A DNA stretch of 64,000 bases, taken from Lobosporangium transversale (Eukaryota). Every line of letters starts with the position of its first letter. Position 1 is the stretch's first letter. A program made the position numbers and the translations under genes. The notes beneath the pieces are model-generated. The model searched no databases. It was not told the DNA's origin and worked only from the letters and a program-made list of their open reading frames with translations. Below, piece by piece: positions 1 through 64,000 of the stretch. The stretch lies in assembly GCF_002105155.1 (NCBI RefSeq), contig NW_019028979.1:1364001-1428000 (forward strand), written 5' to 3'.

Positions 1-1202
1 CTCCGCTACCAGCATCATCACAACCACAGCCTTCATTGCCCTCAGAGCTTTTACTCTGTGCAACAGCTCGCAACATTTATCTCCTCAGTCAAGATCATCC
101 ACCACCACCAAATAGGCGTACAAAAACATATAGCTCGAGACTAGCATCGGCAAGAGACTCTTTGGAAAGCCTCCAGTCAGACCCTCCTGATGAAGGCTTG
201 ATTACCCATAATGAGCTGTTGATGTGGCACAGTAACCTATTTCAAGACGAAGACCCCGACTACGATTCAGATCCGTATTATGACTATACTATGGATGAGC
301 TTATGGGCACTGCGGACGATGATAGCAATAGTGGTGATAGTGAGAGTGATGATGACAACGATGACGATGACCCTTATGCGCATCACCACCATCACGATAA
401 TGATGTTGACATGGATGATCAGGATGATGAGGAGGAAGGAGTCCAGGAAGGAGGAGAAGGTCAGATTCCAGCTCTTTATACTATCTCTGTCGCACGTGCA
501 GCTGTTGCAAGAGCCGACGGACGACGATTTCATTTCCTGGAACATTTTGATCGCATCTTCAATATATTGCTGATCCCGGAACTAAATGTCCTCATTGCAG
601 CCAGCCAGAAGGGCGCAGTGACCATTTTTCGGTTGCTGAAGGTCTTAGACGATCCATCATGCTCAGAAACTTTGACAGCTGAAACTGCTACATCAGCAGC
701 AGGAGCATCGTCGACAACATTGCCCACGGGCTCAACGCGAAAAGGGAGTGTAGCAGAGTGTAGCATTAGCAGTATGGAGCATAAGCTTACTGGAGACGCG
801 CTGACAGGAGCAGGAGTAGACAACGAGGCAAGAAAGAGAATGAAAAAGAAGGCAGCGGCAGAGGGCGAAGGGATGGACCATTCAAACGATGACAAGAGCC
901 AGCATAACAGCCGCGACCATGACCGTGACAAAGAGCATGAGCCAAAGTTTAAAGCTACCAACAAGCCCGTGGAACGATTCGTACTCTTCCCAGAAGTATA
1001 TCTTCCTCGGCTGGAGCCCCCACCACAGCCACTCTTTGGTGTCTCGGTCGTCCCTCTATGTTCGCCTTCATCTTCGTCAGCATCTGCATCATCAGTGTTC
1101 CTGTTGCATCTGGCCTATATTGACACTCAGTTTTATAGTTATGAAATCCGTCTTCGAAACGAAAAGGATGATACTGTCGCTTTGAATAACATTTTTGTAT
1201 AG
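1..1202 (+). CDS. C-terminal part of a CRT10-like protein (putative cullin-ligase adaptor); 5' end lies outside the window
   Basis: Frame runs to TAG at 1200-1202. Motif FDRIFNILLIPELNVLIAASQKGAVTIFRL resembles the conserved fungal CRT10-family segment (recognised by eye); acidic low-complexity insert. Confidence 0.6.
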   Translation, partial: PLPASSQPQPSLPSELLLCATARNIYLLSQDHPPPPNRRTKTYSSRLASARDSLESLQSDPPDEGLITHNELLMWHSNLFQDEDPDYDSDPYYDYTMDELMGTADDDSNSGDSESDDDNDDDDPYAHHHHHDNDVDMDDQDDEEEGVQEGGEGQIPALYTISVARAAVARADGRRFHFLEHFDRIFNILLIPELNVLIAASQKGAVTIFRLLKVLDDPSCSETLTAETATSAAGASSTTLPTGSTRKGSVAECSISSMEHKLTGDALTGAGVDNEARKRMKKKAAAEGEGMDHSNDDKSQHNSRDHDRDKEHEPKFKATNKPVERFVLFPEVYLPRLEPPPQPLFGVSVVPLCSPSSSSASASSVFLLHLAYIDTQFYSYEIRLRNEKDDTVALNNIFV

Positions 1203-1241
1203 TATATATAGTTTATCAAGAGACTTTCTTCCTCTTTGATT

Positions 1242-1276
<35 letters not shown>

Positions 1277-1395
1277 GGCTGTAAACGAATAAGGTTCATG
1301 TGAGAGGTTTTGTAATATTGGCACTATAGTTTTTTTTATTAGGCGACGTTGCAGCTTTAATGTCATGCTTCTGAACATCTTTGAAATATTCTTAT

Positions 1396-4300
1396 CTATA
1401 TCAAGATATAGTCATCTAGATCCTCTGCCACTGCAGGATGGTCACCTTCCGTGGCATTGCTCTTGTCTTGAGAATCAAGGCTTGCTTGAATTTGAGTACT
1501 TTTATGTTCGGATGTCTGTTCCTGTATTTGATCCTGTGCTTGTTCTTGGGCTTGATTCTGATGATTAATAGAGACAGGTGTAGACATGCGGATGTCCTCT
1601 CTGTCCTCCGAGGTATCGTCAAGGCGCATGGGTGACTCATTTCCTTGCTCATGCCCCTGCTCCTGCTCCTGCTCCTGCTCTTGTTGCTCAACATGCGATG
1701 CGTGGCGATGATGCCGCTGAGTAGGGTAATAAGGACAGGTCGACAAGTGTGATCGGGAGCCCAATGTCAATGATGACATTTCATATTGCTCAATCATTGC
1801 TGTACTAGCACTCGTTCTGAAAGTTGATGATGATGATGAGCCAGAGCCAGAGCCAGAGCCAGAGAGACATTGATTGCTCTCTGCTTCAAGTGTCTCCTGC
1901 GATGGATATGTATAGTGATGATGGAGATGCTGTCGAAGATGCTGACGCTGGAAATCGAGTAATTGACGCTGCTGCTTCATTAGCTTTCTCATTTCTGCAT
2001 AGTCGCGTTCAGCCTGCTCCAAGTCCTCCATCTGTTGCTCCAACTCCAATGCTTCATTCTCCTGTTGTTGTAGTTGCTCTAGTTGCTCTTGATCATTTGC
2101 CTCCATTGTTGTCGACATTGTGGTTATATCGACTGGTTCAGATCCTGATGCCGTCGCTGCCGCTGCCGCTGTCTCTGCAGCCTGCACAGCCAAGTTTTGG
2201 ACATGGGTCTCGGTCTCTCTCAAAGTCAGACCTAGATGGGCCATAATGGCAGACGAATGTTGTCCTCCTACCACCATCGATGCGACAGTTGATCCCATGA
2301 TTCTATAGTTTCTCTGGATGCTTGAAAGGGTTGCTGATGGTATCGCTGGATGATCTTGCATATACTGCCGAAGCTCCCGGACTCCCTTTCCTGAAAACAC
2401 ACAAAAGACTTCACGCTGATGTTCTGTAAACTCTGAAGGGGGAACTCTACAAAATTTTTGGTATCGTGGAGACATGAATGCTGGAACTCCTGTGACAGAA
2501 AGATGGGTTAACTTTGTACATTGGTTCACCAAGGCCGCCACAGCTGTGTCCGAAAGATGTACACAATATGATAGATGCACTCGCTCCAATGTCTGGGGCA
2601 CGACTTGGGAGACCAACATTGCATAAATACCATGATCGGTAATGTTGGAGCATTTGACCAAGCCAATCCTGCGAAGCTTTGGTAATTGGGCCATCGCGAA
2701 GACTGCAGCATCTGTAAGTTTAGAGCAGCAAGCCATATCAAGATATCGGATGCGAGTGCAGTGCTGTGTCAGTGTGGTAATGGCCTTGTCTGTCAATTTT
2801 GAGCAATGACCTAAATGCAGATAATGCAGATGCTTGCCCAGGATTTTGATTAAGCTGGCGCCCGCATCCGTGATTTTATCGCATTTTGTTAGAGCCAAGT
2901 TGCGGAGTCGGGGAGCAGCGGGTATAATCCTGGCTAAAGTCTCATCTGTGATGTGGGCACATGAAGTCAAGTTCAAGACACGAAGCTGCTCAAACCGAAT
3001 GGTGGATGATATGCCCTGCGATGGTGATGATGACGAAGTCAAAGCCAATGTAGATCCAATGGGAATAGAAGAAAACGCCTGATCCGTAAGGTTGGTGAGA
3101 AGTGTCATGTTGATATCCCGAATTTGAGATAGGGTCTTGAAGACGATGTGAATGGCGTTGTTGGTCATAAGGTTACAATTGGTGACATCAATCTCCATGA
3201 GCTGCGGACAGGACTGTATGAGCGCAAAGATGGATCGGTCTGTCAATAGAACACATTGGCCCAATTTGATCTAAATAGGAGACAAGACAGTTTTTATGTC
3301 AGGAAAAAAAGCAAATATCATGAGCAAAATTAGGAGAAAGGAGTTATCATTGTTGCCCCATGATGCATGCATAGCATGTGTTATTATGACGTGAATGTAG
3401 ATAAAAACAATAAAAATAATCAGTGAGGCGAGTGTGAAATATCCCAATTATCACACTACAGCAATAATATAGTTGTAATACGATTGGGTATAATTTGTTC
3501 CTTCAGGACACCAATCCAAATCATACGATACGATTAAAAAAAAAAAAAAAAAAAAGTATTATTCCACCACTCCATCCATGTCCTGGCTTTTGAATATAAA
3601 CTCTTCCGCCTATTGTGGAAAACAAAACAAAATCCCCCCAAGTGCACACTAAGAGGACTGATACAGAAGTAGGTATTGAAAAGATGTCCTATATTTAAAT
3701 AGGGATATGTTGGGTGTATGAACGTGGAGTGTGATGCTGATGAACTTACTCGCTTTAGGCTTCGGCAACTGGCTGCTAGTTTTATGATTGAGTCATCTGT
3801 CAAGGCTGCACAGCCTGTCAAGTAGAGTGTATGAAGCTTTGGGCAATGAACTGCAACATGTTCCAAAACTGAATCTGTGACAGCTGGGATGTCGGACAGA
3901 TCAAGGGAGTACAGTCCCCGCCCAACCTTCAAGATCTGTTTCAGCCCTTCCTCAGTGGTTTTAGTACAACCAGGCAACATCAATCGTTCAAGTCGAGTAC
4001 AGCGATCGAATTGTACCAGTAATTCATCTGTCAGATCGTGTGCCAACATTGAAAAGTTTAGTCTCCGGATATAGTCTGCATAAGGGAAGACGGTCTGGGA
4101 TCTGTCCAAGGAGAGTGTTGAGCAGATTTTATGAACAAGCGAAAGGTTCAGAAGTGAAGGGCGAGACCAGAGAAGGTCCATTCCACAAGAGCACCAGAGT
4201 TTGCAGACCAGGATTGCGGACCGCAAGTCCTGTGGAGTGGTCAGGAACCTGAAGATGTGCAAAGTGAGCTCCAGAGGGATTGTCAGGCAGTATTGCTGCT

Positions 4301-4898
4301 GTTCTAATGTCTTGTTCTGGGGTTGTTCATACTCTTGTTTATATACATGTGATGTCTGTTTTTGTTCTTTATCTTGCTCTTCTTGCTCTTCTTCTTCTTC
4401 TTCTTCTTCTTCTTCTTCTTCTTCTACTTCTTGCTCCTGTTCCCATTGTTCATCATTATCAGAGAGTTGTTGTATTGATTGATGATTATTTGTTGTAGAG
4501 GTAAGAGTGGAAGTAATACCAGTGTGGTCTAGGTCCATGTCGGAAGTGGAAGTGGAAGTGGAAGAAGAAGAGGAGGAGGATGATTTTTTAGCCTTGTCCT
4601 TGACTGAATGTGTACTTGTGCCAGTTAGACTTGTGGTTGTTGTGCCTGAGCAGTCTAAGGTTGCATAGACATCGTCTTGGTCTTGCTCAGCGCAGGGGGT
4701 AGTGCTCTGAGAGGAGGTAACGGAGAGTGAAGCGAGGGAAGAAGAAGGCAAGGGCAGTGACATGGGCAAGGGCGAAGGTGAGGGCGAAGGCGAGGATGGG
4801 GAAGACCGGAGAGGAGAAGAAGGTGAAGGAGGAGAGGATTGGAAAGGTTGTAATGTTGAATGTGAGTGTGAGGGAGAGTCGATATCCATGGTATCCAT
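1396..4898 (-). CDS. GRR1: SCF F-box/LRR protein Grr1 homolog; exons 4898-3750 and 3270-1396
   Basis: F-box (IPLELTLHIF...LVCKLW), many cysteine-containing LRRs, Grr1-typical C-terminal motif FCRVPPSEFTEHQREVFCVFSGKGV. GTAAGT donor at 3749 and TAG acceptor at 3271 join the two ORFs in frame. Confidence 0.9.
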
Positions 4899-5025
4899 TT
4901 GGTTTAGAAGGAAAGTAGAGGCAACAAACAGTTGCAGAGAGGAAGGAGTAAAGTAAGATGAACCGAAAAGAGAGGAAAGAATGAGAATGGAATGTCAAGG
5001 TGAATGTGTCAATGTCAATGTAAAA

Positions 5026-5125
5026 GTGAATGTGAATGTGAATGTGAATGTGAATGTGAATGTGAATGTGAATGTGAATGTGAATGGGTAAATGTAAATG
5101 TAAATGTGAATGGAATGTGAATGTG
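5026..5125. repeat. (GTGAAT)n / (GTAAAT)n hexanucleotide microsatellite upstream of GRR1
   Basis: About 10 perfect GTGAAT units followed by degenerate units. Confidence 0.9.
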
Positions 5126-5933
5126 AAAAAAGAAAGGGAAAAAAGGGAGGAAAAGGGAAAAATAAAAAAAGGGTTAAAAAAAAAAAAAAATTAGTTTTTT
5201 GGGCCAGACAGACCCAAAAACCATTTTCACATTCATCAACATTTTAATCTCATGTTTAATCGAGAGGGCAATGTATTACAAAAGGCTTTTTTGGGGTCAA
5301 CACGTATGATCTTGACTAAAAAAGTTTTTCTTTCTTTTTGATCTTTGGTTTCAGGACAAAATGAACATGACAGTGGTATTCTTCCTTCCCCGATCTTGAG
5401 ATCTTCTTCTTGTCATGCAGAATAGCAATGCTCAGGCGATGCTTTCTTCCTCTTACGATAATATCTCTTTTGCCTGATCAAATCAACCCTTGGGAGGTCA
5501 GGGCAAGACAACGAAGTCATGCTTTCAATCCATGCTCGATTGGATCCACCATCAAGATCGAGTCAAATAATGCGCAATAACCTGGCCATGTATGATCTGA
5601 ATAACTGTTAAACCCCAATCCTTCCTTCCTTCCTCTCTTGCATCTCTATCGCTTTCTGTCCTACACACTAACGCATCATCATGTTCAAACATGGCTATCT
5701 CCATTACTAGCAAACATGTATTCCCAAGCTCATCATTCCATTTTAGTTTTATTTCTCTTTACTTTTTATTTTTTATTTATATTTTTGCTCACCTCCCCAT
5801 CTTTCTCCACTGTATCTCCCTATGCTCATAGCCTATTTATTTTAGAACAGAAATCGGACTTGATTAGAAACATGGAAAGCTGTGTGGTTCCTTTTGCTTT
5901 TACTGGCTGATATCTATACGACCTATAGACTCT

Positions 5934-5964
<31 letters not shown>

Positions 5965-6151
5965 AGCGCATGGATCACCATTTGGTGTCTGCGCTCTTGT
6001 TTGTTTTTTTTTTTAAAAAGCCTTTTTTGTGTTCTTGCAGATCTGTCAATAGCCACAATGTGTCAATTTATGTATTTCATCGTCGCCGACATTTATAAAA
6101 ATAAAATAAAAATAAAATAATAAAGTAATACACTTTTACTTTTTCCTTCAC

Positions 6152-8125
6152 CTAACTATTAGTCATGAACCTATGCTTTAACTTCCCCCCCACCACCGAG
6201 CTCATATAGTAGCCTGTTGCAGAATTTCCACAAAGACTTTCAAGCTTCGGCCAACTCTGGACCATCCACATGATCGCATCCTTGGATATCCTCATCCCTG
6301 ACCCAGTCATGAAATCTATACTTCTCAGTTCCTGTAATCTTTCCAGCTGCCCTAGTCCCGATTCCAAAAGCCATTCAATCCTTCCCCCCTGCTTACTCCC
6401 TGTTCTCTGAATATGATAGTTCCGGCCCAAATCAAGGTGTCTTAAGCGAGTCAGCTTTGATAGATGTTCAAATATTAAACGTGAAAGCCGTTGGTCTTCC
6501 CTACCATCACATTTCGTAGTCGAGCCCGAGTCCAAGCCCAATACCTCAGAGTCTGATTGTGAGTCTAAAAGACTGTACCGTGATCCTCGTTCTTTTGGTG
6601 CACCTGCCCGGGTCACGTCTATAAAAACTTTCCACGTTTGTAGTCCCAAACAAACCCAAGGCCCTACACTTGCGCCTTCCTCAATGTCTGACACGTGTAT
6701 ACAGTTGGCTGTCAAATGCTCCAACATTGGACAAGACATCAGCATTTGTTGAACCATCTTTCCTGTAATGTCTGAGCATAGACCCAGATCTAACGTTTGG
6801 ATTTGAGAAAAATACCTTCCCAGTGCACTCACTGATTGTTCTTGTAAACTAAGGCTCCGTAACCGAACTAGCTTCAACTTTGTCCCAGCCCGTTTTAATA
6901 GTTCTGTTAAAAACTCTTCTGGAATGACTCTACCCTTGCCTCGATTACAGGTGATAGAAATAGACTCAAGTCCTGGCCAATGACGCTGATTCTGGTCATG
7001 GTCATGGCCATTGCGTCCTCCTCCTTGCTTTTGACAATGACAACGATGACCTTGCAAGCCAATATATTCCGTTATGGCGTCTTCAACCCGCGTGTTGCGA
7101 TAGCTTTGGTGGATATTCCATTGTAGTGACAAAAGTCCAAAACTCTGTGCAATAAACACCTTGAATTGAGTCATAGGTGTCATCCCCCGAATATTCTCCA
7201 ACACTAAATCCTCAAGTCTCAACGATGGTTCAAACGATCCTTGATCGACAATTCCTCCTATCCTTCTCTCTACCTCTGTCTGTGTCTTCATTGATGATAA
7301 GAATGGATGGTCAATGAGTAAATCTGAAAGCCTTACTCTCTTTAGATGAGGACCTGCTGATCTCCAGAGAAGCATCAAATTAGCTAGGCCGATTTCTCGC
7401 CCAACTATACTCAGACTTGTCAGTCGTGCAGAAGAAGGGCCGAATAGATGGGACTGCGGGGGAAAACAATCCACAACAGCTTCCCAGAATGCCCTGGATG
7501 GTATATTGGCTGGTTTCGAGAATCCAAGATTGACGTCAAGAGCTCTCAATGTATGTCGGTTTCGACGAACAAATAAAGCGAGTCGGCTCCATGCGTCGAG
7601 GCTATCATCATCTGCATATTCTCTTTCGGCTTTCACATCGTCCTCATCGTCGTTGTTCCGGTGATAACTATCTTCCAGCTGGATGTTATTACTACCGCTG
7701 TCGCTCTGTACACTATCCTCGTCAGAGGCATCGCCTTCCGACGGTAGTAAGTCCCAATTAATGGGTTGATTTTCATGGATAGTTCTATGTGATTCAGTCC
7801 CAGGAAGGGATAAGTACTCTAATCTTGTGCAATAGATGCTGACTGAAATATCGTACTGGGTCAATGGCCCTCCGTCAAAGATCAGTGACCTTGTATTGTG
7901 TGCATTGGCTTGAAAGAGAGAACGGAAGTTTATTGGTAGCTCTGATGAGCGAGAACGTGACATGGATCGTGAAGTGTAAATGGACATATTTCGCCAAAGC
8001 AAAGGGGTGAAGGACTTCTGCCAGGCTTTGCAAACAACCATACACTGCAATAGATCTTTTCGCGTCAGACATAAACCCACAAGGAGCCGGATCTCAGGCA
8101 TGTCGAGGGGGCTATTTGTGTTCAT
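6152..8125 (-). CDS. Intronless F-box/LRR (RNI-like) protein, 657 aa
   Basis: N-terminal PLDMPEI...LLQCMVVCKAW F-box-like motif; family motifs MLMSCPMLEHL, PWVCLGL, IFEHLSKLTRLRHL, WMVQSWPKL. Confidence 0.85.
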   Translation of the reverse strand: MNTNSPLDMPEIRLLVGLCLTRKDLLQCMVVCKAWQKSFTPLLWRNMSIYTSRSMSRSRSSELPINFRSLFQANAHNTRSLIFDGGPLTQYDISVSIYCTRLEYLSLPGTESHRTIHENQPINWDLLPSEGDASDEDSVQSDSGSNNIQLEDSYHRNNDDEDDVKAEREYADDDSLDAWSRLALFVRRNRHTLRALDVNLGFSKPANIPSRAFWEAVVDCFPPQSHLFGPSSARLTSLSIVGREIGLANLMLLWRSAGPHLKRVRLSDLLIDHPFLSSMKTQTEVERRIGGIVDQGSFEPSLRLEDLVLENIRGMTPMTQFKVFIAQSFGLLSLQWNIHQSYRNTRVEDAITEYIGLQGHRCHCQKQGGGRNGHDHDQNQRHWPGLESISITCNRGKGRVIPEEFLTELLKRAGTKLKLVRLRSLSLQEQSVSALGRYFSQIQTLDLGLCSDITGKMVQQMLMSCPMLEHLTANCIHVSDIEEGASVGPWVCLGLQTWKVFIDVTRAGAPKERGSRYSLLDSQSDSEVLGLDSGSTTKCDGREDQRLSRLIFEHLSKLTRLRHLDLGRNYHIQRTGSKQGGRIEWLLESGLGQLERLQELRSIDFMTGSGMRISKDAIMWMVQSWPKLESLCGNSATGYYMSSVVGGKLKHRFMTNS

Positions 8126-8249
8126 GCTGTTTACAATGGCATTTCAATGTAAAAGATGAGGAGCAATGATCAATTTAACAAAATGATCTTTTTGTTTGGT
8201 TTTATTTTATCGCATTTGCCCGAGCTCACGACTCTTAAAATGATCAGAG

Positions 8250-8900
8250 TTTAAATTGGTAAATACGGTTGAGAACGCGCACCAATTATTCATCATCCAC
8301 TGCAGATCTTCTTGTTCCAGAGAGCCTAAAATCCAACGAACGTTGAGCATACTGTAAAGGTTTATAGTACGGTGTCATGCCCCGGGAGATTCTGTCAACC
8401 GAGTATCTTCCGGTGTAGGTGCTCGAGTCAAACCCAAAGACTCAAGAGATGGCCACGATTAACGAATGTTCTGTGCTGACATCGTCACCAACGGAAACTC
8501 GGATAGATCTTGAAATGAGCACATCAAACGCGTGATATTTGGACATTGTTTGATCCATGTGGTCAGCCACCTCTCAGGACTATCAAGATGATCCATCTTA
8601 AACAGCTCCAAGGATCGCATTTGCGGGCAAACAGAGGTTACAACTCTTCAGAACTCAATCTCCTATGCCTTGTTTGTAAACGCAGCGTTCATCAAGGAAA
8701 TTGATTGTAAATTTGTCTTTTGAAATAGCACCTAAGCAAAGAGGCTGTCTGCATTCAGGATTTTCAAGGGTAGTAGGTTGGGACACTGACTCAACAGCTT
8801 AAAAGGAATCCTCTGCCAGACCTTGAGGTCTTTGAGGAGTGAACAATGCTCCATTTACTTCAACATATGAGACAAAGTTTGCTCCTCATCATAAACCGCG
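8250..8900 (-). pseudogene. Degraded F-box/LRR family fragment
   Basis: Minus strand encodes LDFRL and LEQEDLQWMMNNW (about 8280-8335, different frames) and VCPQMRSF (about 8610-8635), matching C-terminal motifs of the neighbouring family; no long ORF. Boundaries approximate. Confidence 0.5.
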
Positions 8901-9148
8901 AGTGAACGCCAGAGAATTGAAATGAAATGACTATACCATTGCTTGCAGACTCGCGTGCAGATGGGACTAGGTTCCTATGAAGATAGACCGCAATATAGAG
9001 TTCACACGTAGTTGAAAAAGGGTTTGCTTCACTTGTTTTCATCGACATGATAAATGGATATTTATATTTGAAATGTTGCAAAAAAGACAACGATATTGTT
9101 GTCACGACTGTTGCTATTATGTTAATGGATTACTACTATTGTCTTTAT

Positions 9149-10585
9149 TTAGCTTCCATTGAATGTCCTCATATTCTCATATTTCTTGTTTAACAAGGCA
9201 CCATTCTTCGCTTGATCGCTGTTCATTGGGCCCATGACATCGATGAACTTTGGCCAATGGTCTATCATCCACTGCAAATCTTCCATCTCCATAGTCTGAT
9301 TAACTCTCTCTGTTAGATAAATATGCATCATACACTTGAGTGGCTCAAGTTTATCCAGGCCACTAATCACGCGGATGTCAAGAGATGGGTATGGGGAGTT
9401 GGAAGGGACATGTAAAAAAAGCGTGACCAGACGCTTTAGCTGCGATAGCAGCGCAAAGATAAATCTATGCGTAGATGGATTGCACTTGATAGGAAACTCA
9501 AATTCGATGCCGAAACTCTGCAAAGTCCCACTACAAGCCCAAGGCGTCGATTGACATTTCAAGACGTCATTCACAGGTGCATAAGCACCATGTAGCGTTA
9601 CTAGCTTCGGGCAAGATATTAAAATTTCATGGGTCATCTCCCATGTTACCACTCTGTGCTCCTTTGCTTCCTCATAAGTATCCGGAGACGGGAGCAAAAG
9701 CTTCTCAAGATGTGAGAAGTGGGGCCGTAAAGCTGCATATGATAGCGGACCAAAGTCTGAGCGCATAGTCCAAAGCTCCTTGATTTGTCGCATCCCACTT
9801 AGAACAGCCGCCAACGCCCTATCAGAAATGTTGCAGTATGATAATTCTAATCTTTCTAAACGAGGCCAGAGCTCCGTCACAGTAAGAGATGACAACATCC
9901 TCAAAGGAAGCGAGCCCGCATGGGACGAATAAGCCAAAGTCTGCAAATTGGGACAGCGAGCGATCCAGTTATCGATATCTTGCAGCGATATGCCATTGAC
10001 GACTGTTATTTCCAACTTCCGAAGCGGGGTAAACAGCAATGACGATGGTGGGCCTTGCGGTAAATGTGTCAAAGAGATTTTGAGCTTTTCTAAACGCGGG
10101 CAGATGTTCCAAAAGCAGCCGATTGATAGAATACTAAAGTCCAGTTTACACACTGATAAAGACTTGAGTTGTGGCAATCCTACCTCTGCAGTCCTCCAAA
10201 ATGAACACTCATCCGCAAACTTGACATCATATAGGTCGAGAGTGGAGAGTTGTTGTTTGAGGGCGAGGGTATGAGGGCCGAGGTCTTTTGTGGAGTTGAG
10301 GTTCATATAGGTCAGATTAGGCGAAAATAATACGAGATAGGCTTGCCTCTTTTTGCTGCTGCTGAACTTCTTGATAAGATGTCCATATTTAATTATTTGT
10401 GCAAGAGGAGGGAGCATCTTCCTGTTGTAATCAGAATCCTCAAAGCCATGCCAAAGAGAAGGGAAAAAGAATGTATGCCATTTCTTACACACAAGAATGC
10501 AACAGGCAAGATCTATGCGACGCAAGTATTTATTGATGGAACGGCGAAGCTCTGGTAACTCGAAAGGGCTTGTTACCTCTGGCAT
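9149..10585 (-). CDS. Intronless F-box/LRR protein (ATG start MPEVTSPFELPEL)
   Basis: PFELPELR...CILVCKKW; ILISCPKL, PWAC, IFALLSQLKRL, EDLQWMIDHWP. Confidence 0.85.
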   Translation of the reverse strand: MPEVTSPFELPELRRSINKYLRRIDLACCILVCKKWHTFFFPSLWHGFEDSDYNRKMLPPLAQIIKYGHLIKKFSSSKKRQAYLVLFSPNLTYMNLNSTKDLGPHTLALKQQLSTLDLYDVKFADECSFWRTAEVGLPQLKSLSVCKLDFSILSIGCFWNICPRLEKLKISLTHLPQGPPSSLLFTPLRKLEITVVNGISLQDIDNWIARCPNLQTLAYSSHAGSLPLRMLSSLTVTELWPRLERLELSYCNISDRALAAVLSGMRQIKELWTMRSDFGPLSYAALRPHFSHLEKLLLPSPDTYEEAKEHRVVTWEMTHEILISCPKLVTLHGAYAPVNDVLKCQSTPWACSGTLQSFGIEFEFPIKCNPSTHRFIFALLSQLKRLVTLFLHVPSNSPYPSLDIRVISGLDKLEPLKCMMHIYLTERVNQTMEMEDLQWMIDHWPKFIDVMGPMNSDQAKNGALLNKKYENMRTFNGS

Positions 10586-10677
10586 GACAAAAAAAACAAA
10601 AACAAATGACTTTGTCAATTGAAGAGCTCAAAGAAGAAATACCGCAGCAGTATTTGTAGTAAATGCGATAAAACCCC

Positions 10678-11394
10678 TTAGAGCCCTTGATTCCATTCAA
10701 CCATGTGTTCTTCTTCTTCTTCTGAAGAGTCATTGTTCAATTCCTCAAATCTCTTCAAATGATTTGATTGAATGACCCACTGTTTCAACTCTTCCTTGGT
10801 GATACCCTTGACAGTTTTGACTACTAATACTTGGAGCTTTCTGAATTCCATCGTCGGGTCAGGCCCATAAGCGAGTGTAGTACGAATGAGTTTGAGTGTC
10901 TCAATCCTTTGACAAATCATCCAAAAGTGCGGCACCGCATAAAAATCAACCACAGTATCACGAATGATCAAATGTTGAAGTCGATGTAAGTTTGTAGATA
11001 CAGTCTGCCAGAATCCAGACGCGTCAAGAAATCTTACGCGGTCCAGACAAAGACTTGTCAAGTATACTTTCCCTTGAAGTATTGACCCACAGAGATCCAT
11101 CGCAGATGCCAAGGCCAGATCACAGAGCTGTGCAGAAAATACAAGCGAATAATGAAGCGCAGTTCCTTGTAAAGCTAGCTTCTTGACTAAATGTCCATGT
11201 CTATGATATGAACTAATGGGTGGGATCTGGTTGGATCGAAAGAGGTCGACAAGCATATGCCTCCAAAAGATTGGCATTATGACTACGTTCCATCTTCGAC
11301 AAACCCGAAGACAGCGCGCCTGGTCGTCTTTGGGGATGGAAAGAGCAATCTTATGGAATAATTCCGCCACCTGGAAAGGGTCCTTTGGTAGCAT
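10678..11394 (-). CDS. C-terminally truncated F-box/LRR paralog (about 238 aa), possibly a pseudogene
   Basis: PFQVAEL...CLRVCRRW. Aligns by eye with the N-terminal half of the 9149-10585 protein (HGHLVKK / YGHLIKK, FWMICQR / FWNICPR) but lacks the C-terminal half. Confidence 0.7.
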   Translation of the reverse strand: MLPKDPFQVAELFHKIALSIPKDDQARCLRVCRRWNVVIMPIFWRHMLVDLFRSNQIPPISSYHRHGHLVKKLALQGTALHYSLVFSAQLCDLALASAMDLCGSILQGKVYLTSLCLDRVRFLDASGFWQTVSTNLHRLQHLIIRDTVVDFYAVPHFWMICQRIETLKLIRTTLAYGPDPTMEFRKLQVLVVKTVKGITKEELKQWVIQSNHLKRFEELNNDSSEEEEEHMVEWNQGL

Positions 11395-11634
11395 GATTTG
11401 ATTCAATGGGGCAACAATAAGTGGATATGCGTGAATAGGTGATACTGTTTTTTTTTCTTCAAGAAGTAAACTATCAAGTGAACATCAAAAAGATGTAAAG
11501 AGAAGACACTTGCATAAAATACTTACTGCGCGTTTTGATCTAAAAGAGGCTTTTTATTGGCTCATTTCATGTTTATATTGGTGGCAACACAGAGTCGGAA
11601 AAACTCGACAAATCAGGCTCTTTTCTCATTTCAC

Positions 11635-11665
<31 letters not shown>

Positions 11666-11681
11666 AAACAAGGAGGCCCAC

Positions 11682-12824
11682 ATGCTACAGACATTGTTCA
11701 GTCGAGGGTACAGACATGGAAAGCGCAGTACAATAGCATCGATCAGGACCATAGCGCTTGACATTGTCGTTCAAAAGCAGCCACAACAATGTCGCTCATT
11801 CATCAGTCTACCCAAGTTACCCAACCTACCCAACCTACTAAAACCACTCACGTCATCTAGGCAATACAAAGATCGCATCCTAGTCAAGTATTCGCAACAG
11901 GAGTTTTATGAACTTGTTGCTAACGTGGATGATTATCAGAATTTTTTGCCTTGGTGCACTTATTCAAAAATGTCTAAACCTTCGCCAGACAATACTGTTG
12001 AACCGGATCCAGCATTGAGCCGTCATCCAGGATCAGGGTCGGAAACAGACTTGAGGTCGAGCGTTACTGTCAGACATGGAGAGCTTGGTATAGGATTCAA
12101 TTCAGTTCAGGAACGATACGTCTCAACGGTGACTTGTCAGGAACCATGGACTGTTCGTGCTGTTTCATATGACTCAAAACTATTTAAAGAACTCGCTACC
12201 ACCTGGAGGTTCACTCCTAATATCCCAAAAGCCTCAACACTCGAGGCTACTCTGGACCACGAACTACAAGAGAGGCAGTTACTGACTAGACTTGCAGAAG
12301 AGGAGGACAATTCAGCCAGGAGAACAAGAAGAGACACATTGCCTTCAGAATCGTCGTCATTATCATCATCGTCAATATCATCTGTTTCAGCTTCAACTGC
12401 AATCCCAAAGCAACCGGAGCAGCATCGCAGGCTCACAGCGGCTTCAGTATTTGGTGCTTCCGCAATACCAAAGCCAAAAATGTTGACGGAAAACTCGCCG
12501 ACATCAGCCTCTTCTTCCATATCAGCAACGGGAGCTACGCCTTCAGCTCCAGAGTCAGATCTAGAAATTGAAGATGCTGGACCCACTCAGCAGCGACCCC
12601 TTCCTGTGCCACCAAAACAAACGATCAAGAGGATATCTTCGCCTTCAAATCTAGCAATGATGAAGCCAAGTGATTATCCTTCGTGTTGGGTGGATTTTGA
12701 AATCCAATTTGAGTTTGCATCGCCAGTGCACGCTTCCATGTCATCATTGTTCTTTGATCAAGTTAGCAAGGAGATGCTGAAGGCATTTATCAAAAGAGCG
12801 GAAACTCTATTTGGACCACGATAA
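11682..12824 (+). CDS. COQ10: Coenzyme Q-binding protein Coq10 (START/polyketide-cyclase fold) with a long low-complexity insertion
   Basis: Mitochondrial-type N-terminus; YSQQEFYELVANVDDYQNFLPWC, GFNSVQERYVSTV, LFKELATTWRF, CWVDFEIQFEFASP...MLKAFIKRA. Confidence 0.85.
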   Translation: MLQTLFSRGYRHGKRSTIASIRTIALDIVVQKQPQQCRSFISLPKLPNLPNLLKPLTSSRQYKDRILVKYSQQEFYELVANVDDYQNFLPWCTYSKMSKPSPDNTVEPDPALSRHPGSGSETDLRSSVTVRHGELGIGFNSVQERYVSTVTCQEPWTVRAVSYDSKLFKELATTWRFTPNIPKASTLEATLDHELQERQLLTRLAEEEDNSARRTRRDTLPSESSSLSSSSISSVSASTAIPKQPEQHRRLTAASVFGASAIPKPKMLTENSPTSASSSISATGATPSAPESDLEIEDAGPTQQRPLPVPPKQTIKRISSPSNLAMMKPSDYPSCWVDFEIQFEFASPVHASMSSLFFDQVSKEMLKAFIKRAETLFGPR

Positions 12825-12825
12825 C

Positions 12826-12862
<37 letters not shown>

Positions 12863-13288
12863 CAATAGACAAGGAAGTAGTGTCACGGTTTAGAATTTTA
12901 TTCATAGATTCTCCTAAATAAAAAAAAAATAAAAAATAAAAAAAATCATGGAAGACATCCTTGGCTTCGGTTATGCTACGGCTACAGCTCTGATACTATA
13001 GCCCTTAGTAATTAGACCATCGAAATTTTAACGCCGTACCATTAACGAATTAACGGACACAGAGAGCATTGCTACACCCATTGTCAGTAGCAGATAAATC
13101 ATTACACTTGCGCTAATTGGGCTCAAATGTTACTATCACTGCGCTGCGGCTCAAATGTAAAAAGAGCTATTCACAAAAGCAATGATGGGTTTATTTTTTC
13201 ATTCTTCTTCACCCACTTCCTTTCTCTCGCCTCCTTCGCCTTTCCCTTCAGCACCAGCATTGGTATCCAATAAGCAGCATTGGGAATC

Positions 13289-15175
13289 ATGCCAAAGCAA
13301 AACAAGGTGCCTAACGAGATCTTCTTTCAGATCGGGCAGCTGTTAGATCTACGAAACCTTGCTCAATGTGCTCTAGTCTCTCGAGCATGGAATGCTGTAT
13401 TCAGCCCCATGATCTGGTCTAACATCGCATTGGGACCAAGCAGCCGTATAATTGAGAATATCACTCAAGAAAGGATTGCAAACAAGGCTCATCATGTAAA
13501 GCACCTAATCTTGGAAGGAGATTCCTCCCCTCAACAGTTTGAATTCATCATACAATGTTTTCACCTTCAGACCATTTCGTTCCACAGAACAACGCCTTAT
13601 TACTACGACAGCAACGACAATGGCAAGAGAGAGACCCGACGACAATGCTTCAAGCCCTGGAAAATTAGTTGTCGACAGATCTTTAAACAAAATCGAAGAA
13701 CTCTTCGTTCACTCAAACTCCATGACTGTGTCTTGCCTACGGGAGAATACTGTGGCCAACGCTCAACCTGGAGTCCATTTCTCAGTCTTGTTCGTTTTTC
13801 TCGCTCAGTCTTGACAACGCTACGACTTGTTAACAGTATTATCCCACCAGGACCACATCTTGAAGCCTTTTGGACAATCTGTGAGCAGTTGGAAATTCTT
13901 GAGCTTAGAGAAGTCCATTTTGAGATGACTTCAGTCCCCAAAGCAGAACGAGCTGCAATGGCATTAGCAGAAGGTTATCATAATAACTTGGGCAGGCGCC
14001 ATCAGGTGGTCCGTAGACGATTTCCATGCCTTAAAGAGTTAACACTCTGGAGATCCGGTCCTTACAATCCTCTTGCGCAGCTCGAACAGATCATCCGATG
14101 TGCACCACGATTAAAGTCCTTGATTTGGCGCTGTACACGACAAAGTTGGTTTCCCTATTATCGGTTCATTTATCTTATCACTGGAGATGTCGGATACTAT
14201 CGGCAGCCTACACCAAAACAACGCTTACATTGTATTCCTCTAGAGCCTTGTGCGGGACCATGTTGGCCTGACCTGGGGTCCTTGACGATTACTGACTTGT
14301 GGTTTTCCTCTTACTTTAAACCAGTCGATTGTGTGCCCATCATCCGGGCCATGAAACGACTTCACAAACTGGATGTGCCTCTCGAGCACATGAGCTGTGA
14401 CATGTTTATCCACATGTTCACCCAACACTCCTTGACAATAACCGACATTGACTGGCGTAGAGCCGATATGGATATGATTCCAGGATGGTTCGACACAATA
14501 ATGTCTTGTCCAAATTTAAAACGATTCGCTGTCAACAATATACATGCTTACGATTTGATTCAGCCCCACAAGGAATGGAAATTTTTACATCGACTAGAGG
14601 AATTCATGGCACCTATCAGCATTGATCCCAGTGGTTATAACCCTCCTCGAACTAGGCCATTGACAGAGGCCGAAATTGATGAACAATACTCTCTTATATT
14701 CTCGCTACTAGCCAAGATGAGAGCTCTAAAAGTGCTGGATGTGAGTCCAGGTAATACTCAAATATATTGCGCCCGATGGCATTTATTGACTTTGCCGCTG
14801 AAGCTTGACAAAGGGCTGCGTCAACTCTCAGAACTGAAAAACTTGGAGTGCTTCCGGTTTAAAGGACCTCAAAATATGGGGCGAGAGGAAGTGTACTGGA
14901 TAATCCAGAATTGGAAGATGTTACAAACCTTAGAGGGAGGTCTTTTGGCCCGTAATCGATCACGATACATTGAGAGGCCCAATGTCTGGGATTGCGCTTT
15001 GGCTCAGATCTTGAATCGCCACAGAATAAGTACTCCCAATAGTATATATCACCCCAATTATATTCGCAAAAACGGAGGAGTCGACTGGAGCGAACCTTGT
15101 GATCATGATTATTTCAAAGGTGACTCTATGATCGAGCCCGATATCAACACCTTGGACCTCGATCTCTTCAACTGA
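13289..15175 (+). CDS. Intronless F-box/LRR protein, about 628 aa
   Basis: VPNEIFFQI...CALVSRAW; IMSCPNL, IFSLLAKMRALKVL, GLRQLSELKNL, WIIQNWKML. Confidence 0.85.
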   Translation: MPKQNKVPNEIFFQIGQLLDLRNLAQCALVSRAWNAVFSPMIWSNIALGPSSRIIENITQERIANKAHHVKHLILEGDSSPQQFEFIIQCFHLQTISFHRTTPYYYDSNDNGKRETRRQCFKPWKISCRQIFKQNRRTLRSLKLHDCVLPTGEYCGQRSTWSPFLSLVRFSRSVLTTLRLVNSIIPPGPHLEAFWTICEQLEILELREVHFEMTSVPKAERAAMALAEGYHNNLGRRHQVVRRRFPCLKELTLWRSGPYNPLAQLEQIIRCAPRLKSLIWRCTRQSWFPYYRFIYLITGDVGYYRQPTPKQRLHCIPLEPCAGPCWPDLGSLTITDLWFSSYFKPVDCVPIIRAMKRLHKLDVPLEHMSCDMFIHMFTQHSLTITDIDWRRADMDMIPGWFDTIMSCPNLKRFAVNNIHAYDLIQPHKEWKFLHRLEEFMAPISIDPSGYNPPRTRPLTEAEIDEQYSLIFSLLAKMRALKVLDVSPGNTQIYCARWHLLTLPLKLDKGLRQLSELKNLECFRFKGPQNMGREEVYWIIQNWKMLQTLEGGLLARNRSRYIERPNVWDCALAQILNRHRISTPNSIYHPNYIRKNGGVDWSEPCDHDYFKGDSMIEPDINTLDLDLFN

Positions 15176-15348
15176 AAGACAAGCAAAGACATTTGTATAC
15201 ACAATAATAACGACTTGCGTTGCTGAATAGTAGTAATAAAGATTAGATTCAAAAAAACCACAGTATCCATATTTAATAATATTTATTGAGGACGAGAGGA
15301 GATGGATGAATGGTGGGGGATAAATGGTTGATAAAAAATCTTAGACGA

Positions 15349-18300
15349 TTACTGCTGCTGCTGGTGACCAGCTTTCCTGGCAGCCTCACGCTCTCTCCAA
15401 CCACCGGCAGTGGCAGCTCCGAACAAGGGGCGGGATGGTCCTTCCTCGCGGGGAGCCTCACGTGCAGGCTCGCGGCGGGAGTCAGTGCGAGGTCCTTCAC
15501 GTACAGGCTCACGACGAGAATCACGGGAATCACGGGAATCACGGGAATCGTTACCACGAGCGCCAGGAGGACGATATGCTCCGGTAGAAGGCGCAGGAGC
15601 GCTCTCGCCAGCGGCAGCTGCAGCAGCCTTGGCTGCCTCGCGCTCTCTCCAGCTTAGCTTCTCACCTCCAGAAGCGGATGGGATAAACTTTGGAGGCGTG
15701 ACAGGTGCAGCGGATCCAGTTCTTGAACTGGCCAGACGAGCTTCGATCTGCGACTCCTTCTCGCGCTGCTTGGCAGCGATAGCATCCAGCTGTCGCTTCC
15801 TCTCCTCATACTCGGCTCTCTCCTTTGCAAGTTGGGCCTCACGTTCAACACGTCTCTTCTCTTCTTCAACAGCACGATGAGCAGCTTCAGCTTCACGCTC
15901 GGCACGCTCCTTCTCTTCGCGGATTTTGCGCGCCTCGTTCTCGGCCTTGCGCTCTCTGTAAAGCTGAATACGCTTCTGTTTCTCCTCCTCGATTTTGAGA
16001 CGAGCAGCCTCGCGTTTTTGAGCAAATTCTTCCTTGCGCTTCTCCTCCATCTCGCGACGGACATTCTTGTAGTCGTCCAAAATCCTGATCATACGCTTCT
16101 TGAGTTCCAACTCGTATGCATGTTTGGTAGCAGCAGCTTCGCGATGAGCCTTAACAGCAGCCTCATGATAAAGACGATCTGCTTTCTGCTGGCGCTCGTA
16201 GTCCTTGGCCAAAAGAGGACGCTCCTCCAAACGCATAGCACGTTCGACGTGATCCAAACGCTTGCCAATGGCCTTTGTACGCGCAGCCATCTCGCTCTTC
16301 TCCTTCTCCAATTGCTTGATCTGGATGGCAACCAATTTTTCTCTGTCCATGTTCTCAAGGTCCTCATCGTTCAAGTCGACGCCTGATTTGTTCTTTAGAG
16401 ACTCGGCTAACTTGAGAGACTCACTCTTACGGATAGCTTCCTGCTCAGCACGGATACGCTCCTCTTCGCGCTTACGACGGTCCTCTGCAAGGCGGATCTT
16501 GAGAGCTTCCTGCTCAGCCTGCAGACGAAGGGCCTTTTCACGAGCTTCCTCCTTCTCTTTGCGAGCCAACATGGTCTCGATCAGTTCCTTCTTGCGTTCA
16601 ATAATAGCCTTGCGCTCGAGAGCAAGATTGTGTTCTTCCTTCATGCTAGCGAGAGCCTTGACAAAAGCAGCCTTCTTGGCTTCCTTCTTTTCCTCAACAA
16701 TCTCGGGTGAAATCATAGAAACAGTAGTGTTGAGGCAGGTGGCCAAGCGGGTGAGCTGAGTCCTCATGAGGTCGGAAGGCAATGACTGCAAGACAGGTCC
16801 GTCCGTCACCATCTTGTTCTCTGAAGCGAACAGATCGGTTTCAAAGGTCAAGGACTGAGTAGCGTGGTCGATACGGATTGACAATTCGCCCTTTTTGCAT
16901 CCCTGCATGATGAACTTTTCAATGGTGGCAGAGTCGTAGTTGAAAGGGGGGGCGAAAGAAGCTAACTGAATAACGAAATCCAACTTGACAGTGGTGTAAA
17001 CCTGTGACAACTGCTGGAACAGACGGGTCAAGATGACTTGATGAAGAGGTTTGACGTACTTGACAAGCTCGGGATCCTCGGTAAGTTTGGTCATGATAGG
17101 CTCGATCTTTTTGCAAATGGAGAGAGGATGAAATTGAACTTCAAGAATGTTGTACAACTCGCGAAGCTCGGGGCGGACGTGTCTGAGAATGTTTTTGCTG
17201 AGAGCCTCCTTCAAAAGACCAGCACGATTGGGAGAGCGACTAAGACCCAAAAGAGCAGCCAAACGATGGGATTTATTTTTGGACTCATCAATCTCATAGT
17301 TGCTGTCCTTGGATGAAATAACAGGGATTGCCAAAGCAGAAAGCAAGGCGAGAGAGGCCATGCGGGTCTGCTCCTCATCAGTGACAGATCTGTTCTGAGT
17401 TTTGACAAGGGTGTAGTACTTGTTCCAAGCAGCAGCGTGGAAGAGGTAGTTGTCAGAAACCATGAAAATCTTTGTCAACTTTTCATAATAGTTGGCCATC
17501 ATGAAAGGTTTGGGCATCTTCTTGGACATTGTCATAAGGTTGTGAATATCCTCGACAGAGCGGAAAGCCTCCTGCCACAACTCGAGCTCAGCTGCAGCGT
17601 TGAGCTGCTGGAAACGAGTGTCCAAGTGGCGCTGGAGAGACTCAGGCTCGTTGAGGTTGATAGAATGAGGTTGGTGGGCGTATTTGGCAACATTCTGAAG
17701 ATGATTTCGGAGAAGGTCGCAAAGGCGACGGAACTCGGTCTTGCGAGCGTATTTCAAGCAGAAGTGGAACGCCTGGTGAGCAGTTGTCTGATAGAGAGCC
17801 TCAAGACGGGCATTGTTCCTGAGAATGTCAAGTACAGTCCTGTATGCCTCCCAAAGGAACTTTAGCCAAGGGGTGACGACAGCACGATCAGTACGATCCT
17901 TGTTTTGTTCACCCGAAACGGTGCTGAGGAGGATGGACTCGGGGGTCTCAGTTGCCTCCAGATCGTCCAATCCGTCCAATGTGATCTTATCAGCCTTGGC
18001 CTGAGCCTCCTGGACCTTTTCCTCCGACAGCTGAATGAACTTTTTAATCACCAACTGGAAAGAGAGAAACGAAAAGATGAAAAGATATTGATTAGTCTTC
18101 TTCAGACCCTATTTACAAAACCATTTTTAAAAGAGTGAAGAGTAAGATAGAAACAATCCTACCTCGATGGTAGCAATGCTGGTGTTCTGAGAAATATTCT
18201 TGTATTGATGGAGACCCTCTTTGGCGATCTTGCCCTTGCGGAGCGAAACGCACAGCTCAACAAACTTGAGCATAATAGGCTCAAGTGAGACTAAAGGCAC

Positions 18301-18409
18301 GCTGCGGGATCTCTTGGAGATGATCACATCGTGAAGAGCCTCCAGGGCAGCAGCATTCTGGCCGACAGCAATGAGTTCTAGAGAACAGCACAAGTGTAGG
18401 CGAACGTGT

Positions 18410-18444
<35 letters not shown>

Positions 18445-18998
18445 ACGAAATTTCGTATATGCATGCGTGTGTATGTGTGTGTAAATGGAAAATACAAAAA
18501 AAAAGTTTCCAGGGGGAAGGTAATCTAATTGCAACTTGGGTTGGAGATCCCATTTCGCGCCAGATAAAGACGAGACGAGTCAAGTTAAAGAAAAAGTCGA
18601 GTTGGCTGATAAGATGCTTTGCTTTGTCAGGATGGGTGAACACAAATATAGAGGAGGAGTACATGGATGGATAGACCGATAGATTGATGGGTAGACGGGT
18701 AGATAGATAGAGAATAAAGGATAGATGGATGATAGAGCAAGTTCAAGGGCATGGATGTGTGTCAAGGTGTATCTGTTGGATGGGTGACGACACTTCGGTC
18801 TACTACTTGCTGGCCGCAGAAATTGCCTGTAAAATTTTGACAGGTAAACAGATCAAGCAAGACCTTTTTGATTGAATATTTTGTAGAGAAAACAAAATGA
18901 AAAAGATGTGGTGGAATGTATCTTTAAGGAATAGTAAAATGTATCCGTTTACCATCGGCTCTGCGAAGCACTGATTCTGGCTTTGCGAAAGGTGCCAT
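15349..18998 (-). CDS. TIF32: Eukaryotic translation initiation factor 3 subunit A; exons 18998-18953, 18377-18163, 18054-15349
   Basis: Start [62 protein letters not shown] region and long coiled coil; GT-AG introns keep the frame. Confidence 0.95.
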
Positions 18999-19209
18999 GA
19001 TGAAGAGAGGAGGGTGATGAGGTGAGAGGGAAAAAAAAAAAAAAAAAGATTTCAGTGTTGTGTTTGCATATCACCAAAATCTAATCAGACAACGACAACA
19101 CACACGCGCGCGCATAAAAAAAACGCCACTGAAATTGGAAGCTTTACACATTCACACATTCACACCTTGTGTTTTGTGTTTCGGAGACCATTTGCAAACG
19201 TGCGCTTCA

Positions 19210-20061
19210 ATGACATCGCCATTCAACTATCCGCCACCAGGGGGCGCTCCTAATGCAAATAGCACCTTAAGTCCATTGCGTCCGTTCTATGGCACTCAGC
19301 TAGATTCGCCATTGCAGTCTTATTACCAACATACTGCTCAGCTTGAACATGACCTTGCCAACACCCACGAAGTAGACCCTGATTCACAGGCTGCTACCAA
19401 AGAACTGCTCAGATATGGCCTCCTAAAGTATTTTACCCTTGCACTCGCATCTCCATTCGAGGTTGCACAAATCTTGATGCAGGTCGAATACTCGCCTACT
19501 GACGAAAGGGACGACACTGTTAACGACTGCCTTGATACAGCAGAACAGGTATTTTACTTTTTTTTTTCTTTTTCTTTTTCTTTTTGGCTTTTGAGCGCAA
19601 TCTTTTCAACATTATCAATTTGTGTATTTTGCATGCAACTGTGCCTTCATCTCACAATTGTCGATTCCTCACATAGGAGAGATATGATGAAGAGTTCCGA
19701 CGTGCCCAAGAGGCCGCTGAAGAGGAAGAGTTTTTCGAAAACGAATCGGAATCAGATGGTTACTATTCCAACAGCGCTCATACCGGCCATTTCCCCTCAC
19801 CTCGTTCTAACGTTAATAAATTGGACCCAAACTCTGCTGTGTTTAAGGAGCGCAAGCTGTTTGATCAGTCTGGATATTTGATCCGCGATGATGTCTATGA
19901 TGAAGATCTCAGACCTGCTTTTCAGTTGGCCCCAATTAATGGGGGTGTATATTCTGTAATGAAAGCTTTGTTCAATCATCCTACAGAAGGACTCTTCTCT
20001 CTTTGGAAAGGTATCGTCATACCGGATCCACATTCAGCTGGATGTGTATCTCCTCCTTTCT

Positions 20062-20101
<40 letters not shown>

Positions 20102-21078
20102 CGGTATTCGGGGTAGTCGACTCATCTTCCTATTATTCTAGGTCAATATACCAACTGGCTATACGAGATTTTGCATCTATTTGCCCAACCAACATTGGAG
20201 GCTACACTAAACGATACATTCGATCTATATGACGATGCTATCCCTCTGGTGCACCTTGATCGTGTTGGACCCAACATTGCTACTTTAGTCGCCTCCCATG
20301 TTGTTGTCGGATTCATCCTCTCTCCCTTGGAGCTCGTGCGCACTAGGTAAATACAAAGACAGTGTAAGCATTGCTTATGCTGCTTCTGTTGTTTTATTGC
20401 TTGATAAACATACACACCATCTTCTAATATAAACCTTTGAATTCTGGAAATATCATACATAGACTCATTGTACAGACAGCTGACCCAAAGCAGCGCAAAT
20501 ATACCAGCATGCTCAATTGCATTTCAACCATCATATCTGAGGAAGGTTTTACAGCACTTTGGGGCGGTGTCAACCTCTTGCCAACCCTTCTGTATCACAC
20601 AATCAACCCATTGCTTACCAACTGCATCCCTCTGGTCATTGATCGTGTTTTCAAAATTTCCGCCGAGGACTCGCCTTCCCTATATTCAGTTGCAGAATTG
20701 GGACTGGAAGTTCTGGATCTTTTGATTCGGTCGCCTCTGGAGACTGTGAGGAGACGTCTTCAGATCCAGATCCAAGCCAAGATCCCTGGGAAGCGTTATG
20801 AGACTGTGGTGGAGACAAGGAAGAGGCCTTATTCGGGCATCAAGGACTGTCTCTACAAGATTGTGCAGGAGGAAGGCGGAAAGCCTAGGAGGAGGAGACG
20901 ATCTAGAAAACAAATCGAGGATGGCGATGAAGCAGACAAACCAAAAATTCCATGGTATGGTGTATGGCGTGTCCGTCGTCTGTATACAGGATTAGGTATG
21001 TTTCTCACAGGCAATCTTGTTATGTTTGCGGTGAGCACTACATCCAACCTGAATACAGAAAGCCTCGAGGACTGGTAA
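19210..21078 (+). CDS. UGO1: Ugo1-like mitochondrial fusion protein (degenerate mitochondrial carrier); exons about 19210-19548, 19678-20010, 20142-20346, 20463-21078
   Basis: Carrier-type motifs SPFEVAQILMQV, SPLELVRTRLIVQ, SPLETVRRRLQIQ; EGLFSLWKG; acidic loop after the first motif as in Ugo1/SLC25A46. Confidence 0.75.
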
Positions 21079-21286
21079 AGTTACAGCTGCACTAGATAAT
21101 AATGATAATAATGAACAGTGGGTAGTAATACACATGTTCGTTGGCCACATTGTTTTTAACACATTGATTCAGTATAATAAAAGAAAATAAAAGAGAAGGC
21201 TCCGGTCCATAATTTGTACGCCCTTAATACTATATTATAAAAAATGCGGAACTATACTATACATAACAAGGAGATGGCTTTTAGCT

Positions 21287-22818
21287 TTAAAACCCATATT
21301 TGGACTGTGTCTCGGCTTTTGTTCTGCGACTGGCAGCCCAACTGGCATTCAGCTGTTGTTCATTCGCTTTCGCCTGATATGCTAGTGACATGATATTGTG
21401 CTTCCGTTTTTGTCCTAAAGAAGGTTTCAAATGCTATAGGTAAAAAAAAAAAAAAAAAAAAAAAAATTAAGGAGCGGACGGACGTCAGCCGATGTACAAC
21501 ATAACCATGTATTACTTCTTTTTTTAAAATTACTTACTTCAATTGACGCAAGATTCACTGGCTTTGGTTGGCCACCGTTTGCTCCCATAGCCATCCGCAC
21601 ATGCTGTGCTTGACTCATCTGGTCCTTTGCAGAGATGTCGACTACATTGATTGGCATGTCTCGCGCCTTTCTCATACCTAGCTTATGTAACTATTGTAGA
21701 TGCGAACAAAAAAAAAAAAAAAAAAAAAAAAAAAGGTTAGGAAGGTCATTCTCTATCAAGTTCATAAGGATTTGTTATGAAATACTATAAGGACCATGGA
21801 ACAATTAAGCCCCAACACCTACTGCTGCTGTATCCAGCTCAACCATATTACTGCTATGGTTTTCTGAGGATCCCTGTAAAGTATGCGCATTCATATCCGC
21901 TGTGTATCCTTCATAATTCTGATATGCATACTGATCATTTGTAGGGTAGGCGTATTGATCATTTGTCATATATCCATATTGTTCATTCCCACTGTATGCA
22001 TATTCCTCATCACCCGTATAGGCGTATTGCTCATTCGTTGTTGAGACATCTACAGCTATCTGATTTTGTGCCTCCCGCTCCTCTGTAGTCAAAGGTTTCT
22101 TGTCGAAAAACAGTGGAATATAAGTGCTGGAAGCAGTTTTTCCAGACTTCGATGATGATCCCATTGATGAGCCAATGGCTGCATCCCCTAGTGGAAAGAA
22201 TGATACCGGTTCTTCGGCTTCGGTTTCACCTTCACCCTCATCGTCAGACTGATTTTCCTCAACTTCTCCCTTCATCGTATCGCTGGCTTTTCCTGAGACT
22301 GAGCCTTTAGTTGTAGCAGATGTTATTGCAAGAGTAGGAGTAGAAATGGTGGTTTTTTTAATTGTCCTTGGCATGAAGCTAGGCTTCGCTAAAGTCGATG
22401 CCGTAGTAGACGAATTTTGTCCGCTCTTGGGTGCAGGTAACATTGCAAACAGAGCGCCCACACCACTGCCTGCATTTTTGGTAGCAGCAGCCAGTTTGGC
22501 TTTTTTTCTAAACTCTGAATCTTCATCGGAATCAGAGTCAGATTCAAGAGTTGGGAGAGTATGGTATTTGCTGGTCTTTGGGATCGAGGGTATTGTCACA
22601 GTCTTCGTTGAGGCAGTAGAGTTGGGTGATTTACATTTCGGTGATGGTAATAAGTTGGAGAGTGAATGGATCTTTGATGGTGTTGTTATTGTGATACCTT
22701 CAGCTGTTGCTGATGTTGACGCCGCTCCCTCTGATGCGCGAGCACTTGTGGTGAAGATAGGAGTTGATTCTGTATCAGAGTCATCTGAATCTGATCCATA
22801 TGCTGCAAGAGCGTCCAT
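21287..22818 (-). CDS. PRCC-domain (mitotic checkpoint / splicing-associated) protein, multi-exon
   Basis: Start MDALAAYGSDSDD, LFAMLPAPK; last exon reads QKRKHNIMSLAYQAKANEQQLNASWAASRRTKAETQSKYGF*, the characteristic PRCC C-terminus. Confidence 0.8.
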
Positions 22819-23010
22819 GATGTGCTGTTATTGACGGACAAAAGCAAAAAAAGAGCTTTACTTCTTTTTAAGGCGAAGCGATGCATTTTGTCAGGTGTCA
22901 CGAGTCTGAATACCACACAAGAACCAACGATTTTCTCAGAAACGCAGCTTATCTCAACATTGCGTTTCATTCTTTCTTTTTCTTTATCAGCTTCGAATTC
23001 TCCCGTTGTC

Positions 23011-24438
23011 ATGCTTGAACCGAATGTATTCCAAATCCCAGAGCTCTGTGGGCGCATTGCGCGATATTTATCGATGCAAGATGCCATCAATTGTGTTCAG
23101 GTCTGCAAGGAATGGAACACCATTTTCATAAATGTTATCTGGTATACTATTGAAGTGGACGTTGAGACGAACTCGAAACTGCCAGATCAAGAGGCATTGG
23201 CCAAGCACTTCCAGTTTATCAGAAATCTCATTCTTCGAAACTCTTCATTGGATCTTATCCCATCTTCATGTCCAAACTTGCGCTCTCTAAGCATTGAGCG
23301 TGTCAGCTGTCTTCAAGCTAATATACTCCGTGGCAAACAACAACTGATTGCTCTAGAATTAAAAAGTGTCGAACTGGATGATGCCTCTGTGTTGTGGAAG
23401 TTAGTAGCATCAGAGCTTCATCAGCTTCGTGAGTTATATCTGATTGTTGCGGACATTGACCAGGACTCGATCGAGCACTTTTGGATGGTATGTTCGCGTT
23501 TATGCACCCTTCAGCTACGACGCGTTGAGTTATCTCGAGGACCAGATTCAGCTTTGGATTTCCCCCAGATGCGCTCTATGAAAATTGGTGTTTTAATCGG
23601 CCTAAACCTTGAAGACTATCGCGATTGGTTCAGTAACTGCCCCAATCTAACACACCTTCAGTGGGCCCACAGAACTACTTTCCCGTTGTCAACAATGTCA
23701 GTCCATGTTGTACGGGAATCTTGGTCACTGCTTCAATCATTGGATCTGCATCACGCAATCATTTCAGATAAAGACCTGGCAATGATTGTGGAAGGCATGA
23801 GGAAGGTCACAGAGTTGTTTGCTACTGTCGCCGGGATTGGCCCATATACGTTTTCAGCGCTGCGCCCTCATTTTGCTGGGCTTGAGGCTTTATCTTATCC
23901 ATTATCGCATCATACAAGGAGCCATCTCGGTGGAGATGTGACATGCAGGATGATCAACGAGGTTCTGACATCTTGTCCAAAATTGAGACAACTTGCAGTT
24001 GGAGCACTTCGGCCAGAAGACTTGTTATCAAAGAATGAACAGCCCTGGGTCTGTACAAGTTTGAGTGTGTTGAACTTCCAAATCGGATTCCCACGAATAA
24101 GCGATCCTGCGCTTCATCATGCTATTTTTGCACAACTTTCAAGGTTACACTCGCTTGAATTTCTAGGCATCACAGGGCCTGGAAACTCCGATGCTGAAAA
24201 TCGACAGTCGCTTGACTTCCGATTAAGTATGGGCTTATCCCAGCTTGCAACGTTAACCAGGCTCAAGCATATCCTACTTGAGGACGCAGAGCAGAATATG
24301 GAACTTGAGGATTTGCAGTGGCTTTTTGAAAACCTGCGTGGTCTGCAGGAGGTCTCGGGAAGGTTGAATATGGATGATAATAAGGAGCGTGAACTCCAAA
24401 CAACCATTGCGATGTTTAAGACAAATCGTTATCCTTGA
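23011..24438 (+). CDS. Intronless F-box/LRR protein (start MLEPNVFQIPEL)
   Basis: FQIPEL...CVQVCKEW; VLTSCPKL, PWVC, IFAQLSRL, LDFRLSMGL, EDLQWLFENL. Confidence 0.85.
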   Translation: MLEPNVFQIPELCGRIARYLSMQDAINCVQVCKEWNTIFINVIWYTIEVDVETNSKLPDQEALAKHFQFIRNLILRNSSLDLIPSSCPNLRSLSIERVSCLQANILRGKQQLIALELKSVELDDASVLWKLVASELHQLRELYLIVADIDQDSIEHFWMVCSRLCTLQLRRVELSRGPDSALDFPQMRSMKIGVLIGLNLEDYRDWFSNCPNLTHLQWAHRTTFPLSTMSVHVVRESWSLLQSLDLHHAIISDKDLAMIVEGMRKVTELFATVAGIGPYTFSALRPHFAGLEALSYPLSHHTRSHLGGDVTCRMINEVLTSCPKLRQLAVGALRPEDLLSKNEQPWVCTSLSVLNFQIGFPRISDPALHHAIFAQLSRLHSLEFLGITGPGNSDAENRQSLDFRLSMGLSQLATLTRLKHILLEDAEQNMELEDLQWLFENLRGLQEVSGRLNMDDNKERELQTTIAMFKTNRYP

Positions 24439-25488
24439 CAAATCTTAAAGGTGTTTGGTATTTTTTTAGTAGTAGTAATATACCTATGATAACTGATCAA
24501 ATCAAACCATAATGATCGAAACCTTTTACCCTCTATGGATATCCATTACAAATGTAAATTCTCTTTAATTGTTGAAAACGTAAATATGCAGGAGCCAACA
24601 TAAGGTCTGTTCAGGCTCCAATTTGATCGGGCAACTCTAGAAAGTAAGCAGGGCCGGTATGGCCCGAACTTTTACATAATGAGATCCTGTTCACCCATAA
24701 TCCGACCATATAATAAGTGGTTGGGTCTTTTTTGAATAGGAACATACAATGAATTGTCCTTCTAGCGCAGCAATAGTATATGTAGAGAGCGCCAAATGCA
24801 AGCATATTCCACACCGCAGAACACATCAAAGACCGGATCAACTTGAGGAACCGCTATGTCACGGGCACCTAAATTGAAAAGCGCAAGATTCCAATGCCCT
24901 GGAAGAGCCCGTCGGTGCTGAAAAGGATGTCAGTTAGATAAGCTGAGTACAGCTGTCGAAGCAGATCCTTGGACTGCTTTGACTTCTATTGTTCTAGGAC
25001 GCGGTACAAGTAATCTGTACAGAGCAGGCAATGTTTCTTATCGGCAAGGAAAAGGGAGTAGTTTTCTTTTAGGAGGTCTTGCTCTCCCCCCTACGTTGCT
25101 TTCACACCTTTCCTGTCCCGATATCCAGTGTTCCCCACCATCTTCTCATTCTTCGCGATGGTGAGAACGAATCCTAAGTTCCATACCCATTAATAACTAT
25201 CCAGCCTCTACTGTGTGGGTTCCGATGGTAGAACATGTTGCAGATAAATGATGTGTTTAGACAGCGCGCTATGCGTGTTACGCGTTTTGTCTGCTGAAAC
25301 CTCGTTTTTTGGGGAAGTACAACTTGGAGAATGAAAGAATGAGAACATTAGACAGAGAATTAAGCACATTCTTCTTCCATCAATGGAAAGTGACTCATTA
25401 TTTCGATTTAATGTGACACATCCATGCCGTCTCTTTTTTCCTTTATCTTCCTCCACCACCTTCGATAAACCTATAGGGACAAGACTTT

Positions 25489-27328
25489 ATGCCGCAGCAG
25501 CCATTGTCAGCAGCTATCCGTACGCTGGGCCTACCCGAAATTTCGTTCAGGATCGCTCACCTTCTGCAGACAAAGGATGCTCTCGCTTTCTCAGCTGTCT
25601 CCCGCTCCTTATATTATTCTCTCACACCATTTCTTTGGCAGGAGCTGCACATTGGTAAAACTGAGGAATATGAAGACTTGGAGCTTCAGAAGCCACTCTT
25701 CACAGGTTACAAAAGACATATCTCACTCAAATCTGTGAAGCTCCCTGCAGAGCCTTTGGAGCGCCAGAGGCTTTTGCAAGGCGTCTTTGGAAACAAGGTC
25801 TCGCTGATACGGTCTCTCCATATCCTTGATGAAGATGATATCGACGCTTCGTTCATACTAGGGGAGATGTGCACTAGTATCGAATCTGTCACTATCCATG
25901 GCTACTTCACAACCAAGTCAACTGACATAAATTTCAATAAGGATCAGATCAAGCGCTGCAAGATAATGGTTCAAAAAAATCTACCCATCTAAAGTCTTTG
26001 ACCTTAGTTGGATGGTCTTAGGCCGGGAGAATCGATTTGGAACCCACTCCTAAAATGTCATAAAGCCCAGAATTTGTGTTCGATGACTTTGAGGTGCTGC
26101 TCCATCCGAGGGCGGCATCTTAAAGCCATGTGGGCAGTCTTCGCTCAACTCGAAAGATTGGTGCTCTATAAAACTACTTTTGATTTGGAACATGGAACCA
26201 TGTCTCTCAAAGATGAAAACAGGAGTGAAAAGCGAGTGAGGTTTCCGCGGCTGCAGGAGTTTGAACTTTGGGGCTCACGTACAACAGAGCAATGGCTGGA
26301 TCTCGAGCTACTAATCGGGCAGTGCCCAGTACTCCGGAAGTTGAACTGGGTGATTGGTATCGACAAGATAGTTTATTTAGAGCATTTTTGTTCAGCTTTT
26401 TAAGGACTCTACATGGCCAGAACTTGTCTGGATTAGGGTCAAAAAAGATCGTACCCGATTTACAGATGATCTGTATGTCAGTATTTTACAAGCCGCCAAG
26501 CGTCCACTTGACCGCTTAGAGATGGACATCACTGGCCACCGCACCGACACTTTCAACTTGCTTCGAACGCATTTTGAAACTATTCAAACAATCAGTTTAA
26601 AATGCTGTTCCGATAACACGGGTGATTGGATCATTGAGGTGTTGACATCATGCCCCGCTCTAGAGTGTTTTAATGGTATGAGCATTACCGCGAAGCAGAT
26701 TATCGAATCCAAGCCTTGGGTCTGCCACCGATTACAAAAGTTGAGCCTCTTTATAGATATGGGATTCGAGGATAATGCGTTGACACGTCGATGGACTATT
26801 GATGAGCTGGAGCAATGTCGAAAGGTTTTTGGACTACTAGCAGCATTGAAGAACCTACAGATTTTGGACTTTCTCGGCTCGTTTTCAACCACGTGCGGCT
26901 ATTCGTTTTCATCCAGGTGCGGTTATTCGTCTTTACCTCATAATGCTCCTACGAACTCACGCTTCCGTCTTGTTCCTTTGCCTCTCCGGCTTAAAGCTGG
27001 CCTTGGTCTGCTCGCGGGGCTGACAAAGTTAGAGCAGGTCAGGTTTTGGGGACAACAGCAGAGAGTGCACATGGAAGAGTTGATTTGGATGAAGCTGCAT
27101 TGGGCTAATCTTAAAACTCTTGCAGGAGGATGGTCCGTCCAAACAGGAGGGGCACAGAAGAGTGCTAATCGATACTTTCGTGAAGGACTCTTGCGTGAAT
27201 GGTTGATAAAGCATGGAATCAGCACCTCAGGGTCCTATTATGTCTATGAATATCACGGAAACTTTTCGTCACACGACGTTGACTGGTGTGAAGGAAGCGA
27301 TAGTGAGGAGACTAGCCATGATAACTAG
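25489..27328 (+). pseudogene. F-box/LRR gene broken into three ORFs
   Basis: Consecutive ORFs 25489-25992, 26008-26403 and 26522-27328 encode successive parts of one family protein (LGLPEI...; WNPLL; VLTSCPAL, PWVC, LPLRLKAGL); no evident canonical introns at the breaks. Confidence 0.7.
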
Positions 27329-28471
27329 AATCTCTAGCAAAGAAATACCCTACTACCCTATAGAAAAGAGAGAAAAAGAAAAAAAAAATTGTCTCAATAC
27401 CATTCTTAGCTGTGGTTAAAGTAATTTAGTCCGTCCTGTAAACAGAATATCGTTACATTGAATCCATGGGTGCAGGGATTAAAGTAAAGAGTAAATTCGT
27501 AGCTGAGGAGTGAAGATGTAAAAGAACACCTTCTGCAAAGATGGCAACCTGTAAAGAGTGATAAAAAGATATCGCAGTATTGATCTGTCACATCATTTAG
27601 TGTCACCAACATCCCATTAATGAAACAAAGCTCCATCACGATTTTTATTAGGTTAGGACCTGCGCGTTTGCTTCGAAGTGAATGAGACACTTGGGAAATC
27701 CTTGCCACCCTACTGACTGAAGGAAGGAAAAACGGCTAGGGTCAATAAGTAATGAGATTGATCCTGGTCCTACTTTTGTCTATGAACAGACAGAAATAGA
27801 AAGTATATTCCAATCGCTTTGCTCTCATTCTAATAAGAATCCAAGAGATCATGGGACCCTTTCATAAAACAGTTAAAATTAGAGGCAGTGGAAACATCTG
27901 ATCATCCTTTCTTCCTATGTGTCATCGATGTCACGTCTGAAAGTTGAATGCTAGTGGTGAAGAAGCATTCTGGAATAAGCTTCAAGGAGATAATAAAGGT
28001 TAAAACGCAAGCTTGATGTGGACGAAAAAGGGTATGAGTGGTGTACAGACTGTAACTAGTCCATCGACAAGACAGTTGGTTGGAAGGATACAGCCTGAAG
28101 GAATAAACTGATTGAGAGCCTTGACCAAAGAGGATGGCACTGACATGGATGAATCTGTGGGCGAAGATGTGCTCAGAGAATTTATAAATTGCTTTACCGT
28201 CCCTTTTTTTTTTTTTTTTTCTTTCTTCGTCTCTCCTACTCTTCTCACTTCATTCCTCCCTCTTTCCAACTCGTTTGAACAACCAAGTGCAGCTTTCCTT
28301 CATCATCCACTCTCCCTATATTTCCGTTCAACTCTTGATTCCTCTATCGTACTTTTTCATTTTGTAATTTGTAGTTTTTTCCTCACAGCATCTCGTCAAC
28401 TATCACAAAGATTCGCCCTTCCTTTAAACCAGGCGTATCCATTATATTCGGCATTTAACTGCTCCACCATC

Positions 28472-30923
28472 ATGCCAAGGACTGCGAACTCTGCCGAGAG
28501 CTCTGCTCCTTGTGACGAGCCAGGCGCAGGCACAAGTTCGATCTTTGATGGTAAGAAAGCAACACAACTGCTCTATGTATATCCAAGGATTTTTTTTAAT
28601 TTATCTCGCAAATTACAATCAACCGAGAGGATGCCAGCGATTTCAGATGACACAATAGAAACAGAGGATGATATGGAAGAGGAATTTGTCACACCATGAG
28701 ATGCATGGCATCTGAAAAAAAAAGTATTTTTATGGGAATAGAACTGCACCCCCTTTAACTTGGAAATTGCAGCATGTGGTTGGTTTGGTGGCGACATGTG
28801 TATGACATGAGTCTATGACAAACAGATGAGCCATCTTGATAGGCAGATCTCGTCATTGCATGCGCAGACGTGAACCACTTGTTCTTCATGTTTCACAAGG
28901 GACAAAAGGATATTTGCTAAACTTGTCTTGGTTAATTTTTTTTTTCCTCATAGTGTCAGTCAATATCCTGAATTGTACTGTGGGGTCAGGAATTTTAGCC
29001 TTACCGTTTGCGCTCAAGTAAGCATGATCATCTTGGCACCTACAGAACACAGAATGTGGGCCTAAGTGGGCCACATGAAAGGAACACCCCTTGAATACTG
29101 ACGTATATTTATTCTACTCCTTTTTTTTTTTTCCTTTCATCAGAGAGAGCGGGTTCGGACTTGGTCTTACACTATCAGTCGTAGTATCAGCTCTCTGCTG
29201 GTTTGCTCTCTATATACTCATCATCTCGGGAAAACGCATCGGTGTATACAAGTATCCCGCTCTCTGTGAAGGTAACATTATAGTAACGAACAAATTTGCA
29301 GCATATAACTGTATGGACGGTGATCCTGATTCTGACCTAGCAACTCTTTATTTTCTTTTCTGGGGCTACAGCAACTATGGGCCCATTTGGAAACTATCTA
29401 TTAAATGGAGTAATGTTTTTCCAATCGGTTGGTGCCTGCATCACATACTTGATCGTCGTAGGAGATACTATTCCTGTAGTTTTGGAGCTCGCTGGGATTG
29501 AAGCCACTCGACAATGGACTATTTTTATCTCGTCCTTGATCTTCGTAAGTCCGAGAACAACGCTTCGATGCAATACATAAATGCATGTTGTACGAAAACA
29601 AGCATGCTTTTGATTTAAAGCAGTAAACTGGTGCTTACTTTTTTGTGTTCAGATTCTTCCTTGGCTCTTTTATAGATCGATCGGATCTCTGACCACGGTT
29701 TCGATCGTCTCAGTGTTAACTCTTCCTCCCATTTTGCTCATTGTTGCTGTTCGTGGTTTTTATTATGCGCCTGAACATAAGCACTCATATGAATTCGTTG
29801 GTGATAATGTCTTCCCCGCAATTGGAGTCATGGCCTTTGCAATGCTTTCGACTCAGGTATGCAAGTGACTCATTATAGCACTCAATCTAGATATTGAACC
29901 AGGAACGATCAAGAGCAAAAAATAATGCTTACTAAAAAAAAAAAAATCTACTACTTTGCCATCTTCTGGGTATCATCTGATCACAGACTGCATTCCTCAA
30001 CTTCACGACGATGGCTCAGCCTACGCGCAAAGCATGGGGACAGGCCACTGCAATTGCTGTCTTCACTTCATGGCTGGCCTCCTTTGTATTTGCAATCTTT
30101 GGCTTCGTTGCATTTGGAGTCGATGTCCAGGCCAATATCTTCAACTCCTTTCCCCTCACAGATTACTATATCAATTTGGGACGCGGTCTTCTCGGGTTCT
30201 CCATGTATTTGACATTCCCACAAGCTGTGAGTAAAATATACATATATTCATATGGTAATACATTTAGTGGACGAATGCTATCTGAATCCTTTTATTCATG
30301 ATCTAGATATTTTACGCTTATTTGCTTTATAGTTCCTTCCTGCTCGTTCGTCCCTCCACAGTATCCTCGGTCACGAAGACAACACAAAATCACCCACAAT
30401 CAAAGAACACCTATACACCACCATTGCCCTCTTCATCCCCATCCTTGTTATTGGAGTCTTTGTTACAAACCTAGGTCTTCTATATCAGCTCATTGGAGGC
30501 TTCTGCTCCACCTTCCTCGCTTACATCATACCCGGCGCATGCTATTTTTTGGTTTTCTGGAGGAACGATTTCATCGGCAGCGTTGGTGGTCTCTCAAGCT
30601 TGCCTTCAAACGATGATGAGTATGGAGAAGATCGCTATGAGGATGATGAGGATTCATTGGATGATGAGCAGGAGCGTTTGATAAAACAAAAGTCGGCAGT
30701 GGTTAAAACATCCACCTCCTATGGAGCAACTTCGCCATCACTCTCTACACCTTCGTCATCTGCAACCGTTCTACAAACTACCGAAATTTCCAAGAGACGT
30801 AAGGAAGATCGTAAGACTGAATTGTGGTTAGATATCGGAGCAGGTGTACTTGTAGTCTTTGGTGTGTTTGTAATGCTCATTTCGACCGCAATTACCCTCA
30901 AAAAGATGCTTGAGGTTGTATAG
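28472..30923 (+). CDS. Amino-acid transporter, Aa_trans (AVT2/SLC38A11-like), multi-exon
   Basis: Exon fragments NILNCTVGSGILALPFALK, ESGFGLG, YLIVVGDTIP, FPAIGVMAFA, GFVAFG...NIFNSF, GGFCSTFLAYIIP separated by GT-AG introns; start codon tentative. Confidence 0.8.
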
Positions 30924-31090
30924 TTGTACAATATGGAGGCTTTTTTTTTCAACTGTACATTATTTCTATTTTTAACCGCAGCAAAAGTTAGTATAATAGA
31001 GCAAGGTTCTCATTCCATTCCTTTACCTCATTAAAGAAGAAAAAAAAAAAAAAAAAAAAAAATCCCCTCCGGCTGTAACTATACTTTATT

Positions 31091-32746
31091 ATGGCGGTCT
31101 CTATTTCTACATCCGTCGTCAATATCAACCCATTGACAATTCCAGAACTCCTAGTACATTTGAGCGTGTATGTCGATTATACAGACCTTCTGAACTGCAT
31201 CCAGGTGTCCAAGGCCTGGTACCAGGCCTTCATACCCATGGTTTGGGATACCATTAAACTTACTTTTCCGCTCGAAGTTTGGAAACCGAAAGGACTGGAA
31301 GGGTCTCCTGTAGAAAACGTGTATAAGGAAGACGGCAATGATGAAGCTGTCAATTTTAAACAGAAAGCTCTCCAGAAGCATGCTCATTTAGTCCGACATA
31401 TCATTTTCTCACATGGAGTTGGTCCTGGCCACTCCATGGTATATTATCCTAACCTCTTAAGTTTAAGAGTCCTAAGGATCTTATCCAGTCAAGAAAACAT
31501 TCATGCTCTCCTTACAAAGTTACAGGATCAAACCCGAAACCAGAGTCATGATACTCTTGATAGTCTGGAACAACCACAGAAACAGCAACAACAATCCCTT
31601 CTTACTCACCTTGAACTTCGTGATCATGCGCATGACTTTATGTTTGGCGCCAAACTTGATACTATTCTCTTGAATTTGATGCTTGGCTTTCCAAATCTGA
31701 AAGACTTGCGATTGTACGAGCTGTCTATCCACACAGCCGAGGATATGATCCTTTTCATGAAGTTATGTGGGCAACTCGAGACCTTAGTACTAGTCAAAAC
31801 AACGCTAATGCCTCTCGACCATCCCGACCATCCCAACTTAAACTCTACAGTAACAACAGCCCTATTTCCAAAGATGAAAAAGATGAGGATTACGGTAGAA
31901 CGGCGGATGTCAGCACATGACCAACTCGACTGGATCAGTCGTTGCCCATCCTTGACTAGTCTTCAATGGTCCACATCACGATCTGTAGAACCGCTCCCAT
32001 TATCAAAATTCGGTCAGAGATTAACCGAAGGGACCTGGCCACTTCTTCAAGATCTTCAACTGACGAATGTGATAGCATCGGATGAAGTGTGGGCTGTTGT
32101 CATCCAAGGCATGACCCATATCCAGAAACTTTGTATCCCGGACGCTCAATTTGGTCCGCTGTCTATGAATGCACTTCGGCCTCATTTTCCACATCTTCAA
32201 TATTTGAATATCACGGCCCATAAACTCATCACAGGCCCCTTCATCCCAGAGATTTTGGCTTCCTGCCCTCGATTGGAGCATCTGGAGGCCGATCATGTCT
32301 GGGGTGAAGATATTTTGGAGGGCAAACCATGGGCATGCACTTTGTCACTGAAGCACCTCGAGATTTATTTCGAACTTCCTGCACCACCAATGACTTCCAA
32401 AACAAAAGAAATCCAACTGAATATCTTTTCAAGGTTGGCTCAACTACAGAATCTAGAGGTACTGGATGTCGGCAACCGAGAACCATTTTGGCCCTCAGCC
32501 CGTCGTGGAACTCTGGTGTTCCGGCTGGAAAATGGTCTAGGAACACTAGCACCAATTAGACGATTAAGGCGGCTACATGTGGGGATGAGTCATGATCAAG
32601 ATATGGGAATAGATGAAGTCCAATGGATGATAGAACATTGGAAAAACTTGAAGTTGCTCGACGGGAAAATTAACGAGCATTCTGATGTGAATGGCGATGT
32701 TAGAGCAACCCTGGCGAACGCCGGTATTCAAGTACTTCCGTATTAA
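31091..32746 (+). CDS. Intronless F-box/LRR protein, 551 aa
   Basis: NPLTIPEL...CIQVSKAW; ILASCPRL, PWAC, IFSRLAQL, FRLENGL, WMIEHWKNL. Confidence 0.85.
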   Translation: MAVSISTSVVNINPLTIPELLVHLSVYVDYTDLLNCIQVSKAWYQAFIPMVWDTIKLTFPLEVWKPKGLEGSPVENVYKEDGNDEAVNFKQKALQKHAHLVRHIIFSHGVGPGHSMVYYPNLLSLRVLRILSSQENIHALLTKLQDQTRNQSHDTLDSLEQPQKQQQQSLLTHLELRDHAHDFMFGAKLDTILLNLMLGFPNLKDLRLYELSIHTAEDMILFMKLCGQLETLVLVKTTLMPLDHPDHPNLNSTVTTALFPKMKKMRITVERRMSAHDQLDWISRCPSLTSLQWSTSRSVEPLPLSKFGQRLTEGTWPLLQDLQLTNVIASDEVWAVVIQGMTHIQKLCIPDAQFGPLSMNALRPHFPHLQYLNITAHKLITGPFIPEILASCPRLEHLEADHVWGEDILEGKPWACTLSLKHLEIYFELPAPPMTSKTKEIQLNIFSRLAQLQNLEVLDVGNREPFWPSARRGTLVFRLENGLGTLAPIRRLRRLHVGMSHDQDMGIDEVQWMIEHWKNLKLLDGKINEHSDVNGDVRATLANAGIQVLPY

Positions 32747-32871
32747 TAGCTGTAGAGTAAATTAATTAAACGTCTACTTTTATGCATTTAATACAGATCC
32801 TTGTGCGCGTCTTTTTATTTCTTTACTTTAACTTGAAGAATGATTTACGACTAAATTTTTATTGCTAACGA

Positions 32872-35800
32872 TCATTCTTCGGATGCGGTATGAGTTGCCT
32901 GGTATCCAGTGGTTGCCAAATGGCTCTCAAGGTGCTCTAGAACGAATGGATACACTTCTTTGTAAGCCTTGTCGCCCACAATGCAATCCATGTGACCATA
33001 GCCTGCAATCACCTCACGCCTGTATTTGCTCTTGTAATCATATGCCATGTTGGTCATTGGCAACAGATCTCGAAGCTGCTCTACAGTCCTGAGCGTAGAT
33101 TCTGGAACGAATACTTGACTCTTAGCGCCATGAATCAATAACACAGGCACATTTTCAAAAGCCCTCTTCAAATTCTCAGGCGTAACCAAATCTTTGCCCT
33201 CAGTATCCATCAATGTCTGCGCCTTACACCAGCCATTGACCATTCCTTTCAAGGTCTCAATATTGATGGAGCCCATGACTTCGTCCAAATGATCATGGAA
33301 GTTATTGGATAGCTTGTCGTGCTCCCACAGCAAGCCATAGCAGAATGAAGCACGATGGCAAATAGCATTATTGCAGTATTCATGCAGAGGCATGGGCAAG
33401 AATCTCAGCGCGTTGTCAATCGCACGATCCAGCAATGTCACTTTGTTGGAGGGCTTTTCTACTGTTGGAGCATCTGATCCCTCTGCTTTAGATGAAGGCG
33501 AATGTGTGACCACATCAAATCCATCCTGGCCCAAGACCTTCTCGAACAATGGTACAAGTTGCAAGTTTTGCTTGATTTTGTTAGCGACTGAAATCAAGGG
33601 ACGAGTGGCGACTTGAAACGAGACTACCGATCCAACGCCCTCGATCTCGCCGTTTAACATACCAGCCCATAAAGTTAGAGAGCCGATACAATGAGCAACG
33701 ACTTGGATGTTTTTAACCCCCGTCTCTTTCAAGATGATCTTGATGGCGGCGGCATGGTCTCGTGCACCTCCATAAATGGGCGATTGGCGGTGGGAATCCT
33801 CAACGGTGACCGAGAGGCGCCAGTCAGAAAGCCAGACATCATAGTCATTTGCCAAGAGGAAGTCACACAGATTGTGAGGGATTAAGTCGGTGGCGAACAA
33901 TTCGGAGCTGATTGCAGCGCCATGAATCTTTACATGGATAATCATGAATTGAAGCAGAAAGGAAATTAAAGCAAAAATAGAAGTTTAGATACCTTTGCAA
34001 TTCCGCGAAAAGATAAGTGATTGAACAACTCTGTTAAAAAAAAAAAAAAAAATTAAAAGGCATTGCTTACCAATAGAACTGGGCCTTTCTTACCCTTGTA
34101 GCGGGTGAGGCGAGTGTTGAAGCCATCCGACGAGACAACACCGTATACCTGGGATGTAGGGCGCTGACGAGGATAGCTCTTTCGAGTTTTCGAATCTTCA
34201 GGGTATTTGAGCTCGTTCAAGAAGGGCAAATAGGTTTTAACAGTAGCATTGAGCGTAGAGACACTAAAATCCTTGATTGCCTTCAAATTGGCAGTGACAC
34301 TGGAGCTCTCACCCTAGAACCGATCCATAAAAAAAATAAAAAAATAAAAAAAAGTCCCTTATCCTTTAGACCTCATAGGTACTGATACGATATTGAGCAA
34401 AAAATGACAATCAGATGCCCAACTTACCCGAAAAGATGATATTTGACTGAAAAAGTCATCATCGTGTTCACCTAGCTTGCCACGTCCGAAAACTTTCTCA
34501 ACGCCATCTTCGACCTTGTATATAGTCACAAGGATACGCGATGGCTTGATCCATCCTTCAAGGACATGACCAGTAGAGATAGGCTTGCGACCCTCGAGGC
34601 GGTATCGATCTCCAGTAGCGCACAACAAGATCATCTTGTACAGGATGGCATGTTCGTCAGCAGGATCTTCCTCGGTTCCGGTATAGACCATGAATACACC
34701 AGTCTCGATCATCATGGGTTGATCTGACAGAGCTCTGCAGGACACAGTTCCTACAATCCTAGCACGATGATCTGTTCTCTTGAGGAACTCCTCAATAGGA
34801 CCTGTTGAAAGTGTGAGGACCACGTTCATGGTGGATCCCGCAGACCTAGCTTGATTGTCTGCTGTATCGAAATCCTCTGTCAGAATCACAGTCGAGAGGT
34901 GACCCTTCAACATCTCTGTAAAAGTAACTCCGGGTTTCTTTTTTGACTCTGCCTTCTCGGAAGACTTGCTCCAAGAGCCAAACATGGAGGGGAGCGTCCT
35001 GCTTGGTTGAGCTGTATCCTCATCAGAGTCAGAGGTATCACTTTTATCACCGGGGAATGGTTCAGAGACGATCAGTCCACGAACGTCACCCTCGGCATCA
35101 GCGACATCTTCGAGAGCAGATTTTCTAAGTTTCTGGGCCCATACATAAGATTCGGTTGCCTTTTCATCGTATGGAATAGGGAATTGGGGTGTCTTAAAGT
35201 CGATAGGGACTGTAGTAGCATCATACTTGATAGTCCAACCGCGATCGCGCGCTAAGAGAGCACATGCACGCTCTGCGAGCGCAGAGATGGTCAAGAAAGG
35301 GTTGACACCCAGTGACATGGGCATGGCAGCACCGTCCATGACGTACAATCCCTCATAGACCTCATCACCTTGCCCAGTGAAAACTTGTCCCTTGTGGTTG
35401 ATAACACCCTCAGCAGCAGTGCGCCCTATGCCACAGCCTCCAATTGGGTGGACCGTGACGATAGCATCATCCGTAGCAGAAGTCAATGGGTCACGAACAT
35501 ATACTCCGCGAACAGCCTCGGCAAGAGGTTCAAGCAACTTGTCCAGTCTCGCGAAGTTGCGGCTGGTACCGACGCCAGGCCACTGAATACGGATCCGATC
35601 GTCTTTCAGGAGCAATTCACCACGTGCATCATCGTGTGACATAACCAAGAAAGTCTGAGTGTTGGCCATAGCGCCTCTATAAACACCAGCTACATAAGAT
35701 GACAGCTCGCGTGCGTTCCTGCCAATCTTCTCCTGGAAGGTCAGATCCTGTGCGGTCTTGAATGACTTGCTCGATTTCTCGCACATGACTTGATAAATAC

Positions 35801-36932
35801 TCCTCAATAGCAATGCAGCTTGCGCGGGAACTGCACCTTCCTCCACGACATATCCATCCATGACATTGGGTGCATCACGATAATCAATCAGTCCTGTAAT
35901 GACAGGACCAACTTTTTTCTCAAACTTTTTGGGGTCTTCGTCTCCCATGGATACTCCATTCACGAGGGTTTCGCCATTGTAGGAAAACGCTAGGAACTAT
36001 GCATACCAGCAATACAAAAACAGGGTCGTGAGACAACTGATTTTCACATGAAGCTTTGCCCCCTTCTGAGCATTGAACTGTTTCGAACGCCTTGCATCGA
36101 ACAAAGCAGTCTCTACAGTTTTTTTTTTTTTTTTTTTTACTACTTACATCGCCATTTCCACTAAAGTGCTTGCCTAGTTGGTTTGAAGTCTGAAGCCCGC
36201 TCTTTTGAGAGCGTAGCAAGATCTCAGTCGTACCCAATGCGCCTGCTCCTAAGACAACAATGTCTGCAGTGACAAACATGGGTGCAATAGGAGCACCATG
36301 GTCTGCCAAGAATGTTGCCCGGCTTGAATCATGCCATTCAAAATACACAACATAGGGTGCTGGCTGATTGGGTTTTTTGTTAGACCGCTCGACACGAACG
36401 ACGTTACAGCAGGTGAAGATTTCAGCACCATGGTTCCATGCATCAGGAATATAGTTCATGAGCGTTGTGTTCTTGCTCCAATCATTAACTCCAGTGGTGT
36501 CATTGCCTGTGAGTGTACTGGCCTTTTGAAAAACACCTGCAGGGTTGAGCGCATCCTTGAAGTGAACCGTGATGGGTGGTCGGATAAAACGGTGATGAGC
36601 ACCTGCACCTTTGGCCTGAACCTCGAGTGTGGCGAGCTTGGGAAGGACAGGCCAGTCTTCAGGATAGGATGTAGGCTGGAGCATATCAATGGCACGTTGG
36701 AACGATTGGTCCAATAGTTCTTTATCCTGCCTGATCTCCTCTGGCCAAGTCTCGTCTTCGAAGATGCGGGGATCTGGCTTGAGAGCTGTATTAGCGTTCA
36801 AGAGTGATGTTCCTCCAAGGCTAGACCATTCATAAGATTAATAGAATAGTCATTAGATCTACTGCAGCACTTATTTTTCCCACAGCTTTAAGATGTTAAG
36901 TCTACTCTTAACCCCTGTTGCCAAAAAAACTA

Positions 36933-36963
<31 letters not shown>

Positions 36964-37309
36964 ATTGCTTAAAGTGCATTCCTCCATTCATTGCTTACCC
37001 GCATGCAACAAAGGCCCATTGATCCTTATTTTTGTGAATCTCATAAAGTCCGGTACGCTTGCCTTCATGCCCATGCTCACCGTTAAACTGAACTTCTGAA
37101 GCACATTTCAGTGTGTCTTCAGGGTATTCACCAGGCCACCGCTCTTCGCCACGCTCAAGAATACAAACACGCTTGCCAGCTCGTGCAAGGCGCGATGCAG
37201 CAATGGAGGCACCGTAGCCCGATCCTACTACAACTACATCGTAATGGCTCTTGAGTTTTGTTAAGGAAGAACCAATCCTTGGAGGACGATTTTTCTTGCG
37301 ATCAGGCAT
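32872..37309 (-). CDS. GMC oxidoreductase (cholesterol-oxidase-like) fused to a C-terminal alpha/beta hydrolase; about 5 exons
   Basis: FAD motif VVVVGSGYGASIAA...ILERG, GGTSLLNAN, LGAGALGTTEILLRS, VHPIGGC, DGAAMPMSLGVNPFLTI; hydrolase part LIHG..., VAHCIG nucleophile elbow, GYGHMD. Confidence 0.85.
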
Positions 37310-37407
37310 TGGATATGATATTTATTTAAATTAATTGAAGAAAGGGTATTTACAAATGATGTAGAAATGTGAATGAGCAACAGGTCAACGAATGAAAAAG
37401 AATGAGG

Positions 37408-37542
<135 letters not shown>

Positions 37543-38398
37543 AAATACTTCTTTAACGTGGGTAGCGGAGGGCTCTCAACGGGTCTTTGTCCCATCCGTC
37601 CCGACTAATTCTTGATTTTCTTTTCTTACTGATCTTTTTCTTTTACTTGCTTATGCGATGATGTTCGTTGGTTCAAAAACATATGTGCACATCTGTGCAG
37701 TTGGTCCTAATGCTCAATGTCCCAAACCCCAAATCTCGGCCCTACATATCAAATTCCGAGGAGGAAAAATACTTTTCCACATTGACTTGATGGGCTATGT
37801 ACTATCTCATTCAGCCTGTGCCTCAAGGACATGTGAATTATTTAAAAAAAAAAAAAAAAAAAAGCATTTTATAATTGACACACATGCTTCATGATCCCAA
37901 GCAAGCCCTTGACCGGACAAGCAGAACAGGACGATATCCTTATTCAAACCATGTTTTTTTTTAGAAATACTTAATGGCGCTTTGATAAAGATTAATTTGT
38001 CTGATCCTCTTCTGAATGGATGCGGATGTTGAACGTGTGCCTAACAAATAAAATTCCGGGCTGTGTTTAGTGGTGTTTCTGTTCAATATACTTTCAACGT
38101 GCCAACATGGCTGAAACATGTCAATTGACTAATTCACAAATTGACCCATTGACCATGTCTTCATTAATTCTTTGGCACAACCATCATTCTATGTCTGCAT
38201 CATCCCTCTATTACCACGCAGAATGTAGTCCATTCGCAAAGTACATGACATGACCAAACAATGCCTGATTGTACCAAAGTTCAGATCTGTTGGCCACCAA
38301 CGTGATATAAGGAGCCTCTTTTAGCTCCGCAGCCAGAACGTGTTCAACTCTTTTCTTTCTTTTATCCTGTTACTACATGAAACATCGAAACTTTTACG

Positions 38399-40015
38399 AT
38401 GACAGAACCAACACCCACAGTCAAGGCTCGAGCAATTGACTTGCCGGAAATCCTTTTAAGATATCATGCTTTCTCAGCCCATCAGATCTCCTCGCCTGCT
38501 CCGCCGTATGTAAATCATTTCGTGCCGCGTTCGCACCCCTTGTTTGGAAAGACCTTCACTTTGAGGCGCCTTACCCGGTTAACAACAACCAAGCACCCTA
38601 TGCACGACGTATCAATTTCCAAAATAAAACATTCGGACAACCTGCCCATAACCCTGGGGACCATTTGAAGGAGCTACTGAAGGATCAGGACAAAGATTAC
38701 GCTATGATACTCGATGCAATTCAAGAAAAGGCTCATTGGATAAGATCCTTGTCCATTCATAGACATGATTCTGAACTGCCGCTCAAAGTTGGCAGCATCT
38801 GTAGAGAACTAGAATCTATCACTTTGGAGGGTCTGTCTTTGGTTCACCCCAAGCATACAAAGGAGTATGGGTTGCCTGTCAAACGATGATGACACGAAAT
38901 CGAGCGCACCTGAAATCGCTTACTCTCTTAAGATGGAAACTCCAAGGTCATAAACCATTGCGTGGTGAAAGCGCATGGAATCCCATTCTCAGGTGTGGTA
39001 ATGCTCAGAACCTACGATCTTTAAGTCTTACACAATGTGGCATCAGAGGGCGTCATATGGCGGTGTTTTGGACCATATGCCAGCGGTTGGAGACCTTGCA
39101 TTTGAATCATGTCTTCATGGACACAACCAAAGCTCTTGATGTCGACTCGAAGCCTCACGATTCAATGCCGCCAATAGCCATGGCGCTTCGATTCCCGCGA
39201 CTCCGGGAATTGTCCCTTCGCAATATGATCTACCATCAAGAGCATGAACAATTGAATCTTATCTGCCACTGTTCACTCCTTCAAACCCTTACCTGGTGTA
39301 CAAGATCAAGATACGATTTGACTGACTTTACAAATCGATTCATGAGGCATACAGCTGGGTGGTTGATATTTTAACCTCATGTCCTACGCTTCGAAAACTC
39401 ACAGCCAAGTTGCTCCAGGCTCGAGACATTATCGATGCCAAACCATTTGTCTGCCTTCAATTACAGGAGCTCCAAGTCTTTATAGACCTGAGATTTCCTT
39501 ACCACCGATTTACCAAGGATGAGTTGCATCAATGTAGAGCGGTGTTCAAAAGATTGTCAATCTTTACAAATCTTCGTGAACTGGATTTGGTCTCTATTAA
39601 TGACCCCTCCCATCCTCGCCAAAATATGGTGGGGCTTCCATTGAGGGTAAGGGCTGGATTGAGTCATTTGAGTGGATTAAAGAAGTTGGAGGCTGTTTAC
39701 TTTAGCGGACGACAAAAAGTGCACAAGGAGGACTTGATCTGGATGATCGATCATTGGAAGAGCCTCAGGCGCCTGACTGGTACTTGGCAAGTCTTGTTTG
39801 GAAACAAGGACTTGGTTCGTGACGATTTTTTTCATGAAGGAAAATTACAACAGTGGCTGAAGGAGCATGGTATCCAAACTGATGGCTGCCGATATGAGTT
39901 TTATAATCCCGGAGACATGGGGATCGTGGACTGCTGTGGGAGCTCTGACGATGAGCAAGAGGACATTGATGGTGCACCTCCAAAGCCCAGATCGAAAAGC
40001 GAAGAGAAAGCTTGA
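38399..40015 (+). pseudogene. F-box/LRR pseudogene with frameshifts and an apparent internal deletion
   Basis: AIDLPEI start then frame switch near 38466. Overlapping ORFs 38665-38889, 38886-39374 and 39359-40015 in different frames closely parallel the 25489-27328 copy (WNPIL, IRGRHM, LPLRVRAGL); the middle LRR block appears missing. Confidence 0.7.
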
Positions 40016-40377
40016 ATAGATGGCTCAGAACAAAACGGAATGATATATACTTTGAATTGTTTTAAAACTATGATACTTTGGAGACAAATCGCCTTTAGAC
40101 AACATCAACATTGTTCTTGAGCTTGCCAGTGAGCTTTGATGAGCTCAACCTTCACATAAAGACATCCCCTTCCAGGTACATCTGTTGGAACAATCGCACA
40201 CATTAACAAGCCAACCAAAGACATAAAAAAACAAAATGAGGGCGCACAGCCTGGATGATGTCAGTTGATTTTATTTTTAATACTATTACTATTACTATTA
40301 CGACGACTGCGGCAGGCAAACTCATACCGAATTTCAAGAGGTTTGATGTTACAAGCAAAAAAAAAAAAAAAAAAGGA

Positions 40378-41489
40378 TTATGCAGAAGCACGACTAGTGA
40401 GAAGACTATGGGCCTCCGCAAGCTTGGCCTCCAACTGGGCAATGCGGGCACTCTGGTCAGCCTCCTTGGAGAGATGACCATTTTTCTCAGTTTCAAGAAT
40501 AGCAACCTTCATAGTGAGACGATTGTTAGTTGCCTCTAGCTCTGCAACCTTGGCTTCAAGCGTCTCCAATCGAACCAGCTTCTTAAGGCGTGAGCGACGG
40601 GCAGCGTCCGTGTTTTTAGCACGCTTGGCAATGATCTCCTCATTCTCCTCTGGAGGAGATAATGCGCGCTTCTTAGAAGCAGCTGAGGCAGGCACAAACT
40701 TGACAGCACTTACAGGGACAGGAACAGAGGTGATACTCTGCTCAACAGGCTCGGACTTTGGGACTACTGCGGGGGTAGTGTTCAATGGGGCAGCGCTGGA
40801 CGAAGTGTTAAGGACAGTTGCAGCATTGGCCTGAGCAATTACGGCGAGCTCCAAATCACGGCTCCAAGGGATGTTGAGCGCTGCTGCAGCCTGCTGGAGT
40901 GCAGCACTGGTCAACAGCGACGATGGAGCGGTCACTGAGGGGACCTTGACCTGAGCGGGCGCTGTAGATAGAACAGGGGCGACAATAGAAGGAGCAGGCG
41001 TCGAAACGGGGGTCACCAAATCATTGTTGACACCAAGGGCCATGTCAAAGAGAGAAGGGCCCATGACAGTGCCAAATGAATCAAATCCCAAGTCAGGAGA
41101 ATCATCCAGAGCAGAGAAGGGACTCGAAGTCAAAGAGACATCATCACCAGACAACACGCCCAATTGGAAATCATTGGCCAGCCACTCATCAAATCCACAA
41201 CCATTGTTTGTGACAGTAGCGGTAGAAGCAGGAGTGGCAAAAACGTCGTTGGTATCGTTGTTGACTGCAGGAAGTGCAACCTTGCCAACTATGAAAAAGA
41301 GGAAAAAAAAAAAAAAAGAAAAAAAAAAAAAGTGTCAAAATAGGAAGAATTTGAAGTAAGACAATTTTACGAATTATGACATTATACAAGTTGCTTACAT
41401 TGAGCAAGGGCAGACTCCAAAGCGTCTGCAGACTTGGTGAGCTTGGGATCGGTCATATCAAACATTGTGAAGTCGAAAGAGATGGCCAT
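40378..41489 (-). CDS. Gcn4/Cpc1-type bZIP transcription factor; exons 41489-41399 and 41288-40378
   Basis: Basic region AKRAKNTDAARRSRLKK plus leucine zipper (cf. Gcn4 KRARNTEAARRSRARK); GTAAGC/TAG intron keeps frame; leader carries two uORFs. Confidence 0.85.
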
Positions 41490-41593
41490 TTTGGAGGATG
41501 TGATGGTAGGTGTTTAGTCGTATAAAAGAATGAATGGATAGATCTGAAAACGTAAAGACGTTACTCTTGCTCAAAGGTAGAGACGATAAGCTT

Positions 41594-41707
41594 TTAAGAG
41601 TGTAATAAAGAAAGTAAATAGGTTGAGGTAGCTACTACTACGATTGAGTTATTGATGTTGTTGATATTGTTATAGTTTAAGATGGGGAGGATAATTGAGG
41701 AAACCAT
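41594..41707 (-). promoter_or_regulatory. uORF2 (37 codons) in the bZIP leader
   Basis: cccaccATGGTTTCC...CACTCTTAA; ends 104 nt before the main ATG. The only other minus-strand ATG in 41490-42135 is uORF1. Confidence 0.75.
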
Positions 41708-41889
41708 GGTGGGCTAACTTGTTTTAAACCGTAAAGGTTATAAAAGAGATGATTCTAAAAGGGTTAAAAGAGGGGAGCTACAAGGGTCTTGGAGGGGTAT
41801 GCGCAAAGGCTATACTTGAAAAGGTTCTGGTTCTTAAAATTGGTTGTTCTGGTGCGATATGGGGGTGTACAAAGAAGTACGAAGCGTAT

Positions 41890-41907
41890 TTAAGCGGAGA
41901 AGGCCAT
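41890..41907 (-). promoter_or_regulatory. uORF1 (Met-Ala-Phe-Ser-Ala-stop) in the bZIP leader
   Basis: cccaagATGGCCTTCTCCGCTTAA on the minus strand, strong initiation context. Confidence 0.75.
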
Positions 41908-42979
41908 CTTGGGCAAGATTATGAACGGTATGTGTGAAATGTAAAGCAAAAGAAGGGGTTGGATAGTACGTCCAATAAAGAAATATAATAAAAAGAAAAA
42001 AAGCTTAAGTGGTTTGTTTGGAGAATTGGAATAGTATAAATGGGAAGGGGATAAGGTAAGGAAGAAGAAAAGAAAAGAGAAAAGAGAAAAAGAAAAAGAG
42101 AGGGAAGAGAAAAACAAAAATAATAAAAAAGAAAACATGGGACATGTTTCCTGTTCCTTAAGGGCTTTGTCTACGATTATTTTTTTTTAAAGTTTTTTGC
42201 TCGGGTCTATCTTTCCCGCATCTCTCAGGAACATGAATATAATTGCGCAGATATTGTTATTCGTACACAGGTGTTACGCCAACCACAACAAAGCAATGTA
42301 CGTGGGGGTCATTGAAATGCTTTCCAAAAGCAGCGTGCAAGTTTATCATTGTTCTTTTGACAGGCTTAATTTCGTTCTTCTCACGGAAAAAAAGGTCTCG
42401 GCCATTTTGGGTGAGAAAAATGTTAGCCCTTGATCTTGTCATGTGCAAAAATAAAGTAGCAATAAATTAATAATGCAACGTGGAATGCTGCTTTTCAAGG
42501 GTCACTCAAAGGCAATATTATAGATTTTATACATGTATCATGTGGCCAGTCCCTGCATTTCCAGGTTCATATTCATGAACAGTGTAGTGCACATGACCTT
42601 TACAGAAATTACAAATGAATAAATTTATTTGGTATCACGTGCACTGGCCATCGATTATATTGCACTACCACTTACGTATCATGCATTCAGCGTCCCAAAA
42701 AATGCACTGTATACCTAGGCTATTTTTATGAAGTTTTCTAGGTACTCAGGCACCTTTTTTTTCACCTTTAATGCTGATTGGCGCAAATGAGATCACGCCA
42801 TGCAAGAAAAGGTTGATTTGTAATGTCAGGAATGAATGAGGATGAAGCTGACAAAAGGAAAGGTGAGAACAATAAATTGAAGTCCATTTTGCTTCTCATT
42901 CTTTCATTCCTCTTTAACTAATCTATCTCACAAAACCACGTCATTATATCTATCTACCCGCTTTCATATTACTTAAATT

Positions 42980-43642
42980 ATGTCTTCCTCTAACAACACT
43001 GCTTCCTCTTCCACCAGCCAAGTTGCTGGCAAAAAACGCGCTCGTGAGGAATTGGAAAACGACAAGAGCGCAAGTCGCCAGACCTCACCTTCCCTAGAAG
43101 GTCCACCTGCTGCCCTAGCGTTCCACTATGTGCCATGGGAACGTCCCACCAAAAATATACACGAAATCCAGAAGCTCTTTCTTGAGGGTCCATTCTGTAC
43201 TTTCAGGGAGCGGGAAGACAGTGAGCTTTATCAGGATGGCGATGAAGGGAGTCCTCGCAAGATCCTCTTTCTAGAGGGAGTGCTAAAACGCGATTTGTCC
43301 AGCAAACCCGTGACGCGTGGCAAATTTGAGATTTTCGGGCTTCATGAACCATCGCTGATCAAGCAGCTGAAGCGTCGTGACCTCAGGCTGATCAAAAACA
43401 CGGAATTGCAACGGTTAGAAGCGTTAGCTAGGGCCTCGCAACGTGCACCGGCTGCTGTCGTTTCAGTTGCAACAGAGACTGACCGTCCAGAGTCGACGCT
43501 AGAGATGTCAGAACGACAGCTCCGAACGGTTCTCACTGAACTGGAATCAGTTAATGTGGACTCGCCTCGTAACAAGCTTTTGCAAGAAAAAGCAGCACTG
43601 TTGTTAGATGTGTATAGAACCTTTAAACCAGTTGCGGAATAA
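42980..43642 (+). CDS. Hypothetical 220-aa intronless protein carried by element 1 (left copy)
   Basis: Clean ATG-TAA ORF, NLS-like AGKKRARE, probable C-terminal helices; no family recognised. Confidence 0.65.
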   Translation: MSSSNNTASSSTSQVAGKKRAREELENDKSASRQTSPSLEGPPAALAFHYVPWERPTKNIHEIQKLFLEGPFCTFREREDSELYQDGDEGSPRKILFLEGVLKRDLSSKPVTRGKFEIFGLHEPSLIKQLKRRDLRLIKNTELQRLEALARASQRAPAAVVSVATETDRPESTLEMSERQLRTVLTELESVNVDSPRNKLLQEKAALLLDVYRTFKPVAE

Positions 43643-43730
43643 AGTGTTGTTTTCAAAAATATATATTATCATGAGTATAAAAAATTCGTACGGCGGTGCA
43701 CTTTGGAGAGTACATCAAAACCATAGCTTT

Positions 43731-46207
43731 TTATTTGCCCTTCTTCTTTTGGATAGACTTAAAGTACGCGTTTGAGGATCCAGCTTGCCTGATTGCAGTA
43801 TCCATTGTCGTTTTTGCCTTTATAACTCTGTCGTTCAGTGTTGGTCCTTCAGTCTTCAGGACCTCAGCCAGAGTAGCAAAGATAATTCTTCGCTTGAGCA
43901 TATACTGGTTCCTAAGATTAGGATTCCAGCCTTTGCGCCAGTCCTTTTGGAACCTATTCAAACTCCAAATCGATGGCTTTGCCCCCTGGGCCGTAAACCA
44001 TTCATCCCAAAGAGGAAAAAGAGGGGTGACCCTTGACAACATAGAGAAATTTGGGGCTGCAGCTCTGACCTGGTCAATTGGGAGCTGCAAGTAAGTCTCT
44101 GCAATCTTATCCGCTAAACATTCCAACTTCATTGTTTCCATGGCTTCATTTATCCCTCCATCTTCCTCTTGTTCCTGCACCTCGGGGTCTACTTGGTCTA
44201 GTTGCTCATTTTGGCCTGGTTGCTCGTCTTGGCCTGGTCGCTCATCCTGCTCTGGTTGCTGCTCCAAAGCATCCATCCCCCTTTGTTCAAATCCCCGCGG
44301 CTGCTCCTGGAGATGCTGCCTTGGAGGTATATGATGTATAAGGTCATTCAACTGTTGTTCTTGCTCTTTCGCTTGACGCTGCTCTTGTTGCGTCAGAATG
44401 CGATGCTCGTTCTCCATATCACTAGCTAAATGCCCAAAAGACCTGGCGGTTGTCTTCGTAAGGTTCGACATTACAGTTTGAAGCCCTTGTACGATGGTTA
44501 TCATCTCACGATGCATATGACTGCATGTTCTAGACCAGCCAGCATTACTATTCTCCGCTGTAGCTTGGAGTGCGCCCATAAAATCATCACGTACGTAATG
44601 ATCCAAAGATGACACGCTCGATTTGATGGCTTGAAGCTCTTGATGGATGACTGGAGCATTGAAACGGAGACTGTCGTTTGTTGGTGATTGTGTCTTCTGC
44701 ATGGCATCGTGAAGTCGCAAAGAAAACTCTTGGAACAGTTGCGACGAAAACACAGGGTTACTAGTGAAAACGTGGTGCTGGCTGTAGATACACAATGGAT
44801 CGCCATTGCACGCCATCAGAGCAACTGCATCTTGTAAAATAACCTTGCGCAAGTGGGCTAGGATAAGCATGATTCGCATGGCTGGAATGTACTCAGCTGG
44901 ATAAGGTACTGACTCATTGTCAGGACGATTCAGATCTTCGGGACGATCCATCATAACGTTCTCCATCCATCTGGCCCAATCGACATTGTCTGGAAACAGC
45001 TCCTCAATGAATGGAAAGATTTGCTTCTGTAATTCAACAGGCGGTATAACGGTGTTCCGCGGAAGCCAGAAATCCTCATTCTCGTGGAGAAATCCGGCCA
45101 TTTTAAATGGTACAGTCTGCGCTACCGGACTAAGGTAATGCGTTACCAAGCGGCGATGGTTCCAATTACCATGTTGGGCAATATCTTCGATGCTAGCCCC
45201 ATTGGCTTGCGCATGTTGCGCCCCAGCCTTACGGCCACTATGAGTAACCTTGGATGATGTGTAATGCGCTAGCTTCATCACCTCGCTTAGAGATCTGAGT
45301 ATGGCTATGCTATTGGTTAGGAAACAGAGTACAAAAACTTCATGTAATGGCGTATTTGCATTTCTGATAATTTCACTTGCCTGTAGAGAGTCGCAGCATC
45401 CATCGCTTTGTATTTGTCAGAGGCATGTACAAGGTACTGGGATTTCCAGTCATGCATGCGGAAATTTGGAGTAGATTCTTTCGTCTGTTGTGTAAGGTAA
45501 AGGGGTATTTTAATCATGGATGAATATTAATAGACAGCTTATATGCTGAGTTAATCTTCAACAGCAACCCATAGAAGCAGCCAATACGTACCATCCACTG
45601 CTCGAATAGATAAAAAGCGAGGCATCCAACAGGGCAAATCTCTACGTCCTTGTTACGAATAAATACAGAATGGAGCGTATGATCATTGTTCATTTTTCCT
45701 TGAGGGATTGCTATTACAATCCCAAGTGCGAACTGGTGTCCATTTCCAGCAGTCGCAAAGTGGTGGGGAAATAAGTGGCTCACTAAGGCATCTCGTATAC
45801 TTTGTCCCCGAGTGATCATAAAATGATTAAATGCAAAACACAGACGATTACGCGCGCCAACTAGCTTCTGTGTCCTGGAGACAGCACTCAGATGCTTATA
45901 GCTCCTGCTCCACGAGATCTTCATAAATTTCTTGAACATAGATAGAGGATATCCCGCACCAACTGTCAGTTGCAGAACGTCCTGGGACGACGTTCTTTTG
46001 TTCTGGTTCAAAAGTAACGTTCATAATCTGTTTCTAGCTCTGCTGATATAAAAAAAAAAAATAAATAAATAAAGAAAGAAGGCGTGAGACTGAGGCCATA
46101 GAGGGTCGGCGTACGGCTCTAAGCAAATGGGATACATAATGGGTCCTTTGCTCAGAAGCACTCCTCCTCTCTTAGAGGGTGTTGGTATTGCGTTTTATTG
46201 AATCCAT
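43731..46207 (-). CDS. Tyrosine recombinase (NDC10_II/Crypton-type) + GCR1_C, left copy; 5' end apparently disrupted
   Basis: Mirror of 46886-49362. Confidence 0.8.
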
Positions 46208-46885
46208 CTTTTTTTTTTTCTAAAGGGGTTACGGGGACAAGAGACAGGAACGCCGAGAAAGTAAATGAGTGAGTGGGAAGGAGAGCTTACTCGGTTTAGA
46301 AGGGTTTGGAAAGGTGTTGGGTGTAGCAATGAAGAAGGAAGAAAAGGAATGCATGAATGCATGAGACATTTTTTTTTTTTTTTTTTTTTTTCCCAGTATA
46401 GCCTGGGAGGTATTTGCAGAGGTTACAAGCAGGATTACAATTGGTGCGAAAACACAGTCACATATATACTTATTGAATACAAATTTTGTAATTTAAATTG
46501 TTAAGATTTCATTTTGTAATCCGATTACAGCAAACTACCGTTTATACTGAAACGGTAGTTTGCTGTAATCGGATTACAAAATGAAATCTTAACAATTTAA
46601 ATTACAAAATTTGTATTCAATAAGTATATATGTGACTGTGTTTTCGCACCAATTGTAATCCTGCTTGTAACCTCTGCAAATACCTCCCAGGCTATACTGG
46701 GAAAAAAAAAAAAAAAAAAAAAAATGTCTCATGCATTCATGCATTCCTTTTCTTCCTTCTTCATTGCTACACCCAACACCTTTCCAAACCCTTCTAAACC
46801 GAGTAAGCTCTCCTTCCCACTCACTCATTTACTTTCTCGGCGTTCCTGTCTCTTGTCCCCGTAACCCCTTTAGAAAAAAAAAAAG

Positions 46886-49362
46886 ATGGATTCAATAAAA
46901 CGCAATACCAACACCCTCTAAGAGAGGAGGAGTGCTTCTGAGCAAAGGACCCATTATGTATCCCATTTGCTTAGAGCCGTACGCCGACCCTCTATGGCCT
47001 CAGTCTCACGCCTTCTTTCTTTATTTATTTATTTTTTTTTTTTATATCAGCAGAGCTAGAAACAGATTATGAACGTTACTTTTGAACCAGAACAAAAGAA
47101 CGTCGTCCCAGGACGTTCTGCAACTGACAGTTGGTGCGGGATATCCTCTATCTATGTTCAAGAAATTTATGAAGATCTCGTGGAGCAGGAGCTATAAGCA
47201 TCTGAGTGCTGTCTCCAGGACACAGAAGCTAGTTGGCGCGCGTAATCGTCTGTGTTTTGCATTTAATCATTTTATGATCACTCGGGGACAAAGTATACGA
47301 GATGCCTTAGTGAGCCACTTATTTCCCCACCACTTTGCGACTGCTGGAAATGGACACCAGTTCGCACTTGGGATTGTAATAGCAATCCCTCAAGGAAAAA
47401 TGAACAATGATCATACGCTCCATTCTGTATTTATTCGTAACAAGGACGTAGAGATTTGCCCTGTTGGATGCCTCGCTTTTTATCTATTCGAGCAGTGGAT
47501 GGTACGTATTGGCTGCTTCTATGGGTTGCTGTTGAAGATTAACTCAGCATATAAGCTGTCTATTAATATTCATCCATGATTAAAATACCCCTTTACCTTA
47601 CACAACAGACGAAAGAATCTACTCCAAATTTCCGCATGCATGACTGGAAATCCCAGTACCTTGTACATGCCTCTGACAAATACAAAGCGATGGATGCTGC
47701 GACTCTCTACAGGCAAGTGAAATTATCAGAAATGCAAATACGCCATTACATGAAGTTTTTGTACTCTGTTTCCTAACCAATAGCATAGCCATACTCAGAT
47801 CTCTAAGCGAGGTGATGAAGCTAGCGCATTACACATCATCCAAGGTTACTCATAGTGGCCGTAAGGCTGGGGCGCAACATGCGCAAGCCAATGGGGCTAG
47901 CATCGAAGATATTGCCCAACATGGTAATTGGAACCATCGCCGCTTGGTAACGCATTACCTTAGTCCGGTAGCGCAGACTGTACCATTTAAAATGGCCGGA
48001 TTTCTCCACGAGAATGAGGATTTCTGGCTTCCGCGGAACACCGTTATACCGCCTGTTGAATTACAGAAGCAAATCTTTCCATTCATTGAGGAGCTGTTTC
48101 CAGACAATGTCGATTGGGCCAGATGGATGGAGAACGTTATGATGGATCGTCCCGAAGATCTGAATCGTCCTGACAATGAGTCAGTACCTTATCCAGCTGA
48201 GTACATTCCAGCCATGCGAATCATGCTTATCCTAGCCCACTTGCGCAAGGTTATTTTACAAGATGCAGTTGCTCTGATGGCGTGCAATGGCGATCCATTG
48301 TGTATCTACAGCCAGCACCACGTTTTCACTAGTAACCCTGTGTTTTCGTCGCAACTGTTCCAAGAGTTTTCTTTGCGACTTCACGATGCCATGCAGAAGA
48401 CACAATCACCAACAAACGACAGTCTCCGTTTCAATGCTCCAGTCATCCATCAAGAGCTTCAAGCCATCAAATCGAGCGTGTCATCTTTGGATCATTACGT
48501 ACGTGATGATTTTATGGGCGCACTCCAAGCTACAGCGGAGAATAGTAATGCTGGCTGGTCTAGAACATGCAGTCATATGCATCGTGAGATGATAACCATC
48601 GTACAAGGGCTTCAAACTGTAATGTCGAACCTTACGAAGACAACCGCCAGGTCTTTTGGGCATTTAGCTAGTGATATGGAGAACGAGCATCGCATTCTGA
48701 CGCAACAAGAGCAGCGTCAAGCGAAAGAGCAAGAACAACAGTTGAATGACCTTATACATCATATACCTCCAAGGCAGCATCTCCAGGAGCAGCCGCGGGG
48801 ATTTGAACAAAGGGGGATGGATGCTTTGGAGCAGCAACCAGAGCAGGATGAGCGACCAGGCCAAGACGAGCAACCAGGCCAAAATGAGCAACTAGACCAA
48901 GTAGACCCCGAGGTGCAGGAACAAGAGGAAGATGGAGGGATAAATGAAGCCATGGAAACAATGAAGTTGGAATGTTTAGCGGATAAGATTGCAGAGACTT
49001 ACTTGCAGCTCCCAATTGACCAGGTCAGAGCTGCAGCCCCAAATTTCTCTATGTTGTCAAGGGTCACCCCTCTTTTTCCTCTTTGGGATGAATGGTTTAC
49101 GGCCCAGGGGGCAAAGCCATCGATTTGGAGTTTGAATAGGTTCCAAAAGGACTGGCGCAAAGGCTGGAATCCTAATCTTAGGAACCAGTATATGCTCAAG
49201 CGAAGAATTATCTTTGCTACTCTGGCTGAGGTCCTGAAGACTGAAGGACCAACACTGAACGACAGAGTTATAAAGGCAAAAACGACAATGGATACTGCAA
49301 TCAGGCAAGCTGGATCCTCAAACGCGTACTTTAAGTCTATCCAAAAGAAGAAGGGCAAATAA
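46886..49362 (+). CDS. Tyrosine recombinase (NDC10_II/Crypton-type) + GCR1_C, right copy; catalytic exons about 47073-47501, 47609-47712, 47799-49362; 5' end has an in-frame TAA and a frameshift
   Basis: ITRGQSIR (Arg), GKMN (Lys), RNKDVEICPVGCLAFYL, THSGRK (HxxR), HGNW, THYL (Tyr); C-terminal LWDEWFTAQGAKPSIWSL...QYMLKRRII is GCR1_C-like. Confidence 0.8.
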
Positions 49363-49450
49363 AAAGCTATGGTTTTGATGTACTCTCCAAAGTGCACCGC
49401 CGTACGAATTTTTTATACTCATGATAATATATATTTTTGAAAACAACACT

Positions 49451-50113
49451 TTATTCCGCAACTGGTTTAAAGGTTCTATACACATCTAACAACAGTGCTG
49501 CTTTTTCTTGCAAAAGCTTGTTACGAGGCGAGTCCACATTAACTGATTCCAGTTCAGTGAGAACCGTTCGGAGCTGTCGTTCTGACATCTCTAGCGTCGA
49601 CTCTGGACGGTCAGTCTCTGTTGCAACTGAAACGACAGCAGCCGGTGCACGTTGCGAGGCCCTAGCTAACGCTTCTAACCGTTGCAATTCCGTGTTTTTG
49701 ATCAGCCTGAGGTCACGACGCTTCAGCTGCTTGATCAGCGATGGTTCATGAAGCCCGAAAATCTCAAATTTGCCACGCGTCACGGGTTTGCTGGACAAAT
49801 CGCGTTTTAGCACTCCCTCTAGAAAGAGGATCTTGCGAGGACTCCCTTCATCGCCATCCTGATAAAGCTCACTGTCTTCCCGCTCCCTGAAAGTACAGAA
49901 TGGACCCTCAAGAAAGAGCTTCTGGATTTCGTGTATATTTTTGGTGGGACGTTCCCATGGCACATAGTGGAACGCTAGGGCAGCAGGTGGACCTTCTAGG
50001 GAAGGTGAGGTCTGGCGACTTGCGCTCTTGTCGTTTTCCAATTCCTCACGAGCGCGTTTTTTGCCAGCAACTTGGCTGGTGGAAGAGGAAGCAGTGTTGT
50101 TAGAGGAAGACAT
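49451..50113 (-). CDS. Hypothetical 220-aa protein carried by element 1 (right copy)
   Basis: Identical translation to 42980-43642. Confidence 0.65.
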   Translation of the reverse strand: MSSSNNTASSSTSQVAGKKRAREELENDKSASRQTSPSLEGPPAALAFHYVPWERPTKNIHEIQKLFLEGPFCTFREREDSELYQDGDEGSPRKILFLEGVLKRDLSSKPVTRGKFEIFGLHEPSLIKQLKRRDLRLIKNTELQRLEALARASQRAPAAVVSVATETDRPESTLEMSERQLRTVLTELESVNVDSPRNKLLQEKAALLLDVYRTFKPVAE

Positions 50114-50503
50114 AATTTAAGTAATATGAAAGCGGGTAGATAGATATAATGACGTGGTTTTGTGAGATAGATTAGTTAAAGAGGAATGAAAGAATGAGAA
50201 GCAAAATGGACTTCAATTTATTGTTCTCACCTTTCCTTTTGTCAGCTTCATCCTCATTCATTCCTGACATTACAAATCAACCTTTTCTTGCATGGCGTGA
50301 TCTCATTTGCGCCAATCAGCATTAAAGGTGAAAAAAAAGGTGCCTGAGTACCTAGAAAACTTCATAAAAATAGCCTAGGTATACAGTGCATTTTTTGGGA
50401 CGCTGAATGCATGATACGTAAGTGGTAGTGCAATATAATCGATGGCCAGTGCACGTGATACCAAATAAATTTATTCATTTGTAATTTCTGTAAAGGTCAT
50501 GTG

Positions 50504-53500
50504 CAGTATATAGAGCGAATCTGAATCAATATTAAGACAGGGAGTGCTCTGTGTCTTGAAATGTGACTGTCACTGCTCTGTGTCTTGTTTGTGTAACCAT
50601 TTTGGCGTATATTTAAGTCAAAGTGCGTATAATGTAGTCAATATAAACCACAGAATGCGTAAAATGTAGTGAAAACGGCGTATATTCCTTCCTTTTCAAT
50701 CATTAGTATTTCAGATACCTTGCTATTCTGGTATTATTTAACTTTTTACAGACCACATCTGGTCAAGTTAATCTAAACTAACATTCCCTTTATCCATACT
50801 CCATACTATTCGCCATTTATTTCCCTCAACGGAAATGAGGAGAAAGTGCGTTTAGACGCTACCAAACGCCAAACGGATCGCAAACGCGCGACTCACAAAC
50901 ATACCAATTTCTTTTTATTTTATTTTTTTGGCAAAGCAATTAATGCATTTAGTATTTTATTACTATATCTATTATTATATATGTTACTATCGTACATGCT
51001 TCTATATATGCTATTGTTACCTACCTGGGAAGTGTATTGTCATTTATTGGTCATCTTCAGGATCCTCTTGCTCCCTAGCTTTCATGGATATCAACAGTGA
51101 GTTAATAGTCTTTCCCTCATTTGCCTGTGACCACTCAGCAACAATGTCTTCAGGATTGCGACCTTCCCTTCGTGCTGCTTCGTTGATCAGCCTAATTAAC
51201 TCATATCGTCGATTGTAGGCCCTTTGGTCTGATGTATTCACTGGCCAACTCGGGTTCAATCTTTTAAATGCTGCAAGGGGCCCATGAAACTCATCCCAAG
51301 CATCTGCCACTGTGAGCTTTCCGCGGTCTGCTTTCCATTTGAAAGTGGCGCTTGATGAGCTGGGGCCTGGGGACGAGTGATGCGATGGCTCTGGCGCTCG
51401 TTGGAAGCAATGTAGAGGAGCTTGAACCAGCGATGAGTGCTGTTGAGGTACCTGTGGGGGACGCGTCGCAAACGGCTGCTGTTGAGGGACTCTGCGCAGA
51501 GCAGGATAGCTTGGCATAGTATGGGGATATGGCCCAAGAAGACCGGCTGAATTCAAGGGATGCGCTGGAGCTTGGCGAGCTGACGGATCCTGCAATAAAT
51601 GTATCACTATCTCCATTTGCTGCTTTAGCGTCGCGAGCTCTGAGCTCATGGCAGACAACTGCGCCCTTTGTTGTGCTTCTTGCTGTGCCATTTGTGCTCC
51701 TTGCCGAGCAATAGCTGCTTCAAGAGATGCATTCTGGTGACTAAGGCTGTTTAGCGCGTTGGAGACCACATGTTTGTCAACTGGGACTAATGGATTGACA
51801 ACATTGGCGCTCTGCTGATGCACTTCGATCGCACGAAGGAGCTCTCTCTGAAAGTCAAGGAACAGCTGACTCTCAAAGATTTCTGGAAGTGATTCTAAAA
51901 GCTTATTGCTCAGAGTCCTTCCTTTGCTGTCAGGCTTCAGGTACAGCACGGCGTCTTGAAGGATAACTCTCCTCATTTGTACCAGCAATAGTAGGAAAGC
52001 TCTTCGATCAATCATTGCGCTGTTCATGAGCTTATTGGCCGTTGCGGCGGAGCTTCCCGTAGTTTCTTCATCTTGATCCCTAGCCGCTGTCGAATGGCGC
52101 ATACGCTCCTGCCAGCCTCCCCAGTGCAGGTCGTCCTCCGTGATGAGATCCGGGTTTACATCTGTCATAGCATCATTACAATCCTTGACCCATTCCTCAT
52201 TCTCTCTAGCGCTGCTGTTAAAGTTCCCTTCGATCCAAGGGAAAATTTTCCTCTGCAGCTCCAAGTCAGGGATAACGAGATTACGCTCAAGGATATAAGG
52301 TTCCTGTTCCTTGTTGAAATGAGCCATATAAAACGCGCCAGTGGTGGGGTTCTTTGGAGCATAGAAACTCTCCATCTGTCCCATTACCCAACGCCCAAGG
52401 TGACGGATATGCTCCAAGCCTAAGCCCAGACGGTACGCATCTGATGTTCCTGCGTGTCGACCGGCGTGAGTGACCTTGGTCGAATAAACGCCACAGGTTC
52501 GCATCACAGAAGCTGTGGCATCGATTTGAGTCTTTGGTGCAACAGCATTCTTGCGAAGGCCTGCGTTGCGCTTCTCGATCGTACTAGCCGCGACCAAAAG
52601 CTTGATGTTGTACCAATCGTCAGGATCAGCGAAGTTTGGGACATCCTCCTTATCCAGCTATTATAGGAATGGTACGCGACCCAACATTTAACAACGAGCT
52701 AGGAAAGTACATAACCTATATTGCAGTAAGAAGAGACAAGAATGGCACAAATCTCTTACCATAAATCGTTCTAACATGTAGAAGCCAAACGCTCCTACAG
52801 TACACCTGTAAAAAACTTTATGACGAAAGGCGGTTGCATAAAGCTTAACACCCTTTTTATTTGTTTTGCCACGAGATATGCAAAACGTAAGTCCGAGAGC
52901 TGGCTGGGACCCACTTGCCGGATGGGAAGACATGATACTGAACACATCAGATAGGTTAAGATTGCGAATGTCTTCATCTCGCAGCAGCATATGGTGTCGT
53001 GCCAAGATGCAAAGGCGCTCACGCATATATTGAAATCTACCTTCCGCATGGTACACTCGCTTCCCTTTTAGCCGCAGCATTGGCTTCATACCCCACGTAT
53101 GGAGGGCCATCCGAATGAACTGCTTCTCATTATAGGGGTCGCGAATAGAACAGGTATCAGTGCGCGTCGATCCCTGGAATGAGGTGTCGTACACTAGTTT
53201 CCCCTCGTATTCCTCGATAGCCTCCTTCAGCGGGATATCCTTGCGCGGATGAGGTGCAGGGTTTGGCCAATCCACCTTTGATGACGCTTGCTCCTTGTAG
53301 AGATAAATTAATGCCTTCCTGGCACAATCCACTGTTTCTATCGAGATAGGCGCATAGATGAATCTTCGGCCAGTCTCATCAGTTTGCGGATGCGAAAGAA
53401 CTATATTTGGATTAAAATGAAGTGTCAGAATGTCAATTAAGAGTGAGCCACAGCTTTGAACAAGGTTATTTTGGTTACATGATTACACTAGATTTACTTT

Positions 53501-55077
53501 TTGCTCTTTCCGCAATGGAGGAGACCATGAGGGCTTGTGGTTCAGCAGACATGAGGGCCTCTTCTTCAGCTGGTTGCGAGTGATTTTGTTCCTCGTCTTC
53601 GCTTCCTGCATCGTCTTTGTCACCTTGGGAGGCTTCCTCAAACCCCTCAAATGCCGGAGTCTCATAAGGCTGTGAATTACGTTGGCTATAATTTTGCTCC
53701 AGCTCATGGACAACATCCTGAAAAATACTTTCCTCTGTCTCTGCTTTCCAAGCCTTTGGTTTTCTCTTATTTTCGCGAGTCAGCTTGCCCTCTAACACTG
53801 ATCTGGCCGCTTGTGATGAAGCCTTTCCAACGACGCCACTGAATCCCGCGTTTGAATCAATATATTTCTTTACTGTGCGCTTGAAAACAACCTCCTCGAA
53901 AAACTTTAACATTTTTCTTGCGTCAACGCTGCAGTCCCCTTTTTCTCTTGTGCTGCAGAACACCTATCATTTATATTGTATTTGCATATTTTGTATTACG
54001 AAGCATGAAAAAAAAAATTTGACTGTCCTAAAAAATAAAATAAACAAATAAACAAAATAATAAACTTACCTGCCAAGCTTTCAAGTATGTCTTGTACTGC
54101 AGCAATGTCTTTGAGGGATTCTTGTTGGCGAGGAGAGATTCGAGAACATGGTTAGCACAGGTTTTTCTCTGCTCTGCTGTTTCTTCAGACGAAAAAGGCG
54201 ACTGAAGGTGGCTGGAAGAGTTATCAGTTGTTGCACCGATAATCGTGTCTTGGGAGTAGATCCGCTTGCGAGGGGTGTGTTCCTCGGAGACGTTGTGGAC
54301 GCCTACAGAACAGGCCCTTCTTTTGCCCTCGCGGATCTCTCTCCTTTTTTCTTTTTCATCTCTGGCTTCCTTAGCCTTTCGTGCATAGCCACTTCTTCCT
54401 TCTTTCCCTTGCTTCACGCTAAATTCGAAGAAGGTCCCGCTTGGACCTGAGTTTATTGATGAAGAGGCAGCGTTGCCAGAAGAAGAAGAAGCGATAGTGC
54501 GGGGCATCTTGATAGGTTACTTTATATTTTTTGTTGAGGGAATTGGGTAGATATTTGTGAGTACGATCAAGTGTTGCAAGTAGTGGTTATCGTAATAAAT
54601 AGCGATGATGTATAATGTATAAAAGAAAAGAATAAAAAAGAAAAATGTAAGCGAACATGGTTTTATACTTTTAGCTCATATTGTCAAGTCCAGTTCAAGA
54701 ATATACTCTCCTCATATTTCAATTGTTCAATCGCTATCTTAGTGAGCTTGATCAATTGTTAGCTTCCCTCAAGCGCGTTATTTTCCTTTGAGTACGGAAT
54801 GAGTACAGATGAGGAATGAGTGGAATGAGTGGAATGGAATGCGGGAATGAAGAATTGTATGAAGCAAGGTGTTGATCAGATCAGACCGCTTTGTGAGCGC
54901 GCTACGCGCGTGTAACTAAAGATACTTTTAGTTTCTACTTTTCAGTTAGATGTAGTGAAAAGACATGTGCCTGAATTCTAACCTCTGTGTCTCTGTGTCT
55001 GTACGTGAAACCTATGAAACATTTTGCCTATTAATGGGCATACACTGGAATTTGACTTAATAAACTATTACAGTATA
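50504..55077 (-). mobile_element. Crypton-like element 2, apparently intact, flanked by CAGTATA direct repeats
   Basis: CAGTATA at 50504-50510 and 55071-55077; shared subterminal motifs at both ends (CTCTGTGTCT, ATGTAGTGAAAA, TTAAGTCAAA); encloses one YR gene. Confidence 0.75.
51044..54507 (-). CDS. Intact tyrosine recombinase (NDC10_II/Crypton-type) + GCR1_C, 1052 aa; exons 54507-54070, 53963-53498, 53400-52760, 52657-51044
   Basis: Three GT-AG introns give a continuous 3159-nt frame. Motifs LLRDEDIR, GKTNK, RHKVFYRCTVGAFGFY, THAGRH, LGRW, ESFY; GCR1_C-like TVADAWDEF...AYNRRYELI. Confidence 0.88.
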
Positions 55078-55328
55078 AATATATATATATATCTATACTT
55101 TAATTTTTTATTTTCGCTTGTGGATCTCTGCATACAATTGTTCTTCTTTTAATCTTATTTCAATAGCCGAAGCAATAGTTTGGGATATCGTCGCCATTTG
55201 GTCACGAACATAGTGTAAAAATATATTGATTGAACTGATGGCCAGAAGCGAGGACAATATAGATATATATATATCGAGGAAGTGGGGCTTCTTGATATTT
55301 TATTATCACTATAGAGACGATATGATAC

Positions 55329-57386
55329 TTATGAAGGGACTGCTTGCTCCTCCTCTTTGTGTTTCCTTGAAGGCTTTTGTGAATTTACAGGGCTTATTTC
55401 ATGTTTAAGAGGAGGTGGAAGGAACGCAATCTGTGGACGATATTGAGAATCCTTGACTACTCGACTCTTTTGTACTGACTTGGGTAGATAATGGAAGACG
55501 ACATGTCGAAACAGCCTTTCGAACATCGTCTATTGATTACAAAAATACAAGCGTTAATCGATTGTTGTAAAACTATGTCAACCGGATTTTCATATACCCT
55601 TCTCCTCTTCTCAACTTTAAATGGCTTACATGACCATATTGCAGTTTAGCTGCAATTTGACTTGCTTCGTATTGTGTCTTTACATGATGATACCGTTGCG
55701 CATGATAACTTTTGAATGCTTTTTGAATTCTTCCAAAAGATAAAGGTTTAAGGTCATAAAGGCAGTTTGCTAAAACTACAGCGTCTTGCATTGCATTTAT
55801 AGCACCTTGGCCAGCACTTGGAAGCATCTATCGTGACCAAGAAAAAAAAAATTAGTAACAAAATAACTTGCTTTCATTAAAGATAATTGCCATATGTCCA
55901 GCACTAACCTTGTGTGCAGCTTAGAGAGACGCGATTTAGACAAAAAAAAAAAAAAAAACTTTAAGTAAAAGAAATAACTTTTTGCAAGACAATCCATTAG
56001 TTCATGAGACACATACCATCGCCAATCAACACTGTCCGACCATGGTGCCAAGTTTCATATAGGATATCTTCAAGGAAGACTCTGCTGATTAGGTCCTTTG
56101 GTGTAGCATCGATCAAGTCGCCAAGGATACCATATGGAGTCTTGAAGTGATATACCCTCTCGATCATTTTTTTATTGTGTGCAGAGGTCCACTCGGAATT
56201 CCGAAACTGCTCATCCGCTGATGCATCGGCAGTTAGTTGCAAGACAGCACCCCAGCATATTCTGTTCCCAGGCACTTGAATGACACTCCACTACAAGGAT
56301 GGTTATTTATAATAATGATGTGAATATTAAAACTATCAAGAAAGAAAAAAGTTTCTGAATTACATATTTTCTCAGGAACTGGTGTAACTCACTGCATATG
56401 GCGTTGACTTGTCGCCAACCATTAAGTTACTGTCACACGTCGGTCCTCCCAAACCAGGGTATTTAGATGGATCGAGCGCATTAGTCGTGCCTACTAGACA
56501 GATATAACCCTTTGATATCTCACGCTCATCTGAAGACGGCAATTTCTTTTGTTCAGAAAGCTCTTTGAACAAATTCTGGCGAACCGCGCTATAGGCTCCA
56601 TCTGCTCCTACTAAGATGTCACCATGAACGCATGTTCCATCTTTGAGACGCACCATGACACCTTCTTGGTTCTGTAAAAAACTCATGACTTTTTTGCCCA
56701 TTTGGATCTTGTGAGGAGGAATGCGATCATACAGCAACTTGTAGAGTTCGGGGCGAGGGAAAAGTGCGCTCTCATAACCAACGCTGCATCAAACAAATAA
56801 TAAAATAACAATACAGTAAATGATTGTGTATCATGTATCTTGTATTGCTTTCTAAAAGAGGAGGCGACAATCTATGCAAAAGTAAATGTATATACTCACA
56901 TTTTGTTATCTTCTTCACAACTATACTCTCCAATCTTCTTCATGTCGTGTGAGAAAATCCTGGTCATGGAACATGTAAACGAGATTTTGCGAAGATCCTC
57001 ATATAATCCCAGCTGCTCGAAGGCAGGAAGGATATTCGCTGTCAAACTCATGACAGAGCCTACAGTCCAATACAAAAATAGAGATTAAAATTGTGAGTTT
57101 CTATATATTTACAAAGTGACAAAAGGTGAGAGAGGAAGAAATGTGTATACATACCAAGAGGTACAACCTCTTTTGCACGCTCGAAAATCTGGTATGGGAT
57201 GTTTGCCTTTTCTAGGATGTTTGCCAAGAATAAGCCTGCAAGACCCCCACCAGAAATGATTACATGTGGGGGGCTATTGGAGATCTGTGGAGGTAATTCA
57301 CTCGATTTGAAGGATTTAAAGATGGGCTCGGGCGAGTATTCATCTTTGACCTCGTGTGTATCTTGAGCATTTAATGTTGAAGCCAT
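55329..57386 (-). CDS. FAD-dependent monooxygenase (FAD_binding_3), about 6 exons
   Basis: VIISGGGLAGL...FER, ILVGADGAYSAVR, WHHGRTVLIGD, MLPSAGQGAINAMQDA across spliced fragments. Confidence 0.88.
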
Positions 57387-57504
57387 GAGCGGGTCTTTTA
57401 ATTTTATTTTATTTTAATTTTTAATTTTAATTTTAACTTCCTTGAACAGGTTGAATGAATGACAGGAAAGAATGTAAATGAGAATGAAGAAGAGAGGAAT
57501 GTGG

Positions 57505-57540
<36 letters not shown>

Positions 57541-58410
57541 GAAGAGAATGTTTAGAACGAGGTAAACGTGTTTGTTCCTGAGCCTTCAATTCAATCCAAT
57601 AACGGCTCTTTTTCTTTTTCTTTTTTTTTTTATTTGTATAGATGTGCTGCAATGCATTCTTGGCAAAGTTGGGTGTTTTCACAAAGCGCTATTGCGCACA
57701 AAACAAATAAACAGACAAGGGTGTAGTTGTGCATTAATTTTTTTTTATTGTTTGCATGCTCCATCATTAATACATGAAATAAATTAAACCGGATATCGAT
57801 TTCCGTATTGGCAAATGACGGGAATGACAAAAAAGAAAAAAAGAAATCCTTTGTGCACTTTTTCATTGAGGCCAACCATACAAAGCCAAACGTTACCGAA
57901 TGTTATATACCGAACGATATTAAAAAAAAAAAAAGCCTTCATTAGACATGTTTACCATGTTTACCATGTTTACATGCAATTGTTTTAAATTGCTCAACAG
58001 AAGAGAGAAATGTATATAAATATATATATTAAATACCCATCTGTCCGTAAAGATAACCTTTTCGCCAAAGCAAAAAAGTATAAAATTGAGTTCTACTCTC
58101 TTACACTTGGACGATCTCGACTCAAGCGATATGATTTGCATTACAAAGCATAGCAGAGTACTCTCTCTGCTTCGGTTTCTTCATGCCCCTTCATCTATTC
58201 TAGACTTTGTCTCCATTACCAACAATGCTAGCTCCAGTATGCAGATTCATACTACTGGGCTGCTGAATAAGGAACAATACCTCCGATTTCTTTTTTTTAT
58301 CTTTTGTGCATGTGAATGTTAGAAGTGTATAGGGATACCCCCCTGATATCGCGTCGAAATGAAAACGCGATTGGACAACTACTATTTATAATAAATATGA
58401 AGGGATACCT

Positions 58411-60558
58411 CTATCTCCATGCCTTTTCTTGTAACGGTGGCATGATAATCTCAATTTCGGGCCGGATTTTGTTAATAACTCTCTGAATCTCTTTCAAAGC
58501 ATAGTGTTTCTGCGCATGTCTATTTTCATTCGTTTGAAACCGCATATCAATCGTTTCCATCTCTGGCCATAAACACTCTTCCCGGTGAGCACGTCGTCCT
58601 TGGAAATAATTGATCAAATCTTGCACTTGACCAAGATGGGTCATGTCAACGCCATCAATTATTTCTCTTCCATGCTCGGACAGCTCTTTCTCATTTTTCT
58701 TCTCGTATGTCCGTTGTCCATGTTTTTGATCAGTCGCAATGTCAGGAAGCTTTATCTCCTTATTCTTGTTAAAAATACTGCCGTCGAACCTTGAACGAAC
58801 TAAAGGAAATGATACTCCAAGGCTCTGCTCTGATAGACTGACACTATCATCTTTGCAGTATAAATCATTTATAGTCCGAACAGCCTTCCAAAGTCGCAGC
58901 AGCCCTTTAACCGCACTAAATTGCCTCTTATGCACTTTTTCCCATTGCTGCTTCATCTGCTCCTGTGTATCATAATAATACTGCCGTTTCATCCAGTCAA
59001 TGCTATTCTCTTTCAAGGGCAAAGGATATCCTCTCAAGTACAGTTGCAGGGTCCTCAGACGCTTCAAACGTGACAATAAACACAAACTGACAGGCCCACG
59101 GATAAATACATTGGTCCTATTAATAGCCAGCTTTTCAAGATCAGGACACACCCGACTGATATATCCGAGAACCACACGCAATTGTTCCGCGAAATCCGTC
59201 ATGCCTACTCGATGCTGTTCATCAATCCGGATGTGCAGTGTCTTTAACTTTCGACAGGCCCAGACCCGCTGATTTAAGGGTACCAAGGGTGAGAGGAAGG
59301 ACTGTGAAACACATGGCTGACCAAAAAGCGCTTTGGTCACGTAGAGAAGGTCCAGAGGGAGATTTACCTCTAAGGCTTTGAAATGCTCCAATAATGGGCT
59401 TTCACACAAGAGTTGATGGACCCAGACCCCAATGCGTCGTTCGTCCGCCGCGGTGCTTCCTCTGCAAGGGCCTATAATTTCAACTGTCGTCAGTCGATTT
59501 ACCATTCGATGCGCATCCAAGAGGACGCATGCTGATGACAAGGGATGCCTGACCATACTGGCGGTAGAAACCCCCCAATGCTCCACCAACGGGAACTGCG
59601 CAATAGGCGCAGCCTCTTCATGAATGCTCGAGGGCTCGCACACAGAAACATGAAGGCTATCCAACTTTGGACAATAGGACGACAGGCGGCCAAAAAACGC
59701 TGTTCTCCTTTCCTTTGTGAGGAGAAAATTCTTCATAGGGCCGTCATTGGATCCCCTCTCCGAGACTGGCTGAGCATTGACAATTCGGAGCTCTGTCAAC
59801 TCGGGGCAAGATCGAAGGAATGACTCTAGGGCAGTCTCTGTCAAGCCTAGCTTTTCAAACGTAGCAGATCGCAATGGCCAAGGCCGCTTTTGCTTGATGT
59901 GAGCGCGAACATCGGCCAAATGGTCAGTAGAATCGTCTTGCTTAATATCGAGATCCTGCTCTTCCTCTAGCTTAGCTATGCTGTCTACTCTCCAAGGCGC
60001 ATAACTTGCTGCGACAGTTGCAACAGATAGTTCTTCAAGATTCGGGCATAGGCGCCTAGTCTCAGCCATAGAAATTTTCGCAGAATAAGGAACACTGTCC
60101 AAATGTAAGCAAGTCAGGCCAGGACCAAGGATACGCAGAAGTGGGAGCAATTGAGACCAAACATCGGTATTAAGGTCAGCACTGAAAAAAAACTGTCGGA
60201 TCTTGAGACCAAAGGAGTAAAATGAAGTAGCAGAGGAAGAGGCTAAAGACGCAAGGGCATTCCGGAGAATAGACCAGCTCGCTTCTTCTTGGCCAAGAGG
60301 CAGTCGTGCTGTGTAGAATTTAGGATAACTTCCTCGTTGGCAAGCCAGAGTATAGGCTAGTCCAAGCTTCTTTGCCATTACCTGTTCATTTACACCTTCC
60401 TTCAGATGGATGGCTGAAAAGTGGACTGTTCTCTTCAGGAGTACCCGAGCCATTCGATACCATTGATGTGACACCAGTGGGATATTGGTGCGGAGTGAAG
60501 CCTGTCCTACAAAGGATAAGATACGTTCAATGACCTCGGGAGGAAGTGCGGGCAGCAT
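58411..60558 (-). CDS. Intronless F-box/LRR-like protein, 715 aa
   Basis: LPALPPEVIERILSFV...VSHQW; LCPNLEEL, LLCESPLLEH, VWACRKLKTL, LGYISRVCPDL. Confidence 0.8.
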   Translation of the reverse strand: MLPALPPEVIERILSFVGQASLRTNIPLVSHQWYRMARVLLKRTVHFSAIHLKEGVNEQVMAKKLGLAYTLACQRGSYPKFYTARLPLGQEEASWSILRNALASLASSSATSFYSFGLKIRQFFFSADLNTDVWSQLLPLLRILGPGLTCLHLDSVPYSAKISMAETRRLCPNLEELSVATVAASYAPWRVDSIAKLEEEQDLDIKQDDSTDHLADVRAHIKQKRPWPLRSATFEKLGLTETALESFLRSCPELTELRIVNAQPVSERGSNDGPMKNFLLTKERRTAFFGRLSSYCPKLDSLHVSVCEPSSIHEEAAPIAQFPLVEHWGVSTASMVRHPLSSACVLLDAHRMVNRLTTVEIIGPCRGSTAADERRIGVWVHQLLCESPLLEHFKALEVNLPLDLLYVTKALFGQPCVSQSFLSPLVPLNQRVWACRKLKTLHIRIDEQHRVGMTDFAEQLRVVLGYISRVCPDLEKLAINRTNVFIRGPVSLCLLSRLKRLRTLQLYLRGYPLPLKENSIDWMKRQYYYDTQEQMKQQWEKVHKRQFSAVKGLLRLWKAVRTINDLYCKDDSVSLSEQSLGVSFPLVRSRFDGSIFNKNKEIKLPDIATDQKHGQRTYEKKNEKELSEHGREIIDGVDMTHLGQVQDLINYFQGRRAHREECLWPEMETIDMRFQTNENRHAQKHYALKEIQRVINKIRPEIEIIMPPLQEKAWR

Positions 60559-61733
60559 GCTAGCTTTAGTCGGGATATTTATAGTAAGAGAGAGAAAAAG
60601 AGGAAGTCAGGTTATGATCATTGGCAAATGAGTTTTAATGATGACAGATGGCAATGAACCTTGAAATTGCCCAAAAGTCCAGACCATCTATGGCAATGGT
60701 GGCATGCTGCGCCCATGAGGCTTAATTAAATTGGCGTTTTTTAATGTTCATGTTCATGTATGTAGTGTGCCACAGAAATCAACTTCTGGCAGTCGGTTAT
60801 TAATATTTCTGTCGTCTTTACCGATCCGCGGACTACTGCCTAGACACCTAATATCCGTACAAGGTCATTTTTACCAAGTCAGTGAATTTTCTCTGGCAAT
60901 GTGTCGAAATGGAGGCTACCTATACCACTGTATTTGCTGCTTAGCACCAGCATCTACGTTGTTTTTGCATCGATCTTGGTCCTGTTGTGGTGTCTAACCG
61001 CTATATTATAACTATCAATACACGAGTAGCTTAGTGCTAAGTCGAGTCTACTACTATTTAAGGCCTCACCAAAGGCCATGATTAAGGGGTAAATATGTTC
61101 TCATTTATCCACTTCTCGCCTGACGATATCTAGTATTTCCTGCATATGCTCCTTTGAGACGGACATCCCTTTAGTATTGTTTCTTGTACTATTGTGCACC
61201 AATAATCTGGAAAAAGAATGCTATGTCCGACTTGGCCTTGATGTTGGAATAAATCTTTCGTCCTGATACTTCTGATGCTCCGTTCTTTGTATCTTGGAGG
61301 ACTACCATAAATTCCCCCCCATGAAGGTGGGGCAATGAGCCATCATACCATTCTTTCTTGATCTTCTCGCGCGGGGTGTATTACCTTTCCCAGCACGATC
61401 CTTGCTCCAGAGATTTTGCTGGCCTAGAATCATGCCATTTTTGAAACCATTCTCTGATGTGTCTTTTAACACCTTCTGGTTCAAGGATGTTAAAGGTATC
61501 GCCACCGCCCTATACTTAAATTATGACCAGTATGACTCCTCCATGTCTCCTACCCAGGAGTTTATCTATCATCTGTCCTGTCGCCATGAGCAGCTGTCCA
61601 CATCTCTCTTCAATCCATTGCCATCTTCAATGCTTTTCTAAACGCCTCCCTGCCTGCATCTCGGGCACCGCCTGCACCCATCTCTCGTAGATGCCCTTAC
61701 TTCACATCTCCTATACTTCTTCCCTCCTTCTTC

Positions 61734-62139
61734 TTTTTTTTTTTTTTTGATAACAAGGACCCACGAGGTCATGTAGGATTTATTTAGATGTTAGCTCTAT
61801 AAATGGGTTGCCCCATTACTGGGGTCGCAAATAAAGCGGTATCCAATAATCGGCCGAAGCCGCATCGTCATACTGCCACAGTACTACATCCTGTTCATAA
61901 ACCACGTCAGCATTGAGTAGACTTCCTTGGTCCCAGAGGACCTGTGGCACGGCTCTACTCCCTACTTGACCTGTTGTGCGCGAAGGTCATCCTTTAGCCG
62001 CTGTCCTCAATCATCAAAAATTTACAGCTTTCCAGGCGCTCCATAATCGCCAATTCCACCTGCTGCCGGTAGCTTGCCGCCACTCGCCGGTCTGCCTCAG
62101 TCCTGATCGCCTTCACATCTGCTGTTCGTCGTTGTCCCT

Positions 62140-62170
<31 letters not shown>

Positions 62171-62563
62171 GATAACAAGGACCCACGAGGTCATGTAGGA
62201 TTTATTTTGATGTTAGCTCTATAAATGGGTTGCCCCATTACTGGGGTCGCAAATAAAGCGGTATCCAATAATCGGCCGAAGCCGCATCGTTATACTGCCA
62301 CAGTACTACATCCTGTTCATAAACCACGTCAGCATTGAGTAGACTTCCTTGGTCCCAGAGGACCTGTGGCACGGCTCTACTCCCTACTTGGCCTGTTGTG
62401 CGCGAAGGTCATCCTTTAGCCGCTGTCCTCAATCATCAAAAATTTACAGCTTTCCAGGCGCTCCATAATCGCCAATTCCACCTGCTGCCGGTAGCTTGCC
62501 ACCACTCGCCGGTCTGCCCCAGTCCTGATCGCCTTCACATCTGCTGTTCGTCGTTGTCCCTGG
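61734..62563 (-). mobile_element. Two tandem 393-bp poly(A)-tailed retroposed copies (61749-62141 and 62171-62563)
   Basis: Each copy is preceded on + by a poly(T) tract (61734-61748, 62142-62170); about 5 substitutions between copies; minus-strand AATAAA about 30 nt before each poly(A). Confidence 0.75.
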
Positions 62564-62866
62564 TGAGAGCCAAAGAATTCACCTCTGCTACGTCTGTGCC
62601 TCCCAACACAGTTGCGTCCCCTGGCGCGTTTGCTCACAGAGGTGATACCATTTTCTCTTTCCCAGTTGACGGTGACTTTGCAGCGTCTGTTTGTAACTTA
62701 AGGATCTGCCTTAAGTCATCTTCCGCTGGTACATCGTTGAACTTAACACTATAAAACTGGGAGGATTGGTTTACAAGCATATTGAGAAGCATTATTAGTC
62801 ACGTGATAATTAAGGGTAGTATGAATATTAATAATATATAGTAATAATTGCACGTCCTCTAACGAA

Positions 62867-62939
62867 GGAGGATTGGCGCAATTGGCAGCGCGTCCGTCTC
62901 CAAAGCGGAAGGTCGGGAGTTCAAGTCTCTCATTCTCCA
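62867..62939 (+). tRNA. tRNA-Trp (anticodon CCA), intronless
   Basis: Acceptor stem GGAGGAT/ATTCTCC, D arm GCGC-AATTGGCA-GCGC, anticodon arm TCCGT-CTCCAAA-GCGGA, T arm GGGAG-TTCAAGT-CTCTC; downstream T-run terminator near 62947. Confidence 0.93.
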
Positions 62940-63102
62940 TCGAGTCTTTTTTTACTTCATGAAATAGAAAGAAAATTTGTTTTGGGTCATTTAGGACGCT
63001 ACCAATTAATCATGTATTATCTCCTCAAAATTTTACTTGACCACTTTGCAAAACTCGAATGATGAAGGCGATATTCCTACATGGGGATCATCTCTTATTA
63101 AA

Positions 63103-63723
63103 GAATTAATCTATTTGGCAGCCTAGTTGCCAAATAACATTCATTATTTACTTGGCAGTAACTATTTTTTTTTTTTTTTTTTTTTTTCATTCCAAGGAAC
63201 CGTATTGTATTTAACGCTCATATTTTAAATTAATAAAGCTCTACGTCATAGTTATGTGTAGTGACATTGTCTTGTCTCATTTAGAAAACTAATGACTTTT
63301 TTTTTTTTTTTTTTTTTTCAAGTAGGTCGCTCATACAGCTTTGGAGGTGCTATTTGGAGATCAATGCCTATGAGAGGTTTTCGCTCGGAGCAAACGCGTC
63401 TCACCTGCTACCTAGACGTCTTCAATAAATCGTTCTCTAACCGTGTACATTGAAGGCTGTTTTGTGAAGATGTCATCGCCGCTGCCCTTAGTACCTCCGG
63501 CGGCATTAGCTGTGCAAGGCAATATATCCACAGAACGCTGCTTGTTTTACCACTGATGTTATGACCCTGTTATCAAAAAAAAAAAAAAAAAAAAAAAAAA
63601 AAGACTGTATTTGGCAGCCCAGCTGCCACCCAAGAGTGCGAAGTTAAGTGGCAGCCCCCAGAAGTAGGCTGCCAAATAGAGGCAAAAATTACTATTGGTA
63701 TGGGCTGCCAAATAGATTAATCC
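63103..63723. mobile_element. Non-autonomous TIR element (Mutator-like MITE) with 9-bp TSD CTTATTAAA
   Basis: Left end GAATTAATCTATTTGGCAGCC, right end GGCTGCCAAATAGATTAATCC; CTTATTAAA at 63094-63102 and 63724-63732; internal TTGGCAG/TGCCAAA repeats. Confidence 0.8.
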
Positions 63724-64000
63724 CTTATTAAAAACTTTGATGATACTAAGACTAAGAAATTGATTGCAATCAACATCCGATTAGGAGCGTGTCACCAAGT
63801 AATTTATGATCTCTTCTAGAATGTAGATATCTTCATCAACAAATATATGCCTGACAACCCCACAAACTTGGGGCTAAGTTACAAATATCTGAGTGCTCTG
63901 AATCTTAGACTAATGTACGCATCCCATTGCTGATAAAGTACTACTATATAAAACATTAAAGCATAATGAGAATATCGTACGAGCCTCATCATGAGTGAAG

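What the first reader, a model, noticed from the sequence alone, without database searches (positions are those of the whole stretch)
42588..50509. 7.9 kb palindrome is a head-to-head dimer of a tyrosine-recombinase element joined through a 6-nt asymmetric core
Seen: two apparently identical 3956 bp arms, each a self-contained unit (YR-GCR1_C gene + 220-aa ORF), separated only by ATACTG, with unique DNA on both outer sides. Established: tyrosine recombinases make 6-8 nt staggered cuts via 3'-phosphotyrosine; if the 5'-OH overhang attacks the opposite strand of the same half-site, a hairpin forms whose loop is the core (protelomerase chemistry). Inference: replication through such a hairpin would give exactly arm-core-inverted arm, so this may be a fixed hairpin-derived or end-to-end recombined Crypton dimer. 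I know of no such intermediate described for Cryptons. Multi-kb near-spacerless palindromes are normally unstable, implying a recent event.
Basis: partly seen in the sequence, partly recalled or inferred. Interest (0 to 1): 0.92.

Follow-up and report, generated by a model that had tools for sequence, protein, structure and literature searches.

The report
Crypton transposon folded into a palindrome
In this fungal sequence one broken copy of a known jumping gene (a Crypton) sits as an exact 7.9-kb mirror-image pair whose joints fall on the element's own six-letter end motif, which likely records a cut-and-rejoin error of the family's enzyme, although short-read data neither confirm nor exclude an assembly error.

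Summary
The palindrome is exact: arms 42588-46543 and 46550-50505, 0 differences in 3956 bp, spacer ATACTG. Each arm is a CryptonF transposon of a roughly 7-8-copy family in a Mortierellaceae fungus. The spacer is the reverse complement of CAGTAT, the published terminal repeat of Rhizopus CryptonF-1_RO, and marks the 5' end of other copies. The axis is an exact fold-back join at the core; the outer right joint lies 4 nt inside the normal 3' end. Best reading (0.6): an in-place inverted duplication started by the Crypton recombinase at both element ends. Sequence cannot tell a hairpin from a wrong-way join between sister copies. Contigs of four DNA runs bridge neither new joint, but also not the monomer joint, so an assembly error stays open (0.2). 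New variant of a known kind; interest 0.5.

The parts
42580..42585 (-). 3' terminal core of the left Crypton copy (CAGTGT on +, ACACTG in gene direction); normal family end
   Evidence: Shared contig starts at 42580 in X1, X3, X4 and other flanks branch there; all four runs continue CTACACTG at the mirror position
42586..46543 (-). Left Crypton copy, body; internally deleted, non-autonomous allele
42588..46543 (.). Left arm of the perfect palindrome (3956 bp)
42980..43642 (+). 220-aa ORF of no known family, left copy
   Evidence: No Pfam hit; 4 homologues among 931 candidates, all named Lobosporangium transversale
43731..46024 (-). Recombinase (NDC10_II + GCR1_C) gene, left copy; two introns; N-terminal region deleted
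   Evidence: (introns 45295-45380 and 45485-45591 skipped in run X5)
46544..46549 (+). Axis ATACTG: the 5' terminal core of the right copy; reverse complement of CAGTAT
   Evidence: 4 distinct other flanks end in N-TACTG-AAACGG; CryptonF-1_RO repeat CAGTAT
46550..50505 (.). Right arm: inverted copy, normal 5' end, 3' end short by 4 nt
47069..49362 (+). Recombinase gene, right copy: true start 47069, deletion joint 47091/47092, stop after 42 codons in that frame; catalytic and GCR1_C parts open downstream; introns 47502-47608 and 47713-47798
   Evidence: 60-nt junction contig 47062-47121
49451..50113 (-). 220-aa ORF, right copy
50504..50509 (+). CAGTAT: inferred original 5' core of the first element, shared with the 3' end of the second Crypton; outer right joint of the palindrome (CA overlaps the arm)
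50510..55070 (-). Second Crypton family ('CryB'), 12-16 copies by depth; predicted 1055-aa recombinase gene 54507-51044 with three introns
   Evidence: right end inferred, not tested by depth
55071..55076 (+). CAGTAT, likely 5' terminal core of CryB (direct repeat of 50504-50509)
   Evidence: Only CAGTAT in 54508-55300, but 22.5% of shuffles hold one; a 10-bp inverted match 50613-50622 / 55051-55060 lies just inside

Best explanation
The 7.9-kb palindrome is one internally deleted CryptonF copy doubled in place in inverted orientation, likely by a strand-joining error of the family's tyrosine recombinase acting from full-length copies elsewhere. Shown: the arms, the cores, the deletion, the other copies' ends, the neighbour. 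Inferred starting locus: left flank - CAGTGT - element - CAGTAT - second Crypton - CAGTAT - right flank. Inferred step 1: both strands were cut at the CAGTAT core at the element's 5' end, and the lower-strand 5'-OH end ATACTG was joined to the upper-strand 3'-phosphotyrosine of the same element end (a hairpin, or the sequence-identical wrong-way join to the sister chromatid). Inferred step 2: the lower strand was cut at the element's 3' end and joined to the free upper-strand CAGTAT, losing 4 nt (CACT, between two CA). Inferred step 3: replication of the strand that now reads element - ATACTG - inverted element - CAGTAT fixed the palindrome. It is a by-product of transposition, not a functional unit.
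For: Both new joints sit at element ends: axis 0 nt off, outer joint 4 nt off under the published 6-bp core; a cut shifted 2 nt puts the 4-nt loss at the axis instead; an inner cut at the 3' end gives the window exactly. The axis 6-mer is the family core: TACTG precedes AAACGG in 4 of 4 other flanks seen, and CAGTAT is listed for CryptonF-1_RO (PMC3212892 supplement 1). The same 6-mer stands reverse-complemented at the outer joint. The axis carries ATACTG, the local core, not ACACTG, the invariant 3' core. Both arms share the 2 letters (46927, 49314) at which the window differs from the contigs of 4 of 4 runs, so they come from one template. Full-length N-termini exist as P0029 and P0030; spliced transcripts of the family appear in X5, a run guessed to be RNA. 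Cre half-sites can form hairpins or sequence-identical pseudo-full sites (PMC2747268, passages); active Cryptons cause inversions and translocations at their cores (PMC9977147, passages).
Against: No contig in X1, X2, X3 or X4 bridges the axis or the outer joint; all four continue with the normal 3' end at 50505, and the CryB end contig carries 2 letters other than the window's before 50504 (listed for X1, X3, X4). The window's letters at 46927 and 49314 are in no contig of the four runs, even in X2, which keeps some low-depth variants; they could be consensus errors copied to both arms. No register consistent with the normal ends explains both joints without a 4-nt loss. Tyrosine recombinases normally avoid cutting both strands of one site (own knowledge). 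A 7.9-kb palindrome with a 6-nt spacer should be unstable (own knowledge).
Confidence: 0.6

Rival explanations
1. Assembly or library artefact: the true locus is a single copy next to CryB, and the inverted copy was put in by the assembler or by chimeric long reads.
For: No bridging contig at either new joint in 4 of 4 DNA runs; two window letters, the same in both arms, are absent from all contigs. Mis-joins tend to fall at repeat borders, and both joints are repeat borders (own knowledge).
Against: The monomer joint is not bridged either. Such links are often lost: the 3' end has 7-8 times single-copy depth but only 3-4 flanks per run are seen; Logan contigs are simplified graphs (bioRxiv 2024.07.30.605881, passages). 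A fold-back chimera would mirror the left flank too and would not return to CAGTAT; two separate base-exact false joints would be needed, and the axis holds the element's core rather than foreign letters.
Confidence: 0.2
2. Wrong-way recombination without a hairpin: an excised circle re-entered at the resident copy's 5' core in inverted orientation, or the second unit of a head-to-tail dimer was inverted between mismatched cores, as Tn916-like integrases allow.
For: It predicts the same product as the best explanation, within the same 4 nt (model A). Tn1549 Int exchanges strands with one base pair of homology and slips in cleavage position (PMC5871717, passages). Starships, another fungal recombinase element, form circles that integrate (bioRxiv 2026.09.21.753150, Results part 1).
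Against: All copies seen end in ACACTG at the 3' side and TACTG at the 5' side, so the family appears to need ACTG in direct orientation; a circle would likely bring ACACTG, not ATACTG (inference, one letter). No circle or tandem joint is listed (contigs; weak).
Confidence: 0.13
3. Recombinase-independent fold-back or double template switch during replication or break repair that happened to start and stop at the element's ends.
For: The outer joint has a 2-nt CA microhomology and a 4-nt loss. Fold-back inversions are common in yeast and human genomes (search listing only).
Against: There is no short inverted repeat at the inferred starting site to prime a fold-back, and both switches fall within 4 nt of the ends of a 3.96-kb element.
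Confidence: 0.07

Closest known systems
CryptonF DNA transposons, especially CryptonF-1_RO of Rhizopus oryzae (Kojima and Jurka 2011, PMC3212892; passages, supplement 1)
   Same: Recombinase plus GCR1_C protein, 3-5 kb length, 6-bp terminal direct repeat; CAGTAT is the very repeat listed for CryptonF-1_RO; modest copy number.
   Different: This copy is internally deleted, carries a 220-aa second ORF of no known family, and sits as a perfect head-to-head pair joined at one core. The passages read describe no such pair. CryptonF-2_PI is listed there with 602-bp terminal inverted repeats, a different structure.
Active CryptonF-1_cRei of Chlamydomonas (Lopez-Cortegano et al. 2023, PMC9977147; passages)
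   Same: Invariant donor motif at one end and near-identical target motif; rearrangements with breakpoints at the cores; insertion near genes.
   Different: Reported events are inversions between distant copies, translocations and clean excisions, not a spacerless inverted duplication of the element itself.
Cre/loxP half-site hairpins and inverted sister-chromatid recombination (PMC2747268; PMC5376435; passages)
   Same: 5'-OH attack on a 3'-phosphotyrosine gives hairpins or head-to-head joins; sister-chromatid exchange at inverted sites gives mirror-image products.
   Different: Those are engineered substrates with matched cores; products are dicentric and acentric chromosomes, not a local duplication bounded by a second site.
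Protelomerases and telomere resolvases (TelN, ResT; recalled, no call)
   Same: Hairpin made with a 6-nt stagger by tyrosine-recombinase-type chemistry.
   Different: They act on symmetric sites whose overhangs pair on folding back; ATACTG is asymmetric, and the proteins here match no such Pfam family.

Membership tests
CryptonF | One protein with a tyrosine-recombinase domain and a GCR1_C domain | tested here: met
   NDC10_II E 1.2e-09 and 4.2e-08, GCR1_C E 4.9e-05 above its cut-off. The link NDC10_II = Crypton-type recombinase fold rests on PMC3212892; no solved structure matched by sequence.
CryptonF | Catalytic R-H-R-Y residues | tested here: met
   Motifs TRG, GKMN, THSGR, HGNW, THYL in one spliced frame; H, R, W, Y invariant in 10 of 10 aligned sequences. 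Assignment of the first R and K is by recalled motif.
CryptonF | 4- or 6-bp terminal direct repeats | tested here: met
   NTACTG at the 5' end, ACACTG at the 3' end; 5 of 6 letters alike at this locus; CAGTAT listed for CryptonF-1_RO.
CryptonF | No terminal inverted repeats or long direct repeats on the monomer | tested here: met
   Best ungapped match between the two ends is 11 of 25, best of 15 offsets.
CryptonF | Dispersed copies with different flanks | tested here: met
   Depth 7-8 times the flank in X1, X3, X4; 2-3 other 3' flanks per run; 4 distinct other 5' flanks across runs.
CryptonF (autonomous) | Intact full-length recombinase reading frame in this copy | tested here: not met
   About 244 codons missing against P0029; frame from the true start stops after 42 codons.
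CryptonF | Circular excision intermediate | tested here: inconclusive
   No back-going joint listed; contigs drop rare forms.
Protelomerase / telomere resolvase | Symmetric target whose overhang pairs on fold-back (recalled) | tested here: not met
   The core ATACTG is not self-complementary.
Protelomerase / telomere resolvase | Protein family match | tested here: not met
   No such Pfam family among hits to E 0.1 for the two recombinase exons.
Protelomerase / telomere resolvase | Covalently closed hairpin ends as product | not testable with these tools
   Needs raw long reads or biochemistry.
Tn916-like homology-independent integration | Variable coupling sequences at both ends | tested here: not met
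   The 3' core is invariant in 4 of 4 runs and TACTG is kept in 4 of 4 other 5' flanks.

The most novel reading that the evidence does not exclude
Crypton recombinases make hairpin-capped ends in living cells, most readily where two different Cryptons share one core and each enzyme cuts its own strand; a three-strand swap then gives one daughter chromatid a mirror-image double copy and the other an empty site. This would be a recurring route to palindromes and to copy-number gain by a eukaryotic tyrosine recombinase, and could bear on why Cryptons multiply although they excise.
Probability: 0.15. Interest if true: 0.8.

Novelty: new variant of a known kind. Interest (0 to 1): 0.5.

Why it matters
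How Cryptons cut, join and gain copies is largely inferred; the one study of active elements calls the mode 'complex' (PMC9977147). A base-exact aberrant product fixes candidate cleavage positions to within 2-4 nt and names a testable side reaction (fold-back at the core). It also suggests that Cryptons can seed long perfect palindromes, a source of chromosome breakage. I found no description of a head-to-head Crypton pair in searches (titles and abstract starts only; subscription journals, Goodwin 2003 and Repbase were not searchable). The value is capped because this is one locus, the arms are defective, and its reality in cells is unconfirmed.

Tried and rejected
No whole genome was held for this window, so copies could not be counted in the assembly. 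Metagenome scans for the recombinase (151 pattern matches, 0 confirmed) and for the CryB end (0) found nothing. Earlier scan notes on this genome or this sequence: none. No listed holder is on record as RNA; X5 is only guessed to be RNA. Depth cannot decide one versus two copies in a 7-8-copy family, and depth near the 5' end is lower (4-5 times flank), probably from A/T runs. PDB sequence search: 0 hits. A paper search on missing-adapter palindromes returned 0. My first idea, a Tn916-like coupling swap with cores GTAGTG and ATACTG, was dropped when contigs showed an invariant 3' end at 42580. The idea that CryB inserted later into the right arm's end and stops near 55040 (TACACTG at 55041-55047) was considered; the CAGTAT repeat at 55071 and the inverted motif at 55051-55060 favour the longer element, but depth there was not tested. 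A first, strict splice search for CryB failed; a looser one gave an open 1055-aa frame with one unusual donor.
Full report
1. Observation. The window holds a perfect inverted repeat with arms 42588-46543 and 46550-50505 (3956 bp, 0 mismatches) around ATACTG. It is by far the longest inverted repeat in the window. The recombinase genes point away from the axis, so the 5' ends of two copies meet there.

2. Identity. Each arm encodes NDC10_II and GCR1_C domains, with the recombinase motifs in one spliced frame. The two predicted introns, 107 and 86 nt, are skipped by contigs of run X5, which is guessed to be RNA; which copies are transcribed is unknown. All 13 named homologues among 24 hits are from Mortierellaceae genera (family assignment from my own knowledge); the 4 homologues of the 220-aa ORF are from Lobosporangium transversale. 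This is a CryptonF element as defined in PMC3212892 (passages).

3. The arms are defective. P0029 begins with the same seven residues as the window's frame at 47069 and rejoins it, 45 of 45 residues identical, at residue 252. The window fuses these points at 47091/47092 out of frame, with a stop after 42 codons. A 60-nt contig at about four times flank depth spans that joint in X1, so the deletion allele has several copies. P0029 and P0030, on two contigs, show that full N-termini exist; both gene models end at residue 296-297, so an intact full-length gene is inferred, not shown. A shortened protein from the ATG at 47154 is possible but would lack the N-terminal region.

4. True ends. I laid contigs of 5 of the 8 listed runs. 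Depth over the element against the left flank is 980/117 (X1), 71/10 (X3) and 68/8-10 (X4), roughly 7-8 copies; the tool warns that such depth is no exact copy number. At the 3' end the shared contig starts at 42580 in 3 of 3 DNA runs and 2, 2 and 3 other flanks branch there; in 4 of 4 runs the right arm's position 50505 continues CTACACTG. At the 5' end, 4 distinct other flanks join at TACTG-AAACGG, preceded by A, G, T and T (X2 showed none). So normal copies run NTACTG - body - ACACTG. Supplement 1 of PMC3212892 (read whole) lists CAGTAT, the reverse complement of ATACTG, for the Rhizopus element CryptonF-1_RO.

5. The right flank. CAGTAT stands at 50504-50509, and from there depth is 12-16 times the flank. 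This is a second Crypton, with a predicted open 1055-aa gene and another CAGTAT at 55071 (alone this has a 22.5% chance). The simplest starting locus is therefore two ordinary Cryptons in tandem, in one orientation, sharing the core at 50504 (inference).

6. What changed. Against that starting locus, the window has ATACTG plus the inverted body inserted between CCGTTT and CAGTAT. With cuts at the published 6-bp cores the axis is exact and the outer joint lacks 4 nt (CACT between two CA). With cuts shifted by 2 nt the outer joint is exact and the axis lacks 4 nt. With an inner cut at the 3' end both are exact, but that register does not fit the normal ends. Either way both joints are within 4 nt of a pure recombinase product. 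Both arms share the two letters at which the window departs from the family contigs, so one template gave both.

7. Mechanism. I favour an error within an excision complex that holds both ends: fold-back join at the 5' core, join of the lower strand at the 3' end to the free CAGTAT, then replication (0.6; all steps inferred). PMC2747268 (passages) states that a hairpin and a join between two half-sites give identical strands, and Cre makes mirror-image products between sister chromatids at inverted sites (PMC5376435, passages), so sequence cannot choose. A hairpin alone is not enough, as it would mirror the left flank. A speculative reason for this locus: two different recombinases may flank the shared core and each cut one strand.

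8. Against. No contig bridges the axis or the outer joint in X1-X4, the CryB end contig has 2 other letters before 50504, and the window's two private letters are in no contig. The monomer joint is not bridged either. All three would be short single-copy links between high-copy contigs; Logan contigs come from simplified graphs (bioRxiv 2024.07.30.605881, passages), removal of such links is my recollection of the assembler's rules, and half of the expected 3' flanks are missing as well. The test is thus inconclusive, and I leave 0.2 for an artefact. Tables were cut (213 and 96 pieces, and 3 loose ends, not shown).

9. Known and new. Cryptons, their cores and their rearrangements are known. Searches listed no paper on head-to-head Crypton pairs; I saw listings only, and Goodwin 2003 was not read. 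An unchecked note of this scan reports a similar pair with a 6-bp centre in another genome, and others report head-to-tail pairs; these are leads, not support. Other papers seen: PMC5871717 (passages); bioRxiv 2026.09.21.753150 (abstract and Results part 1 of 2; its supplements were not seen). Verdict: exact in sequence, probably real, a new variant product of a known transposon kind; interest 0.5.

Noticed in passing
window 50504-55076: Second, more abundant CryptonF family with an apparently intact 1055-aa recombinase gene and CAGTAT at both ends; only about 28-36% identical to relatives of the first family over the catalytic region, yet with the same core as the Rhizopus element.
   Followed up: partly
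window 50585-50626 (tables 5c, 7, 8): In all four runs a low-depth contig leaves the CryB end at 50626, reads 19 other letters that include TACTG, and meets 50604 again; another leaves at 50622. These may be rearranged or miniature CryB derivatives.
   Followed up: no
window 42815-43092 (tables 3, 5, 7): Diverged contigs share only the start of the 220-aa ORF and its promoter region, matching the other Lobosporangium homologues; this ORF appears to belong to several related elements or loci.
   Followed up: no
window 40378-42138: bZIP gene of GCN4/CpcA type (family name recalled; bZIP shown), with an intron at 41289-41398 bridged in X5; the two Cryptons sit about 560 bp from the end of its transcript cover, on its promoter side.
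   Followed up: partly
window 61728-62449: Two 300-nt direct copies, 98% alike, 422 bp apart (family D6).
   Followed up: no
window 1396-39374 and 58411-60606: Many F-box/leucine-rich-repeat-like genes in a cluster (read from translations; only one was scanned against Pfam).
   Followed up: no
5' flanks of other copies: The flanks differ among samples (X1: two, X3: a third, X4: one shared with X1 and a fourth). This may reflect contig loss or insertions private to a sample, that is, current activity.
   Followed up: no
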